From an uncultured Alphaproteobacteria bacterium (GTDB taxonomy: Bacteria; Pseudomonadota; Alphaproteobacteria; Sphingomonadales; Sphingomonadaceae), in the NCBI GenBank assembly GCA_963848555.1, contig CAWKEE010000002.1:420500-484499 (forward strand): a DNA stretch of 64,000 nucleotides, read 5' to 3'. The notes under the pieces were generated by a model, which saw only the letters and a list, made by a program, of their open reading frames with translations, was not told the DNA's origin and ran no database searches. Positions 1 through 64,000 of this stretch are shown piece by piece; within the stretch, counting starts at the first letter, position 1, and each line of letters opens with the position of its first letter. A program made the position numbers and the translations under genes.

Positions 1-1
1 C

Positions 2-1303
2 GACCTGATCGACAAGTTCGCCGGCTACGGCTTCAACAAGAGTCACGCCGCCGCCTACGCGCTGATCGCCTACCAGACCGCCTGGCTCAAGGCGCATCAC
101 CGGCACGAATTCTACGCCGCCTCGATGTGCTTCGACATGGCGCAGACCGACAAGCTCGCCATCTTCGTCGACGACATGCGCCGGCTCGGCGTCGCCTGCC
201 TGCCGCCGTCGGTCAATGCCAGCCAGGCCGCGTTCGCGGTGGAACCGGTCGGGGACGGTCCCTTCGACAGCGCCCAGGACAGGCTCGCCGTCCGCTATGC
301 GCTCGGCGCGCTCAAGGGCGTCGGCGAGAAAGCGATGGAGCAGCTGGTCGAGGAGAGGAGGGCGCGGGGGCCGTTTCGCGACCTCGACGATTTCGCCGCC
401 CGGATCGATCCGCGGCTGCTGAACCGTCGCCAGATCGAAAGCCTCGCCGGCGGCGGTGCTTTCGACGGCATCGCCGAACGGCCGGCGGTGTTCGCCGCCG
501 CCGAGACGATCCTGTCGGCCGCCTCGAGCGCGGCCGAGGCGCGCGACAGCGGCCAGGGCGGGCTGTTCGGCGAGGGGCCGGCCAATGTCGTGCCGATCCG
601 GATGCCGGCGGGCGAGAGCTGGACGCTGGCCCAGCGCATGGCGCAGGAGAAAGAGAGCTTCGGCTTTTATTTCTCCGCCCATCCGGTCGACAATTACCGC
701 CATCTCGCGGTGGCGCACGGGGCGAAAAACTTCGCCGAGATCGCCGGCCTGCCGGCGCCGGCCGATGGCGGCCGAACCGGCGCGACGATGGCGGCGCTGG
801 TCGAGGAAGTGCGCTGGCGCACCTCGGCGCGCGGCCGGCGCTACATGATGGCGACCCTGTCGGATCCTTCCGGCCAGTTCGAGGCGACGATATTCGACGA
901 TATCGTCGCCGCCCAGATCGGCGAGGCGGCCAAAGCGGGCGTCTGCGCGCTGCTTGGCGTCGAGCTCGACCGCAGGCCCGGCGAGGAAACGCCGCGCGTC
1001 ACCATCCGCTCGATCCAGCCGTTCGAGAGCCTGTCGAAGCGCAGCCGGCTGCAGCTCGAGGTCGAGGTGACGGACGGAACGGCGATCGCCGCTCTTGCCG
1101 GCGCGCTCGCCGGCGACCGCGGCGGCACCGGCGAGCTCCGCCTCAAGGCGCGCTGGGACGCAGGCCTGGCGGACATCGTGCTCGGCCGCGACTTCCAGCT
1201 CGACGCCGAGCTGGTCGAGCGGCTGAAGCGGGTCGACGGCGTCGTTTCCGCCGAGCTGTCGGTGATCCCGATCGAACGGCCCCGGCTGGCCCAGGCCTCC
1301 TAG
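2..1303 (+). CDS. dnaE: DNA polymerase III alpha subunit, C-terminal part (5'-truncated by window edge)
   Basis: Frame from nt 2 reads DLIDKFAGYGFNKSHAAAYALIAYQTAWLKAH, the conserved DnaE motif, followed by HhH (ALKGVGEKA) and OB-fold regions; stop at 1303. Confidence 0.96.
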   Translation, partial: DLIDKFAGYGFNKSHAAAYALIAYQTAWLKAHHRHEFYAASMCFDMAQTDKLAIFVDDMRRLGVACLPPSVNASQAAFAVEPVGDGPFDSAQDRLAVRYALGALKGVGEKAMEQLVEERRARGPFRDLDDFAARIDPRLLNRRQIESLAGGGAFDGIAERPAVFAAAETILSAASSAAEARDSGQGGLFGEGPANVVPIRMPAGESWTLAQRMAQEKESFGFYFSAHPVDNYRHLAVAHGAKNFAEIAGLPAPADGGRTGATMAALVEEVRWRTSARGRRYMMATLSDPSGQFEATIFDDIVAAQIGEAAKAGVCALLGVELDRRPGEETPRVTIRSIQPFESLSKRSRLQLEVEVTDGTAIAALAGALAGDRGGTGELRLKARWDAGLADIVLGRDFQLDAELVERLKRVDGVVSAELSVIPIERPRLAQAS

Positions 1304-1509
1304 CCAGACCGGGACAGTCTATAGTTTTTCGACCCGTCCCGTCCGTCGCGAAACTTCGCCACCGAAAACTCTCTACTGTCCCCCGTTTCGGTGCCTGGAT
1401 CGCGGCGGCGCTGCGCGGCTCGCGATGACGGCAAATCTTCCGGGCGCTTCCTCCGTTAGCCAGTTGGCAAGCCGAACCCCGCTATGGACGCGCCGGACGG
1501 GAGGAAGGC

Positions 1510-2505
1510 ATGCAGCTCGGGTCGATCAAGCAGGCAATGCTGAGGCTGGCCCGGCCGGCCGGGCTCGCCGCGCTCGCCCGCAAGGCGACGGCAGGGCAGC
1601 TGCGCATCCTGTGCTATCACGGCGTCTGGGTGACCCCCGGCGTGCCGTTCGGCGACTGCACTTTCATCGCGCCCGACCAGTTCGCATCGCGCATGGCGCG
1701 GCTGAAACGGTCGGGGCTGCCGGTGCTTGCGCTCGGCGAGGCGGTCGATCGTCTCGCCGACGGCAGCCTTCCCGAGGCCGCGGTCGCGATCACCATCGAC
1801 GACGGCTGGGCGTCGACCCTTACCCACATGCTGCCGGTGCTGGAAGCGCTCGGCCTGCCGGCCACCCTTTACGCCACCACCTGGTACGCCGGCCGCGAGT
1901 TGCCGGTCGTCAACGTCGCCGTCGACTATCTGCGCCTTGCCGGCGGACGGCTCGACCTCGACGGCGCCGCGAAGAGCGCCGAGATCGACGCGCTTCCGCT
2001 CGACCAGCGGCTCGGCGCATTGCGCGCGTTCGGCGCCGAGCTCGGCGTCGACGAAGCCTGGCTCGAGCTCAGGCAGTTCAACATCATGTCGGCGGCCGAA
2101 TTCGCCGAGGCCGATCGGCGCGGTCTCGACGTCCAGCTCCACACCCACCGCCATATCGAGATCGACCGGCAGGTCGACGATCTGCCGCGCGAGATCGCCG
2201 AAAACCGCGCCTTCCTCGCGGCGGCGATCGGCGAGAGGCCTTTCGCCCATTTCTGCCATCCGAGCGGGACCAATCATCCGCGCGCCCGCTCGCTGCTCGC
2301 CGCCAGCGGCGTCAAGACGGCCACCCTGGTGGAGCCCGGTCTCAACCCGCCCGGCGGCGACCCGATGTCGCTGCGGCGGTTTCTCGATGGGCGCCGGGTC
2401 GCCGACGCCGAGTTCGACGCCTATCTCTCGGGGCTGCTCCATTATGCGGCGCCGCTCGGAGCGCTGCTCCGGGGCCGCCGCCACGCAAGGGTAAGAGCGG
2501 GGTAA
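1510..2505 (+). CDS. Polysaccharide deacetylase (NodB/CE4 family)
   Basis: ILCYHGV, VAITIDDGW, DVQLHTHRH and FCHPSG motifs; GGAAGG RBS-like sequence upstream. Confidence 0.85.
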   Translation: MQLGSIKQAMLRLARPAGLAALARKATAGQLRILCYHGVWVTPGVPFGDCTFIAPDQFASRMARLKRSGLPVLALGEAVDRLADGSLPEAAVAITIDDGWASTLTHMLPVLEALGLPATLYATTWYAGRELPVVNVAVDYLRLAGGRLDLDGAAKSAEIDALPLDQRLGALRAFGAELGVDEAWLELRQFNIMSAAEFAEADRRGLDVQLHTHRHIEIDRQVDDLPREIAENRAFLAAAIGERPFAHFCHPSGTNHPRARSLLAASGVKTATLVEPGLNPPGGDPMSLRRFLDGRRVADAEFDAYLSGLLHYAAPLGALLRGRRHARVRAG

Positions 2506-2517
2506 GCATTCGCTGCT

Positions 2518-3484
2518 ATGGCGGTGGCGATGCCTCTCGACGCGCCCTTCCCGATCTCCGCGGTGCCGGCCGAAACGCTGTTTCCCGGCTGGCGCGGCCG
2601 GCTCCCCTATCGGGAGCGGATCGCGGCCGTCGCCGACGGACTCGGCCGGGCCCATCCCGACCTGCCCGACGCGCTCGCCCGCCTACCGTTCGCGCGCTTC
2701 GAAGCCGCCCATGCCGTGCGCTCCGCGGTCGCCAGCTACCATGAAGTGCCGGACGAAGCGGCGGCGCTGATCGAGGCCTTGCCGGAAGCGCTGCGCGCGC
2801 CCTGGCTGTGTGCGCTGCTGCTCTGGCACATGGAGCGGTTCGGCGAGGCGTTCGCCGCCACCGGCCTGGAGGGCGAGTTCGCGCTCCATTACGCCGAATT
2901 CGTTCCATCGCCTGCTCGACCAGATCGAAGCCGATCCCGGCTTCGCCGATCTTGCCAGCGACTCCTTCCTCAAGGACCTGTGGATCGCGCGGGTGGTGAT
3001 GATCCCGGCCTTCGCACAGGTCTGGTGGCCGCATTCCGGCCTGTCGGCGGCGGCGGTGCTGCGGCGCGGCCCGCGCGCCGCGGCTTATGTGTTCCTGCGC
3101 TGCGGCGGGCGCGCCCCATTCCTCGAAGGCCATACCCATAATCCTGTCGCCAAGGCCTATTGGAACGAGGCGGGCTGGGGCGAGGCGTTGCGGCTGGCGG
3201 CCCTGGCGCTGCCGGCGTTGCCGAGGGCGCGCGGCGTCTTCGGCACCGCCTGGTTCTACGACCCGGCGATCCTCGAGATCAGCCCCCGCATCGCCTTCGC
3301 CCAGAATCTCCAGGTCGGCCACGGCGCCCACCGGATCATGATCGGCAGCAACGCGGACGCGATCGCCAACGCCACCGCCACCTCGGCCGAGCGGCGCAAC
3401 CGCTATCAGGATGGCCGCTATCTGCCGACCGATTATGCGATTATTTGGTCCCGCAACGACCTGATCGCCGCCTACGGCGCCTGA
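2518..3484 (+). pseudogene. Hypothetical protein with possible GNAT-like acyltransferase C-terminal domain; frameshifted as sequenced
   Basis: ORFs 2518-3141 and 2810-3484 join if one extra A at about 2897 is removed (HYAD-SFHRLLDQIE). The C-terminus has FLEGHTH...GTAWFYDP. Confidence 0.6.
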
Positions 3485-3561
3485 CCGGCGTCACCCGCGT
3501 CAGAAAAGGCTGGATTCTCGCTCGCGCGCGAGAGACGATAGGGTGCGCGAGAGGAGGCTCT

Positions 3562-5154
3562 ATGCTGGGAGGGATGCAGGACTGGCCGCTCAGGATCATG
3601 CGGCTCCTCGACTATGCGGAACGCGAGCATGCCGGGCGCGAGATCGTGTCGCGCTGGGCCGACGGCAGCAGCACCCGCAGCGACTGGGCGGGCGTCGCCC
3701 GCGACAGCCGCCGGCTGGCGCAGGCGCTCGAGCGGCTCGGCATCCGACGCGGCGACCGGGTCGCGACGCTGGCGATGAACCACGCCCGCCATCTCGTCTC
3801 CTGGTACGGGACGATCGGCATGGGCGGGATCGTCCACACCGTCAATCCGCGGCTGTTCGAGGAGCAGCTGGTCTACATCTTCAACCATGCCGAAGACCGC
3901 GTCCTCTTCTACGACAACGTCTTTTGCGAGCTGGTCGAAAGGATCCGGCCGCAGCTGCGGACGGTCGAACATTATATCTGCTTCGATCCGCCGCACGGAC
4001 AAGGGTTCGAGACGTTGATTACCGGCGAGAGCGGCGACTATCGCTGGGTCGAGGGCGACGAGCGCGAGCCGGCGATGCTTTGCTATACGTCGGGCACCAC
4101 CGGCAATCCCAAGGGCGTGCTGTACGAGCACCGCTCGACCGTGCTCCACGCCATGGCCGAGGTTCAGCCGGACGTGTTCGACCTGTCCCGCCGCGCCTGC
4201 GTGCTGCCGATCGTGCCGATGTTCCACGCCGCTTCCTGGGGGCTGCCGTTCGCGTCCCCGATCGCCGGCTGCAAGCTCGCCTTCACCGCCGACTACACGC
4301 CGAGCGTGATCTGCGACCTGATCCACGACGAGGGCGTCACCCACACCGCCGCCGTGCCGACCGTATGGCTCGGCATGATGCAATATGCCGACGACACCGG
4401 CCGCGATTTCGGCAAGCTCAGGATCGTCACTATCGGCGGATCGGCGGCGCCGCGGCCGATGATCGAATATTTCATGAAGCGCGGCATCCGCGTCGGCCAT
4501 GCCTGGGGGATGACCGAAATGTCGCCGATCGGCACGGTCGGCGCGCCGCCCTGGAACTGGGACGATCTCGATTTCGACGATCAGCTCAACCTGACCTGCA
4601 AGCAGGGACGCTCGCTGTTCGGGGTGGAAATGCGGGTCGTCGACGACGACGGCCAAGAGCAGCCGCGCGACGGCCACAGCTCGGGCCGGCTGCAGGTGCG
4701 CGGGCCGTGGGTGGTCGAGACCTATTTCAAGGAAGAGCGGCCGGCGACCGGCGCCGACGGCTGGTTCGACACCGGCGACGTCGCCGTCATCCATCCGTGC
4801 GGGACGATGCAGATCACCGACCGCTCGAAGGACGTGATCAAGTCGGGCGGCGAATGGATCAGCTCGATCGAGCTCGAAAATGCTGCGATGGGCTGCGCCG
4901 GCGTCGCCGAGGCGGCGGCGGTGGGCGTGCCCCACCCCAAATGGGACGAGCGGCCGCTGCTGCTGGTGGTGCCCAAGGACGGCGTCGAGGTCAGCCGGGA
5001 CGAGATCAGAGCGCATCTCACCAACCATGTCGCCAAATGGTGGCTTCCCGACGAGATATTGTTCGTCGAGAGCCTGCCGCATACCGCCACCGGCAAGCTG
5101 CTCAAGACCGCGCTGCGCGAGCAATATAAGGACTATCGGCTCGAGAACGCCTGA
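3562..5154 (+). CDS. Long-chain fatty acid-CoA ligase (AMP-binding family)
   Basis: [22 protein letters not shown] and [14 protein letters not shown] motifs; ATG at 3562 after GAGGAGG. Confidence 0.92.
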
Positions 5155-5193
5155 GGGCGCGGGGGGGCAGGTCGCCCCACCATATCTTTACCT

Positions 5194-6183
5194 GTGCGCT
5201 TTATGCCGCGCGCCATGGCGCCCGAGCTGCTCATCGTCGTCGACACCGAGGAGGAATTCGACTGGTCGAAGCCCTTTTCGCGCGACGCCACCGCGACCCG
5301 GTCGATCCCGGCGCAGGCCCGCGCGCACCAGATTTACGACCGGCTCGGCATCGTCCCGACCTATGTGATCGACTATCCGGTCGCCACCGATGCCGAGGCG
5401 GTCCGCTTCCTGCGCGCGCTCAAAGAGGCCGGCAAGGCGGAGATCGGCGCCCATCTGCATCCCTGGGTGACGCCGCCGCACATCGAGCCGGTCAACCGGC
5501 GCAATTCCTATCACTGCAACCTGCCGCCCGACCTGGAGCGGGCCAAGATCGTCGCGATCACCGACGCGATCGCGGCGGCCTTCGGCGAGCCTCCCACCGT
5601 CTTCAAGGCCGGCCGCCACGGCTTCGGGCCCAACACCGCCAGGGTGCTGGCCGAGCTCGGCTACCGGGTGGATTGCAGCAAGATGCCGCACACCGACCTG
5701 TCCGCCGACGGCGGGCCCGATTTTCGCGGCACGCCCGCCGACCCGCACTGGCTCAATGAGGCGAGCGGCCTGATCGAGATCCCGCTGACCATCGGCTTCT
5801 TCGGCGCGGCGGAGCAAGCGGGGCCGAGCGTCGACTGGCTGTTCGATTCGCCGGGCGCCAACCGGCTGCGGCTGCCCGGCCTGCTCGCGCGCACCGGCCT
5901 GCTCTCCCGCTCCCGACTGACCCCGGAGGGCGTGCCGGTCGAGGAGCAATGCCGGCTGATCGAAGCGCTGGCGCGGCGCGGACAGCGGGTCTTCAGCCTG
6001 GCCTATCACAGTCCCAGCCTCGAGCCGGGCCACACGCCCTATGTGTCCGACGAAGCCGAGCTCGAAGTCTTCCTCGCCGGCCTCGAGCACGTGCTGCTCT
6101 TCTTCCGCGATCGCCTCGGCGGCCGCTTCACCACGCCGAGCCGGGTCCATCGCGACTTCGCGGCCCAGCGGCGCGCGGCCTGA
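5194..6183 (+). CDS. Polysaccharide deacetylase family protein (WalW-like)
   Basis: VVDTEEEFDW, EIGAHLHPW, FKAGRHG and LAYHSPSL motifs. Confidence 0.8.
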   Translation: MRFMPRAMAPELLIVVDTEEEFDWSKPFSRDATATRSIPAQARAHQIYDRLGIVPTYVIDYPVATDAEAVRFLRALKEAGKAEIGAHLHPWVTPPHIEPVNRRNSYHCNLPPDLERAKIVAITDAIAAAFGEPPTVFKAGRHGFGPNTARVLAELGYRVDCSKMPHTDLSADGGPDFRGTPADPHWLNEASGLIEIPLTIGFFGAAEQAGPSVDWLFDSPGANRLRLPGLLARTGLLSRSRLTPEGVPVEEQCRLIEALARRGQRVFSLAYHSPSLEPGHTPYVSDEAELEVFLAGLEHVLLFFRDRLGGRFTTPSRVHRDFAAQRRAA

Positions 6184-6347
6184 ACCCGCCGCGGCGGGAC
6201 GCGCCGTCCGGCTGAAACAATTGCAACACTATAAATGGGCGGCCGGCATCCGGCTGCAACGCGCCGCGCGCAGATGGGCGGTCGTCGACGAGGGGTCGTG
6301 ACGCCTCGGATGAGCGGACCGGACGGAACCGCAAACCTGAACGTCAC

Positions 6348-6372
6348 GGAACCGGAGCAGTCAGCTTCTGTT
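6348..6372 (+). promoter_or_regulatory. Candidate EcfG (general stress sigma factor) promoter
   Basis: GGAAC-N17-GTT about 55 nt upstream of the 6428 ORF. Confidence 0.4.
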
Positions 6373-6427
6373 CAACTCGTCTATGGAATAGAACGTTTCG
6401 TCGTACCGTCTGAAGGGCGACCAGGGA

Positions 6428-6694
6428 GTGAAGAAGATGTTGGTTTCGATTGTCGGCAAGAGCGGCGAGACGTTCGCACATGATCCGTCGCGGCGCGGCT
6501 ACCATGTCGTGTATCGCGAGAACGAGCCGAACCGCTGCCCGGGCTGCGGCCGCTCGCATTGGTATGTCGGGCGACTGCTGGCCGAATGCGGCTTCTGCGG
6601 CACCGCGCTGCCGCTGGCGGAAGCCGGCACCTGGGGCGTCGGCGTCGTCCGCCACGGCCGCCCCTATCGCGAGGAATATGCCGACGCGGCCTGA
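6428..6694 (+). CDS. Small hypothetical zinc-ribbon protein
   Basis: CPGC and CGFC pairs; GGGAG RBS-like sequence upstream. Confidence 0.7.
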   Translation: MKKMLVSIVGKSGETFAHDPSRRGYHVVYRENEPNRCPGCGRSHWYVGRLLAECGFCGTALPLAEAGTWGVGVVRHGRPYREEYADAA

Positions 6695-6821
6695 CGCCTG
6701 CGGGGTCGTTCCGGCGCTTTGCCGGGATGACCCCAACCCGGGCGAGTCATTCCGGCCCTTCGACGCCCACCCGCGGCCCTGCGTGCCCCCACATTCTCAA
6801 CGCCTTGCGCCCCCACCGCGC

Positions 6822-6849
6822 TTGCCCTCCTCGCCATCGCTGCTATAGA
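6822..6849 (+). promoter_or_regulatory. Sigma70-type promoter for tRNA-Leu/tig
   Basis: TTGCCC-N16-TATAGA about 20 nt before the tRNA. Confidence 0.45.
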
Positions 6850-6869
6850 CGCCGCCTTGCCGTGGACCG

Positions 6870-6952
6870 GCGGGCGTGGCGGAACTGGTAGACGCGCTGG
6901 ATTTAGGTTCCAGTGGGCAACCGTGGGGGTTCGAGTCCCTCCGCCCGCACCA
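6870..6952 (+). tRNA. tRNA-Leu (TAG)
   Basis: Acceptor stem GCGGGCG/CGCCCGC, anticodon arm CTGGA-TTTAGGT-TCCAG, long variable arm, GTTCGAGTC T-loop, encoded CCA. Confidence 0.96.
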
Positions 6953-7015
6953 GCTCCGCCGCTCCACGCGCGCGATACGCCGCACCAAAACCGGTTTTGA
7001 AGGTTTCACTGACCC

Positions 7016-8524
7016 ATGCAGACTGTCGAGACGTTGAACGAGGGGCTGAAGCGCGCCTTTCGGATCACCATCCCCGCCAAGGAGATCGGCGCCCGCGTCG
7101 ACCAGGAGCTCAAGTCGATCGCGCCGCAGGTGCGGATGCCCGGCTTCCGCCCCGGCAAGGTGCCCGCCAATCTGGTGCGCAAGATGCATGGCGCCGCGCT
7201 TGAGCAGCAGGCGCTGCAGACCGCCGTCCAGGAAGGCGTCCAGCAGCTGATGAACGAGCGCAAGCTGCGGCCGGCGATGCAGCCGAGCGTCGAGCTGGAG
7301 GAAGGCGGGCCCGGCAAGGATGCGGTCGTCAAGGTCGAGGTGGAGACCCTTCCGGACGTGCCCGAGGCCCAGATCGACGGGCTGAAGATCGAGCGGCTGC
7401 GGGTCGAGGCGACCGAGGCGATGATCGACGAGGCGGTCGAACGGCTCGCCGCCGGCCAGCAAAGCTTCGAGCCGGCGCCGGCCGCGCGCAAGGCGGCGCT
7501 CGGCGACCGCCTGCTGATGGATTTCGAAGGCAAGGTCGACGGCGACGTTTTCGAGGGCGGCAAGGGCGAGGGGATGGCGATCGAGCTCGGCTCGGGCCGG
7601 CTCATTCCGGGCTTCGAGGAGCAGCTGGTCGGGGCCAAGGCCAACGACCAGCGCACCATCACCGTCACCTTCCCGGCCGATTATCATGTCGACTATCTGA
7701 AAGGCCGCGAGGCGGTGTTCGAAGTGACGGTGAACGAAGTCCAGCTGTCGCGCGAGGTCAAGCCGGACGACGCGTTCGCCAAGTCGATGGGCCTCGAGGG
7801 CATCGGCCAGCTGCGGGACCTGCTCAAGGCGCAGATCGAGCAGGAGCTGGGCGGTCTCACCCGTACCCAGATGAAGCGCCAGCTGCTCGACCAGCTCGCC
7901 GCCAGCCACGATTTCCCGGTGCCGCCGTCGATGGTCGAGGCGGAATTCGAGCAGATCTGGAAGCAGCTCGAGCATGAGGCGAGCCATGAGGCGGATCCCG
8001 CCGCCGCCCGCGCCGAGATGGAGAAAGAGCGCGACGACTACAGGTCGATCGCCGAGCGCCGGGTCCGGCTCGGACTGCTGCTGTCCGAGATCGGCCAGAA
8101 GAACGGTGTCGAGGTCAGCCAGCAGGAGATGAACCAGCTGATCATGCAGGCCGCCCAGCAGTACAAGCCCGAGGACCGGCCGAAGTTCGTCGAATATGTC
8201 CGCGGCGAGCCGATGGCCGCCGCCCAGCTGCGCGCGCCCTTGTTCGAGGACAAGGTGGTCGATTATCTGTTCGGCAAGGCCGAGATCAGCGAGCGCACGG
8301 TCACCCGCGCCGAGCTCGAGGCCGCGATCGAGGCCGAGGAGGATCATGTCCACGGTCCGGGCTGCGGCCACGACCATGGCGAGGAGACGAAGCCGAAGGC
8401 GAAAAAGGCCGCCGGCAAGAAAGCCGCCAGGCCGGCCGACGAAGGCGAAGCGGCCGCGGCCAAGCCGGCCAGGAAGCCGGCCGCCAGGAAGCCGGCGGCC
8501 AAGAAGGCCAAAGCCCCCGAATGA
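7016..8524 (+). CDS. tig: Trigger factor
   Basis: MPGFRPGKVP ribosome-binding motif, FKBP domain (IPGFEEQLVG), His-rich and Lys/Ala-rich tail. Confidence 0.97.
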   Translation: MQTVETLNEGLKRAFRITIPAKEIGARVDQELKSIAPQVRMPGFRPGKVPANLVRKMHGAALEQQALQTAVQEGVQQLMNERKLRPAMQPSVELEEGGPGKDAVVKVEVETLPDVPEAQIDGLKIERLRVEATEAMIDEAVERLAAGQQSFEPAPAARKAALGDRLLMDFEGKVDGDVFEGGKGEGMAIELGSGRLIPGFEEQLVGAKANDQRTITVTFPADYHVDYLKGREAVFEVTVNEVQLSREVKPDDAFAKSMGLEGIGQLRDLLKAQIEQELGGLTRTQMKRQLLDQLAASHDFPVPPSMVEAEFEQIWKQLEHEASHEADPAAARAEMEKERDDYRSIAERRVRLGLLLSEIGQKNGVEVSQQEMNQLIMQAAQQYKPEDRPKFVEYVRGEPMAAAQLRAPLFEDKVVDYLFGKAEISERTVTRAELEAAIEAEEDHVHGPGCGHDHGEETKPKAKKAAGKKAARPADEGEAAAAKPARKPAARKPAAKKAKAPE

Positions 8525-10107
8525 GCCCGGCCGGGGGGGCTGCCGCCGGCGCGGATCCGCCGCCGGCGGAGCCGCTCTGGCAACGGCCCTGGCTGTGGGC
8601 GGCGCTGGCCCTCATGTCGGCGCTGCCCTTCCTGATCGCGCCGCTGCCGATGCAGCCCGATTATTTCAGCCATGTCGGCCGCTATCACGTGATGAACGAA
8701 GCGGCCGGCGATCCCTTCCTGCCGCTTTATTATGCGTTCGAATGGAGACTGGTCGGCAATCTCGGCGTCGACCTGCTGGTGCGGCTGCTCGGGCCTCTGC
8801 TGGGGACCGAGCGCGCAGCCCACCTCGTCGTCGGGCTGATCCCGCCGCTCGGCGTCGGCGGCCTTTATGCCCTGGCCCGGGCCGCCGGCCGCGACTTCGG
8901 CCCCGGCGGGCTCGCCGCTTTGCCTTTGCTCTACGCTCTCCCGTTCACGATGGGTTTCGTCAATTTCTGCCTGGCGCAGGGGCTCGCTCTGTGGGCGGCG
9001 GCGATCTGGCTTCGCCTACGCAGGCGTCCGCCGCCGGTCCGCTGGACGTTCGCGGCCGCCGCCGGCGCGCTGGTCTGGACCGCCCACATCGCCGGCTGGG
9101 GCATATTGCTGGTGCTGATCGCCGCGCTCGAGCTCGCCGCGCTGCGCCGTTCCCCGGGGCTCGATGTGCGTGCGCTGTCGCGGGCCGCCGTCCGCCTGCT
9201 GCCGTTCGCCTTGCCGCTGATCCCGACCCTGTTGTGGCGGGCGGCCGGTCCGGCCGGCGGCGCACCGGCCGATCCCTGGTCGCCGGCGATGAAGTGGCTC
9301 TGGCTGCGCAGCCTGTTCCGCGGCGAAGCGCAGCTGTTCGACTATGCCGGCACGATCCTCACCTTCGGCCTCGTCCTGCTGCTGCTGGCGCTGCTGGCGC
9401 TGCGGCGGGCGCGGGCGCAGGCCGGGCTGGTCGGGGCGGGCCTCATCCTGCTCGGCTTGTTCCTGTCGCTGCCGCAGCTCCTGTTCGGTTCCTATTATGC
9501 CGACATGCGGCTGCTGCCGGCCGCCCTGATCCTGCTGCTGGTCGCGATCGTGCCGCGCTCGCCGCGCCTGTCGGCAGCGATCGCCGCGCTCGGCCTGCTG
9601 CTGTTCGCCGCCCGGATCGGGGTGACGGCGGCCGGCTGGCACCAGCGCGGCGCCGCGCTCGAGCGCGACCTTGCGGTGCTCGATCATGTGCCGCGGGGCA
9701 GCCGGATCGCGGTGATGGCCTGGCGCAGCCTGTGCTTCGGCTGGACTCCGGCCGGCTTCGAGCATGCGACGAGCCTGGCGATCGTCCGGCGCCACGCCTT
9801 CGTCAATTCGCAGTGGGATTATGCCGGCGCCAATCCGATGCGCCCGATCTACAATCGGGGGCGCGATTTCAACGCGGTGCCGTCCAACCTGATCGGCGGG
9901 CCGCGCCGGCTGTGCGAGGGCCGGCCGCTCGAGGAGATGCTGGCGAACCTGCCGCGCGACCGCTTCGATTTCGTCTGGATGTTCCAGGCCGAGGCGCCGG
10001 CCGGCGCGAATTGGCTGACTCCGGTGGCCGCTGGGCCGAATGGACGGCTTTATCGAGTTGAAGCGCGCCCCGCGGCTGGTAAAGCCTCGATTCGAGAGGG
10101 CGAATGA
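8521..10107 (+). CDS. Multipass membrane protein, probable GT-C fold glycosyltransferase
   Basis: Many hydrophobic helices, early PDY..H acidic loop, soluble C-terminal domain; ATGA-coupled to tig and to the downstream GT2. Confidence 0.6.
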   Translation: MSPAGGAAAGADPPPAEPLWQRPWLWAALALMSALPFLIAPLPMQPDYFSHVGRYHVMNEAAGDPFLPLYYAFEWRLVGNLGVDLLVRLLGPLLGTERAAHLVVGLIPPLGVGGLYALARAAGRDFGPGGLAALPLLYALPFTMGFVNFCLAQGLALWAAAIWLRLRRRPPPVRWTFAAAAGALVWTAHIAGWGILLVLIAALELAALRRSPGLDVRALSRAAVRLLPFALPLIPTLLWRAAGPAGGAPADPWSPAMKWLWLRSLFRGEAQLFDYAGTILTFGLVLLLLALLALRRARAQAGLVGAGLILLGLFLSLPQLLFGSYYADMRLLPAALILLLVAIVPRSPRLSAAIAALGLLLFAARIGVTAAGWHQRGAALERDLAVLDHVPRGSRIAVMAWRSLCFGWTPAGFEHATSLAIVRRHAFVNSQWDYAGANPMRPIYNRGRDFNAVPSNLIGGPRRLCEGRPLEEMLANLPRDRFDFVWMFQAEAPAGANWLTPVAAGPNGRLYRVEARPAAGKASIREGE

Positions 10108-11090
10108 CGAACATGCCGGGGCCGAGGATCGAAGCTGGAGCCGCCGCCGCGCCGGCGCTGCGCGTCGCGGTGCTGCTGCCCTGCTACAATGAGGAGGCGG
10201 CGATCGGGCAGACGGTCGCGGCGTTCCGCGCGGCGCTGCCCGACGCCCTGATCTACGTCTATGACAATAACAGCGCCGACCGCACCCGCGAGGTCGCGGC
10301 GGCGGCCGGGGCGATCGTCCGCGGCGAGCGGATGCAGGGCAAGGGCCATGTCGTGCGGCGGATGTTCGCCGACGTCGAGGCCGACATCTATGTGATGGCC
10401 GACGGCGACGCCACCTACGATGCGTCGGCGGCGCCGGCGATGATCGCCCGCTTGCTCGAGGAGCGGCTCGACATGGTGGTCGGCGCCCGCCAGTCCGAGG
10501 TCGAGAGCGAATCCTACCGGCCGGGCCATGTGCTGGGCAACCGGCTGTTCACCGGCTTGCTCGCCAGCCTGTTCGGCCGCACCTTCAGCGACATCTTCTC
10601 CGGCTACCGCATCTTCTCGCGGCGCTTCGCCAAATCCTTCCCGGCGCTGTCGCGCGGCTTCGAGACCGAGACCGAGATTTCGGTCCACGCGCTCGAGCTC
10701 GCCATGCCGGTCGGCGAGATGGTCACCGCCTACGGCGCGCGGCTGGAAGGGTCGCATTCCAAGCTGTCGACCTTCCGCGACGGCTGGCGGATCATGAAGA
10801 CGATCCTGCACCTGTTCCGGATCGAGCGGCCGGTCATCTTCTACGGCAGCTTCAGCCTGTTCCTCGCCGCGCTCGCCATCGCTTTGTCGATCCCGCTCGC
10901 CATCACCTATTTCGAGACCGGGCTGGTGCCGCGCTTCCCGACCGCGATCCTCGCCACCGGCCTGATGATCCTGGCGGCTTTGAGCTTCTTCGCCGGCCTG
11001 ATCCTCGACACGGTGGTGCGCGGCCGCCGCGAGGTCAGGCGGCTCCATTATCTGAGTTTTCCCGGTCCTGGAGAACGCATCCGCGACTAG
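10104..11090 (+). CDS. Glycosyltransferase family 2 (polyprenol-phosphate glycosyltransferase, GtrB-like)
   Basis: LLPCYNEE, VYDNNSAD, ADGDATY (DxD), DIFSGYR, GFETETE and two C-terminal TM helices. Confidence 0.9.
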   Translation: MTNMPGPRIEAGAAAAPALRVAVLLPCYNEEAAIGQTVAAFRAALPDALIYVYDNNSADRTREVAAAAGAIVRGERMQGKGHVVRRMFADVEADIYVMADGDATYDASAAPAMIARLLEERLDMVVGARQSEVESESYRPGHVLGNRLFTGLLASLFGRTFSDIFSGYRIFSRRFAKSFPALSRGFETETEISVHALELAMPVGEMVTAYGARLEGSHSKLSTFRDGWRIMKTILHLFRIERPVIFYGSFSLFLAALAIALSIPLAITYFETGLVPRFPTAILATGLMILAALSFFAGLILDTVVRGRREVRRLHYLSFPGPGERIRD

Positions 11091-11152
11091 ACGCTTTTCG
11101 AGGTGTATCGCGTCAAAGCTTTACGAAAACGACTCCATTTGCGAGGATGCCC

Positions 11153-11177
11153 TTGGTCACTCCGCTCGAGTGACCAA
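11153..11177. promoter_or_regulatory. Perfect 10-bp inverted repeat, candidate operator
   Basis: TTGGTCACTC-cgctc-GAGTGACCAA, ending 26 nt before the TTG start at 11204. Confidence 0.45.
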
Positions 11178-11203
11178 AGCGACGGAATCATGAGGTCTGG
11201 CCG

Positions 11204-11617
11204 TTGGAAATCCCATTTCCCGTTGAGTTTCTAGTCCTCGGTACGCCAGTTTCTGCGGCCACCAGGAATTACAAGGCGCGAGAGCGCTGGAAGGAACGTG
11301 TGAGAGAAGCAAGTAGGCCCGCTTTGCCGGATCCGCACTGGGCCGCCGATGATCGGCTGGCTGCTACTCTTTATTACTTTCCGGATCAGCCGATGCAGGG
11401 CGACGTTGATAACATCGTTAAATATACCTTGGATGGGATGAACAAACACATTTACTTAGACGATAGACAAGTCGACCGCGTAGTCGTTCAAAAGTTCGAA
11501 CCCGGCGCGGTCTACGAGTTTCGTGATCCATCCGTGACACTGCTGGAGGCCGTCGAGTCTGAAAGGCCGGTGCTCTACATTGAGCTGAGCACGGATATCT
11601 ATGGGGAACTGAAATGA
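11204..11617 (+). CDS. RusA-family endodeoxyribonuclease-like protein
   Basis: GDVDNIVKYTLDG...DDRQV matches the RusA DxDN-K-D...DD pattern; TTG start with GAGG 8 nt upstream; low GC. Confidence 0.78.
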   Translation: MEIPFPVEFLVLGTPVSAATRNYKARERWKERVREASRPALPDPHWAADDRLAATLYYFPDQPMQGDVDNIVKYTLDGMNKHIYLDDRQVDRVVVQKFEPGAVYEFRDPSVTLLEAVESERPVLYIELSTDIYGELK

Positions 11618-12279
11618 GTGCGCCTACCGTGGAGCGCTTGGCGATCGAGAATGTTGTACGGGACTTGGTCGAGCAAGGCTATGAAGTGCTGCAGGAACCG
11701 TCGCGGACCGCGACACCTGAGTTTCTGGCAGGGTATCGACCTGATCTGATCGCTTTCAAGGAGCCAGGTCCCAATCTGGTTGTCGAGGTCAAACGAAGGG
11801 GGCAGAAGTCTGCAACGAACCTCGCGGAAATCCGGAGGCGCTTTAAGGGCCACTCGGACTGGCAATTTAGCGTTGTGTGGGTCGAGCCAATGTCTGGCGC
11901 TGGAGGGATCGACTTATCGTCGGCTCAGGAGATTCATGATCGGACCACAGAGGCGGTTGGCCTCGTTGAGGCTGGCTATCTGCGACCGGCGCTGCTGATA
12001 TGCTGGGCGCTCCTTGAGGGCATCGCACGATCCTACCTTCCTGATACCTTGCAGAAACCTCAAGCGCCGCGAAGTGTAGTTCAGGCGTTGGAGGGCGAAG
12101 GATTCATCGATGCCGAAGAAGCAACGTTCCTCCGCCGGCTTGCCGAAGCGCGCAACAGGCTCATTCATGGCGTTGTTGGAGAGGATGTAGAAGAGTCGGA
12201 TGTTCGAGATTTCTTGGCGATAATTCAGCATTTAATTCGCGATTTGGCCACAACCAGCTTCGCCGCAGATGAAGACTAG
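11614..12279 (+). CDS. PD-(D/E)xK (AHJR-like REase) domain fused to HEPN domain
   Basis: N-terminal YRPDLIA...VVEVK; helical C-terminus with WALLE and ARNRLIHG (R-x4-H); ATGA overlap with the upstream gene; low GC. Confidence 0.75.
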   Translation: MSAPTVERLAIENVVRDLVEQGYEVLQEPSRTATPEFLAGYRPDLIAFKEPGPNLVVEVKRRGQKSATNLAEIRRRFKGHSDWQFSVVWVEPMSGAGGIDLSSAQEIHDRTTEAVGLVEAGYLRPALLICWALLEGIARSYLPDTLQKPQAPRSVVQALEGEGFIDAEEATFLRRLAEARNRLIHGVVGEDVEESDVRDFLAIIQHLIRDLATTSFAADED

Positions 12280-12385
12280 CTGCCGACGCACGCGCCGAGA
12301 TTCCGGCTGCTAACAGCTTGCGGCGCCGCGCGCGTGAGCACGCTGGGGTGGGGCGGCGGAAATAATTCCGCCGCCACCGATTGCC

Positions 12386-13366
12386 TCAATCTTCCGTGAT
12401 CGCCGGCAGCGTGAACGCGCCGTTCACGCCGTTGCCGCGATTGCGGTTGTTGCCATAGGTGTTGATGGTGCCGCCGCCGACGTCGACGCCGGTGCCGCAG
12501 CCGGTGATCGTCGTGTGGGCGACCCGCAATATGGTGCTGGAGCCGCCGTTCACGTCGATGCCGGTGCCGCTGCACAGCGCGATGAACGAATCGACGATCA
12601 TGCCGTTGACGCTGGTGGTCGCCGCCGGCTGGCCGACCTGGATGCCGTTGGTGCCGCCGACGAACTGGCTGTTCTCGACGAACAAAGAAATGCCGGCGCC
12701 GGTATTGCCGGTGGTGTCGACCCGCAACTGGTTGTTCAAATTGTTCTGGACGCGCACGTTCCTCAAGACCACCCGGGCGCTGCCGCCGGCGCCGGTCGGC
12801 TGGATCACGATGCCCCCGCCGGTGGTGGCGGTGCCATTGTCGGCGATCGTCGTGTTGGTGATCGTCACCTCGGTGGCCACGCTGGGCCGGATGTGGACGC
12901 CGACCCCGCTCGTCGCGTTGAAACGACGGATCGTGCTGTTCTGGATGTGGACCGCCCCGGCGGCGAGGATCCTGACGCCGTTGGTGGAAGTGCCGACTCC
13001 GAAAAAGTCGATGCCGCTCAGGAAGACGGTATCGGTCGCCGCGGCGTTGATAATAATCCCGTGGACGCCCGCGCCGGCGACCAGCGACCCGCCCTCGGTA
13101 TAGTCGCAGATGATCGACAGCGACTTGTTGATGGTGACGCCGCCATAGCCGCCCGGATCGAGGCAGTTGATCTCGCCGCCGGGCGCGGTCTTGATGATCG
13201 CGCCGGCGAAGGTCCGGCACGGCGCGGTGCGACTGCACGGATCGGCATCGCTGCCGACGCCCGAGACCCAGGTGCGGGTCGCCTGCGCCGAAGCGGGCGC
13301 GGCCCAGGTGGCTCCGGCCGCCAGAAGCATGGCCGCCAGAATGTTGCGCTTGCTGATCATGGTCAT
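12386..13366 (-). CDS. Secreted right-handed parallel beta-helix (pectin lyase-like) protein, copy 1
   Basis: Signal peptide, [18 protein letters not shown] start, Gly/Thr/Asn/Ile-rich beta-coil repeats. Confidence 0.82.
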   Translation of the reverse strand: MTMISKRNILAAMLLAAGATWAAPASAQATRTWVSGVGSDADPCSRTAPCRTFAGAIIKTAPGGEINCLDPGGYGGVTINKSLSIICDYTEGGSLVAGAGVHGIIINAAATDTVFLSGIDFFGVGTSTNGVRILAAGAVHIQNSTIRRFNATSGVGVHIRPSVATEVTITNTTIADNGTATTGGGIVIQPTGAGGSARVVLRNVRVQNNLNNQLRVDTTGNTGAGISLFVENSQFVGGTNGIQVGQPAATTSVNGMIVDSFIALCSGTGIDVNGGSSTILRVAHTTITGCGTGVDVGGGTINTYGNNRNRGNGVNGAFTLPAITED

Positions 13367-13387
13367 GTCGCGATTCCCTCTGCTGAT

Positions 13388-13438
13388 GCCGCATTGGCGC
13401 GGACGAGGGAGCCTAGGCCGGCGCTTGTCATCCGGCCA
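13388..13438 (-). promoter_or_regulatory. Conserved promoter plus leader hairpin, copy 1
   Basis: Minus strand TGGCCG-N17-TAGGCT followed by CGTCCGCGCCAATGCGGC. Confidence 0.5.
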
Positions 13439-13837
13439 TGGCTGAGTCCGGTCGAGGCGCCGGAGTGACCTGGCTGCTCACCAGCCGGCCAGGCGGCCGG
13501 TAAAGTTCACAAAGTTGAGGAAGTTGAGGGTCCAACGCGCCTGGGCGCGCCCGCGCGCGCGAGCCGGCCGCCCTCGCCGGCAGCCGGACGCGGCGGCGGC
13601 CGGGCGCGTTGACGAGCTCGCCCTTGCCCGGGATGGCGCGCAGTTCCTCCTCGTGAGCGCAGCTCTTGGGGAGGAAAACGCCCCGGCCAGCCGACCGTTG
13701 AGGCCGGTTCACGATAAGAAAGAGCCGCCTTCCGCCGGCAGGGAAGGCCGAATCAGACCCGCTCGAGCACCCAAATTTATATCACAAATATGTTAGATCG
13801 CCAATAGTAGTCTATTAAAGCCCCTCAGATACAGACT

Positions 13838-13887
13838 GGCGGGCGGGAGCGGCATGTCGATACGGCGAGGCCCGCTCCCCGCCGCCT
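13838..13887 (-). terminator. GC-rich stem-loop downstream of beta-helix copy 2
   Basis: GCGGGCGGGAGCGG ... CCGCTCCCCGCCGC arms directly after the stop at 13892. Confidence 0.4.
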
Positions 13888-13891
13888 GGCT

Positions 13892-14869
13892 TCAATCCTC
13901 CGAGATCGCCGGCAGCGTGAAGGCGCCGGCGGCGGTGTTGCCGTCGTTGCGGTTGTTGCCATAGGTGTTGACGGTTCCGCCGCCGACGTCGACGCCGGTG
14001 CCGCAGCGGGTGATCGTCGTGTGGGCGACCCGCAGGGTCGTGGCGGAGCCGCCGTTCACGTCGATGCCGGTGCCGGTGCACATCGCGATGGTCGAACCGG
14101 TGATCATGCCGACGACATTGGTGGTCCCGTTCGGCTGGCCGACCTGGATGCCGTTCGTGCCGCCGATGAACTGGCTGTCCTCGACCACCAGCGAAATGCC
14201 GGAGCCGGTATTGCCGGTGGTGTCGATCCTCAGCTGGTTGTTCGCATTGTTCTGGACGCGCACGTTCCTCAACGTCACCTGGGCGCTGCCGCCGGCGCCG
14301 GTCGGCTGGATCAATATGCCGCCGCCGGTGGCGCCGCTGCCATTGTCGGCGATGGTGGTGTCGACGATCGTCACCTGGGTGGCGGTGCTCGGCGTGATGC
14401 GGACGCCGAGGCCGCTCGCCGCGTTGAACCGGCGGATCACGCTGTCCTGAAGGTGGACGACGCCGCCGGCGAGGATCCTGAGGCCGTTGGTGGCGGTGGT
14501 GGCGCCCTGGAAATCGATGCCGCGCAGGAAGACGGAATCACTCGCCCCGGCGTTGACGGTGATGCCGTTGACGCCGGCGCCGGCGACCAGCGAGCCACCT
14601 TCGGTATATTGGCAGATGATCGAGATCGACTTGTTGATGGTGAGGCCGCCATAGCCGCCCGGATCGAGGCAGTTGATCTCGCCGCCGGCCGAGGTCTTGT
14701 TGAAGGCGCCGGCGAAGGTGCGGCACGGCGCGGTGCGGCTGCACGGATCGGCGTCGTTGCCGACGCCCGACACGAAGGTGCGGGTCTGCGCGGTCACGTG
14801 CACCGCCCAGGTGCTGCCGGTCACCAGAAGAACCGCCGCCAAGAGCTTACGCCTGCTGAACTGGGACAT
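13892..14869 (-). CDS. Secreted parallel beta-helix protein, copy 2
   Basis: Paralog of copy 1 with its own signal peptide; ends AFTLPAISED. Confidence 0.82.
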   Translation of the reverse strand: MSQFSRRKLLAAVLLVTGSTWAVHVTAQTRTFVSGVGNDADPCSRTAPCRTFAGAFNKTSAGGEINCLDPGGYGGLTINKSISIICQYTEGGSLVAGAGVNGITVNAGASDSVFLRGIDFQGATTATNGLRILAGGVVHLQDSVIRRFNAASGLGVRITPSTATQVTIVDTTIADNGSGATGGGILIQPTGAGGSAQVTLRNVRVQNNANNQLRIDTTGNTGSGISLVVEDSQFIGGTNGIQVGQPNGTTNVVGMITGSTIAMCTGTGIDVNGGSATTLRVAHTTITRCGTGVDVGGGTVNTYGNNRNDGNTAAGAFTLPAISED

Positions 14870-14887
14870 GTCGAATCTCCCTCCATT

Positions 14888-14939
14888 GCCGCATCGGCGC
14901 GGACGGTGGGAGACTAAGTCCTGCCCGGTGGCTGTGCCA
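14888..14939 (-). promoter_or_regulatory. Conserved promoter plus leader hairpin, copy 2
   Basis: Minus strand TGGCAC-N17-TAGTCT followed by CGTCCGCGCCGATGCGGC. Confidence 0.5.
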
Positions 14940-15028
14940 CCGATTAGTTTGTTGGGCGCATGCGGCCGTTCAGCGAATCCCTGCCTTCCGTGCCGTACAG
15001 CCTGTCGCTGTCGCCGCCTGCGCCCGAC

Positions 15029-16003
15029 TCAATCCTCCGCGATCGCCGGCAGCGTGAAGGCGCCGGCGGCGGTGTTGCCGTCGTTGCGGTTGTTGCCATA
15101 GGTGTTGATGGTTCCGCCGCCGACGTCGACGCCGGTGCCGCATCGGGTGATCGTCGTGTGGGCGACTCGCACCGTCGTGCTGGATCCGCCGTTCACGTCG
15201 ATGCCGGTGCCGGTGCACATCGCGATGGTCGAACCGGTGATCATGCCGACGACATTGGTGGTCCCGTTCGGCTGGCCGACCTGGATGCCGTTCGTGCCGC
15301 CGATGAACTGGCTGTCCTCGACCACCAGCGAAATGCCGGAGCCGGTATTGCCGGTGGTGTCGATCCTCAGCTGGTTGTTCGCATTGTTCTGGACGCGCAC
15401 GTTCCTCAACGTCACCTGGGCGCTGCCGCCGGCGCCGGTCGGCTGGATCAATATGCCGCCGCCGGTGGCGCCGCTGCCATTGTCGGCGATGGTGGTGTCG
15501 ACGATCGTCACCTGGGTGGCGGCGCTCGGCGTGATGCGGACGCCGAGGCCGCTCGCCGCGTTGAACCGGCGGATCACGCTGTCCTGAAGGTGGACCACGC
15601 CGCCGGCGAGGATCCTGAGGCCGTTGGTGGCGGTGGTGGCGCCCTGGAAATCGATGCCGCGCAGGAAGACGGAATCACTCGCCCCGGCGTTGACGGTGAT
15701 GCCGTTGACGCCCGCGCCGGCGACCAGCGAGCCGCCTTCGGTATATTGGCAGATGATCGAGATCGACTTGTTGATGGTGAGGCCGCCATAGCCGCCGGGA
15801 TCGAGGCAGTTGATCTCGCCGCCCGGCGCGGTCTTGTTGAAGGCGCCGGAGAAGGTGCGGCAGGGCGCGGTCCGGCTGCACGGATCGGCGTCGTTGCCGA
15901 CGCCCGACACGAACGTGCGGGTCGCCTGCGCGTAGAGGTGGGTGGCCCAACCGCTGCCGGTCACCAGGAGAATCGCCGCGAACATCTTGCGCTTGCTGGT
16001 CAT
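15029..16003 (-). CDS. Secreted parallel beta-helix protein, copy 3
   Basis: Start MTSKRKMF at 16003 after GAGGAG; nearly identical to copy 2 at an offset of 1137 nt; ends [10 protein letters not shown]. Confidence 0.82.
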
Positions 16004-16020
16004 GTTGAACCTCCTCGATT

Positions 16021-16072
16021 GCCGCATCGGCGCGGACGGGGCGAGCGTAGGACTTCGGCCGCCGCGCGGCTA
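16021..16072 (-). promoter_or_regulatory. Conserved promoter plus leader hairpin, copy 3
   Basis: Minus strand TAGCCG-N17-TACGCT followed by CGTCCGCGCCGATGCGGC. Confidence 0.5.
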
Positions 16073-16291
16073 CCGCTTCGTGCCGCGGGACGGGGCGGCG
16101 CCCGCCAGTCGCCCGGGCCGCGGCGCATGTCGCCCCTGTAACAATATTGCCACGGCTCGCGGAAATCGGCGGTGCCGGCAGCAACCGGCAAGAGAATATT
16201 CTCCCCGATTATCGAGCGGCGGAGTAGAAAAGCGCAGGGACTTGAGGCGCCGCCACACGAAGCGGCCGCCGGTTCTTGGGGAAAGCCAGCG

Positions 16292-19159
16292 ATGATCAGC
16301 TTCACGCGCAAATTCCGCATCTCCGCCGCCACTCTCGCCATCGCCGCCGCCACCGTCGCCATGCCGGGCACGGCCTGGGCGCAGCCGGGCACCCAGCCCG
16401 ATGAGGCGCAGCCGGCGACCGACGCCGGCGAGAGCGAGGACGAAGGCTCGATCCTCGTCACCGGCTCGCGCATCCGCCGCGACCCGCTCGACCAGGACCA
16501 GCCGGTCGTGTTCGTCGACCGCGCCGACATCGATCGCACCGGCCTGGTTTCGACCGCCGAGGTGCTGCAGCGCCTGCCGAGCTCGGGCGGCGCGCTCAAC
16601 AGCCGGTTCAACAATAGCGGCAATTTCGGCAATCCGCCCGACGGCGGCGGCGTCGGCGCCGGCGCCGCCGAGGTCGACCTGCGCTATCTCGGCTCGCGCC
16701 GCACGCTCGTCCTCCTCAACGGCCTGCGCTACGTCAACGCCGCCTCGGCGAGCGGCGTGCCGGGCTCGACCGACTTGAACACCATCCCCGAGAATATGAT
16801 CGAGCGGATCGAGGTGCTGCAGATGGGCGCCGGCGCCATTTACGGCTCGGACGCCATTGCCGGCGTCGTCAACATCATCCCGTTGACCAGCCAGGAGGGT
16901 TTCCGCGCCTCGGCCCAGATGGGCGGCTTCATCGAGGGCGACGGCTTCCAGCAGAATTATGCGCTGAGCTGGGGCAGCGGCGGCCCCGAGGACTCCACCC
17001 GGATCATCGTCGGCGGCCATTATTTCAAGCAGGACGAGGTCAGCTCGGGCTCGCGCGAGCTGTCGCAATTCCCGACGCCGGGCATCGGCGCCTGCGACAA
17101 CACCTGCAGCTCGGGAACGCCGAACGGCCGCTTCATCGTGCTCGACCAGGACCTGACCCTGCGCGCGCCGGTGATCGGACGCGCACCCACGCTCGCCGAC
17201 TACCGCGCCTTCGCCGGCGCTCCGGACCGGTTCAACTTCGCGCCGTTCAACTTCCAGCAGATCCCGCTCGAGCGCTATGGCGGCTTCGTCACCCTGGTCC
17301 AGGAGCTGGGCGAGAACGCCACCTTCACCGCGCGCGGCATCTACAACCGTCGCAATTCGAGCAACCAGGCGGCGCCATTGCCTCTGTTCGTCGGGCCCGA
17401 CGCCGGCAATGGCAATCTGCTCGACACGATCGCGATCGACGTCACCAACCCGTTCAACCCGTTCGGGGTGACCCTGCGCGGCGACGATCCGACGACCGAC
17501 GGCGTCAACGAAGCGACCTACGCCTTCATCGGCCGCCGCGTCGTCGAGAACGGCCCGCGCCGCTACGACCAGCAGGTCGACACTTATTATATCTCGGCGA
17601 CGCTCGACGGCTCGTTCGAGCTGATGGGCAATGAATGGTTCTGGGACGTCAACGGGGTCTGGGGGCGCAACCGCGCCGAGCAGGAGGTGCACGGCAACAT
17701 CAACGCCGCCAACCTCGCCCGCGCTTTGGGGCCGGTGGCGGCCTGCACCGCGCCGTGCGTGCCGTTCAACATCTTCGGCGGCGCCGGCTCGATCACCCAG
17801 CCGATGCTCGATTTTGTCGCCTTCACCCAGCGCGATTCGAGCCGCCAGCGGCTGTGGGACGTTTCCGCCAACCTCACCGGCGGCCTGTTCGAGCTGCCCG
17901 GCGGCACCGCCGCGATCGCGTTCGGCATCGAGCATCGCGACCAGAAAGGCCGGTTCGATCCGGACCCGATCGTCGCCGCCGGCCTCGGTTCAGACATTCC
18001 GGCGCTGCCGACCGCCGGCGGCTTCAACGTCGACGAGGCCTATGCCGAGCTGCGGCTGCCGCTGCTCCGCGACACGCCCTTCTTCCACCGCCTCGAGCTG
18101 ACCGGCGCCGCCCGATATTCCGATTATTCGACATCGGGTTCGACGACGACGTTCAGCGCCGGCGTGAACTGGCAGCCGATCGAGGACCTGCTGTTCCGCG
18201 GCAGCTGGGCGGAAGGCTTCCGCGCGCCCAGCATCGGCGAATTGTTCGGCACGCCGTCACGCTTCGACCAGGAGGTGAGCGATCCCTGCTCGCAGGGCAG
18301 CACCGCCGACCGCAATTTCGAGAATGACGCGACGGTGCGCGCGAATTGCATCGCCGAGGGCGTCCCCGCCGACGGCAGCTACCAGCAGCTGAACTCGCAA
18401 ATCTCGGTGGTGACCGGCGGCAACGAGGATCTCGACGCCGAGAGCTCGGAAAGCTGGGGAGTCGGCGCGGTGTGGAGTCCGTCCTTCCTGCCCAGGCTGT
18501 CGCTCGAGGCCAATTATTTCAACATCCGCGTCGACGGCGCCATCCAGGCGATCGACGCCGAGGTGCTGCTCGCCCGCTGCGCCAACACCCGCGACGCGCT
18601 GAGCTGCGACGCGATCAGCCGCACCGGCTCGGGCCAGATCTCGCAAATCCGCGGCTTCCTGCAGAACATCGCCAGCATCGAGACCGACGGCCTCGACCTG
18701 ATCCTGAACTATCGCAGCCCGGAGACCGGCGCGGGCACATTCGGCCTGTACTGGTCCAACACCTTCCTGTTCAACTACGACGTCACCGTCCCGGCCACGG
18801 ACGGTTTCACCGTCATCGCGCGCGAAGGCACCGAGCAGGGCAGCCCGGACCAGGCCTTCCCGAAATACAAGTCGACCGCGATCCTCGACTGGAGCTGGGA
18901 GGAATTCGGCGCCTCGATCACCGGCCGCTATATCGGCGGCGTCGACGAGGCCAACGGCAACCGCATGGACTCGATGTTCTACACCGATCTGCAGATCCGG
19001 TTCGAGGTCAACGACCGGTTCGGCTTCGCGATCGGCGCCAACAACATCTTCGGCGCCGATCCGCCGCCCTGCTTCACCTGCGGCCTCAACAATATCGATC
19101 CGACCACTTACGACGTGCCCGGCACCTTCGTTTACGCCCGGGCGACGCTGAGGATGTAG
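16292..19159 (+). CDS. TonB-dependent receptor
   Basis: Signal peptide, ILVTGSRI TonB-box region, plug motif IERIEVL...[19 protein letters not shown]-terminal [16 protein letters not shown] beta-strand. Confidence 0.93.
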
Positions 19160-19215
19160 GGCGTTGGGGACGGCCGCTCGCGGCTGTCCCCGGCGACTTC
19201 TTCTCCCGGCGCGCC

Positions 19216-20223
19216 TCAGACGGCCGCGTCGGTCTGCCCGGCTCCGCTTCGGGAAGCTTGGCCCTGGCCCCTCTCGTCGTCGGAAGCCGGAAACCACCTG
19301 AAATGGACGCCATGGCCTTTCAGGAAGGGCTGCTTGAGCTTGACGGTACGGCTGCGCGGGCTCTGTTCGGGCACCAGCGTGCTCAGTTCGGGATGCATGG
19401 CGCTGACGGCAAATATGAGGTCGCGGACCGGCGACTCCCATGTCAGGCACAGCTCGATGTCGGTGGACGGGATCGTCGAGGACCAGACGCCCGTATCGTG
19501 GTCGTGTTTCACCACATAGTGAACGGCTTCGACGTCGGCTTTCCCCAAATATTCGAGGGGAAGGGGCTTCTTAAGCTCGTATAGTTGTCCCCGTGTCTCC
19601 GGCTCGTCGACACGTTCGATCTCGTCGACCGGCACCTCTTTGCCGTTGATCCTGAGTTCGTGCAGCCCCAGCTGCGCGTCCCATTCCGTGTTTCCGGTTT
19701 GCAATGGTTTGATGTCGACCCGCCATTTCAGTGGGAACTCACTTATGTCATCTTTCGTGCAGACGTTCACGACGCGGTAGCGGATCGATTGGCGGACCAG
19801 GAGGTCTTCGCCGCTCTGCTTTTCGAATGCGTAGCAGACGACGACATTGCTTCGATAGAATCTCTGCTTCAGGACATATTCTTCGATCTTGTCGAAAAAC
19901 GAACTCGTCGGGCGCACGCCATAGAGAAGGCCGATCGCGGTCTTGCAATGATGCTGTGCCGACCATTCCTCGATCATCCAGAAGACGACGACCGCAATCA
20001 AAATGGCGAAGCCGAGCTCGCTCGATAACAGGCCGAAGAACTTGTCGGACATGTCGTGTGTGAGTTCATAGCGATCGAGCAGATAGATGCCGAAGCTAAT
20101 GAGGCCGATGCCGGCAATCAGGTAAAGCTTCCAGCGCCAGATGGCCGTGAAAACGTGCTTGATCCATTTGCCGAGGGCTTTGAGTATCCAATGTCGTTTA
20201 GGTTTGTCGCCTGCCGTAGCCAT
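19216..20223 (-). CDS. Hypothetical protein, two N-terminal TM helices plus beta-rich domain
   Basis: 335-aa ORF with lower GC; hydrophobic segments LYLIAGIGLISFGIYLL and LGFAILIAVVVFWMI. Confidence 0.7.
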   Translation of the reverse strand: MATAGDKPKRHWILKALGKWIKHVFTAIWRWKLYLIAGIGLISFGIYLLDRYELTHDMSDKFFGLLSSELGFAILIAVVVFWMIEEWSAQHHCKTAIGLLYGVRPTSSFFDKIEEYVLKQRFYRSNVVVCYAFEKQSGEDLLVRQSIRYRVVNVCTKDDISEFPLKWRVDIKPLQTGNTEWDAQLGLHELRINGKEVPVDEIERVDEPETRGQLYELKKPLPLEYLGKADVEAVHYVVKHDHDTGVWSSTIPSTDIELCLTWESPVRDLIFAVSAMHPELSTLVPEQSPRSRTVKLKQPFLKGHGVHFRWFPASDDERGQGQASRSGAGQTDAAV

Positions 20224-20459
20224 GCCGCCTCTCCTGTGGCCGTCTTCAGCATAGCGCGGTCCAACGGGTCCGGTCGCTGCATTTTACGTCCATTTCAGAG
20301 CTGATCGCCCGGACCTTGCGCTCTGCCGAGCGTTGGAGGCCGGCGGATTTGGCGGGGCCGGCCGCTCATGGGCGGCGCCGCGGACGACGCTTGGAACGCG
20401 CGGGCTATCCCCCTATCTTCGAGTCGCGCGGCACCTGGCCGCAGTGAGGGAGTATCGCC

Positions 20460-20723
20460 ATGGCCGGTGGTTGGGCGCGCGACGGCGCCGTCCAGGATCA
20501 GATCGACGACACCGTCGCCGACGCGGTGAAGCTCGCCCGCGCGCGCCTTCCCGCCGGCGACAGCGCGACCCATTGCGAGGAATGCGGCGAGCCGATTCCC
20601 GCCGCCCGCCGCCGAGCCTTGCCGGGGACGCGGACCTGCGTGGCCTGCCAGGCCGAGCGCGACGCCCGCCGGCCGAGCGCCGGCATCAACCGCCGCGGCA
20701 GCAAGGACAGCCAGCTGCGCTAG
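20460..20723 (+). CDS. DksA/TraR family C4 zinc finger protein (YbiI-like)
   Basis: MAGGWARDGAVQDQI, CEECG...RR...CVAC. Confidence 0.9.
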   Translation: MAGGWARDGAVQDQIDDTVADAVKLARARLPAGDSATHCEECGEPIPAARRRALPGTRTCVACQAERDARRPSAGINRRGSKDSQLR

Positions 20724-20748
20724 GCCGACCACAAGCGAGGAATCTCCC

Positions 20749-21132
20749 ATGCCCACCGGATCCTGCCTGTGCGGCGCCGTCAGCTTCGAGGTGAGCGGTC
20801 CGCTCAAGGCGCCCGATGCCTGCCATTGCTCGCAATGCCGGCGGCAGTCGGGCCATTACTGGGCGTCGACCGATGTGCGCCGCGACGCGCTGACCATCAG
20901 CGGCGAAGAAAGGATCAGCTGGTACCGGTCCTCGGAGAAGGTACGGCGCGGTTTCTGCTCGGCTTGCGGATCGGTGCTGTTCTGGGATCCGGACGGCCGC
21001 GACCGCATCGCGGTCGCCATGGGTGCGTTCGACGCGCCGACCGGCACCCGCCTCGAAAAGCACATCTTCACCGCCGCCAAGGGCGATTATTACGACATCG
21101 CCGACGGCCTGCCGCAGGAGCCGGGCTGGTGA
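20749..21132 (+). CDS. GFA/CENP-V family protein
   Basis: GSCLCGAV, CHCSQCRR, RGFCSACGS. Confidence 0.9.
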   Translation: MPTGSCLCGAVSFEVSGPLKAPDACHCSQCRRQSGHYWASTDVRRDALTISGEERISWYRSSEKVRRGFCSACGSVLFWDPDGRDRIAVAMGAFDAPTGTRLEKHIFTAAKGDYYDIADGLPQEPGW

Positions 21133-21166
21133 TGGCGCCCGCCGGCTGCCGCGTTGAGGGAGCGTC

Positions 21167-22021
21167 ATGACTCTCATGCCCGCCTTGTTCATCGGTCACG
21201 GCAGCCCGATGAACACGCTCGAGGAGAATGGCTATACGCGGGCCTGGCGCCGCCTCGGCGAGCAGCTGCCGCGGCCGCGGGCGCTGCTGGTCGTTTCCGC
21301 CCACTGGTATATCGGCGCCACCGCGGTGACCGCGATGGCGCGGCCGCGCACCATCCACGATTTCTACGGCTTCCCGCCCGAGCTGTTCGCCTTCGACTAT
21401 CCGGCGCCGGGCGCGCCCGACCTGGCCGGCGAAGTGGTCGAGATCGTCAAGCCGCGCTGGGTCGGCCTCGACCGCGACCAGTGGGGCCTCGATCACGGCA
21501 CCTGGAGCGTGCTCGCCCATCTCTATCCGCGCGCCGACATGCCGGTCGTCCAGCTTTCGATCAACGCGCTGAAGCCGCTCGATTATCATCTCGACCTCGC
21601 CGCGCGGCTGGCGCCGCTGCGCGAGCGCGGCGTGATGATCGTCGGCAGCGGCAACGTCGTCCACAATCTCGCCCGGATCCGGTGGGACCGGCCGGACGGT
21701 GCATTCGACTGGGCGGAGCGGTTCGACGAGGCGGTGGCCGCCCGGCTCGCCGAAGCGCCGGGCGACATTTTGAAGGTCGCGGAACATCCCGATTATCCGG
21801 CGGCGGTGCCGACCCCGGACCATTTCATCCCTTTGCTCTACCTCGCCGGGCTGGCCGCCGGCGACGGCAAGGCCGACGCGCTGGTTCGCGGCCACGCGCT
21901 CGGGTCGATCTCGATGAGCTGCTACGGCGTCGGCGTCGGCGCCGACGTCCGGCTCGAGGCCGAGCCGACCGGCGCGGCGACGCTTCCGGCAGGCGTCCCG
22001 CCGGACCAGACCAATATGTAG
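21167..22021 (+). CDS. 4,5-DOPA extradiol dioxygenase (LigB/YgiD family)
   Basis: [45 protein letters not shown]. Confidence 0.9.
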
Positions 22022-22061
22022 GGGGCGGGACCGCTCCGCCGTCCCGATGTACCAGCTCTGT

Positions 22062-22490
22062 CTAGGGCGACACGTCCGCGCGGCGGGCCGTCCATCTGTC
22101 CCCGGGCTTGCTGACATAATGGGCAAACACATAGCCCCAGGGCATGACGATCAGGTCGGCGGCGACGCCGATCGCCATCGCCCGGGTGAACCCTGCCGTC
22201 TCCGCGTCGAACGGGGCGCCGGCCCGCCACAGCGGCAGCGCCACCGCCAGCAGCCAGATCGTCTTGTAGACCAGCTGCACGAAGATCAGCGGCACCATCT
22301 GGAGCGGGTAGCGCAGCCCGACCGCCGCCAGCAGCGCCAGCGCGCCCCAGAAGCTGAAAGCCACCGCGTCCAGCGGATCGAGCGGCGTCGGGCGGGTCAG
22401 CGCCGGCAGCGCCATCGAACCCACGCCGAGCAGGATCAGCAGGTAAAAGGCGCGCATCAGATACAATCTCAGCAGCGATACCTCGCTCAT
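22062..22490 (-). CDS. Hypothetical four-helix membrane protein
   Basis: 142-aa hydrophobic ORF with GGAGG RBS-like sequence. Confidence 0.7.
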   Translation of the reverse strand: MSEVSLLRLYLMRAFYLLILLGVGSMALPALTRPTPLDPLDAVAFSFWGALALLAAVGLRYPLQMVPLIFVQLVYKTIWLLAVALPLWRAGAPFDAETAGFTRAMAIGVAADLIVMPWGYVFAHYVSKPGDRWTARRADVSP

Positions 22491-22802
22491 TCCCGCCTCC
22501 TTTGCTCAAGTGGGAAAGTCGCCGGTGACGGCGCGGTGCGAGGCCGCACGACCGTCCGGAATCCCCTAGCCCGTTTCCCACTTGATGGCGCGCCTGGATC
22601 GCCCGCGCACATGATCCTGCAGCCCAAATCATGATCGCACGTTCCACGACCCGGAGCGCAGCCGGGATCGGGCCGCCGGCCGATGCCGGAAGAATGGCGG
22701 CGCGGCCCGGCCGATCGACGAGGCCGCCGGGGCTTGAACCACGCCGCATATCCTCCGATGTAGCGCATGCTGACCACCCCATTTGCAGGACCCGTCCCCA
22801 TC

Positions 22803-23447
22803 ATGGACCATGAAGACCTCATCGCCGGGCTCGTCCCGATCGTCATCGAGCAGTCGAACCGCGGCGAGCGCAGCTTCGACATCTATTCGCGGCTGCTGCG
22901 CGAGCGGATCGTGTTCGTCACCGGCGCGGTCGAGGACCATATGGCCTCGCTAATCACCGCCCAGCTCCTCTACCTGGAGAGCGAGAACCCCAAGAAGGAC
23001 GTCTACATGTACATCAACTCGCCGGGCGGGGTGGTGACGGCGGGCATGGCGATCCACGACACGATGCAATATATCCGCCCCAAGGTCGGCACGGTGTGCA
23101 TCGGCCAGGCCGCCTCGATGGGCGCCTTCCTGCTCGGCGCCGGCGAGAAGGGGATGCGGGTCGCTTTGTCCAACGCCCGGATCATGATCCACCAGCCCTC
23201 CGGCGGAGCCCAGGGCATGGCGTCCGACATCGAGATCCAGGCCAAGGAGATATTGCGCATCCGCCACCGGATGAACGAGCTGATGGCCGAGTTCACCGGC
23301 CAGCCGATCGAGGAGATCGAGAAAGCGGTCGAGCGCGACAAATTCTTCTCGGCCCACGAGGCGAAGGATTTCGGCCTGGTCGACGAAGTTTTCGACAAGC
23401 GGCCGATGCCGAGCGAGGGCGACGAGTCGGCGGTGAGGGCGGCCTGA
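22803..23447 (+). CDS. clpP: ATP-dependent Clp protease proteolytic subunit
   Basis: [34 protein letters not shown]; start placed at the second Met. Confidence 0.97.
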
Positions 23448-23692
23448 GGCATCGCCGGCTTACCGGCGCCTGCGCGAACATAAGAGCCCGATTCTGCGGT
23501 TCAGGCCGCCTTGCCTGCGTCCGGCAGGGGGTTGTCGGGCGGATGCGGCGGCGCCACATGGCAGGGCTGCTGCGCCGTTGGGGACGCCCGCGGAATCGGC
23601 TTAACGATTAGGCCATTGTGATTGTGCTAATTTGCCGTCAGGATGCCGGCGAAAGGTAAGGCGGGACCCGGCACCGGGCCCGAAGGAAGATT

Positions 23693-24945
<1,253 letters not shown>

Positions 24946-24949
<4 letters not shown>

Positions 24950-25581
24950 GCCGGCGCGGCTTCGCGGCGGCCGCCCTCCTGTTTTCCGCCCTCGCTGCGC
25001 CGGCCCGCCCGGCAGCCGCCACCGCCGACGGCATCGTGTCGATCGATCGCAACGATTTTCCCGAGGGCATTGCCGTGAACGGCGCGATCTTCGACGTCGT
25101 GGTTCGCTACGAACGGGCCGACGATAGCGGCGTCGCGGCGTGCCGGGTGACCCGGTCGAGCCGGGAGCCGCTGATCGACCAGGCGAGCTGCGACATCATG
25201 CGCCAGCGGGCGATGCCGGCCTGGAGCGCCTCGCGAAGCGGCCGGATGCGGTTCCTGTGGTGGAGCGGCGACCCGACGTCGGAAAATCCGCGTGGCGCCC
25301 CGCTGGCGATTTCGAACACTCTGTGGGTTTCCCCCGGCGATTATCCCGAGGCCGCGCTGAGGCACCGCCGGCAAGGCACGGTCACCTACCAGGCGCGCGT
25401 TGCCGTCACCGGGAGCGTCCTCGACTGCGTCGTTACCGGCTCCAGCGGGACGGAGGATCTCGACCGCAGAACGTGCGAGGTGGTCTCGCAACGGGGGCGC
25501 TTCATTCCGGCCGCGGACGGCAGGGGAGGCCGCACGGAAGGCGTCTTTCGGAGCAGCATCAGCTGGGTGATCGCGGACTAG
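24946..25581 (+). CDS. TonB C-terminal domain protein (two tandem domains)
   Basis: Signal-like N-terminus, DYPEAALR...QGTV...SSG...LDRRTC; an earlier degenerate copy of the same pattern. Confidence 0.7.
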
Positions 25582-25653
25582 TGTGGCGATTCGGAAATTC
25601 GCCTTATCTTATGGCTGCGCCGGAGCGAATTTCCAAATCTTCAGCCACACTAG
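25578..25653. mobile_element. CTAG-bounded palindromic MITE-like element, unit 1
   Basis: Termini CTAGTGTGGC/GCCACACTAG and inner arms GAAATTCGC/GCGAATTTC; 76 bp. Confidence 0.55.
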
Positions 25654-25666
25654 CAACCATATGAAA

Positions 25667-25743
25667 CTAGTGTGCTTTTTGGATTTGAAGTTCGCTCCGG
25701 GCGTGATCCGATAAGCAGGCGAACTTCAAATCCAGCACACTAG
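25667..25743. mobile_element. CTAG-bounded palindromic MITE-like element, unit 2 (inverted relative to unit 1)
   Basis: Termini CTAGTGTGCT/AGCACACTAG and inner arms GGATTTGAAGTTCGC/GCGAACTTCAAATCC; 77 bp. Confidence 0.55.
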
Positions 25744-25761
25744 TCGTCGCCGGTGGCCCGA

Positions 25762-28700
25762 TCATTGCGGCGACGCGGCCGCTGCTGCCGGTGACGCCAG
25801 CCGCAGCCCGCGGCGGTCGAATTCGGAATCGATGTAGAAGAGATAGCGCCGCGCGGCGGCGATGTCGCTGGTCGCGCCGTCGCCTTGCGCCAGGCGCTGC
25901 CGCGCCAGGCCCCGCCCGTAGAGCGCGTCCGGGTTCCTCGGCTGGACCTCGAGCAGCGCGGTGAAATCGCGCTCGGCGTCGGCCCACCGCTCCATCCGCA
26001 GAAAAGCGAGGCCGCGGGCGAACAAGGCCTCCTCATGACCGGGTTCCACTTCCAGCGCCTCGTTGCAGTCGGCCAGAGCGCGCCGCAGATCGACATTGGC
26101 TTCGGCGCGGGCCTGGCAGCGCAAGGCGAGCATCCGCGTATTGCCGGCGAAGCGCCGCAGCTGGGCATCGACGAGGGCGACCAACTCGGCCGGGCGGCCG
26201 AGGCGGGCGAGCAGCAGGACACGCATCCGCAGGTGGCTGGCGGCCTCATCCGGCGCGCTCGCCGCCAGCCAGGATTCGAGCTGGAGCAGGCCGGCGCGAT
26301 AGGAATCCGCAGCCTCCGCCGGCCGGCCGACCTGGTCGAGCACCTCGCCGCGGCCGACCGGAAGCCCGAAATTCTGCGGCTCGGCGGCGACGGCGGCGTC
26401 GGCCGCGGCAAGCGCTTCGGCTTCGCGGCCCAGCAACGCCAGCGCCCGCGCCCGATCCATGTGCCGGGCGCCGGAGCTGCCGGGATTGACCTCGGCGGCC
26501 CTCGTCAGGTCGGCGAGCATCGGCTCGAGCCGGCCGAGCCGCTGATAGGCGTCGGCGCGCAGGCCCAAAGTGAAGCCATTGTCCGGGTCCAGCTCCAGCG
26601 ACCGGCTCAGCGAGCGTGTCGCGTCCTCCGGCCGGTCCTGCTGGAGGTGAAGATAACCATAGCCCTGGTGGACGACAAAATCCTCCTGGTCCCGGCGCAT
26701 CGCCACCGCCAGCGCCGCTTCCGCCTCGTCGAGCCGGCCGAGGTGGATGAGCGCGATGGCGCGGTTGGCATGGGCGCGGGCCCAGTCCGGCGCCAGCGCG
26801 ATCGCGCGGTCGAAATCGTCCAGCCCGTCGCGCACCTGCCCCGCGCCCATCTTCTCGTAGCCGGACTGGACCAGGTCCTGCGCCGTCCCGCCGCCGTCCC
26901 GGCTGCGTTCCTCGGGGCCGGTCCGGAACGCCATCCCGCTCGGCGCGCGGAGGAATGCCTCATCGTCTTCGAGCGACCGGATCGTCGGCAGGCTCGCGCG
27001 AGCGTCCCTGGCCGCGACCTCGCGCTCGAACCGCTGGAAGACGGACCGTGCCGTCGCCCGGTTGCCGGTGAGGGTCAGCTGCCGGCTGATCCGGGTGCCG
27101 GCGACATCGCGCTCGAAGCTGCTGCCGTCGAGCGCGAAGCCGCGGCCTTCATTGGGCAGGATGATCGTTTCGGTCGCCGCGAAATAGGCCGGCACCGGAA
27201 AGGCGAAGGGAGCGTCCTCGAACGGACCTTCCGGGCGATCGAGGTCGACCGGCCAGGTGATCGTCGCATTGCTGAACCGGAACCGGTAGGCGGCGGCGCC
27301 GGGCTCGATCCGCCAGGGCATGCGCGTGGCGCCCGAGATGACGACCGTCACGGTGCCGCCGGCGTCGTCGTCGCGCAGGTCGACGGCCTCGACCTCCTCG
27401 TCGTCGCCGGGAAGCTCGAAGTCCGATTCGCGTAAGCGACGGAAGAATTCGTCCCGCCCGATTTGCGAGATGCCGGCGCGCATCGTGGTCGCGGCGTCGC
27501 CGCGGAAGACGCGTTCGAGCCTGAAGGGGATCGGCGCATCGAATCCGCCGGAGGCGTCATAGACGACATTCTCCTCGGCGATCGGCAGCGAGGGCGGCGC
27601 ATAGGGAAGCGCCTCGAGCTGCGCGCCGGCGGCGCGTACCGGCAATCCCCAGCCGAGCGGCGAGGAGGCGAGGTCGTCGAGATTGCGATCGCCGCTGCGC
27701 GTGCCGTCCAGCCAGTATGAGCGGCCGCCGATGCGGGCGCGAACGACGACATGATCGAACAGCCCCAGCTGCGGGAGGCGCTCGTCGAGGCTGTCGCCGA
27801 CCGCCGAATTGACGAGCACCGGCTCGGCCTCGATGCCGAGGCCGCGCAGCAGCGCGAGCAAGGTCGCCGTCTTGCCCTTGCAGTCGCCGTAGCGGCGCGT
27901 CCAGGTCTCGTCGGCGGTCGCGGGCACGAAATTGCCGTCGCCGATGGCCAGCGCGAGATAGCGTATCTCGTCCTGGACCAGCCTCAGGGCCGCCATGGCG
28001 CGGGCGCGCGGATCGGCGGTCGTCGCGGCGATCCGTTCGATACGCGCGAGCAGCGGGGAGGCGGGCTGCAGCGCCTGCGCGCGCTCGTAGAGCGGCGCCA
28101 TCAGGGTGCTGATCTCCGAAAAGTCGCGGAATTCGGTGACCTGCAAAGTGACCGGCAAAGCGTAGCGCGCCGGCGCGTTCGCCGGCGGCTGCGGGCCCTC
28201 GGCATCCATCACGTCGAGAACCAGCTCGGTGCCGAGCGCGGTGCGGCGGGTTCGCGCGCGTTCCATCATGCCGGTCCCGCGCCACCGCATCGGCCTGGTC
28301 TCGGGCCAGATCTGGCGGACGTGGAGGCGGCGGACCGGCGCCCCGTGCATCGCCGCGAAGAAATTCTCGCCGCGAAGCGGCAAGGCGCCGGCCCGAAGGC
28401 GCGCGGTGAAGGCGATGTTGAGGATGTCGCCGATCATCAGCCCGTCCGCCTGCATCACCGCGGTGAGGACGCCGTCGAGCACGGCCAATTCGAGATTGTT
28501 CTCCCGCCGCAGCACGGTGAAATCCTGTCCGCCCGCAAGCAGGTCGATGATCGCGCCGTTGCGGATGATCTGGACCTTGTGGACGATCAGGTCGCTGTGG
28601 TCGGGCTGCCAGGGCAGGGATATGTTGCCGAGCCCCTGAAGCCCCTGCATGTTCTGAACGAGGAAGGCGAGCTCCGCATAATGGTCGTGATGGTCGCTGC

Positions 28701-28884
28701 CGTAGAGGCTCTGGCTGCTGACCAGCAGATTCTGGACGGGCCGGTCGCTCAGCGCCGGATTGGGGGCCGGCAGCTCGACGCGCTCCACCCAGTCCCAGGT
28801 CGGCTGGCGGATCGGCTCGGGCGCGGCCCGGGCCGGCCCCCCCAGCCAGATCAAGGCGATGATCGCGATCAGCAGCCGCACCAA
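25762..28884 (-). CDS. DUF3857 / transglutaminase-like / TPR repeat protein
   Basis: Signal peptide, RYGDCKGK transglutaminase-like motif followed by FDHVVV and WLDGT, many C-terminal TPR repeats. Confidence 0.85.
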   Translation of the reverse strand: MVRLLIAIIALIWLGGPARAAPEPIRQPTWDWVERVELPAPNPALSDRPVQNLLVSSQSLYGSDHHDHYAELAFLVQNMQGLQGLGNISLPWQPDHSDLIVHKVQIIRNGAIIDLLAGGQDFTVLRRENNLELAVLDGVLTAVMQADGLMIGDILNIAFTARLRAGALPLRGENFFAAMHGAPVRRLHVRQIWPETRPMRWRGTGMMERARTRRTALGTELVLDVMDAEGPQPPANAPARYALPVTLQVTEFRDFSEISTLMAPLYERAQALQPASPLLARIERIAATTADPRARAMAALRLVQDEIRYLALAIGDGNFVPATADETWTRRYGDCKGKTATLLALLRGLGIEAEPVLVNSAVGDSLDERLPQLGLFDHVVVRARIGGRSYWLDGTRSGDRNLDDLASSPLGWGLPVRAAGAQLEALPYAPPSLPIAEENVVYDASGGFDAPIPFRLERVFRGDAATTMRAGISQIGRDEFFRRLRESDFELPGDDEEVEAVDLRDDDAGGTVTVVISGATRMPWRIEPGAAAYRFRFSNATITWPVDLDRPEGPFEDAPFAFPVPAYFAATETIILPNEGRGFALDGSSFERDVAGTRISRQLTLTGNRATARSVFQRFEREVAARDARASLPTIRSLEDDEAFLRAPSGMAFRTGPEERSRDGGGTAQDLVQSGYEKMGAGQVRDGLDDFDRAIALAPDWARAHANRAIALIHLGRLDEAEAALAVAMRRDQEDFVVHQGYGYLHLQQDRPEDATRSLSRSLELDPDNGFTLGLRADAYQRLGRLEPMLADLTRAAEVNPGSSGARHMDRARALALLGREAEALAAADAAVAAEPQNFGLPVGRGEVLDQVGRPAEAADSYRAGLLQLESWLAASAPDEAASHLRMRVLLLARLGRPAELVALVDAQLRRFAGNTRMLALRCQARAEANVDLRRALADCNEALEVEPGHEEALFARGLAFLRMERWADAERDFTALLEVQPRNPDALYGRGLARQRLAQGDGATSDIAAARRYLFYIDSEFDRRGLRLASPAAAAASPQ

Positions 28885-28984
28885 TTGCCCCCCTTCGGCA
28901 TGCGCGACAGGTTGCGACGAAAATCCCTCAAACTCAAGCTATTGCGTCAACAAAGCGGGGCTGTCGGGCCGGCCGCGGCGGGGA

Positions 28985-29704
28985 CTAACCGTTGACGACG
29001 TTGTAGCGGCGGACTTCCTCCTGGGTCAGGCAGCGCCGGGTCGAGCGGTTGCGCCCGTCGGACACCGCCCGCTGCTGGTACATGATTTCGGTCAGCAGCA
29101 GGCGCGAGACGCCCATCCGGATCAGGAAATCATTGTCCTCGCTGGCGAGCAGCGCCGATTGCTGCTCGATCTCGCCGATCAGCCCGATCGTATTCTCCTC
29201 GCCGCGCGCGACCTCGGAGCGGATCGTCTCGCGATCTCCGGTATGGGTGAACATGTGGACGATGAACTGGCCGCCCGGATCCACGAACCGCGCCACGCCG
29301 CCCATGAACATGAAGTTGCACGCCGAAAAGCAGGCCCAGCCGCTCGGGATGCGAGTGATCATCATGTTCTGGCGGATGATGCGCCCGGCCTCGTTGCCGA
29401 CCCGGGCATTGCCGCCGGGCGAACGGAACCAGATCTCGCCTATGTCCTGATGCTCGCGCAGCGCCGCTTCCAGCCGCGGCACGACGTCGTCGTCGATCAT
29501 TCCCTCGGCCAGCAGCACCTTGCGACCGTCCACCTCCTGCGGCGTGAACCGCATTTCGCGATGGCTGGACCAGTTGGGATTGAGCGGGCAGGTGGGATTG
29601 TTCGGATCGGCCTGCGCCTGCGCGGCCGCCGCTTCGGCGGTCAGCAGCGCCGCGATCGCGGCCGCCGACGCGAACAGGCGGCGCAGCCGGTCAGACGCGG
29701 GCAT
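28985..29704 (-). CDS. Secreted ClpP/crotonase-fold protein (COG3904-like)
   Basis: Signal peptide, FRSPGG, ACFSAC, FIVHMF. Confidence 0.6.
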   Translation of the reverse strand: MPASDRLRRLFASAAAIAALLTAEAAAAQAQADPNNPTCPLNPNWSSHREMRFTPQEVDGRKVLLAEGMIDDDVVPRLEAALREHQDIGEIWFRSPGGNARVGNEAGRIIRQNMMITRIPSGWACFSACNFMFMGGVARFVDPGGQFIVHMFTHTGDRETIRSEVARGEENTIGLIGEIEQQSALLASEDNDFLIRMGVSRLLLTEIMYQQRAVSDGRNRSTRRCLTQEEVRRYNVVNG

Positions 29705-30206
29705 AGCGGGCCGCGCCCGGCGACCGGCACATCCGTTTCGGCGCGCGGGTCTCTTCGCCCTCGACGATGACGATGTCGGTGACGGTCATGCAATGGGTGC
29801 CGTCGGCCAGCGTCTCCTCGCCGGTCGCGGCCGACGAGCCGGAGACGCCCTGGCGGGTTTCGCTGTTCCAGCCGGCGGTGGTGCCGACGCCGCCGCGCAC
29901 CGCCTGATTGCTGGCCTCGACCGCCTGCTGCTGCTCGCGGCAATCGAGCAGGCTGGCGATCGTTTCGCCGAGTACCGAGCCGACCGGAATCACCGAGGTG
30001 ACCGTACCGACCGGGCCACCGATGAGGCCGCCGGCGATGCCGCCGAGCACGCCGCCAATGCCGCGGCCGCGTCGCCGTCGGCGCTCGCCCTGCTGGTCGC
30101 AAGTCTCGCCCGTCCGCGATTGCGCTTCCGCCGCGGCCATGACCGGAAGGGGGAGGGCGACCGGCGCCAGCACCAGTGGAAGGGCAAGGAACGCGGCACG
30201 AAACAT
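29691..30206 (-). CDS. Secreted glycine-zipper / 17-kDa surface antigen-like protein
   Basis: Signal peptide, GGVLGGIAGGLIGG, LDCREQQQA, W-N-ET-G-SG, C-terminal Cys pair. Confidence 0.7.
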   Translation of the reverse strand: MFRAAFLALPLVLAPVALPLPVMAAAEAQSRTGETCDQQGERRRRRGRGIGGVLGGIAGGLIGGPVGTVTSVIPVGSVLGETIASLLDCREQQQAVEASNQAVRGGVGTTAGWNSETRQGVSGSSAATGEETLADGTHCMTVTDIVIVEGEETRAPKRMCRSPGAARYARV

Positions 30207-30304
30207 CGGACAAACTCCCCGGTTTGAAGGCTTTATTTCCTAAACGTCGCTTCGCGGAGGGTCAATTGCAGAGCAACGCTTACGCTTGCGTGAATGGCGT
30301 CTCA

Positions 30305-30332
30305 TTGATGCGGCGCGCCATCTGTCCCATAT
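30305..30332 (+). promoter_or_regulatory. Candidate RpoH (sigma32) promoter of lon
   Basis: TTGA-N17-CCCATAT about 40 nt before the lon ATG; lon is an established heat-shock gene. Confidence 0.45.
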
Positions 30333-30372
30333 AGAATGCAAGCCGGCGCGAAGGCCGGCCTGTGGAGTTTCC

Positions 30373-32781
30373 ATGACCAGCACCTTCCCCGTCCTGCCGC
30401 TGCGCGACATCGTCGTCTTCCCGCACATGATCGTGCCGCTGTTCGTCGGGCGCGACAAATCGGTGGCGGCGCTGGAAAGCGCGATGGCGGCGGACAAGAG
30501 CATCTTCCTCGTCTCCCAGCTCGATCCGGCCGAGGACGATCCCGATCGCGAGGCGCTCTACGATCTCGGCGTCATCGCCACCGTCCTGCAGCTGCTGAAG
30601 CTGCCCGACGGGACCGTCCGGGTGCTGGTGGAAGGCCGCCAGCGGGCTTCGCTGCGCGCGCTCGTCCAGGAGCGCTCGCACCTCGCCGCCGAGGTCGAGC
30701 TGATCGAGGACGCGCACCCGGAGGGCGCCGAGGTCCAGGCGCTGATGCGCTCGGTGATCGAGCAGTTCGAAAATTATGCCAAGCTGAACCGCAAGCTGCC
30801 GGCCGAGACCGCGGTCCAGCTCGGCCAGATCGAGGAATCCTCGAAGCTCGCCGATGCGGTCGCGGCCAACATCAACATCAAGGTTTCCGACAAGCAGGCT
30901 TTGCTCGCCGAGCTCGATCCGGTGCGGCGGCTGGAAATGGCCTATGCCTTCATGGAAGGCGAATTGGGCGTGCTGCAGGTCGAAAAGAAGATCCGCTCGC
31001 GCGTCAAGCGCCAGATGGAGAAGACCCAGCGCGAATATTATCTGAACGAGCAGCTGAAGGCGATCCAGCGCGAGCTCGGCAACGCCGCCGAGGAAGGCGA
31101 GGGCGACGAGCTCGCCGAGCTCGCCAAGAAGATCGAGCGCACCAAGCTCAGCAAGGAAGCCCGGAGCAAGGCCCAGTCGGAGCTGAAGAAGCTGCGGGCG
31201 ATGGCGCCGATGTCGGCCGAAGCGACGGTCTCACGCAACTATCTCGACGTGCTGCTCGGACTGCCCTGGGGCAAGAAGTCCAAATTGAAGCACGACATCA
31301 CCGAGGCCGAGCGGATCCTCGACGAGGACCATTACGGTCTCGCCAAGGTCAAGGAACGGATCGTCGAATATCTCGCGGTCCAGGTCCGGACCAACAAGCT
31401 GAAAGGGCCGATCCTGTGCCTGGTCGGACCGCCCGGCGTCGGCAAGACCTCGCTCGGCCGGTCGATCGCCCGCGCCACCGGCCGCGAGTTCGTGCGCCAG
31501 TCATTGGGCGGGGTGCGTGACGAGGCCGAGATTCGCGGTCACCGCCGGACCTATATCGGCTCGCTGCCCGGCAAGATCGTCACCAACCTCAAGAAAGCCG
31601 GCACGTCCAACCCGTTGTTCCTGCTCGACGAGATCGACAAGCTCGGCCAGGACTTCCGCGGCGATCCCTCCTCGGCGCTGCTCGAAGTGCTGGATCCGGA
31701 GCAGAACAGCCGTTTCCAGGACCATTATCTCGAGGTCGATTACGACCTTTCCGACGTGATGTTCGTCACCACCGCCAACTCGATGGACATGCCGCAGCCT
31801 TTGCTCGACCGGATGGAGATCATCCGCCTCGAAGGCTATACCGAGGACGAGAAGGTCGAGATCGCCAAGCGCCACCTGATCCCCAAGCAGATCGAATCGC
31901 ACGGCCTCAAGGAAGGCGAGCTGCGCCTCGCCGACGAGGGGCTGCGGGCGCTGATCCGCTATTATACACGCGAGGCCGGCGTGCGGACGCTCGAACGCGA
32001 AATCGCCAAGCTCGCCCGCAAGGCGCTGCGCCAGATACTCGAAGGGAAGATCGAGAAGGTCGAGATCACGCCCGACAATCTCGGCGACTTCATCGGCGTC
32101 AGGAAGTTCCGCCACGGCATGGGCGAGGAGGAGGACCAGATCGGCGCGGTCACCGGCCTCGCCTGGACCGAGGTCGGCGGCGAATTGCTGACGATCGAGG
32201 CGGTGACAGTGCCCGGAAAGGGCCAGATCAGGACCACCGGCAAATTGGGCGAGGTGATGCAGGAATCGGTGCAGGCGGCCTTTTCGTTCGTCAAGGCGCG
32301 CAGCCCAAGCTACGGCGTCAAGCCGAGCATCTTCTCCCGCAAGGACATTCACGTCCATCTGCCCGAAGGGGCGGTGCCGAAGGACGGCCCTTCGGCCGGC
32401 ATCGGCATGGTGACGGCGATCATCTCGACCCTGACCGGAATCCCGGTCCGCCGCGACGTCGCCATGACCGGCGAGGTGACGCTGCGCGGCCGGGTGCTGC
32501 CGATCGGCGGGCTCAAGGAAAAGCTGCTCGCGGCGCTGCGCGGCGGCATCACCAAGGTGCTGATTCCGGCGGAGAATGAAAAGGACCTCGTCGAGATACC
32601 GGCCAACATCAAGGAAGGGCTCGAGCTGGTCGTCGTCGCCCATGTCGACGAGGTGCTCGTCCATGCGCTGGCGACGCCGGTGGTGCCGATCGAATGGACC
32701 GAGGCCGACGAGCTGGCGGCGCTGCCGCCGTCCGAGCTGGCGCCGGCGCCCGAGGGAACCGGGGCCTCGATCCGCCACTAG
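30373..32781 (+). CDS. lon: Lon protease (endopeptidase La)
   Basis: [36 protein letters not shown]. Confidence 0.98.
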
Positions 32782-32796
32782 GCGATGATCGGCTCA

Positions 32797-32903
32797 CGTC
32801 GTTGCGACCCCGGACTCGATCCCGGGGGAAGCCATCCGGACCGGCCTTCGAGGCCCGCCGGATCGCCGCGTCCCCGGCTCGCGGCGGGGTCCTCGCGACG
32901 ACG
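32797..32903. repeat. Palindromic REP-like element (GTCATTGCGAG-type family)
   Basis: CGTCGTTGCGA...AAGCCATCC...GGATCGCCGCGTC...CTCGCGACGACG; same layout as 48537-48620. Confidence 0.55.
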
Positions 32904-33085
32904 GATGGATTCAAGGCGAGCACGGCTCGCCGGACGCCGAGGCTCCCGACCGCACCGACAGCACCGTTTTGGGGGGATTTTCCGGCGGAAATCCCCTCTT
33001 TCCTTTTGACTCCTGTCCGGCTCCTGTCATTAAATTGGGAGACGGCAACAGCCGCGAGTCACCGGGTAACAGGGGTTCGGGAGAC

Positions 33086-33361
33086 ATGAACAAGCAGGAG
33101 CTAATCGGCCACGTTGCCGAAGTGACCGGTTTCGCGAGGGGGGATGCTTCGCGGGCGGTGGAAGCGGTGTTCGATACGATCAGCAACGCGCTCAAGCGGG
33201 GAGACGAGGTGCGCTTGGTCGGCTTCGGCACCTTTTCCTGCTCCCGTCGCAAGGCGTCGACGGGCCGCAATCCGCGCACCGGCGAACCGATGCAGATCCG
33301 CAAATCGACCCAGCCCAAGTTCAAGGCGGGCAAGGGGCTCAAGGACAGCGTCAACGCCTGA
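33086..33361 (+). CDS. hupB: DNA-binding protein HU
   Basis: MNKQELI, VRLVGFGTF, GRNPRTGE, PKFKAGKGLKD; directly after lon. Confidence 0.95.
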   Translation: MNKQELIGHVAEVTGFARGDASRAVEAVFDTISNALKRGDEVRLVGFGTFSCSRRKASTGRNPRTGEPMQIRKSTQPKFKAGKGLKDSVNA

Positions 33362-33473
33362 CGCCCGCGTCCGAGCGGCGCTGGACAGCGGGAATCGACG
33401 TGGCTATTGACCGCCGGCTCCGGCGGCACCATCTGCCGCCTTCCCGGACTACCACCCGGATTTGATCAGGCGT

Positions 33474-33548
33474 GGGCGCGTAGCTCAGTGGTAGAGCACT
33501 GTGTTCACACCGCAGGGGTCGCAAGTTCAATCCTTGCCGCGCCCACCA
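33474..33548 (+). tRNA. tRNA-Val (CAC)
   Basis: Acceptor GGGCGCG/CGCGCCC, anticodon arm CTGTG-TTCACAC-CGCAG, CCA end. Confidence 0.96.
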
Positions 33549-33567
33549 CGCCTTTTCCGGTGATATT

Positions 33568-33700
33568 TCCTCCCCGTCGCGAAGCGAAGGGGAGGGGGAC
33601 CACCCGAAGGGTGGTGGAGGGGTAAAGGCTCAGGACTGCGCCAGTGACCCCTCCACCATGCTTCGCATGGTCCCCCTCCCCACGCTTTGCGCGGGGAGGA
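33568..33700. repeat. 133-bp nested palindromic REP-like element
   Basis: TCCTCCCC/GGGGAGGA, GGGGAGGGGGACCA/TGGTCCCCCTCCCC and GGTGGAGGGG/CCCCTCCACC arm pairs. Confidence 0.7.
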
Positions 33701-33748
33701 ACCCCATAGCGCTTGCCAAAGCGTGCGGACGGGCGAACATCCTTGCCA

Positions 33749-34522
33749 ATGCCGGACGCGCCTTTCCTCGAGCTGGTCGGCCTGAGCAAGCGCCACGGCG
33801 CCGTCGCCGCGCTCGACGACGTCAGCCTGTCGGTCCGCGAGGGCGAATGGGTGGCGCTGGTCGGCCCGTCCGGCTCGGGCAAGACCAGCCTGCTCAAGTC
33901 GGTCAACCGGCTGGTCGAGCCCGATGCGGGCGAGATCCGGCTCGACGGCCGCGACGTGCGCACCCTTTCCCTGCCCGTTCTGCGCCGGGCGATCGGCTAT
34001 GTGTTTCAGGGCATCGGCCTGTTCCCGCACATGACGGTTGCCGAGAATGTCTGGATCGTGCCGAAGCTGGCCGGCGCCGATACGGCCGGCCGCGAGGCCC
34101 GGGTCGCCGAGCTGCTCGAGCTGGTCGCTTTGCCCGGCGCGTTCGCCGATCGCTATCCGCGCGCGCTTTCGGGCGGGCAGGCGCAGCGCGTCGGCGTCGC
34201 CCGGGCGCTGGCGGCGAAGCCGAAGCTGATGCTGATGGACGAGCCGTTCGGCGCCCTCGATCCGCTCACCCGCGACGCGCTCGGGCGCGGCTATCGCGAT
34301 CTGCACGATCGGCTCGGCCTTACCACCCTGATGGTGACCCACGACATCGCCGAGGCGCTGCTGCTCGCCGACCGGGTCGTCGTCCTGATCGCGGGGCGGA
34401 TCCGGGCCGACGCCACGCCGGCGCAGCTGGCCCGGGGCCAGGGCGACGCCGATGTGCGCGCGATGATCGAGGTGCCGCGCCGCCAGGCGGAGCGGCTCGC
34501 GCGGCTGGCGGACCAGCGATGA
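33749..34522 (+). CDS. Osmoprotectant (glycine betaine/choline-type) ABC transporter ATP-binding protein
   Basis: GPSGSGKT, LSGGQAQRV, LMDEPFGALD, VTHD. Confidence 0.9.
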   Translation: MPDAPFLELVGLSKRHGAVAALDDVSLSVREGEWVALVGPSGSGKTSLLKSVNRLVEPDAGEIRLDGRDVRTLSLPVLRRAIGYVFQGIGLFPHMTVAENVWIVPKLAGADTAGREARVAELLELVALPGAFADRYPRALSGGQAQRVGVARALAAKPKLMLMDEPFGALDPLTRDALGRGYRDLHDRLGLTTLMVTHDIAEALLLADRVVVLIAGRIRADATPAQLARGQGDADVRAMIEVPRRQAERLARLADQR

Positions 34523-36063
34523 GCCCGGCGCTTGCCGAAGCGCTGGCCAGCCTGCCGGACCTGGCCCGTGCCCATCTGACGGTCAGCGGCAGCGCGGTCG
34601 GCATCGGCGTCGCGGCCGGCCTGCCGCTTGCCGTCTGGGCCGCCGGCGATCGCCGGGTCCGCACGCCGCTGCTGGGCCTGGCCGGGCTGGTCCAGACGGT
34701 GCCGGCGCTGGCCCTGCTGGCGCTCTTCTATCCGATGCTGCTGGTGATCGGCCGGACGACCGGGCTGGCGATTCCGGCGCTCGGATTCCTGCCGGCGCTG
34801 ATCGCGCTCAGCCTCTACGCGCTGCTACCGATCGTCCGCAATGGCGTCGCCGCGTTGCGGAGCGTGGATCCCGGCGTGCTCGAGGCCGCCGACGGCGTCG
34901 GCATGACCCGCCGCCAGCGCCTGTTCATGGTCGAGCTGCCGCTCGGCGCCCCGGTCATCCTCGCCGGCATCAGGACCGCTTCGGTGTGGACGATCGGCGC
35001 CGCCACGCTGGCCACGACCGTCGGCCAGCCCAGCCTCGGCGATCTCATCTTCTCCGGCCTGCAGACCGAGAACTGGATAAGGGTGCTGGTCGGCTGCGCC
35101 GCGGCGGCGATGCTCGCTCTCGCCGTCGACGGGCTGCTGGCGCTGGTCGAAACCGGTCTCGAGAGGCGAAGCCGGCGGCGGGTCTGGCTCGGGCTGGCGG
35201 TGATCGCCGCAATGCTCGGCTTCGCCTTGCTGCCGGTCCTCCCCGGACGGACGGTGCCCGCCGAGACGGTCCGGATCGGCGCCAAGAATTTCTCCGAGCA
35301 ATATATCCTGGCCAGCGTGATCGAGCGCCGCCTGCGTGCCGCCGGTTATCGCACCGAGCGGCGCGACAATCTCGGCTCGACGGTCGCCTACCAGGCGCTC
35401 GCGGCCGGCGATATCGACGTCTATGTCGATTATGGCGGGACGCTGTGGACCAACATCCTGCGCCGCCGCGACACGCCTCCGCCCGAAGCGTTGCGCGCCA
35501 GCCTGGCGGCGACGCTGCGCGAACGGGACCGGGTCCTGCTGCTGGGCAGCCTCGGGTTCGAAAATGCCTATGCGCTGGCCATGTTGCGCCGCCGCGCCGA
35601 AGCCCTCGGCATAGGCTCGCTCGACGACCTCGCCGGCGCCGCCCCGCGGCTGCGGCTGGGCGCCGATCTCGAATTCCTGACGCGGCCGGAATGGCGCTCG
35701 GTGCGCGACTCCTACCGCCTCGAGTTCCGCGAGCAGCGCTCCTACAGCCCGACCTTCATGTATCGCAGCCTTGCCGGCGGCTCCGCCGACGTCATCACCG
35801 CTTTCTCCTCGGACGGCCGCATTGCCGCGCTCGACCTGGTGACGCTGGCCGATCCCCGCCACGCCTTGCCGAGCTATGAGGCGGTGCTGCTGGTGTCGCC
35901 GCGGCGAGCGGCCGACCGCCGCCTGGTCGCGGCCCTGTCGCCGCTGATCGGCGCGATCCCGATCGAGCGCATGCGGCAGGCCAATCTGATGGTCGACCGC
36001 GATGCCGACAAGAGGACTCCGGACGAGGCGGCGCGCTGGCTGGACCCGTTTCCTTCCCGTTAA
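34519..36063 (+). CDS. Osmoprotectant ABC transporter permease fused to substrate-binding domain
   Basis: QTVPALALLA, EAADGVGMT (EAA loop), IGAKNFSEQYIL, GFENAYALA. Confidence 0.9.
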   Translation: MSPALAEALASLPDLARAHLTVSGSAVGIGVAAGLPLAVWAAGDRRVRTPLLGLAGLVQTVPALALLALFYPMLLVIGRTTGLAIPALGFLPALIALSLYALLPIVRNGVAALRSVDPGVLEAADGVGMTRRQRLFMVELPLGAPVILAGIRTASVWTIGAATLATTVGQPSLGDLIFSGLQTENWIRVLVGCAAAAMLALAVDGLLALVETGLERRSRRRVWLGLAVIAAMLGFALLPVLPGRTVPAETVRIGAKNFSEQYILASVIERRLRAAGYRTERRDNLGSTVAYQALAAGDIDVYVDYGGTLWTNILRRRDTPPPEALRASLAATLRERDRVLLLGSLGFENAYALAMLRRRAEALGIGSLDDLAGAAPRLRLGADLEFLTRPEWRSVRDSYRLEFREQRSYSPTFMYRSLAGGSADVITAFSSDGRIAALDLVTLADPRHALPSYEAVLLVSPRRAADRRLVAALSPLIGAIPIERMRQANLMVDRDADKRTPDEAARWLDPFPSR

Positions 36064-36121
36064 CCATGACGGAGGTAGAACGAAACCGGTTTCGAACGGA
36101 GGATTGAGGCGGCAGAAGGGA

Positions 36122-36424
36122 GTGCATGCAGTGCGTGGTGACCCGGTTTCGTTTCGCGCGGACGCCGATTTCCGGCGGCAGCTTCAGGGCTACGGCCTCA
36201 GCACGGTCGAGATCAGCTATTACATGCCGGACCATCCCACGCTCCTCCAGCTGTTCGTCTGGCAGCATTATGACGTGGCGCCGCAATTCCCGGCGCTGCG
36301 CGACTTCCTCGATCATTGGCGGCGCGAGGTCGAAGCCGCGCTCCATTCGGTCCGGGTGGCGCACAACCATCTGATCGGCCCGACGGAATGGCGGGCGGTC
36401 GACGGCATCATCACCATCAATTGA
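36122..36424 (+). CDS. usg: Usg family protein
   Basis: DFRRQLQGYGL...YYMPDHP...FVWQHYDVAPQFP...LHSVRVAH; start codon uncertain. Confidence 0.8.
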   Translation: MHAVRGDPVSFRADADFRRQLQGYGLSTVEISYYMPDHPTLLQLFVWQHYDVAPQFPALRDFLDHWRREVEAALHSVRVAHNHLIGPTEWRAVDGIITIN

Positions 36425-36462
36425 CCGGACCTCGACGAGCGCCTCGCCGCCGCCCTCGCTCC

Positions 36463-36492
36463 TTGACGCCGGGGGAGGGGCGCTCCTATGTG
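36463..36492 (+). promoter_or_regulatory. Sigma70-type promoter of tRNA-His
   Basis: TTGACG-N18-TATGTG. Confidence 0.45.
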
Positions 36493-36509
36493 CGCACCCT
36501 CATCACAAT

Positions 36510-36587
36510 GGCGATCGTAGCTCAGCTGGTTAGAGCATCGGTTTGTGGTACCGAGGGTCGCGGGTTCAAGTCCCGTCGGTCGCCCCA
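36510..36587 (+). tRNA. tRNA-His (GTG), with G-1:C73
   Basis: G-1 at 36510, acceptor GCGATCG/CGGTCGC, C73 then CCA, anticodon arm TCGGT-TTGTGGT-ACCGA. Confidence 0.96.
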
Positions 36588-36614
36588 TCTTCCCGTCCGG
36601 GAACAGGATATTCG

Positions 36615-37664
36615 ATGGAATCGCTCTGGGATTTTCCCGATTTCGACGAGCATGAGCTCGTGCAGTTCGTCACCGATCGGGAAAGCGGCCTCCAGGCGCT
36701 GATCGCCGTCCACTCCACCCATCTCGGCCCCGGCGCCGGCGGCGTGCGCTTCTGGCATTATGCCAGGACCGGCGAGGCGGTCGCCGACGTGCTGCGGCTG
36801 TCGCGGGGGATGAGCTACAAGAATGCGATGGCCGGGCTCCCGCTCGGCGGCGGCAAGGCGGTGATCCTGGCCGACGCCGACGGCACCAAGACCGCCGGCA
36901 TGCTCGCCGCCTACGGCCGCGCGGTCGAGCGGCTCGGCGGCCAATATGTCACCGCCGAGGATGTCGGCATGTCGGTCGGCGACCTGGTCGAGATTTCCGG
37001 CCGGACCCGCTTCGTCGCCGGCCTGCCGGTCGGCGAGGGCCAGGTCGGCGGCGATCCCGGCCCGCACACCAGCTACGGCGTCTATCTCGGCGTTCGCGCC
37101 GCGGCGAAGCGCGCGCTCGGGCGTGACAGCCTCGCCGGGCTCCATCTCGCCATCCAGGGTGCCGGCAGCGTCGCCGGCGGCCTCGCCCGCCGCGCCGCCC
37201 AGGACGGCGCCCGGATCAGCATCGCCGACATCCATGACGAGCGCGCGCGGGCGCTGGCGAGCGAAGTGGGCGGCACGGTGGTCGCGCCCGACGACATATT
37301 GTCGCTCGAAGCCGACATTTTCAGCCCCAACGCGCTCGGCGCGATCCTCGACGAGGACAGCATAAAGCGGCTGCGCGCCGCGGTCGTCGCCGGCGGCGCC
37401 AACAACCAGCTCGCCACGCCGGCCGACGGCGACCGGATCCAGCAGCGCGGCGTGCTTTATGCCCCCGATTATGTGATCAATGCCGGCGGCATCATCAACG
37501 TCTCCACCGAATATCTCGGCGACGGCGACGAGAGCCTGGTCCGGGCGAGGATCGAGGCGATTCCGGGCCGGCTCGAGCGCATCTGGGACGAAAGCGCCGC
37601 CACCGGCCGCAACCCGGCGGCGGTCGCCGACGACATGGCCCGCCGGCTGATCGGCCGGGCCTGA
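36615..37664 (+). CDS. Leu/Phe/Val dehydrogenase
   Basis: GGVRF, GMSYKNA, GGGKAV, TAEDVG, GAGSVA, GGANNQL, APDYVINAGG. Confidence 0.92.
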   Translation: MESLWDFPDFDEHELVQFVTDRESGLQALIAVHSTHLGPGAGGVRFWHYARTGEAVADVLRLSRGMSYKNAMAGLPLGGGKAVILADADGTKTAGMLAAYGRAVERLGGQYVTAEDVGMSVGDLVEISGRTRFVAGLPVGEGQVGGDPGPHTSYGVYLGVRAAAKRALGRDSLAGLHLAIQGAGSVAGGLARRAAQDGARISIADIHDERARALASEVGGTVVAPDDILSLEADIFSPNALGAILDEDSIKRLRAAVVAGGANNQLATPADGDRIQQRGVLYAPDYVINAGGIINVSTEYLGDGDESLVRARIEAIPGRLERIWDESAATGRNPAAVADDMARRLIGRA

Positions 37665-37685
37665 CCCCTTCGCCGCGCCCAAAGC

Positions 37686-38594
37686 TCAGAGCGGTTCGGG
37701 ACGCGGCCGGTCGCGGCCGAGCCGGTGCTCGCGATAGACCGTGTAGAGGCCGCCGGCGATGATCACCGCGGCGCCGGCCCAGGTGCTGGCCGGCGGCCTC
37801 GTTTCCCAGATCAGCCAGCCGAGCAGCACCGCCCACAGCAGATGCGAATAATCGAACGGGGCCACCACCGGCACCGGCGCGAAACGCAGCGACGAGGTCA
37901 GGAACAGCTGGCCGACGCCGCCGGTCAGGCCGAGCGCGGCGAGAATCAGCCAGTCCCCGGCATCATGGGCCTGCGCGAAAAAGGGCAGGAGCATGCCCGA
38001 GACGATCATCGAGAAGGCGGTGAACCAGAACACGATGGTCGGCGTCCGCTCGGTCCGGCCCAGCTGGCGCAGCGTGATGGTGACCGCCGCCACCCCCAGC
38101 GCCGAGGCCAAAGCGAGGCCGAGCCCGAGCGGCGGCAGGACGGCGCCGCTCGGCTGCATCACCATCGTCACCCCGATCAGCCCGAGCGCGACCGCGCTCC
38201 AGCGATGGCGGCCGACCCGCTCGGCGAGCAGCAGCGCCGAAAGCATCACCGAGAAAAGCGGCGCGACGAAGCCGATCGTCGTCGCTTCGGCGAGCGGCAG
38301 ATAGGCCAAGGCGCTGAACGCCAGCGCCATCGTGCCAAGTCCGAGCGCGCCGCGGGCGAGGTGCATGCCCGGCCGGTCGGTGCGCCAGGCGCCGAGGCTG
38401 CCGGTCAGCGCCATCCAGGCGAGCAGCGGCGGCAGCCCCAAAGCGAAACGGTAGAAGACCAGCTCCGGGGTGCTGATGCCGGCCTCGTGGCCGAGCTTGA
38501 TCATCGCCGCCATCAGCCCGAAGCAGAGGGTGCCGCCGATCCTGAGCGCGATGCCGAGCAGGCGGTTCTGCCGGGGGGCGTCGGCCGCATCCAT
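37686..38594 (-). CDS. DMT/EamA family transporter
   Basis: Ten hydrophobic segments with a duplicated EamA pattern. Confidence 0.88.
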   Translation of the reverse strand: MDAADAPRQNRLLGIALRIGGTLCFGLMAAMIKLGHEAGISTPELVFYRFALGLPPLLAWMALTGSLGAWRTDRPGMHLARGALGLGTMALAFSALAYLPLAEATTIGFVAPLFSVMLSALLLAERVGRHRWSAVALGLIGVTMVMQPSGAVLPPLGLGLALASALGVAAVTITLRQLGRTERTPTIVFWFTAFSMIVSGMLLPFFAQAHDAGDWLILAALGLTGGVGQLFLTSSLRFAPVPVVAPFDYSHLLWAVLLGWLIWETRPPASTWAGAAVIIAGGLYTVYREHRLGRDRPRPEPL

Positions 38595-38685
38595 GCGCTC
38601 CCTTCGCCAATCGCACGCGCTCGGGACAAGCGCGAACCATCGGCTTTCGCCGCAGCGCCGCCTCCGCTAAACAGGCCGCCGACCA

Positions 38686-39408
38686 ATGCACGTTTACGCG
38701 AATCCGGCCCGTTTCCTGAAAATCGCGCGACCTCTGACAGCCTGGTTCGGCTGGGCGGGAGTCGCGCTGATCGCCGTCGCCCTCGCGGTCGGCCTGTTCT
38801 ACGCGCCGCCGGAGCGGCTGCAGGGCGAAAGCGTGCGCATTCTCTACGTCCATGTTCCGGCCGCCTGGCTCGGCATGGCCGGCTGGAGCGGGATCGCGGT
38901 CGCGAGCCTGGTCCAACTGGTCTGGCGTCATCCGCTGGCTGTGCTGGCGGCGCGCGCGATCGCCGTGCCCGGCGCGGTGTTCGCTTTCCTGTGCCTCGCC
39001 ACCGGATCGCTCTGGGGACGCCCGACCTGGGGCACCTATTGGGAATGGGACGGCCGGATGACCTCGATGCTCGTCCTGCTCTTCCTCTATTTCGGCTTCA
39101 TCGCGCTGGCGGCCGCCGAGAAGGAAAAAGGCGGCGAAGGGCGGATCACCGCGATCTTCGGCCTGGTCGGCGCGGTCAACCTGCCGATCATCCATTATTC
39201 GGTGCTGTGGTGGAACACGCTCCACCAGGGCCAGAGCATCAGCTTCGTGCGCGGCAGCTCGACGATCGCCGCACCGATGCTGTGGCCCTTGCTCGCCGCC
39301 GCGCTCGGCTTCTCGCTGCTGTTCGGCGCGATCGTGCTGATGCGGATGCGCGCCGAGCTCGCCCGCAACAAGGTCGAGGCGCGGCTGAAGCGGATGGCGG
39401 CGTCGTGA
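38686..39408 (+). CDS. ccmC: Heme exporter / cytochrome c biogenesis protein CcmC
   Basis: YVHVPAAW, WGRPTWGTYWEWD (WWD motif), WWNTLHQ. Confidence 0.96.
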   Translation: MHVYANPARFLKIARPLTAWFGWAGVALIAVALAVGLFYAPPERLQGESVRILYVHVPAAWLGMAGWSGIAVASLVQLVWRHPLAVLAARAIAVPGAVFAFLCLATGSLWGRPTWGTYWEWDGRMTSMLVLLFLYFGFIALAAAEKEKGGEGRITAIFGLVGAVNLPIIHYSVLWWNTLHQGQSISFVRGSSTIAAPMLWPLLAAALGFSLLFGAIVLMRMRAELARNKVEARLKRMAAS

Positions 39409-39542
39409 ATCCCTGGCCGTTCATCATCGCCGCTTATGCGCTGACCCTGCTCGCCACCGCCGGCACCCTGTTGTGGAGCTGGGCCGCCATGAGGCGCGCG
39501 GAGGCCGAAGCGGCCGGGCTGGGACGCGACCGTGAAGCCTAA
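39405..39542 (+). CDS. ccmD: Heme exporter protein CcmD
   Basis: 45-aa single-TM ORF (VNPWPFIIAAY...RRAE) between ccmC and ccmE. Confidence 0.75.
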   Translation: MNPWPFIIAAYALTLLATAGTLLWSWAAMRRAEAEAAGLGRDREA

Positions 39543-39970
39543 GAATCAGCGTCTGGTCGCTGCTCCTCCTGACCGTCGCCGCCATGCTCGGCGCGGTGCT
39601 GCTCGCCATGTCGGCGATACGCGACCAGGCGAGCTTCTTCTACGCGCCGGGCGACGTCGCCGCGAAGGGGCTTCCGCTCGATCGCGCGGTGCGGATCGGC
39701 GGCATGGTCAAGGCCGGGTCGATCCGGCGCCACCCGGACGGCGTGACCATCGACTTCCTCGTCGGCGACGACAGCGCGACGACCATCCCGGTCCGCTATA
39801 CCGGCATCGCGCCCGATCTGTTTCGCGAGAATAGCGGGGTGATCGCCGAGGGGCGCTTCGAGCGCGGCGGCCGCTTCATCGCCTCGGAGATCCTCGCCAA
39901 GCACGACGAGAATTACGTTCCGCCCGAGCTCGCCCGGCGCGGCCTCCACAAGACGGAGACGCTGGAATGA
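39532..39970 (+). pseudogene. ccmE: Cytochrome c maturation protein CcmE; frameshifted as sequenced
   Basis: MKPKNQRL joins to RIGGMV...PDLFRE...ILAKHDENY across an indel near 39558. Confidence 0.9.
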
Positions 39971-41917
39971 TCGCCGAAGCCGGGCTGGCGGCCTTGTGGC
40001 TGGCCGCGGCGCTGTCGCTGCTCCAGCTGTTCCTCGGCTGGGCGGCGCTGCGCCCGGGCGGAGAAGGGCCGGACGGCGAATCCCATTCCCTGTCGCGCAT
40101 CGTCCGGCCGGTGGCGGTGGCGCAAGGCGGGCTGGCCGCCATCTCCTTCCTGCTGCTGATCTGGCTGTTCCTGCGCACCGATCTGTCGGTCGAGCTGGTC
40201 GCCGCCAACAGCCATTCGGCCAAGCCGTGGCTGTACAAATTCGCCGGCGCCTGGGGCAATCACGAAGGCTCGATGCTGCTCTGGGTGACGGTGCTCGCCA
40301 TCGCCGGCGCCGCGGTCGCTTTGTTCGAGCGCCGGCTGCGCCAGGACACGCTGATCGCCACGCTCGCCGCCCAGGCCGCGATCGGCCTCGGCTTCTATGC
40401 CTTCCTGCTGTTCGCCTCCAACCCGTTCACGCGGTTGAACCCGGCGCCGGCCGAGGGCAACGGCCTCAACCCGCTGCTGCAGGACCCGGGCCTCGCCTTC
40501 CATCCGCCGACCCTCTATTTCGGCTATGTCGGCATTTCGATCGCTTTCTCTTTCGCGGTCGGCGCGCTCGTCACCCGCGACGTCGGCCCGGCCTTCGCGC
40601 GGGCGATGCGGCCCTGGGTGCTGGGCGCATGGATCTTCCTCACGCTCGGCATCACCGCCGGCTCCTATTGGGCCTATTACGAGCTCGGCTGGGGCGGCTG
40701 GTGGTTCTGGGACCCGGTCGAGAACGCCTCGCTGATGCCCTGGCTGGCGGCGACCGCCTTGCTGCACAGCGTCACCGTTCTCGCCACCCGCGCCGGCCTG
40801 CGCGCCTGGACGATCATGCTCGCCGTCGTCGCCTTCTCGATGTCGATGATCGGCACCTTCCTGGTCCGCTCCGGCATCCTCACCAGCGTCCATGCCTTCG
40901 CCGTCGATCCGCTGCGCGGCGCCTTCATCCTCGTCCTGCTGGCTTTCTATATCGGCGGCGCGCTGCTGCTGTTCGGCCTGCGCGTGCGCACCGTCACGCG
41001 AGGGCTCGACCTTCGATCTCGGTCAGCCGCGAGGCCTGCGCTGGTCGCCAACAACCTGCTGCTTTCGGTCATCCTCGGCCTGGTCTTCATCGGCACCCTC
41101 TATCCGCTCGCCACCCAGGCGATGGGCGAGGAGATTTCGGTCGGGCCGCCTTATTTCAACCGGGTGACCGGGCCGATCGCGCTCGCTCTGGTGGCGATGA
41201 TGGCGATCGGGCGCGCTGCTGCGCTGGCGGCGCGACAGCCTCGCCGGGCTGGTGGCGCGAATATCGGTGCCGGTGCTGGTCAGCGCCGCCGCTTTGCTGC
41301 TGCTGGTGCTGCTCGCGCCCGGCATCGGCATCCTGCCGCTGCTCGGCCTGACGCTGGCGCCCGGGGTGGCGCTGGCGAGCGTGGCGCCGCTGTGGCGGCG
41401 CAACCTCCGGCGCACGCCATTCTTCGTCTGGGGCATGGTGGTCGCCCATCTCGGCATCGCCGTCAGTCTCGCCGGCATGGCCGCGGAAAGCGCCTTCACC
41501 CGCGAGACCCTGGTCGCCGCCCGGCCGGGCCAGACCGTCGAGGCGGGCCCTTTCAGCATCCGCTTCGACGGCGTCGACCCGATCGCCGGGCCCAACTGGA
41601 CCGCGGTCGAGGCGCGGCTTACCGCCCGGCGCGGCGGCGGCGCGCCGGTCGCGCTGCGGCCGCAGGCGCGGATGTTCAGCTCGCCGCCGACGCCGACCAG
41701 CGAGGCGGCGATCGCGACCATGCTGGACGGCCAGCTCTATGCCGCGCTCGGCGAAGCCGACGACCAGGGCCGCTGGCAGCTGCGGCTGTGGTGGAAGCCG
41801 TCGGTGACCCTGATCTGGCTCGGCGGCGGGCTGGTCGCGCTGGGCGGGCTGCTCGCGCTGATCGGCCGCCTCCGTCGCGAGCGGCGCGCGGCGATTCCGG
41901 AGGAGGTGCCGGCATGA
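39967..41917 (+). pseudogene. ccmF: Cytochrome c heme lyase subunit CcmF; several frameshifts as sequenced
   Basis: WGNHEGS, FHPP, WGGWWFWDPVENAS, SVHAF motifs; indels at about 40995-41040 and 41210; the C-terminus is in ORF 41252-41917. Confidence 0.92.
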
Positions 41918-42441
41918 GGCGGCTGATCCTGTGGGCGCCGCTGATCGTCTTCGCCCTCTTCCTGGCGGTGGTCGCGGCCGGGCTCTACGCCCCGTCCGAC
42001 CGACAGATCGAATCGCAGCTGGTCGGCCAGCCGGTGCCCGAGTTCGCGCTGCCGCCGGCGCTGCCGGGGCGGCCGGGGCTCGCCAGCGCCGATCTCGGCC
42101 GCGGCGGCCCGCGGCTGGTCAACATCTTCGCCAGCTGGTGCATGCCCTGCCGGGTGGAAGCGCCGCAGCTCGCCGAGCTCGCCCGCCGCGGCGTGCCGAT
42201 CGACGGCATCGCGGTGCGCGACCGGCCGCAGGACCTCGCCGGCTTCCTCGCCTCCTACGGCGATCCGTTCCGGACGATCGGCGCCGACAACGACCGGCGG
42301 GTGCAGCTGGCGCTCGGCTCGGCCGGCGTGCCGGAGACGTTCGTCGTCGACGGCCGCGGCGTCATCCGCCACCAGCATATCGGCGCGATCATGCCCCAGG
42401 ACATGCCGGCGATCCTCGCTGCCTGGGAGGCGGCGCGATGA
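41914..42441 (+). CDS. ccmG: Thiol:disulfide interchange protein CcmG/DsbE
   Basis: N-terminal TM helix, FASWCMPC, GVPETF. Confidence 0.92.
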   Translation: MRRLILWAPLIVFALFLAVVAAGLYAPSDRQIESQLVGQPVPEFALPPALPGRPGLASADLGRGGPRLVNIFASWCMPCRVEAPQLAELARRGVPIDGIAVRDRPQDLAGFLASYGDPFRTIGADNDRRVQLALGSAGVPETFVVDGRGVIRHQHIGAIMPQDMPAILAAWEAAR

Positions 42442-42852
42442 AGACGGCGATCGCGGCCGTCCTGCTGCTTGCCGCCGCGCCGGCGCTGGCCGATTCGCTG
42501 CTGCCGGCGGCGGAATATGCGGACACCCAGCTGCCCGATCCCCGCCAGGAGCGGCAGGCGAAGGCGCTGATGGAGACGGTGCGCTGCCTCGTCTGCCAGG
42601 GGCAGTCGATCGCCGACAGCGATGCCGAAATGGCCGGCGACATGCGCGCGCTGATCCGCCAGCGCATCCTCGCCGGCGAAAGCCCCGACCAGATCCGCGC
42701 ATGGCTGGTCGCGCGCTACGGCAATTGGGTCACCTACGATCCGCCGCTCGAGCCCGGCGACCTGGCCGCTCTGGGCGGCGCCGGTGCTGCTGCTGGCCGC
42801 CGGGCTGTGGCTCGCCCGCAAGCGGTTCAGGCGGCGGGGAGCGCGCAAATGA
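42438..42852 (+). pseudogene. ccmH: Cytochrome c biogenesis protein CcmH/CycL; frameshifted as sequenced
   Basis: RCLVCQGQSIADS, RYGNWV; an extra G near 42756 shifts the C-terminal TM helix. Confidence 0.88.
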
Positions 42853-43503
42853 TCGGCTGGATCGCGATGATCGCGCTCGCGCTGGCCACCGGCGCGGGCC
42901 TGTGGCGCTTCGTCGGGCGGGACAAGGCCGCGCTGCAGTTCCTCGGCGCCGCGCTGCTGCTCGCTCTGGCCGGCTATGCCTGGCAGGGCCGCCCGGCGCT
43001 CGACGGCAGCCCGAAGCCGCCGCCGGCCCGCCAGCGGCTGCCGGACAGCGAGTTCGCCTCGACCCGGGCCGGCATGCTCGGCCGCTTCGACGTCGCCGCG
43101 CGCTGGCTGACCATCGCCGAGATCTATCAGCGGCGCGGCGACAGCTGGAGCGGCGCCCAGATCATCCGCAGCGGGCTGCGCGAGCATCCCGACGACGCCG
43201 ACCTCTGGGTCGGCCTCGGCAATGCGCTGGTCATCCACAATGACGGGCTGATGAGCCCGGCGGCCGAGCTCGCCTTCCGCCGCGCCGCCGGGATCGCGCC
43301 GGACCATCCCGGGCCGCGCTATTTCTACGGCCTGGCGCTCGCCCAGGGCGGGCAGCTGGACGGAGGCCGAGCGGATCTGGCGGCAGCTGATCGCCGAGGC
43401 GCCGCCGGAGGCCGAATATCGCGCGATGATCGAGGAGCGGCTGCAATTGCTGCAGCGGCAAAGGGCGTCGCGGCTGCCGGCGGTGCCGCCCCCGGCCGGC
43501 TAG
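42849..43503 (+). pseudogene. CcmI/CycH-like TPR membrane protein; frameshifted as sequenced
   Basis: Two N-terminal TM helices plus TPR (LWVGLGNAL, YFYGLAL); indel near 43362. Confidence 0.75.
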
Positions 43504-44604
43504 GCCGAAGCCTCGTAGGGCAGGCCGAGCGCGTCGGCGACCGCCTGGTGGCGGATCTTGCCGGCCGAGACATTGAGGCCATTGGCGAGATGAGGATCGG
43601 CTTTCATCGCTTCTTCAGCGCCTTGATTGGCGAGCTTCAGAACAAAGGGCAACGTGGCATTGTTGAGCGCGAAGGCCGAGGTGCGGGCCACCGCGCCCGG
43701 CATGTTGGCGACGCAATAATGGATGACTCCGTCGATCTCGTAGACCGGATCGCTGTGGGTGGTCGCCCGCGACGTTTCGAAGCAGCCGCCCTGGTCGATC
43801 GAGATGTCGACCAGCACCGAGCCGCGCTTCATCGTCTTCAGCATGTCGCGGGTGACCAGCTTGGGCGCCGCCGCGCCGGGAATCAGCACCGCGCCGATCA
43901 CCAGCTCCGACTTCGCCACCGCGTCGGCGATCGCCGCCCGCGAGGCATAAGCGGTCTTGATCTGGCTGCCGAAGAACATGTCGAGCTCGGCCAGCCGGGC
44001 GTTGGAGATGTCGTAGATGGTGACGTCGGCGCGCATCCCGACCGCCATCTGCGCCGCATTGACGCCGGCGATGCCGCCGCCGAGGATCGTCACCCGCGCC
44101 GGCGCCACGCCCGGCACGCCGCCGAGCAGCACGCCGCGTCCGCCCTGCTCCTTTTCCAGATAATGGGCGCCGACCTGGATCGACATCCGGCCGGCGACCT
44201 CCGACATCGGCTTCAGCAGCGGCAGCGAACCGTCGCGGGCGGTCACCGTCTCATAGGCGATGCAGGTCGCGCCCGATTCGATCAGCCCTTTGGTCTGCGC
44301 CGGGTCGGGGGCGAGATGGAGATAGGTGAACAAGTACGTGGCGCGGCTCGAGCAGGGCGATCTCGCCGGCCTGCGGCTCCTTGACCTTCACGATCATGTC
44401 GGCGGCGGCAAAGGTCGCGGCGGCGTCGGCGGCGATGCTCGCGCCGGCCTCGACATAATCCTGGTCCGAAAAGTCGATGCCGACGCCGGCCTGGGTCTCG
44501 ACGATCACTTCGTGGCCGGCGGCGACGAGCTCGGCGACCGAAGCGGGGGTGAGGCCGACGCGATATTCATGGACCTTGATTTCCTTCGGCACGCCGACCC
44601 GCAT
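43500..44604 (-). pseudogene. ald: Alanine dehydrogenase; frameshifted as sequenced
   Basis: [45 protein letters not shown]; indel near 44335. Confidence 0.94.
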
Positions 44605-44766
44605 CGTCCAGCTCCTGTCTTTCCGTCAAAACCGGCGCTCTATAGCGGGCCGGATGCGCTTTGTCGCCGTTGCGAACCGTCCGGCGCGGTGCTACCCCGC
44701 CCGCCGCCCTGGCACGGTCAGGGCGAGCCAAGAGGATGTTCGGACGTTTCCTTCCGATCCTGATCG

Positions 44767-46711
44767 ATGAGCGATAGCGCCGCCGCCCCGCAGCAGCCCG
44801 CTGACCGGCCTGCCGCCCATTTCCAGGACGGCGGCATCATCAAGCTCGCCGTCGGCGCGATCGGCATCGTTTTCGGCGACATCGGCACCAGCCCGATCTA
44901 CGCCTTCCGCGAGACTTTCGCCGGCCATCACCATCTCGCCCCATGGCCCGGCCGAGATCGTCGGCGTGCTCAGCCTGATCTTCTGGTCGATGATGATCGT
45001 GGTGTCGCTCAAATATGTCAGCGTCATCATGCGCGCCGACAATAAGGGCGAGGGCGGCAGCCTGGCGCTGCTGGCGCTGATCAGCCGCAAATCGGAGCGG
45101 GGCGGGCGCCGCAAATGGACCGCCGGGATCGTCCTGCTCGGCGTTTTCGCCTGCGCGCTCTTCTACGGCGACAGCATGATCACGCCGGCCATTTCGGTGC
45201 TCTCGGCGGTGGAGGGGCTGACCACCGTCGAATCGGATTTCGCGCCGTTCGTGCTGCCGGTGGCGGTCGGCATCCTGGTGTTCCTGTTCGCGATCCAGGC
45301 CCATGGCACCGCGCGGGTCGGAGCGCTGTTCGGGCCGATCATGATCTTCTATTTCCTGGTGATTTCGACGCTGGGGGTGATCCACATCTCCGCAGCCCCC
45401 TCGATCATCCTGCAGACGATCAATCCGCTGAACGCCGCCGGCTTCTTCGTGACGGACGGCCTGGAAGCCTTCATCGCCATGGGTTCCGTGGTGCTCGCCG
45501 TCACCGGGGCCGAGGCGCTCTACGCCGACATGGGCCATTTCGGCCGGCGCCCGATCGGCCTCTCCTGGCTGTGGTTCGTCATGCCGGCGCTGATGCTCAA
45601 CTATATGGGGCAGGGAGCGATGATCCTCTCGCTCGATGCCGCCTCGGCCGATCAGGCGATCCGAAATCCCTTCTTCCTGCTCGCCCCGGAAACGCTGCGC
45701 CTGCCTTTGGTCATCCTCGCCACGATGGCGACGATCATCGCCAGCCAGGCGGTCATTTCCGGCGCCTTCTCGGTCACCCAGCAGGCGATGCAGCTGGGCT
45801 TCATCCCGCGCCTGCGCATCCAGCATACCAGCGAGGCGGCGGTCGGCCAGATCTACATCCCGGTGATCAACTGGTCGTTGTTGGTGATGGTGATCCTGCT
45901 CGTCCTGTTCTTCCAGACGTCGAGCAATCTCGCCGCCGCCTACGGCATCGCCGTCACCGGGGCGATGTTCATCGACACCTGTCTCCTGACCGTCGTGCTG
46001 TTCTCGCTGTGGCGCTGGAAGCCCTGGCTCGCGGTGCCCCTGCTCGCCCTCTTCTTCCTTGTCGATCTCGCTTATTTCAGCGCCAACCTCATCAAGGTGC
46101 CCGACGGCGGCTGGTTCCCGCTTCTGGTCGGTTTCATCGCCTTCACCATGCTCACCACCTGGGCGAGGGGCCGCCAGCTGATGATCCGGCGGATGGACGA
46201 GGGCGCGATTCCCGTGCCGGTGTTCATCAAGTCCGCCGCCACCAGCGCCACCCGCGTCCCCGGCACGGCGGTGTTCATGACCACGTCGTCCGACGGCATC
46301 CCGCATTCGCTGCTGCACAATCTCAAGCACAACAAGGTGCTGCACGAGCGGGTGCTGCTGCTGACCGTACGCATCGAGGACGTGCCCTATGTCGAGGAGC
46401 AGGAGCGCTTCAGGCTCGACGACCTCGGCCAGGGCTTCTTCCGGCTGGTCGTCCGCTACGGCTTCATGCAGGAAACCGACGTGCCCGCGGCGCTCGCCAA
46501 GGTCGAAAGCTGCGGTCCGCAATTCCGGATGATGGACACCAGCTTCTTCCTCGCCCGCCAGACCCTGATCGTCTCGTCGGCCCGGCCCGGAATGTGGCTG
46601 TGGCGCGAGAAACTGTTCGCCTGGATGCTTCGCAACGCCGAAAGCGCGATGGAATTCTTCAAGCTGCCGCCCAACCGGGTCGTCGAGCTGGGCTCGCAGG
46701 TCGAGATTTGA
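44767..46711 (+). pseudogene. kup: KUP family potassium transporter; frameshifted as sequenced
   Basis: [37 protein letters not shown]; indel near 44940. Confidence 0.94.
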
Positions 46712-46734
46712 GCCTGAGGTTTGGACCCTAGGCC

Positions 46735-47241
46735 GTGAACGGCGGCCCGCTGATCGTCACCGCCTTGTTCGGGCCGGGCGACGACGGCTGGCTCCAGCAG
46801 CTGCGGCGAACCCATTATCCGGCCGAGCGCAACCGGGTCCCGGCCCACCTCACCTTGTTCCGCCATCTCCCGCCGAGCCTGGAACGCGAATTGTCGCGCC
46901 GGCTGGCCGCGGCCGCGGCGGCCGCGCCGCCGCCCGCCGCGATTGCCGGCATCGTCGACCTCGGCGAAGGGACGGCGCTGCGCGTCGACAGTCCCGCGCT
47001 GGTCGAAATCCGCGCCGCGCTGGCCGGCGCCTTTCACGGCCTGCTGACGCCGCACGACCTGGCTTCGTGGCGGCCGCACGTCACCATCCAGAACAAGGTC
47101 GAGCCGCGCGACGCCCGGCGGCTTCAGCAGCAGCTGCGGGCCGGCTTCGCGCCGCGTCCGCTCGCGATTCGCGCGCTCGCCGTGTGGCGCTATCTCGGCG
47201 GCCCGTGGGAACCGCTCAGGACCCATCCCTTCAGAGGCTAG
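46735..47241 (+). CDS. 2'-5' RNA ligase-like (2H phosphoesterase) protein
   Basis: Two HxT motifs: AHLTLF and PHVTIQ. Confidence 0.85.
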   Translation: MNGGPLIVTALFGPGDDGWLQQLRRTHYPAERNRVPAHLTLFRHLPPSLERELSRRLAAAAAAAPPPAAIAGIVDLGEGTALRVDSPALVEIRAALAGAFHGLLTPHDLASWRPHVTIQNKVEPRDARRLQQQLRAGFAPRPLAIRALAVWRYLGGPWEPLRTHPFRG

Positions 47242-47323
47242 CGTCATCCCGGCGCAAGCCGGGATCTCGGGGGGATTGGCCGAGACTTTTTGTCCTGAGG
47301 CCCCGGCTTTCGCCGGGGCGACG
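47242..47323. repeat. REP-like palindrome (GTCATCCCGGC family)
   Basis: CGTCATCCCGGCGCAAGCCGGGATCTC ... GAGGCCCCGGCTTTCGCCGGGGCGACG, between convergent genes. Confidence 0.75.
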
Positions 47324-47330
47324 GCAGTTG

Positions 47331-47753
47331 TCAGTCGTTCTGGCCGACGCCTTCGCAGCTATAGTCGAACGCGGCGAGGCCGGCCTCGAGATGCGAAGCG
47401 AGCAGCGGCATGTCCATCAGCTCGTCGATCCGCTCGTCGCCGGACAGGTCGCTCGCCTCGCTGAAGGCATCCTCCCATTCGCTGGTGTCGTAGGTGCCGC
47501 GGCCGACCCAGGCCAAAGCCAGCGTCTCGGTGAGCTGGTCGTCGGCGAGGTCATCCAGGGTGGCCTGGACCTCCTCCTCGACGCCGGTGTTGAGCTCGTC
47601 CTCGAGCGCGGACAGCGCCTGATCGCCCTCATCGTCGAAATCGTCGACATTTTCGGGATCCTCATCGGGGTCCGCGGCCGGCACCTGCGCCTCGAGCTCC
47701 CGGGAGCGCAGGATCAGCCGGCACAACGTCTCGAGCGGGGTCAGCAATTCCAT
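47331..47753 (-). CDS. DUF3775 domain protein
   Basis: Acidic protein with ALAWVGRG...W..A...MPLLASHLEAGL. Confidence 0.8.
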   Translation of the reverse strand: MELLTPLETLCRLILRSRELEAQVPAADPDEDPENVDDFDDEGDQALSALEDELNTGVEEEVQATLDDLADDQLTETLALAWVGRGTYDTSEWEDAFSEASDLSGDERIDELMDMPLLASHLEAGLAAFDYSCEGVGQND

Positions 47754-47861
47754 GAGCCGTCTCCGTGCTCCCCTTCGCGTTCGAAACGACAGCCGGGGCG
47801 GGCGGTTCCGGGCGCCCCTGAATGGAGAGACGGGGTTGAAATCCGCCGGTCGGCACTCCAG

Positions 47862-47890
47862 TTGACCGGTGCCGTGCCGCTTCCTATAGC
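47862..47890 (+). promoter_or_regulatory. Sigma70-type promoter of tRNA-Met
   Basis: TTGACC-N17-TATAGC. Confidence 0.55.
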
Positions 47891-47934
47891 GCCGCGGCGC
47901 GCCCGAGGGCGCCCGACCGGGGCGACGAAATTGG

Positions 47935-48011
47935 GGCGGAGTAGCTCAGCTGGTTAGAGCAGCGGAATCATAATCCGCGTGTCGGGGGTTCAAGTCCCTC
48001 CTCCGCTACCA
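47935..48011 (+). tRNA. tRNA-Met (CAT), elongator type
   Basis: Acceptor GGCGGAG/CTCCGCT, anticodon loop ATCATAA, CCA end; no C1:A72 mismatch. Confidence 0.93.
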
Positions 48012-48084
48012 TCACTCCTCGGCCGCCAGGGCTCGACCCGTCCCTTGCCCGGCCGCCATCGGCTACCCACTTAGGGGCCGGAGG

Positions 48085-48465
48085 ATGAAGATGAAGGCTT
48101 TGCGAATTGCCGGCTTGTGGCTTGCGCTGATGGCGCCGGCGGCGGCACTCGCCCAGGCCGCTCCGGCCTCGCCGCGCAACGATTTCCGCGGCATGTGGAC
48201 CGGCTGGGGCGCCGCCAACGCCGCTTCCATCGCCATCGAGCGCCGGTCGGTCGAGCGCGTCCGCGACGAGCTCGCGACCGGCGATGCCGAACGCCGGCTT
48301 CAGCTGCTGAACCAGGGCAGGGCATTGGGCGAGCGGGTCGGCGAGATCGTCCGGCTCGGCGATTGCGAGGAAGGCGAGCGGGTCGCCCGGGAAGCCGGCG
48401 ATTTCGCTTTGGTCGAAGCGGTCCGCGATCATTGCCGCGCCGCCGACGCCGCCAATCCGCAATAG
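48085..48465 (+). CDS. Small secreted hypothetical protein
   Basis: Signal peptide (AAALAQ), GGAGG RBS, two Cys. Confidence 0.65.
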   Translation: MKMKALRIAGLWLALMAPAAALAQAAPASPRNDFRGMWTGWGAANAASIAIERRSVERVRDELATGDAERRLQLLNQGRALGERVGEIVRLGDCEEGERVAREAGDFALVEAVRDHCRAADAANPQ

Positions 48466-48536
48466 ACGCTGGTAGGGCGGTCGCCCGGCAGAAGCGACCT
48501 TTGCGCTTCTCGAGCGTGATCGCCCTTTGATCGATT

Positions 48537-48620
48537 CGTCATTGCGAGGAGCGAAGCGACGCGGCAATCCACTCGGCCTCGGTGGCCGCACTGGATTGCT
48601 TCGCTGTGCTCGCAAAGACG
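48537..48620. repeat. REP-like palindrome (GTCATTGCGAG family)
   Basis: CGTCATTGCGAG...GCAATCCA...TGGATTGC...CTCGCAAAGACG. Confidence 0.75.
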
Positions 48621-48649
48621 AAGGTGTGTGAGCCTGACCCGATCCTGGT

Positions 48650-49879
48650 CTAGCTTCCGATCCGCTCGAGGAAGCCGGCGCCCCACAAGGTCCGGATCAG
48701 CTGTGCCGGCTCCTCGCACGGCAAATCGGCGGCGCGGAACGCCTTGCCGGACAGCGCCACGTCGAGCGCGTCGCCGTCTTCCGCCTTGAATTCGAGGTCG
48801 CCGCCGGGCCCGATCAGCACCAGCTTGCCGTCGTCGTCGGCGACGTTCCACGGCAGGAAGCGGCGTCGGCGGAAGCGATCCGCCTCGCTTTGCGTCTGCG
48901 CCGCCGCGATCACGCCGCCGACATTGGGCCGGCGGCCACGGATGAAATTGTCGGCGAGCAGGTCGAAGGCGCTGTCCATGCTCGCTTTGTCGGTGATCAG
49001 CCCGACCAGGCGGTCGAAATGGCGGCGCGCCCGCTCGCGATCGAATTCGCGCGCCGAGAAGCCGGCGGGCAGCGACCGGCGGAAATCGGGCTCGCCGAGC
49101 GCCAGCTCGGAGATCGCCTCGAGCATCAGGTCGGCCCAGGTCTTGGTGATCAGCCCCACCGTGATGTGCAGCGACGGCTCGTCGCCGACATTCTCGGCGT
49201 CGTGCATCAGTCCGCGGGGAATGTAGACGCAGTCGCCGGCGCTCAGCGTGAAGGTCTCGGTCACCTCGCCCGGTTCGTGACGGCTCAGCTCGAACTCTTC
49301 GCCGCGATAGGGGATTTCGACCGGCGCGCCGTAGAGCCGCCAGGCCTTGGCGCCCGAAATCTGCATCACGAACACGTCGTGATTGTCATAATGGGGCGGG
49401 AAGCCCTGATTGCCCGAGGGCGTCAGGTAGATGTTGGTCTGGACGTGGCAGGAGAAGACCTCTTCCAGCGACCGGCAGAACTCGCCCAGGTTCAGCATCG
49501 AATCGTGCAGATGCGGCAGGATGATGGTGGCGCCGCGCATATAATGTTCGGCGACCGCGACCGAGCTCACCTTGCCGCGGTCGTCGACATAGGAATCGCG
49601 CGAGATCCGGTTGCGGTGGTTGGTGAGGTCGATCATGCCCTCGCGCAGGTCGGCGCTGGCGATGAAATGGTCGAGCGTGTCGAGCGTCAGCAGCTCGGCA
49701 TAACGGTGCGGCTCGCCGCGAACGTTGATCATCGCCCCGCGCTCGTAGAAATCGGCGAGGAAGGTCTCGCGCGCGACCGGAGCGATCAGGAAACCGAGCG
49801 CATCCTCTTCCCAGCGCGGCGAAGCGGCGTTCGACCCGACCGCCCGCAACTTCGATGGCTTTCGCCCTGCAACGCCCAT
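48650..49879 (-). CDS. JmjC/cupin 2-oxoglutarate oxygenase (RoxA/YcfD/NO66-like)
   Basis: NIYLTP, GFPPHYDNHDVFV (HxD), GAKAWRLY, YIPRGLMH; start placed at MGVAG. Confidence 0.85.
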   Translation of the reverse strand: MGVAGRKPSKLRAVGSNAASPRWEEDALGFLIAPVARETFLADFYERGAMINVRGEPHRYAELLTLDTLDHFIASADLREGMIDLTNHRNRISRDSYVDDRGKVSSVAVAEHYMRGATIILPHLHDSMLNLGEFCRSLEEVFSCHVQTNIYLTPSGNQGFPPHYDNHDVFVMQISGAKAWRLYGAPVEIPYRGEEFELSRHEPGEVTETFTLSAGDCVYIPRGLMHDAENVGDEPSLHITVGLITKTWADLMLEAISELALGEPDFRRSLPAGFSAREFDRERARRHFDRLVGLITDKASMDSAFDLLADNFIRGRRPNVGGVIAAAQTQSEADRFRRRRFLPWNVADDDGKLVLIGPGGDLEFKAEDGDALDVALSGKAFRAADLPCEEPAQLIRTLWGAGFLERIGS

Positions 49880-49967
49880 AAGGTCTCCCCGTCGCCTCTT
49901 CTGTACCGGCGCGCCGCGAGCGTCGGAAGCGGTAATTTGCCGGGGTCGGGACCGGGTCGGACCCCTT

Positions 49968-50168
49968 TCAGCGTGGCGGTTCGGGCGGCGGCGGCAGCGG
50001 TTCGGCATAAAGCTCGAGCGCCGCCTCGAGCACGCGCAGGGTCGCCGTTGCCGGCGCGGAGAGGCGCTTATGCTCGAGCGGATCGCGGAACGCGGCCAGC
50101 ACGGCGCGGGCGGAGGCGGCAAGCAGAATCTCGCGCGGCGAATAGGTCGTGACCTGATCCGATGTCAC
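49968..50168 (-). CDS. Small hypothetical protein
   Basis: 66-aa helical ORF with GTG start; RBS spacing is short. Confidence 0.4.
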   Translation of the reverse strand: MTSDQVTTYSPREILLAASARAVLAAFRDPLEHKRLSAPATATLRVLEAALELYAEPLPPPPEPPR

Positions 50169-50355
50169 CGCTCCCGTCCGTTCGCAATGCCGTGCTCGGG
50201 AGGGCCGGCGGCGGCGCGGCGGGGCGGCGCGTCCAGCGACACGCCAAATTTGCGCGCGACAAAGGGATTCGTCATATGCGATGCGGTTCACGAGGCGGAG
50301 AAGTGTGTTGTTCAACGCTTTTCGCTGAATTGTCAAGCGGGGCTTTTCGAAACAG

Positions 50356-50745
50356 ATGAGTTTTGGTGCGCGACTGGCTGAAGAGCGGAAGAGGCTGGGC
50401 CTCAAACAGGCCGAGTTTGCCGACCTGGTCGGCACCGACGTGCCAAAACAAAGCCTGTATGAAAATGACCGGCGTGAGCTGAGAGCGGATTATCTTGCCC
50501 GGCTGGCGGATGCCCAGGTGGACATCGTCTATATTCTGACCGGGCGCCGCAGCGAAGGCGAGTGGCTTGGCCCCGGTCCGAGCCAGTTGCTGTCCGCCTA
50601 CCTGTCGCTGCCGCCGGAGGTGCAGCAGGCGCTCGAGGATCTCGCCCGCTCGCTGCGCGAGCAATTCGCCCGCGAGCCGCGGCCGACTTTGCACGGCCGC
50701 AAGCTCGACTACCGGCCGGAAGACCCGGCGGCGCCCGAGAGCTAG
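50356..50745 (+). CDS. XRE family helix-turn-helix transcriptional regulator
   Basis: GARLAEERKRLGLKQAEFA...YEND...VDIVYILTG, a phage-repressor-like pattern. Confidence 0.88.
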   Translation: MSFGARLAEERKRLGLKQAEFADLVGTDVPKQSLYENDRRELRADYLARLADAQVDIVYILTGRRSEGEWLGPGPSQLLSAYLSLPPEVQQALEDLARSLREQFAREPRPTLHGRKLDYRPEDPAAPES

Positions 50746-52001
50746 AACAAGGTGGTCACCGCGCCGGTGACCCGATAGCGCCCGTCGACCAGGAACAGGG
50801 CCCGCCACCTGTCGAAGGTGGCGCAGGGGTGGGAGATGCCGAAGCCGACCAGGTCGCCGACCGCGACGCCGCGCCCGGAAACGGCGAGGCTGAGATGCTG
50901 GTCCCACAGCGAAACCACCGCCAGGCCCGCGGCCGGCCTCGGCTTGCCGCCCGCGCCCGGCCTGTGGACCCAGAGCGGCACCGGCGGGCCGGCGTCGAAC
51001 GAGAGATCGCGCTTGCCGGCGCCGACGATCGCCAGCCCCGGCTCCGGGACCGACAGCACCACGCCCCACACTTCCAGCGCATGCCGCAAGTCGGGCAGGC
51101 CGGGCGGCACGCTGCCGCCGGGCCTGGTGAGACGCTCGTACAGGCCGTTGTCGTGGGTGACGTAGCATCCGGGGCGAATGACCCGCTCGACCGGCGAACC
51201 GCCGATCGCCGCCGGGAGTCTCGCCGCGCAGAGATCGAGAAAGGCCGAGCCGCCGGCGGAAATCAGGATCGGACCGGGAGCGAACAGCCCGGCGGCGGCG
51301 ATCTGCCCGGCGGCGGCGACCGCCCGGTCGATCATTCCGGCCGCGCCGGAGCGCGCTTCGGCGCGCTGCTGGAGGACCCCCTCGAACGTCTCGACCCCGC
51401 GCAGCGCGAGCGCCGACCCCGCCTCGGCGATCCGCCGCGCCAGCGCCACTGCCGCTTCGTCGCTGCGCAGGCCGGCTCGGCCGCCGCCGGTTCCGGTCTC
51501 GATCAGCAGTTGGAGCGGACGCTCCGCGCCGCCGCGGCGCGCCGCCTCCGCGAGCAGGCCGACGCCCTCGAGCGAATCGGCCAGGCAGTAGAAATCGAAC
51601 TCCGGATCGGCGGCGATCTCGTCGAGCAGAAAGGCGATGTCGGCGGCGCCGGCGAGCTGGTTGGCCAGCAGGATCCGGCGGACGCCGAGTCGGCGGTAGA
51701 CGCGCACATGAAAGGCGGTGGCCGCCGTCATGCCCCAGGCTCCGGCTTCCAGCTGTAGCGCGATCAGCTCCGGGCTCATGCTGGTCTTGCCGTGCGGGCA
51801 GAGATGCGCGCCGATGCGGTCGGCGAAAGCCTGCATCTCCTTTATGTTGTGGCGCAGCTCATCCTCGCGGATCACCGCCGCCGGCATCATCAGCTCGCCG
51901 GCGAGCAGCCGCAGGCCGAGATCCGCCAGCCGGCCGGGCGTCGCGCCCTCGGCGCGCGGCGGCAGACCCTTGGTTCGCCAGTCGAGGCGCGGGCCGTTCA
52001 G
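50742..52001 (-). CDS. PLP-dependent D-serine dehydratase-like / alanine racemase-fold protein
   Basis: CPHGKTSM (PLP Lys), ANQL, GYVTHD-like IRPGCYVTHD, GKRD, ISHPCATFD. The conserved LDWRTKG lies upstream of the Met at 51890, so the true start is near 52001. Confidence 0.82.
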   Translation of the reverse strand: MNGPRLDWRTKGLPPRAEGATPGRLADLGLRLLAGELMMPAAVIREDELRHNIKEMQAFADRIGAHLCPHGKTSMSPELIALQLEAGAWGMTAATAFHVRVYRRLGVRRILLANQLAGAADIAFLLDEIAADPEFDFYCLADSLEGVGLLAEAARRGGAERPLQLLIETGTGGGRAGLRSDEAAVALARRIAEAGSALALRGVETFEGVLQQRAEARSGAAGMIDRAVAAAGQIAAAGLFAPGPILISAGGSAFLDLCAARLPAAIGGSPVERVIRPGCYVTHDNGLYERLTRPGGSVPPGLPDLRHALEVWGVVLSVPEPGLAIVGAGKRDLSFDAGPPVPLWVHRPGAGGKPRPAAGLAVVSLWDQHLSLAVSGRGVAVGDLVGFGISHPCATFDRWRALFLVDGRYRVTGAVTTLF

Positions 52002-52071
52002 GCGCTTTCCCCTTCGACGCCGCCAAAGTTCATCCTGAGCGACGCCGCAGGCGGCGTCGATGGGGCGTCGC

Positions 52072-53115
52072 TCAGGACACGCTTTGCGGGATCACGCCGC
52101 GGCGGATCTGGTCGAGCTCGATCGATTCGAAAAGCGCTTTGAAATTGCCCTCGCCAAAGCCTTCATTGCCCTTGCGCTGGATGATCTCGAAGAAGATCGG
52201 GCCGATCATATTCTCGGTGAATATCTGCAGCAGCAGGCCCTCGCCGGTCTCGGGCGAGCCGTCGATCAGGATCCGCCTGCGCCGCATCGCCTCGACATCG
52301 TGGCCGTGGCCCGGCAGCCGCTCGTCGATCATGTCGTAATAGGTGTCGGGGCTGTCCTGGAACCTGATGCCGTTGGCGCGCAGCGCATCGACCGTCCTGA
52401 AGATGTCGTCGGTGGCGAAGGCGAGGTGCTGGATGCCTTCGCCTTTATATTCCTTCAGATATTCGGCGATCTGGCTGTAATCGTCCTGGCTCTCGTTCAG
52501 GGGAATGCGGATCTTGTCGTCAGGCGCGGTCATCGCGCGCGACAGCAGGCCGGTCGACTTCCCCTCTATGTCGAAATAGCGGATCTGCCGGAAGTTGAAG
52601 ACGCGCTCGTAAAATTGCGCCCAATGGTCCATCCGGCCGCGATTGACGTTGTGGGTGAGATGATCGAGCGTGTGCAGCCCGGCGCCCGGGCCGCATAGGG
52701 CGATCGTCTCGAAATCCTTCTCGTACAAGGCCGAAGCGGCGTCGCCGTCGACCAGATAGAGGAACGAGCCGCCTATGCCCTCGAGCACCGGCAGATCGAG
52801 GTCGCCGCTGGTCGCCGTCGCGCCGCGCTCCACCGCCCGCTGCAGCGCCTTGCCGCCGTCCTCGACCCGGAACGCCATCGCGCTCGCGGACGGGCCGTGC
52901 GCTTCGCGAAACTCGCCGGCATGGCCGCCCGGCTCCATGTTCAAGAGGAAGTGGATGTCCCCCTGGCAATAATGGCGGATCGCCCGGCTGCGATGGTTGC
53001 CGACATGGGTGAAGCCGAGCCGGGTGAAGAGGTCGGCCATCGCTTCCGGATCGGGGCTGGTGAATTCGACGAAGGCGAAGCCGTCGAGGCCGATGGGATT
53101 TTCGCGGGCGGTCAT
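52072..53115 (-). CDS. hppD: 4-hydroxyphenylpyruvate dioxygenase
   Basis: [51 protein letters not shown]. Confidence 0.97.
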
Positions 53116-53261
53116 GGCGGAGCCTCTTGCGCTGGGATGCGGGAATTGGCCGCGGCTTCTATCAGCGCCGGCGCAGGCCCGCAAATGACGGTTGCGCGCT
53201 CCGGCGGGGCCTCCTACCTCGCGGAAACCACCTCTTTTGTCCGCCTCGTGAAAGGGCCCGC

Positions 53262-54242
53262 ATGGCCGCCACCCACTCGACCCGCCTGCTGATTCTCGGC
53301 TCCGGCCCGGCCGGCCTCACCGCCGCGATCTACGGCGCCCGCGCCGGCCTGGCGCCGATCGTCGTCCAGGGCATCCAGCCCGGCGGCCAGCTCACCATCA
53401 CCACCGACGTCGAGAATTATCCGGGTTTCGCCGACGTGATCCAGGGCCCCTGGCTGATGGAGCAGATGCAGAAGCAGGCCGAGCATGTCGGCGCCCGGAT
53501 GGAATGGGACCATATCGTCGAGGTCGATCTGTCCCGGCGTCCGTTCCGGATGCTCGGCGACAGCGGCGCCGTCTATCTCGGCGACACACTGGTCATCGCC
53601 ACCGGGGCGCAGGCGAAATGGCTGAACCTGCCTTCCGAGGAGCGGCTCAAGGGCAAGGGGGTGTCGGCCTGCGCGACCTGCGACGGCTTCTTCTACCGCG
53701 GCCGCAAGGTGGTCGTGATCGGCGGCGGCAACACCGCCGTCGAGGAGGCCTTGTACATGACCAATCACAGCCACGACGTCACCCTGATCCACCGCCGCGA
53801 TTCGCTGCGGGCCGAGAAGATCCTGCAGGAGCGGCTGTTCGCTCACCCCAACATCAAGCTGATGTGGAACCGCGAGGTCGCCGAGTTCGTCGCCGGCGGC
53901 GAACCGGAGGGGCTGGTGGCGGTCGACCTCAGGGACACCCGCACCGGCGAGGTCGAGCGGCTCGATACGGAGGGGGCGTTCGTCGCCATCGGCCATTTCC
54001 CGGCGACCGGGCTGTTCAGCGGCCAGCTCGAGCTCGACGGCGACGGCTATATCCCGGTCGAGCCGGGCAGCAGCCGCACCTCGATCCCCGGCGTGTTCGC
54101 CTGCGGCGACGTCATGGACAAGATCTACCGCCAGGCGGTGACCGCCGCCGGCACCGGCTGCATCGCCGCCCTCGACGCCGAGAAATTCCTCGCCGAAGCG
54201 GATTTCGAGGCGGTGCCGGCGAGAAGCCTGCAGGAGGCCTGA
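53262..54242 (+). CDS. trxB: Thioredoxin-disulfide reductase
   Basis: [32 protein letters not shown]. Confidence 0.97.
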
Positions 54243-54244
54243 TC

Positions 54245-54326
54245 CGTCATCCCGGCGCAAGCCGGGACCTCAGGGGGGAAGGCCCGTGACTTCCGGTCCC
54301 GAGGTCCCGGCTTTCGCCGGGATGAC
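54245..54326. repeat. REP-like palindrome (GTCATCCCGGC family)
   Basis: Same arms as 47242-47323, between convergent stops. Confidence 0.75.
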
Positions 54327-54328
54327 AT

Positions 54329-55117
54329 TTAACCCAGCCGCCGCAGCGCCTCGACGACCGCGGCCAGCAGGGCCGCCTCGTCGCCCGGCCGCGCGAATGT
54401 ATGGGAATCGCTGTCGATCTTCTGAGGTTCGTCGAGCAAATCCCTGAACGCCTTCGCCTTCAGCTCATGTTCGGCGGCGATCGCCGTGCCATCGCCGGCG
54501 GCGAGGATCAGCTGGGCCGGCAGGCGGTGACGGGCGAGCGCCGCGGCGACGTCGTCAGCCAGCGACGAGGGCCGGCGCCCGGCGATCTTTCGTAACCCTT
54601 TCAGGAGCTTTCTATAACTAACTGCACCAGAAAGGATTTTTTTCCAGCCTTCGCGGCTGGCCAGCCGCCGGCGGTAATGCGCGCGCACCGCCGCGGGCGC
54701 CGGATCGCCGGCTTCCGCCTCGACCAGCCAGGGATTGACCAGCACCAGCCCGTCGAGGCCGGCCTGGTCGCCGAACAGCGCGATCGCCGTGGCGCCGTCG
54801 CACAGGCCGAAGCCGTGGACGCGGCGGAGCGCGGGGCATTCGCGCCGCAGGGCCGCCGTCGCCGTCGCCAGGTCGGGGCGGCTGCCGCGAAATCCCGGAT
54901 CCTCGCCGCCGCTGTCCCCGACCCCGCGCCGGTCGAAACGCAGGCAGGCAATCCCCCGGTCCGCCAGCGATCGGGCCAGCGATTCGTACATGCGGTGCGA
55001 GCCGATCCGGGTCTGCGTGCCGCCGGTGACGAGCACCAGCCCGACCTCGCCCCCCGCGGCATCGAGCGTCGCGCCGAGCTCAACGCCGTCGCAGGCGAGG
55101 GTCAGGAGCCGGCGCAT
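54329..55117 (-). CDS. Alpha/beta hydrolase ('hydrolase 1', exosortase A system-associated)
   Basis: GGTQTRIGSHR, RFDRRGVGDS, GLCDGA, NPW, DSHTF. Confidence 0.88.
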   Translation of the reverse strand: MRRLLTLACDGVELGATLDAAGGEVGLVLVTGGTQTRIGSHRMYESLARSLADRGIACLRFDRRGVGDSGGEDPGFRGSRPDLATATAALRRECPALRRVHGFGLCDGATAIALFGDQAGLDGLVLVNPWLVEAEAGDPAPAAVRAHYRRRLASREGWKKILSGAVSYRKLLKGLRKIAGRRPSSLADDVAAALARHRLPAQLILAAGDGTAIAAEHELKAKAFRDLLDEPQKIDSDSHTFARPGDEAALLAAVVEALRRLG

Positions 55118-55776
55118 TGCACGTGCCAGGCGGCGATGTCGGCGGCGACCGCTTCAGCGAGCTCGGCCGAATTTCCCGGCTCGGAGCGGCGCCACAGGGC
55201 CGGGCCCGCCAGCCTGACGTCGGCGGCGCCGGCGTCGCTCTGCAGGCGGACGGTACGCAACGGCATCTGATCGACCGCCGCGGCATCCTCGAGCCGCCCG
55301 CGCAGCTCGGCCGAAGGGGCATAACCGGCCCATTCGACCCCGGCGAGGCCGGCCCGCACCATGTCGCGCGCCAGCGACCGCCCGGAGACCGGGGCGAGCC
55401 GCCACCAGCCGATCGCCGCCGCCGCGTCGTCGATCAGGCAGCCGCCGCGTATCGAGGCGACGAGCGGCGGTCTGCCGGCGGCCTGCTCGACGAAGCCGGC
55501 CGCCGCCTTGACGTCATGGCGCCAGTCGTCCCAGGCCAGATCGCCCAGATCGGCTTCGCTCTCGCCGGTGCCGCCAAGGTCGGCGAGCCAGCAGCCATGG
55601 CCGCGCGCCGCGAGCCGCCGCATCGCCGCCGCAACGAGCGCCCGCGTCCGGTTCATCTCCTCGAACAAAGGCGCGACGAACAGGATCGGGGGCGCCTCGG
55701 CGCGGCCGATGCGCATCATCCATTCCTGTCGGCTGCCACTCTGAAATGACGGGTAGGCGAGGCCGCCGTCGCTCAC
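55102..55776 (-). CDS. Alpha/beta hydrolase-like ('hydrolase 2', exosortase A system-associated)
   Basis: PLFEEMNRTR, DLGGTGES, SIRGG; overlaps hydrolase 1. Confidence 0.82.
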   Translation of the reverse strand: MSDGGLAYPSFQSGSRQEWMMRIGRAEAPPILFVAPLFEEMNRTRALVAAAMRRLAARGHGCWLADLGGTGESEADLGDLAWDDWRHDVKAAAGFVEQAAGRPPLVASIRGGCLIDDAAAAIGWWRLAPVSGRSLARDMVRAGLAGVEWAGYAPSAELRGRLEDAAAVDQMPLRTVRLQSDAGAADVRLAGPALWRRSEPGNSAELAEAVAADIAAWHVQCAGS

Positions 55777-56051
55777 TGCAGCGCCTTGGCCCGGGCGAAG
55801 GTGAGCAGCGAACCGAAGGTCTCGAGCATGTCGGCATCGACCTCGTCATCCTCGATGAAGATGCCGAGCCGCTCCTCGAGCTCGGTCAGCAGCCCCGCCA
55901 CGGCCATCGAATCGAATTCGGGCAGGGCGCCGAACAAGGGCGTGCTCTCGTCGAAGCCGCGCACCCGTTGCGCGTCGAGGCCGAGCACATCGACCAGCAC
56001 CGCCCGCAGCGTCGCGTCCACTTCCTCTTCGTCGTTCCAGGCGGCGACCAT
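55773..56051 (-). CDS. Acyl carrier protein
   Basis: LFGALPEFDSMAV (phosphopantetheine Ser), acidic; start uncertain. Confidence 0.88.
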   Translation of the reverse strand: MVAAWNDEEEVDATLRAVLVDVLGLDAQRVRGFDESTPLFGALPEFDSMAVAGLLTELEERLGIFIEDDEVDADMLETFGSLLTFARAKALQ

Positions 56052-56163
56052 GTCCGGCTCTCTTGGCGTTGCGCCGCGCGCCGTACCGGCTTCGCCGACG
56101 GGCGGCAAGCGGCCCTGAGTCATCCCGATGGCGGGCGATCCAGAGCTGCAGCGATCTGCCGGA

Positions 56164-56197
56164 TCGATTGCCCGGCTTCGCGAAGCCGGGCAATCGA
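56164..56197. repeat. Perfect 34-bp palindrome
   Basis: TCGATTGCCCGGCTTCG followed directly by its reverse complement CGAAGCCGGGCAATCGA. Confidence 0.8.
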
Positions 56198-56289
56198 GCA
56201 TCGCTCCTCCAAAGAGAGCTGTCGGTATCGGTCTCCCATGGCAACACCTTAAGCTGGTGTTGCACTTCGTTTGTGAACTCAGGGGACCC

Positions 56290-56441
56290 ATGAACACCGC
56301 ATTCGGCGGGCACGGCGGGGCGCGCTGGACCCACTTCAGACTCCGCTCGCCGGGGCCGGGGCTGCTCGGGCTGGCCTATTGGCTGGCGACCGTCGCCGGG
56401 CGATCCTCCTCATCGTGCTTGTCTTCCGGCTGGGGGCCTGA
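56290..56441 (+). pseudogene. Possible small membrane protein, frameshifted as sequenced
   Basis: MNTAFGG...LLGLAYWLATVAG continues as AILLIVLVFRLGA* if one G is restored near 56400. Confidence 0.3.
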
Positions 56442-56579
56442 GGACGGCGCCGGCGCCGCCGACAAGGCTCGGGCAATGACCCTGCTGAGACGCCGGGGCG
56501 GAGCCGACGCGTGCGGCGGGCGCGGACCGGGCTTTCACGGACCCCGCGCTCATGGCAGGAACGGGTAAGGAGATTCGCC

Positions 56580-56951
56580 ATGAACGCCGATCCCGCCCGA
56601 TCCCGCTGGCGCGCCGTTCATCCGATCGACCCGTTGATCATTCTGTTCTGCGCAGCGGTTTCGATCGGCCTGCCGGTCGCCATCGCCGGCGGCGCGCTCC
56701 GCTTCGAGCGCTGGTGGCAATGGGCAGCCTATGGCCTGGCATGGTTCTGCGTCACCGGATTCGGACTGACGATGATCGCCGGCGTCCGGGCCCGGCTGGC
56801 CCGGCGCCCCGGCGCACAGTCGGCCGAGCGGCGATTCTGGGAGGGGAGACTGGCCTGGACCGGAGTCCGCCTCCTCCTCGTCCTTTACTGGGTGGCGTCG
56901 ATCGCCGGGATGATACTGCTTTTCGTGCTGCTCGGTCGGTTGGCCGGCTGA
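56580..56951 (+). CDS. Hypothetical membrane protein (3 TM)
   Basis: AAGGAG RBS, three hydrophobic segments. Confidence 0.65.
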   Translation: MNADPARSRWRAVHPIDPLIILFCAAVSIGLPVAIAGGALRFERWWQWAAYGLAWFCVTGFGLTMIAGVRARLARRPGAQSAERRFWEGRLAWTGVRLLLVLYWVASIAGMILLFVLLGRLAG

Positions 56952-56979
56952 GGTGGGACGGCGGCGGCGCCGTCCAAGT

Positions 56980-58005
56980 TCATGGGCCCCGGCTTTCGCC
57001 GGGGTGACTGCTGCGCTTGCGCGCCCAACGGGCCAGCGTCGCTTTCCCCGCCCCTATCAGCCCCTTGAGCGTGCGCGGATTGTAGGCGGCGAGGCGCCAG
57101 AGGGTGCGTTTCTCCTCCATCCAGTCAGCCTTGTAGCCTTCGTCGCCGGTGCCGTAGTCGATGGCCTTCACATGGTCTTTGTCGAGCACGTGGCGGAACA
57201 TCGCCATCGACAGCAGGGTGCCGGGCGACATCGCCTTCGCGTCTTCCGCATAAGCGAGCTTGTGGATCACGGCCTCTTCATTTTCGACTAGCCAGAGCTG
57301 GGCGGCGACCGGCGCCCCGTTCGAGCGGGCAATGCCGAGCCGCAGCGTGCCGGCCGCGCCCTCCTGCTCGGCGAGCGCGCGCAGGAACGGGAAGGAGCCC
57401 TCCTCGGGCTTCCAGCTGGCGCGGTAGACGGTTTCATAATCGGCCCAGGCCCGTTCGTCGAAACGGTCATGCACCTCTAGGTCGAGCTCGGCGCCCCTGG
57501 CGCGGCGCCTGGCGGTGTTGCGCAGCCGCGCCGGCCGCTTCGCCCAATAAGCGTCGAAATCCAGCCCGGTGGTGTCGATCCGCCAGTTGACGGCAAAGGG
57601 CTTGGGGAAGGTGATCCAGCCCGCGTCGCGGAAGGCCTGGCGCAGCGGCCCCTGGTCGACGACCGGCGCCAGCTCGATATGGGCCAGGCCGCCGTCGCGC
57701 AAAGCGGCGGCGAGCGCGGTCAGCAGCTTCGGCTCGCGGCTGCCGATCGCGTCGAAGCGCAGCGTGTACCAGCTGCCATAGGCCTCGGCATAAGGGTGGC
57801 GCACGGCCAGGAACAGCCAGGCGCGCTCGCCGCCGGCGCCCGCGCGCAGCGCCAGCAGCTTTCCCGGCGGCGGAATATGGTCCCGGACCAGGCGAAACCA
57901 GTCGAGCCGGGCGAACAGGCAAGGCTGCGCGTCCCGGTCGAGCGCGCCGGCGGCGTCGCGCGCCAGCGCTTCCAGATCGTCGAACAGCTCTACGTTAACC
58001 GTCAC
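56980..58005 (-). CDS. GNAT family N-acetyltransferase (CelD/BcsL-like)
   Basis: IHKLAYAED, SPGTLL, IDYGTGDEGYKADW. Confidence 0.85.
   Translation of the reverse strand: MTVNVELFDDLEALARDAAGALDRDAQPCLFARLDWFRLVRDHIPPPGKLLALRAGAGGERAWLFLAVRHPYAEAYGSWYTLRFDAIGSREPKLLTALAAALRDGGLAHIELAPVVDQGPLRQAFRDAGWITFPKPFAVNWRIDTTGLDFDAYWAKRPARLRNTARRRARGAELDLEVHDRFDERAWADYETVYRASWKPEEGSFPFLRALAEQEGAAGTLRLGIARSNGAPVAAQLWLVENEEAVIHKLAYAEDAKAMSPGTLLSMAMFRHVLDKDHVKAIDYGTGDEGYKADWMEEKRTLWRLAAYNPRTLKGLIGAGKATLARWARKRSSHPGESRGP
56985..57008. repeat. Half REP element (GTCATCCCGGC family) inside the GNAT C-terminus
   Basis: GGCCCCGGCTTTCGCCGGGGTGAC; read on the minus strand as SHPGESRG. Confidence 0.6.
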
Positions 58006-58054
58006 GCTTTATGGCCCTCGCCGCCGCCACTATCATGACGGCTTTTCAGCGGGA

Positions 58055-59566
58055 GTGAAGGTGCAAAGTCCCGATCCTGAGCCGCGTCAGCTGGACCATC
58101 TCCCCTTGCTCGGCGCCCCCGGCGCGCCGGCGCTGACGACCCGCGACGGCACGCTCGATTATGCGGCGCTGGAGCAGGCGGTGGGACGGATGGCGGCGGC
58201 GCTGCGGGCGAGGGGGCTCGAGCCCGGCGCCCGGGTGGCGAGCTGGCTGCCCAAGAATCGCCTGACCAGCCTGCTGCCGCTCGCCTGTCCCCGCGCCGGC
58301 CTGGTCCACGTGCCGGTCAACCCTTTGCTCAAGCGGCTGCAGCTCGCCCATATCCTCGCCGACAGCGGCGCCGCTTTGCTGGTCACCGGCCGTGCCCGGC
58401 TGGCGACACTGGAAGCGGGCGACGTTCCCGCCGGTTGCGCGGCGATCGACGAGAACGAGGCCGAAGGGCTGTTCGCGGAGCGCCAGCCGCTGCCGCCGTC
58501 CGCCGCCGACCCCGATGCGCTCGCCGCCTTGCTCTATACGTCGGGATCGACCGGCCGGCCCAAGGGCGTGATGCTCAGCCACGCCAATATGTGGCTCGGC
58601 GCGGTCAGCGTCGCTTCCTATCTGCGGCTCGAGCCCGGCGACCGGGTGCTGGCGGTGCTGCCGTTCAGCTTCGACTATGGCCAGAATCAGCTTTTCTCGA
58701 CCTGGGCCGCCGGCGGCTGCGTGGTGCCGCTCGAATATCTCACCGCGCGCGATGTGATCCGCGCGGTCGAGCGACAGGGAATCAGTACCTTGGCCGGTGT
58801 TCCTCCATTGTGGGTGCAACTGGTCGAGGCGCCCTGGCCGGGCCGGGCGGCGCTGGCGCTGCGGCGGCTCACCAACAGCGGCGGCAAGCTTGCGCCGTCG
58901 GTCGTCCGCAGGATGCGCGAAGTGTTTCCGGCCGCCGACATCTATTCGATGTACGGCCTCACCGAGGCGTTTCGTTCGACCTATCTCGAACCGGAGCTGC
59001 TCGACCGGCACCCCGATTCGATGGGCCGGGCGATCCCGTTCGCGGAGATCATGGTGGTCGACGCCGACGGCCGCCCGGCAGAGGAGGGCGAGCTGGTCCA
59101 TGCCGGTCCGCTCGTCGCCCAGGGCTATTGGAACGATGCCGAGCGCACCGCCCAGCGATTCAGGCCGGCGCCGGCTTGTTCCGAACATGGCGGCATCGCC
59201 GTCTGGTCGGGCGACCGCGTCCGGCGCGATGCCGAGGGTCTGCTCTATTTCGTCGGCCGCGAGGACGGCATGATCAAGACTGCCGGCAACCGGGTCAGCC
59301 CGACCGAGGTCGAGGAAGCGGCGATCGCCTCGGGCCTGGTCCATGAGGCGGTCGCGCTCGGCTGTGCCGACGCGCGGCTCGGCGAGGCGATCGCGCTGAT
59401 CGTCCGGCCCGACCGGCGCGAGCGCGAGGCCGAGTTGCGCGCCTTCCTCAAACAATGCTTACCCAATTTTATGCAGCCTTCGGCTATCATCTGGCGCGAC
59501 GAGCTGCCGCGCAGTCCGAACGGCAAGCTTGACCGGGTGGAGCTGAAGAACGAGCTGATGGCATGA
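58055..59566 (+). CDS. Acyl-CoA/ACP ligase (AMP-forming), exosortase A system-associated
   Basis: YTSGSTGRPKG, FSFDYG, MYGLTEAFRS, WSGD. Confidence 0.9.
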   Translation: MKVQSPDPEPRQLDHLPLLGAPGAPALTTRDGTLDYAALEQAVGRMAAALRARGLEPGARVASWLPKNRLTSLLPLACPRAGLVHVPVNPLLKRLQLAHILADSGAALLVTGRARLATLEAGDVPAGCAAIDENEAEGLFAERQPLPPSAADPDALAALLYTSGSTGRPKGVMLSHANMWLGAVSVASYLRLEPGDRVLAVLPFSFDYGQNQLFSTWAAGGCVVPLEYLTARDVIRAVERQGISTLAGVPPLWVQLVEAPWPGRAALALRRLTNSGGKLAPSVVRRMREVFPAADIYSMYGLTEAFRSTYLEPELLDRHPDSMGRAIPFAEIMVVDADGRPAEEGELVHAGPLVAQGYWNDAERTAQRFRPAPACSEHGGIAVWSGDRVRRDAEGLLYFVGREDGMIKTAGNRVSPTEVEEAAIASGLVHEAVALGCADARLGEAIALIVRPDRREREAELRAFLKQCLPNFMQPSAIIWRDELPRSPNGKLDRVELKNELMA

Positions 59567-60804
59567 GCAAGCCGATGGGCGCGATACCGGCCGGCTTCGA
59601 GGCCGATGCCGACGGCATGCTGCTGATCGGCGGCCGCCGCGCCGACCGGCTTGCCGCCGCCGCCGGCGACACGCCCTTGTTCGTCTACGATCTGTCCCGG
59701 ATCATGGCGCAGATCGCCCGCTTTCGCGCCGCTTTTGGCGACGTGCACCTTCATTATGCCATTAAAGCAAACTCTTACCTGCCACTGCTCAAGCAAGTCG
59801 CCAGCGAGGTCGACGGCCTCGACGTCGCCTCCGGCGGCGAGCTCGCGCTGGCGCTCGAGGCGGGCGCCAACCCCGACGCGATCAGTTTCGCGGGCCCCGG
59901 CAAGCGCGACGCCGAGCTCGAGCAGGCGGTCTCGGCCGGAGTCACGCTGAACTGCGAATCCGAAGGCGAGGCGGATCGCGCGCTGGCGATCGGGGCGCGG
60001 CTCGGCCGTCCGCCGCGGCTGGCGGTGCGGGTCAATCCGCCGTTCGAGATCAAGGGGTCGGGCATGCGGATGGGCGGCGGCGCCAAGCCGTTCGGGGTCG
60101 ATTCCGACCGGGTGCCGGATCTGGTCCGCCGGCTGCTCGACGGCGGCGCCGACTGGCGCGGATTCCACATCTTCGCCGGGTCGCAGGCGCTCGATGCCGG
60201 CGCCCTGATCGAGGCGCAGCGCGCCACCGTCGCGCTGGCCGGCGAGCTGGCCGACGCGGTCGGCGAGACGCCGCCTTTGGTCAATCTCGGCGGCGGCTTC
60301 GGCATCCCCTATTTTCACGGCGAACGCCCGCTCGACCTCGAAGCCGTCGCCGCTTCGCTGTCGGCGACTTTGGCCTCCCGTCCCGCCGGCCTCGACGGCA
60401 CCCGGTTCGCGATCGAGCTCGGCCGCTGGCTGGTCGGGGAGGCGGGGGTCTATCTGACCCGGATCCTCGACCGCAAGACGAGCCACGGCAGGACCTTCCT
60501 CGTCACCGACGGCGGCATGCATCACCAGCTCGCCGCCAGCGGCAATTTCGGCCAGGTCGTCCGCCGCAATTATCCGGTGGCGATCGCCTCGCGCTTCGGC
60601 GCGGAGGCCGAGGAGGAGGTCAGCATCGTCGGCTGCCTGTGCACGCCGCTCGACCGGCTCGGCGACGACGTCATGGCGCCCCGCGCCGGGCCCGGCGACC
60701 TCGTCGCCGTCTTCCTGGCCGGCGCCTACGGCCTGTCCGCCAGCCCGCAGGCCTTCCTTGCCCAGCAGCCGGCGCGCGAGCTGCTGGTCGGCACGGGCGA
60801 TTAA
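59563..60804 (+). CDS. Pyridoxal-dependent decarboxylase (LysA/ODC fold), exosortase A system-associated
   Basis: HYAIKAN, DVASGGE, NLGGGFG, ELGRWL, GCLCTPLD, GAYG. Confidence 0.9.
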   Translation: MSKPMGAIPAGFEADADGMLLIGGRRADRLAAAAGDTPLFVYDLSRIMAQIARFRAAFGDVHLHYAIKANSYLPLLKQVASEVDGLDVASGGELALALEAGANPDAISFAGPGKRDAELEQAVSAGVTLNCESEGEADRALAIGARLGRPPRLAVRVNPPFEIKGSGMRMGGGAKPFGVDSDRVPDLVRRLLDGGADWRGFHIFAGSQALDAGALIEAQRATVALAGELADAVGETPPLVNLGGGFGIPYFHGERPLDLEAVAASLSATLASRPAGLDGTRFAIELGRWLVGEAGVYLTRILDRKTSHGRTFLVTDGGMHHQLAASGNFGQVVRRNYPVAIASRFGAEAEEEVSIVGCLCTPLDRLGDDVMAPRAGPGDLVAVFLAGAYGLSASPQAFLAQQPARELLVGTGD

Positions 60805-60967
60805 CGGCTGGCCCAGCCAAGTCCCGTTCTGGGACGCCGCCTAAAAGCGCCTTGTTCCTAACGCTAATTTTACCTCTCTCAGCGATAGCGAGCCCATATT
60901 CCGCGCCCTCTCATCCCTTAGCGGGACAGGCGGGGCAGGAGCCGGGTGCAGGTGAAGAGGATCGATC

Positions 60968-61612
60968 ATGCGCGTTTCCGTGAAGCCCACACTCTCCCTG
61001 GTCGCGCTGGCGGCGCTGGCGCTCGCCGGCTGCTCGACCACCGGCCGCACCGGCCAGAGCCTGCCGCCGGCCAGCTTCGTCGACACCTCGCAGCAGGTCA
61101 GCGAGAATTACCTGATCGGCGCGCTCGACGAGATCACCGTCTTCGTCTGGCGCAACCCGGAACTGGGGGCCCGCGTCCAGGTCCGCCCGGACGGCCGGAT
61201 CACCACCCCGCTGATCAGCGACATGGTCGCGGTCGGCAAGACCCCGGCAGAGCTCGCCGAGGCGATCCGCGTCGTCCTCGCCCAATATATCCAGGATCCC
61301 CTGGTGTCGGTGATGGTCGACCGGCCGCAGGGCACCTTCTCGCAGCAGATCCGCATCGTCGGCGCGACCGAGCGGCCGGCGGCGCTTCCCTATCGCGCCA
61401 ACATGACCTTGCTCGACGCGATGATCGCGGTCGGCGGCCTTTCCGAATTCGCCGCCGGCGATCGCGCGCGGCTGATCCGCTTCGACCGCGAGACCGGCCG
61501 GCAGCGCGAATATGATCTGCGCATCGCCAGCCTGCTGCGGCGCGGCGACGTGCGCGCCAACGTCCGGCTCGAGCCGGGCGACGTCATCATCATCCCCGAG
61601 AGCATGTTCTGA
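60968..61612 (+). CDS. Polysaccharide export lipoprotein (Wza/OPX), PEP-CTERM locus type
   Basis: Lipobox LAGC, VRPDGRITTPL, GGLSEFA, PGDVIIIPESMF. Confidence 0.9.
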   Translation: MRVSVKPTLSLVALAALALAGCSTTGRTGQSLPPASFVDTSQQVSENYLIGALDEITVFVWRNPELGARVQVRPDGRITTPLISDMVAVGKTPAELAEAIRVVLAQYIQDPLVSVMVDRPQGTFSQQIRIVGATERPAALPYRANMTLLDAMIAVGGLSEFAAGDRARLIRFDRETGRQREYDLRIASLLRRGDVRANVRLEPGDVIIIPESMF

Positions 61613-61650
61613 TCCGGCCCGCTCTGCCCAGCCAAGGACGATAGCTCCCG

Positions 61651-63184
61651 ATGGATGGACTCTACGAACAGTTCCGGATCGCGCTGCACCAGGTCTGGCG
61701 CCGCCGCTGGCTGGCGATGGCGGTCGCCTGGGGCATCGCCCTTGCCGGCTGGCTGGTGGTCGCGCTCATCCCGAACAGCTATGAGGCGAAAGCGCGGCTG
61801 TTCGTCCAGATGCAGTCGATCCTGCCGACCCAGATCGGCATCACCGCCGACGAGCGCCAGAACCAGCTGCTGCGCCTCAAGCAGACGCTGACCTCGAACG
61901 AGAATCTGACCCGGGTGGTGCGCCGCACCGATCTCAATCTGCTGGTCGCCGATGAAAGCGACCTCAGCAGCGTCGGTCTCGTCGCTGCGCCAGCGCATCC
62001 AGATCGTCGCCCAGCCCGACGGGATCATCGAGATCACCGCCAATTCGAACGTGTCGGGCTTCTCCAACGGCCAGAATGCCCGCATCGCCGCCGCGACCGT
62101 CCAGGGCCTGATCGACCTGTTCATCGAGCAGAACCTGTCCGGCGACCGCCGCGAGACCGGCCAGTCGCTGCAATTTCTCGACGAGGAGCTGCGCCGCCGC
62201 GAGACCCAGCTTCAGCAGGCCGAGCAGCGCCGCGTCGAATTCGAGCAGCGCTTCATGGGCCTGCTCCCCGGCACCGGCACGATCGACCAGCGGATGGCGG
62301 CGGGCCGGGCCGAGCTCGCCAATATCGAGCAGCAGATCGTCGCCCAGCAGGGTTCGCTGAACGCGATGCGCGGCCAGCTCTCGGCGACGCCGCAGAACCT
62401 GCCGGGCCTCGCGGGCGACGCCGCCGGCACCGCCAGCGGCCAGATCGCCGCGCTCGAAGCGCAGCTGAACCAGAATCGCGCCCGCGGCTGGACCGACCAG
62501 CATCCCGACGTCATCGCCACCCGTCAGCAGATCGAGCGGCTCCGGCCCTATGCCGCCGGCGAGCGGCGCGGCGGCGCCGCCGGCATGTCCAATCCATCCT
62601 GGGTGTCGCTGCGGGCGATGGTGGCCGAGCGCGAGGCGCAGCTCGCCGCGCTCACCACCCGCCGCAACCAGCTCCAGTCCGATCTCGGCCAGCTTTCGTC
62701 GGGCCAGTCGACCGAGCCCGGCCTGGCCGCCGAGCAGACCCGGCTGACCCGCGATTATGACGTGCTCAAGCAGCAATATGACCAATTGCTCGCCAATCGC
62801 GAGCAGATCCGGCTCAGGAGCGACGTCCAGACGCGCACCAGCCCGCTCACCATCCAGGTGGTCGAGCCGCCGAGCGTGCCGGGCGTTCCCGCCGCGCCCA
62901 ACCGGCCGGTGCTGCTGACCGTGATCCTGTTCTTCGCGGTCGGAGCCGGCGTCGCCGCCGCCTTCGTCGCCGGTCAGCTCCAGACCACCTTCCCGACCCA
63001 GAACCGGCTCGCCGCCGCCACCGGGCTGCCGGTGCTCGGCACGCTGAGCGAGGTGGTGATGCCGCCCGAACGGGCGCGCCGCCGCCAGCGGCTGGTCTGG
63101 CTGGGCGGCGCCGGCGCCGCGCTGGCCGCAAGCTATGCGGTGCTGGTGCTGGTCGAATTCTGGCAGCGAAGCCTGGTGGCGTGA
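61651..63184 (+). pseudogene. Polysaccharide chain-length determinant (PEP-CTERM locus type); frameshifted as sequenced
   Basis: WRRRWLA plus TM helix, coiled coil, VVEPPSVP..P.APNR plus TM helix; indel(s) at about 61965-61981. Confidence 0.88.
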
Positions 63185-63192
63185 GGAGCGAC

Positions 63193-64000
63193 ATGAAACA
63201 TACCCGCATCTCGCTGCTCGAGCGCGCCGCCGAAGTCTATGATTTCGCCGCGGCCCTGCGGGCGCGCGACCTGCCGCCGGCCGAGCCGGTGCCGGAACCG
63301 GATCGCGCCGGGGCCCCCGACGAGATCGTGCCGGTCATGGAAACGCCGCCGGCCGCCGAAACGCCGCTTGTGCTGCGCCGGCTCGAGCCGGGGGTGGTCG
63401 CGATCGACCGCGGCCGGCTGGCCGAAGCGGGTTATCTGGTTCCCGACGCGAACGTCACCGGCCTCGCCGAGGAATTCAGGCTGATCAAGCGCCAGCTGCT
63501 CGCCGCGATCGAGCGGCGGGTGTCGCTGCCCGAGGAGAAGCGCCGCTCGATCCTGATCTCGTCGGCCCAGCCCGGCGAGGGCAAGAGCTTCTGCGCGATC
63601 AACATGGCGCTGTCGCTGGCGGGCGAGCGCGACATCGAGGTGCTGCTGGTCGACAGCGACTTCTCCAAGCCGGACATGCTGTCGATCCTCGGCATCGAGG
63701 ACGGCCCGGGCCTGGTCGACGCGCTCGCCGATCCGCTCGCCGATCCCGAGGATTTCGTCATCCGCACCGACGTCGAGGGCCTGTCGGTCCTGCCCGCCGG
63801 CGCCAAGGTCAATAATGTGCCCGAGCTGCTGGCATCGGAGCGCACCAGGGAGGTGCTGGCGAAACTGGTCGCCGGCGACAGAAAGCGGATCATCCTGTTC
63901 GATTCGCCCCCCGCTCTGGTGGCGTCCCCCGCGACCGTGCTGGCCGGCTGCGTCGGCCAGGTGCTGGTCGTGGTGCGCGCCGACCGGACAACCGAAGCCG
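63193..64000 (+). CDS. Exopolysaccharide tyrosine autokinase (Wzc C-terminal / CpsD-like), 3'-truncated by window edge
   Basis: AEEFRLIKR, ISSAQPGEGKS, LLVDSD, ILFDSPP. Confidence 0.9.
   Translation, partial: MKHTRISLLERAAEVYDFAAALRARDLPPAEPVPEPDRAGAPDEIVPVMETPPAAETPLVLRRLEPGVVAIDRGRLAEAGYLVPDANVTGLAEEFRLIKRQLLAAIERRVSLPEEKRRSILISSAQPGEGKSFCAINMALSLAGERDIEVLLVDSDFSKPDMLSILGIEDGPGLVDALADPLADPEDFVIRTDVEGLSVLPAGAKVNNVPELLASERTREVLAKLVAGDRKRIILFDSPPALVASPATVLAGCVGQVLVVVRADRTTEA

Follow-up and report, generated by a model that had tools for sequence, protein, structure and literature searches.

The window (the whole 64-kb stretch of DNA that was analysed) contains two co-directional genes, gene 1 with a TTG start and a product of 137 aa, and gene 2 with an ATG start and a product of 221 aa, which share an ATGA stop/start overlap that implies translational coupling (Table 1). 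The TTG start of gene 1 lines up with ATG or GTG starts of its homologues, and a stop/start codon overlap of the ATGA, GTGA or TGATG type was present at all 18 loci inspected. The 1-kb bin 11001-12000 has a GC content of 0.561, the lowest of any bin in the window (mean ~0.685), and the GC3 values of 0.580 (gene 1) and 0.595 (gene 2) compare with 0.87-0.92 for tig, GT2, clpP, clpX and all other neighbours; the GC content of the pair is also below that of its own flanks at 16 of the 18 loci. The first-pass annotation had proposed two ORFs coupled by an ATGA overlap, with a GC content far below that of the host, and both statements hold.

Table 1. Features of the gene pair and its immediate flanks (window coordinates).
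Feature	Position	Strand	Evidence or remark
Perfect 10-bp inverted repeat TTGGTCACTC-N5-GAGTGACCAA	11153..11177	.	27 nt 5' of the gene 1 start
Gene 1, RusA-fold junction endonuclease of the "partner" clade	11204..11617	+	Pfam, AlphaFold, Foldseek
RusA catalytic motif of gene 1	11402..11464	+	Alignment with K-12 RusA
ATGA stop/start overlap of genes 1 and 2	11614..11617	+	Sequence read
Gene 2, AHJR-like (Hjc-like) PD-ExK domain fused to HepT-like HEPN	11614..12279	+	Pfam, AlphaFold, Foldseek
REase (Hjc-like) core of gene 2, residues 6-90	11629..11883	+	Secondary structure a-b-b-b-a-b (AlphaFold model)
HEPN helical bundle of gene 2, residues 104-220	11923..12273	+	AlphaFold model and Foldseek
GC-rich hairpin GGCGGCGGAA-ATAA-TTCCGCCGCC	12352..12375	.	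Between gene 2 and the convergent secreted-protein gene

Judging by its sequence, the inverted repeat upstream of gene 1 could be a local hairpin or an operator. As a family-wide toxin-antitoxin operator it was rejected, given that the best upstream repeat averages 5.3 bp over 79 loci vs. 4.9 bp in shuffled sequences. The hairpin downstream of gene 2 is probably a terminator common to this gene and the convergent secreted-protein gene. A scan of the locus for sigma-70 promoters returned zero sites, and none of the RNA runs searched contained the sequence. The spacing between GT2 and clpP is 0.4-1.1 kb in relatives vs. ~11.6 kb of extra DNA in the window, and within this extra DNA foreign composition is limited to the gene pair. 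The GT2-clpP regions of relatives yielded no clean empty site that would fix the exact ends of the cassette in the window.

A sequence search of the PDB with both proteins yielded no meaningful match, so that fold searches were needed for both. The product of gene 1 matches the Pfam RusA profile (PF05866) with 41.2 bits (cut-off 22.8; E=3e-10), and PHROGs RusA families match it weakly. The AlphaFold model (pLDDT 92.8, pTM 0.88) retrieves in Foldseek only the E. coli RusA structures 1q8r and 2h8c, with a TM score of up to 0.80 and an rmsd of 2.6 A. The identity to K-12 RusA is 14%, and gene 1 carries a C-terminal helix-strand extension of ~25 aa that the E. coli protein does not have. The motif D67-V-D69-N70-I-V-K73 (11402-11422), followed by D77 and by D86-D87 (11459-11464), contains the counterparts of the entire E. 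coli RusA catalytic site: D67, D69, N70, K73, D77, D86 and D87 align with D70, D72, N73, K76, D80, D90 and D91, respectively, of which D70, D72 and D91 are the catalytic Asp triad and K76 is the catalytic Lys. Among 81 family members, the first five of these residues are conserved in 81/81, D86 in 79/81 and D87 in 80/81. Gene 1 is thus a predicted nuclease of the RusA fold with a complete and strictly conserved catalytic site, in agreement with the RusA pattern that had been read from the sequence at the outset.

The product of gene 2 matches two Pfam profiles, AHJR-like (PF18743) with 68.5 bits (cut-off 26.1; E=5e-19) and HepT-like (PF01934) with 24.6 bits (cut-off 23.5; E=2e-5), the latter a marginal pass. 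A Foldseek search started with its AlphaFold model (pLDDT 89.9) identifies the HEPN/HepT structures 2hsb, 7ae9 and 5yep and the Hjc structures 2eo0, 2wiw and 1gef, none of which covers the full length of the protein; for the REase part, Hjc and VRR_NUC are detected with a probability of 1.0. The predicted REase residues are E7 (11632-11634), P43-D44 (11740-11745) and E58-V-K60 (11785-11793), and E7, P43-D44 and E58-x-K60 are invariant among the 22 closest relatives. The C-terminal domain contains an intact R-x4-H motif, R180-N-R-L-I-H185 (12151-12168), in which R is conserved in 78, N in 72 and H in 79 of 80 members. In gene 2, an Hjc-like PD-ExK domain is thus followed by a HEPN domain whose R-N-x3-H RNase motif is conserved. 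The profile and structure searches bear out the domain calls of the first-pass annotation (RusA, AHJR-type REase and HEPN) as well as the PD...EVK and C-terminal RNRLIH motifs on which it relied. Its claim of three nuclease active sites is valid for the window copy and fails family-wide: the ExK lysine K60 is kept in 12 of 80 gene 2 partners and is mostly replaced by V, A or L. This loss makes resolvase activity doubtful across the family; REase activity is not a fixed trait of the module, and in many members the Hjc-like domain may serve for binding or as an adaptor instead of acting as a DNase. Gene 2 evolves fast (mean identity 0.37 vs. 0.58).

The two genes are one unit, obligately paired. 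In a set of 401 class-level genomes from 308 genera, all 9 full-length matches to gene 2 are preceded directly, on the same strand, by a full-length gene of the RusA clade; a match to this clade without gene 2 was not found in the set, and RusA matches limited to the motif and HEPN-only matches are never paired. At the 80 RusA-clade loci of named genomes, which were gathered through gene 1, gene 2 is present in 79, and at the single unpaired locus an IS110 is inserted exactly at the junction of the two genes. All gene 2 homologues with sufficient flanking sequence, including those from Verrucomicrobia and other phyla, have a RusA gene upstream. The first-pass annotation had left open whether homologues might be mostly unlinked; they are linked in essentially every case. 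The two genes also co-diverge (mirror-tree r = 0.74, reached by 0 of 999 permutations). A rare lineage re-partitions the same three domains into a RusA-AHJR fusion and, downstream of it, an ORF for HEPN alone; a triple RusA-AHJR-HEPN fusion was not found among the longer family members. A survey of neighbours detected no recurrent third gene that could be a general partner, and a GHKL ATPase present on two plasmids was rejected in this role.

The family comprises >1,100 clusters at 50% identity, and the pair occurs in hundreds of bacteria, among them the well-studied Bradyrhizobium, Rhizobium, Mesorhizobium, Methylobacterium and Rhodopseudomonas, along with an Agrobacterium plasmid. The presence of the pair is patchy (2% of the 401 class-level genomes and 3 of 37 congeneric species), with one copy per genome. 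The ~77 loci represent ~50 distinct contexts, with insertions whose flanks are <50 nt and which contain no recombinase; at one locus, the pair lies within an operon, between flhB and fliR. Inspection of the surroundings of the pair revealed neither a conserved target sequence nor a terminal repeat nor a flanking motif. Mapping onto the window's genome shows two insertion sites in the genus, the copies in G009 and G023 both being located at the hemF region; copies from a single genus are thus found in variable regions and not at a precise homing site. Across Bradyrhizobium and Rhodopseudomonas species the pair is syntenic. A few rhizobial plasmids carry the pair; on one of them it is found beside AbiEi/AbiEii, an IS5 and a restriction endonuclease, on the Ti plasmid pTi_CFBP2177 it adjoins ligD and imuA/imuB/dnaE2, and at other loci its neighbours are HigB/HTH and PIN toxin-antitoxin pairs. 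The pair, ~1.1 kb long, is transferred horizontally as one unit and has entered unrelated sites on chromosomes and plasmids, and the locus in the window is a recently acquired copy of a widespread, paired, translationally coupled operon.

Several toxin-antitoxin, abortive infection (Abi) and CRISPR systems use HEPN RNases as their effectors. To our knowledge, how these RNases are silenced and triggered is understood for only a few of them. One of the closest known systems is the type VII toxin-antitoxin system HepT/MntA (Shewanella SO_3166/SO_3165, PDB 5yep; also 7ae9 and 6m6w), which is likewise small, coupled, mobile and composed of two genes, and whose toxin has the same HEPN fold with R-x4-H as the C-terminal domain of gene 2. 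In the present pair, however, the upstream partner is a RusA-fold protein rather than an MNT nucleotidyltransferase (no MNT was found near the pair in the window or at ~100 related loci), HEPN is preceded by an additional, Hjc-like domain at the N-terminus, and the tyrosine of HepT that MntA AMPylates (Rx4HxY) is missing, the window sequence being RNRLIHGV and the family pattern RNxxxHG. Against the NCBIfam HepT_toxin equivalog NF047751, gene 2 scores 21.1 bits, below the cut-off of 60. Gene 1 has the fold and all the catalytic residues of E. coli RusA (DLP12 prophage; PF05866; 1q8r, 2h8c) but differs from it in the C-terminal extension, the location outside prophages and the coupling to an AHJR-HEPN gene. 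With archaeal Hjc (PF01870; 1gef, 2wiw, 2eo0), the N-terminus of gene 2 has in common the PD-ExK core (E...PD...ExK in the window copy), whereas gene 2 is bacterial, fused to HEPN and, in most members, has the catalytic lysine replaced. In Abi proteins such as AbiA, AbiJ and AbiD/F, a HEPN RNase is likewise the presumed effector; unlike these, the present module itself encodes a junction nuclease on the host side, and sequence kinship does not extend beyond the HEPN superfamily. HEPN proteins act as toxins in both HepT/MntA and Abi systems (PMC3710099), and the mutations by which phages escape AbiA and AbiJ, both of which bear HEPN, lie in phage genes for SSAPs and Holliday-junction resolvases (PMC13064643).

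The fusion in gene 2 had been noted in the first-pass annotation as known at the domain level, and indeed the same architecture, AHJR-like REase plus DUF86/HepT-type HEPN (PF18743 + PF01934), is listed in the "HEPN-M" row of Table 1 of Anantharaman et al. 2013 (PMC3710099). That listing is confined to domains, and RusA is mentioned 0 times in the text and supplement; the obligate pairing with RusA, the mobile nature of the pair and the variation at the REase lysine are not described in PMC3710099. The supposition that the pair does not correspond to a named system is also upheld: neither protein has a match at E <= 1 in PADLOC-DB v2.0.0 (library of 2023), and no paper was found that links RusA with HEPN, DUF86, HepT or AHJR. 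By contrast, an enrichment in defence islands was not seen. The 150 nearest neighbours (38 independent contexts) are mostly metabolic or housekeeping genes by Pfam, with few, mostly generic PADLOC matches (raw counts), and thus give no defence-island signal. The pair shows generic traits of type II toxin-antitoxin systems, namely two small, co-directional, overlapping and horizontally mobile genes, and lacks another, a DNA-binding antitoxin with an autoregulatory operator: Pfam searches and the 79 upstream regions revealed no HTH, RHH, AbrB or other DNA-binding domain, no MNT and no conserved operator. Inspection of the neighbourhood in the window agrees with the early remark that phage genes, a methyltransferase and a DNA-binding antitoxin are absent nearby.

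With moderate confidence, we interpret the pair as a recently acquired, always-paired operon that functions as a conflict module, whose mode of action would be that of a toxin/antitoxin-like or of an abortive infection system. All three domain types (RusA, Hjc-like and HEPN) are normally dimeric, and one lineage splits them as [RusA-AHJR] + [HEPN]; hence it is most likely that the two products form a single complex, in which the Hjc-like domain would link RusA to HEPN. In such a complex, the RusA/Hjc-like part would recognise or cleave branched DNA, e.g., intermediates that arise when phages and plasmids recombine or replicate, and this step would be coupled to the release of the HEPN RNase, which would then arrest the cell or the invader. 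Several observations run counter to a conflict module. The intact, highly conserved RusA is unlike a simple proteic antitoxin; the synteny in Bradyrhizobium and Rhodopseudomonas would likewise fit a function that benefits the cell; the repair genes of the Ti plasmid adjoin the pair, and the REase lysine is mostly lost; and there is no defence-island signal, PADLOC match or antitoxin hallmark.

Tentatively, and with rather less assurance, the pair might be an immune sensor-effector that reads the shape of DNA, not its sequence, such that the RusA dimer and the Hjc-like domain would bind four-way or forked DNA of phages or plasmids and switch on the HEPN RNase dimer. If so, this would be the first bacterial defence with Holliday-junction-resolvase folds as the sensor.

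An accessory recombination or repair module appears unlikely, although part of the evidence is compatible with it. Under this scenario, the RusA-type and Hjc-like proteins would process branched DNA of the host, as a RuvC back-up or in fork rescue, and HEPN would be a dimerisation or nucleic-acid-binding domain. The fully conserved RusA catalytic site, the repair GO terms with which RefSeq labels gene 1, the ligD and imuA/imuB/dnaE2 genes of pTi_CFBP2177, the synteny across Bradyrhizobium and Rhodopseudomonas, and the housekeeping neighbours without defence-island enrichment would all fit. However, the ~98% conservation of the HEPN R-N-x3-H motif would be needless for a mere scaffold, and the patchy presence, the foreign composition, the fast evolution of gene 2, the carriage on plasmids and the toxin-antitoxin and Abi modules beside the pair also speak against this scenario.

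A selfish mobile cassette, homing-like or addiction-only, in which one nuclease would cut cassette-free sites and RusA would resolve the intermediates of the repair by which the cassette is copied in, is distinctly improbable. The ~50 insertion contexts with their short flanks and no recombinase, insertion inside operons such as flhB/fliR, the low GC in most hosts and the single copy per genome are what such an element might display, but a conserved target, terminal repeat and flanking motif are all missing, copies within one genus occupy variable regions instead of a precise homing site, the REase lysine needed for cutting is usually lost, and homing leaves the conserved HEPN RNase unexplained. 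The derivation of the pair from a decayed prophage, of which a common phage RusA and a passenger gene would have remained, is suggested by the typically prophage-borne nature of RusA (e.g., E. coli DLP12) and by the weak PHROGs matches, and is effectively refuted by the search of 50,697 phage records, in which gene 2 has 0 matches, as well as by the absence of phage genes from the window's region and ~100 related loci, the features that set the partner clade apart (a length of 137 aa, the C-terminal extension and only 14% identity with RusA of K-12) and the constant pairing of gene 1 with gene 2; the prophage late regions that the first-pass annotation had named as a possible setting of the homologues are accordingly not where they are found.

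Returning to the conflict module, its distinctive feature is that a HEPN protein is tied to two Holliday-junction-resolvase folds in place of a nucleotidyltransferase antitoxin. If the pair is a defence or addiction module, it would represent a new trigger logic for bacterial immunity, based on DNA structure; if it is a repair module, this would be an unexpected use of the HEPN domain. In current genome annotation, gene 1 is labelled a repair enzyme and gene 2 is hypothetical or "HepT-like", and these separate labels hide the two-gene unit.

The RusA/AHJR-HEPN pair is a real unit that has no name and is not phage-derived; in these respects the first-pass annotation, which read it as a candidate undescribed anti-phage or toxin-antitoxin system, is borne out, whereas one of the active sites that it invoked, that of the REase domain, is variable in the family. 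Both genes are found where they had been placed, with the ATGA coupling, and the low GC content relative to the host is confirmed: within the entire window, GC is lowest in the 1-kb bin that contains these genes (0.561 vs about 0.685), and the GC3 of genes 1 and 2 is 0.58 and 0.60, respectively, vs 0.87–0.92 for the neighboring tig, GT2, secreted-protein, TonB-dependent receptor, clpP and clpX genes. Homologs of gene 1 begin with ATG or GTG at the position of its TTG start.

Features of the RusA/AHJR-HEPN pair in the window
Feature	Position	Strand	Description
Gene 1	11204-11617	+	137 aa, TTG start
Gene 2	11614-12279	+	221 aa
ATGA overlap of genes 1 and 2	11614-11617
REase core	gene 2 residues 6-90		a-b-b-b-a-b (structure model)
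Linker	gene 2 residues 94-97		short, disordered (structure model)
Helical bundle	gene 2 residues 104-220		structure model

Four independent lines of evidence show that the two genes are one unit. All gene 2 homologs with enough flanking DNA in a 5.8-billion-protein index are directly preceded by a RusA gene; the contexts of these homologs are unrelated and include a groEL/higBA interval, an flhB/fliR interval, a Verrucomicrobia MAG and a position beside cobO. In one metagenomic genome (L004 3359-6527), flhB and fliR of an operon for flagellar export flank the pair, which is on the opposite strand. Matched whole-genome profile searches with both genes against one set of 401 class-level genomes (308 genera) identify full-length gene 2 matches in 9 genomes and full-length RusA-clade matches in the same nine, each time on the same strand and immediately upstream of gene 2; none of the partial matches in this set (0/7 motif-only RusA, 0/8 HEPN-only) is paired. 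The gene 1 profile detects 406 loci in 185,579 species genomes, and among the best 80 of these, gene 2 is next on the same strand in 79. The single unpaired locus (L055 5424-6869, a Defluviicoccus MAG) carries an IS110-family transposase exactly at the junction of the gene 1 stop and the gene 2 start, and homology to sister loci ends precisely at the gene 1 stop codon, the insertion point. The two proteins also co-diverge, with a mirror-tree correlation of 0.74 vs a maximum of 0.15 in 999 permutations. In a rare lineage (L006 2433-4015; also L007-L009), the domains are re-partitioned into a 235-aa RusA-AHJR fusion and a separate 91-aa HEPN ORF, which argues, from domain architecture, that all three domains function jointly, with the Hjc-like one in the middle. 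In loci of the L006 type, the HEPN ORF is followed by one of 168 aa that matches HEPN (PF05168) weakly, and a PIN-domain toxin-antitoxin pair is adjacent.

The domain assignments made from the sequence hold in searches with Pfam and with structure models. Gene 1 encodes a RusA protein (41.2 bits, cut-off 22.8), and E. coli RusA structures (1q8r, 2h8c; TM up to 0.80) are the only PDB matches of its model (pLDDT 92.8, pTM 0.88). In the alignment with the annotated K-12 rusA product of the DLP12 prophage, D67, D69, N70, K73, D77 and D86/D87 correspond to D70, D72, N73, K76, D80 and D90/D91, respectively; the catalytic residues of the E. coli enzyme are D70, D72, D91 and K76. The site is nearly invariant (D67, D69, N70, K73 and D77 in 81/81 proteins, D86 in 79/81, D87 in 80/81), and compared with E. 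coli RusA, this clade has an extra C-terminal helix-strand element of about 25 aa.

Gene 2 combines an AHJR-like REase domain (68.5 bits, cut-off 26.1) with a HepT-like HEPN domain (24.6 bits, cut-off 23.5). Foldseek searches with its model (pLDDT 89.9) match the N-terminal half to archaeal Hjc resolvases and VRR_NUC (2eo0, 2wiw, 1gef, 4qbn) and the C-terminal half to HEPN and HepT toxins (2hsb, 7ae9, 5yep, 6m6w); no solved structure among the matches spans both halves. In the window copy, the REase domain retains E7, P43-D44 and E58-V-K60, and the HEPN domain retains R180-N-R-L-I-H185, with no Tyr after the R-x4-H motif. Across the family, the HEPN motif is conserved (R in 78/80 proteins, N in 72, H in 79), as are E7 (68/80), P-D (78/80) and E58 (74/80). 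The ExK lysine is kept in only 12/80 proteins, with R in 2 more, and 34/80 lack any basic residue at +2 to +4. Among the 22 nearest relatives of the window copy, the lysine is invariant. Thus, the proposed three nuclease active sites are valid for this copy, but the family has two constant sites and one variable site, and in many members the Hjc-like domain may serve for binding, not cleavage. Gene 2 is the faster-evolving gene (mean pairwise identity 0.37 vs 0.58 for gene 1), so that a word-indexed search yields only 24 relatives of gene 2 vs 412 of gene 1; an exhaustive gene 2 profile search finds 1,151 clusters (50% identity, E <= 1e-30), nearly all of 210–230 aa.

The suspicion that the system is unnamed appears justified: neither protein has a model in PADLOC-DB v2, we found no relevant paper that links RusA to HEPN, DUF86, HepT or AHJR, and Anantharaman et al. 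(PMC3710099), who list the AHJR-HEPN fusion at the domain level, mention RusA in neither the text nor the supplement. As a HEPN-based module of two genes, the pair is unprecedented in its partner, RusA. Neither an MNT nor an HTH domain is present in the module. In a survey of 150 nearest-neighbor ORFs from 38 independent contexts (Pfam and PADLOC, raw counts), no Pfam family recurs in more than 3, so that a conserved third gene is absent; the neighbors are largely metabolic or housekeeping genes, and the few PADLOC matches are mostly generic, e.g., UvrD-type helicases matching GajB models. Enrichment in defense islands is not seen in these counts, and the pattern is that of solitary toxin-antitoxin-like modules rather than of residents of such islands.

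The pair may have a role in defense; with moderate confidence, we favor a conflict module, toxin-like or mediating abortive infection, in which the RusA/Hjc-like part would recognize DNA junctions and be coupled to a HEPN RNase. According to a 2026 review of lactococcal Abi systems (PMC13064643), mutations that allow escape from the HEPN-bearing AbiA and AbiJ lie in the SSAP and Holliday-junction-resolvase genes of phages. On this basis, a connection of HEPN effectors with recombination intermediates is plausible; the review is silent on the RusA/AHJR-HEPN module. The main rival, an accessory repair or recombination function, seems rather unlikely, and a selfish, homing-like cassette is still less probable. 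A prophage remnant is effectively excluded, the module being absent from 50,697 phage records.

Six plasmids or chromids, from Rhizobium, Methylobacterium, Azospirillum and Agrobacterium, carry the module. On Rhizobium pT136b, it adjoins AbiEi/AbiEii, IS5, a GHKL ATPase and a restriction endonuclease, and on pTi_CFBP2177, ligD, imuA/imuB/dnaE2 and a GHKL ATPase of the same kind. On both plasmids, this ATPase (HATPase_c_3, 644–659 aa; L043 5658-7592, L044 7253-9232) is encoded downstream of the pair; at other loci, it is not a neighbor. About 50 distinct flank contexts are represented among about 77 named loci, long-lived syntenic groups also exist (e.g., one common to Bradyrhizobium and Rhodopseudomonas species), and the GC of the pair is below that of the flanks in 16/18 loci. 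Within the genus of the window, only 3/37 species carry the module, and two sites are occupied: the window copy lies between tig and clpP, whereas two congeners (G009, G023) have their own pairs in the hemF region, with gene 1 43–45% identical to that of the window. In the genome of the window, the hemF site is filled by 4.7 kb of different DNA (C4:246294-250953). The hemF-adjacent region is a second variable hotspot of the genus (L019; L020).

The gene order in congeners is tig, GT2, clpP and clpX, with clpP reached within 0.4–1.1 kb of GT2. In the window, about 11.6 kb of extra DNA (about 11,070-22,730) separates GT2 from clpP, and a gene for a 528-aa membrane protein (8521-10107) separates tig from GT2. 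The extra DNA encodes three secreted beta-helix paralogs, a TonB-dependent receptor (16172-19159) and ORFs without Pfam matches; the other extra genes of the region have native GC3, about 0.90. Only the pair is compositionally foreign and, therefore, is a separate, more recent acquisition. A second, weaker GC dip (0.603) spans window positions 19001-20000, where the ORFs have no Pfam matches. A σ70-consensus promoter scan of the locus returns zero sites. A perfect 10-bp inverted repeat lies 27 nt upstream of gene 1 in the window, and was rejected as a family feature, the best upstream repeat averaging 5.3 bp vs 4.9 bp in shuffles; in the nearest relatives, the preceding gene ends just 30–50 nt short of gene 1. 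In another congener (G029; L033 2829-2960), a 130-nt duplicate of the GT2 3' end (window 10900-11033) lies about 650 nt downstream of GT2, a possible scar of recombination at the variable-region boundary.
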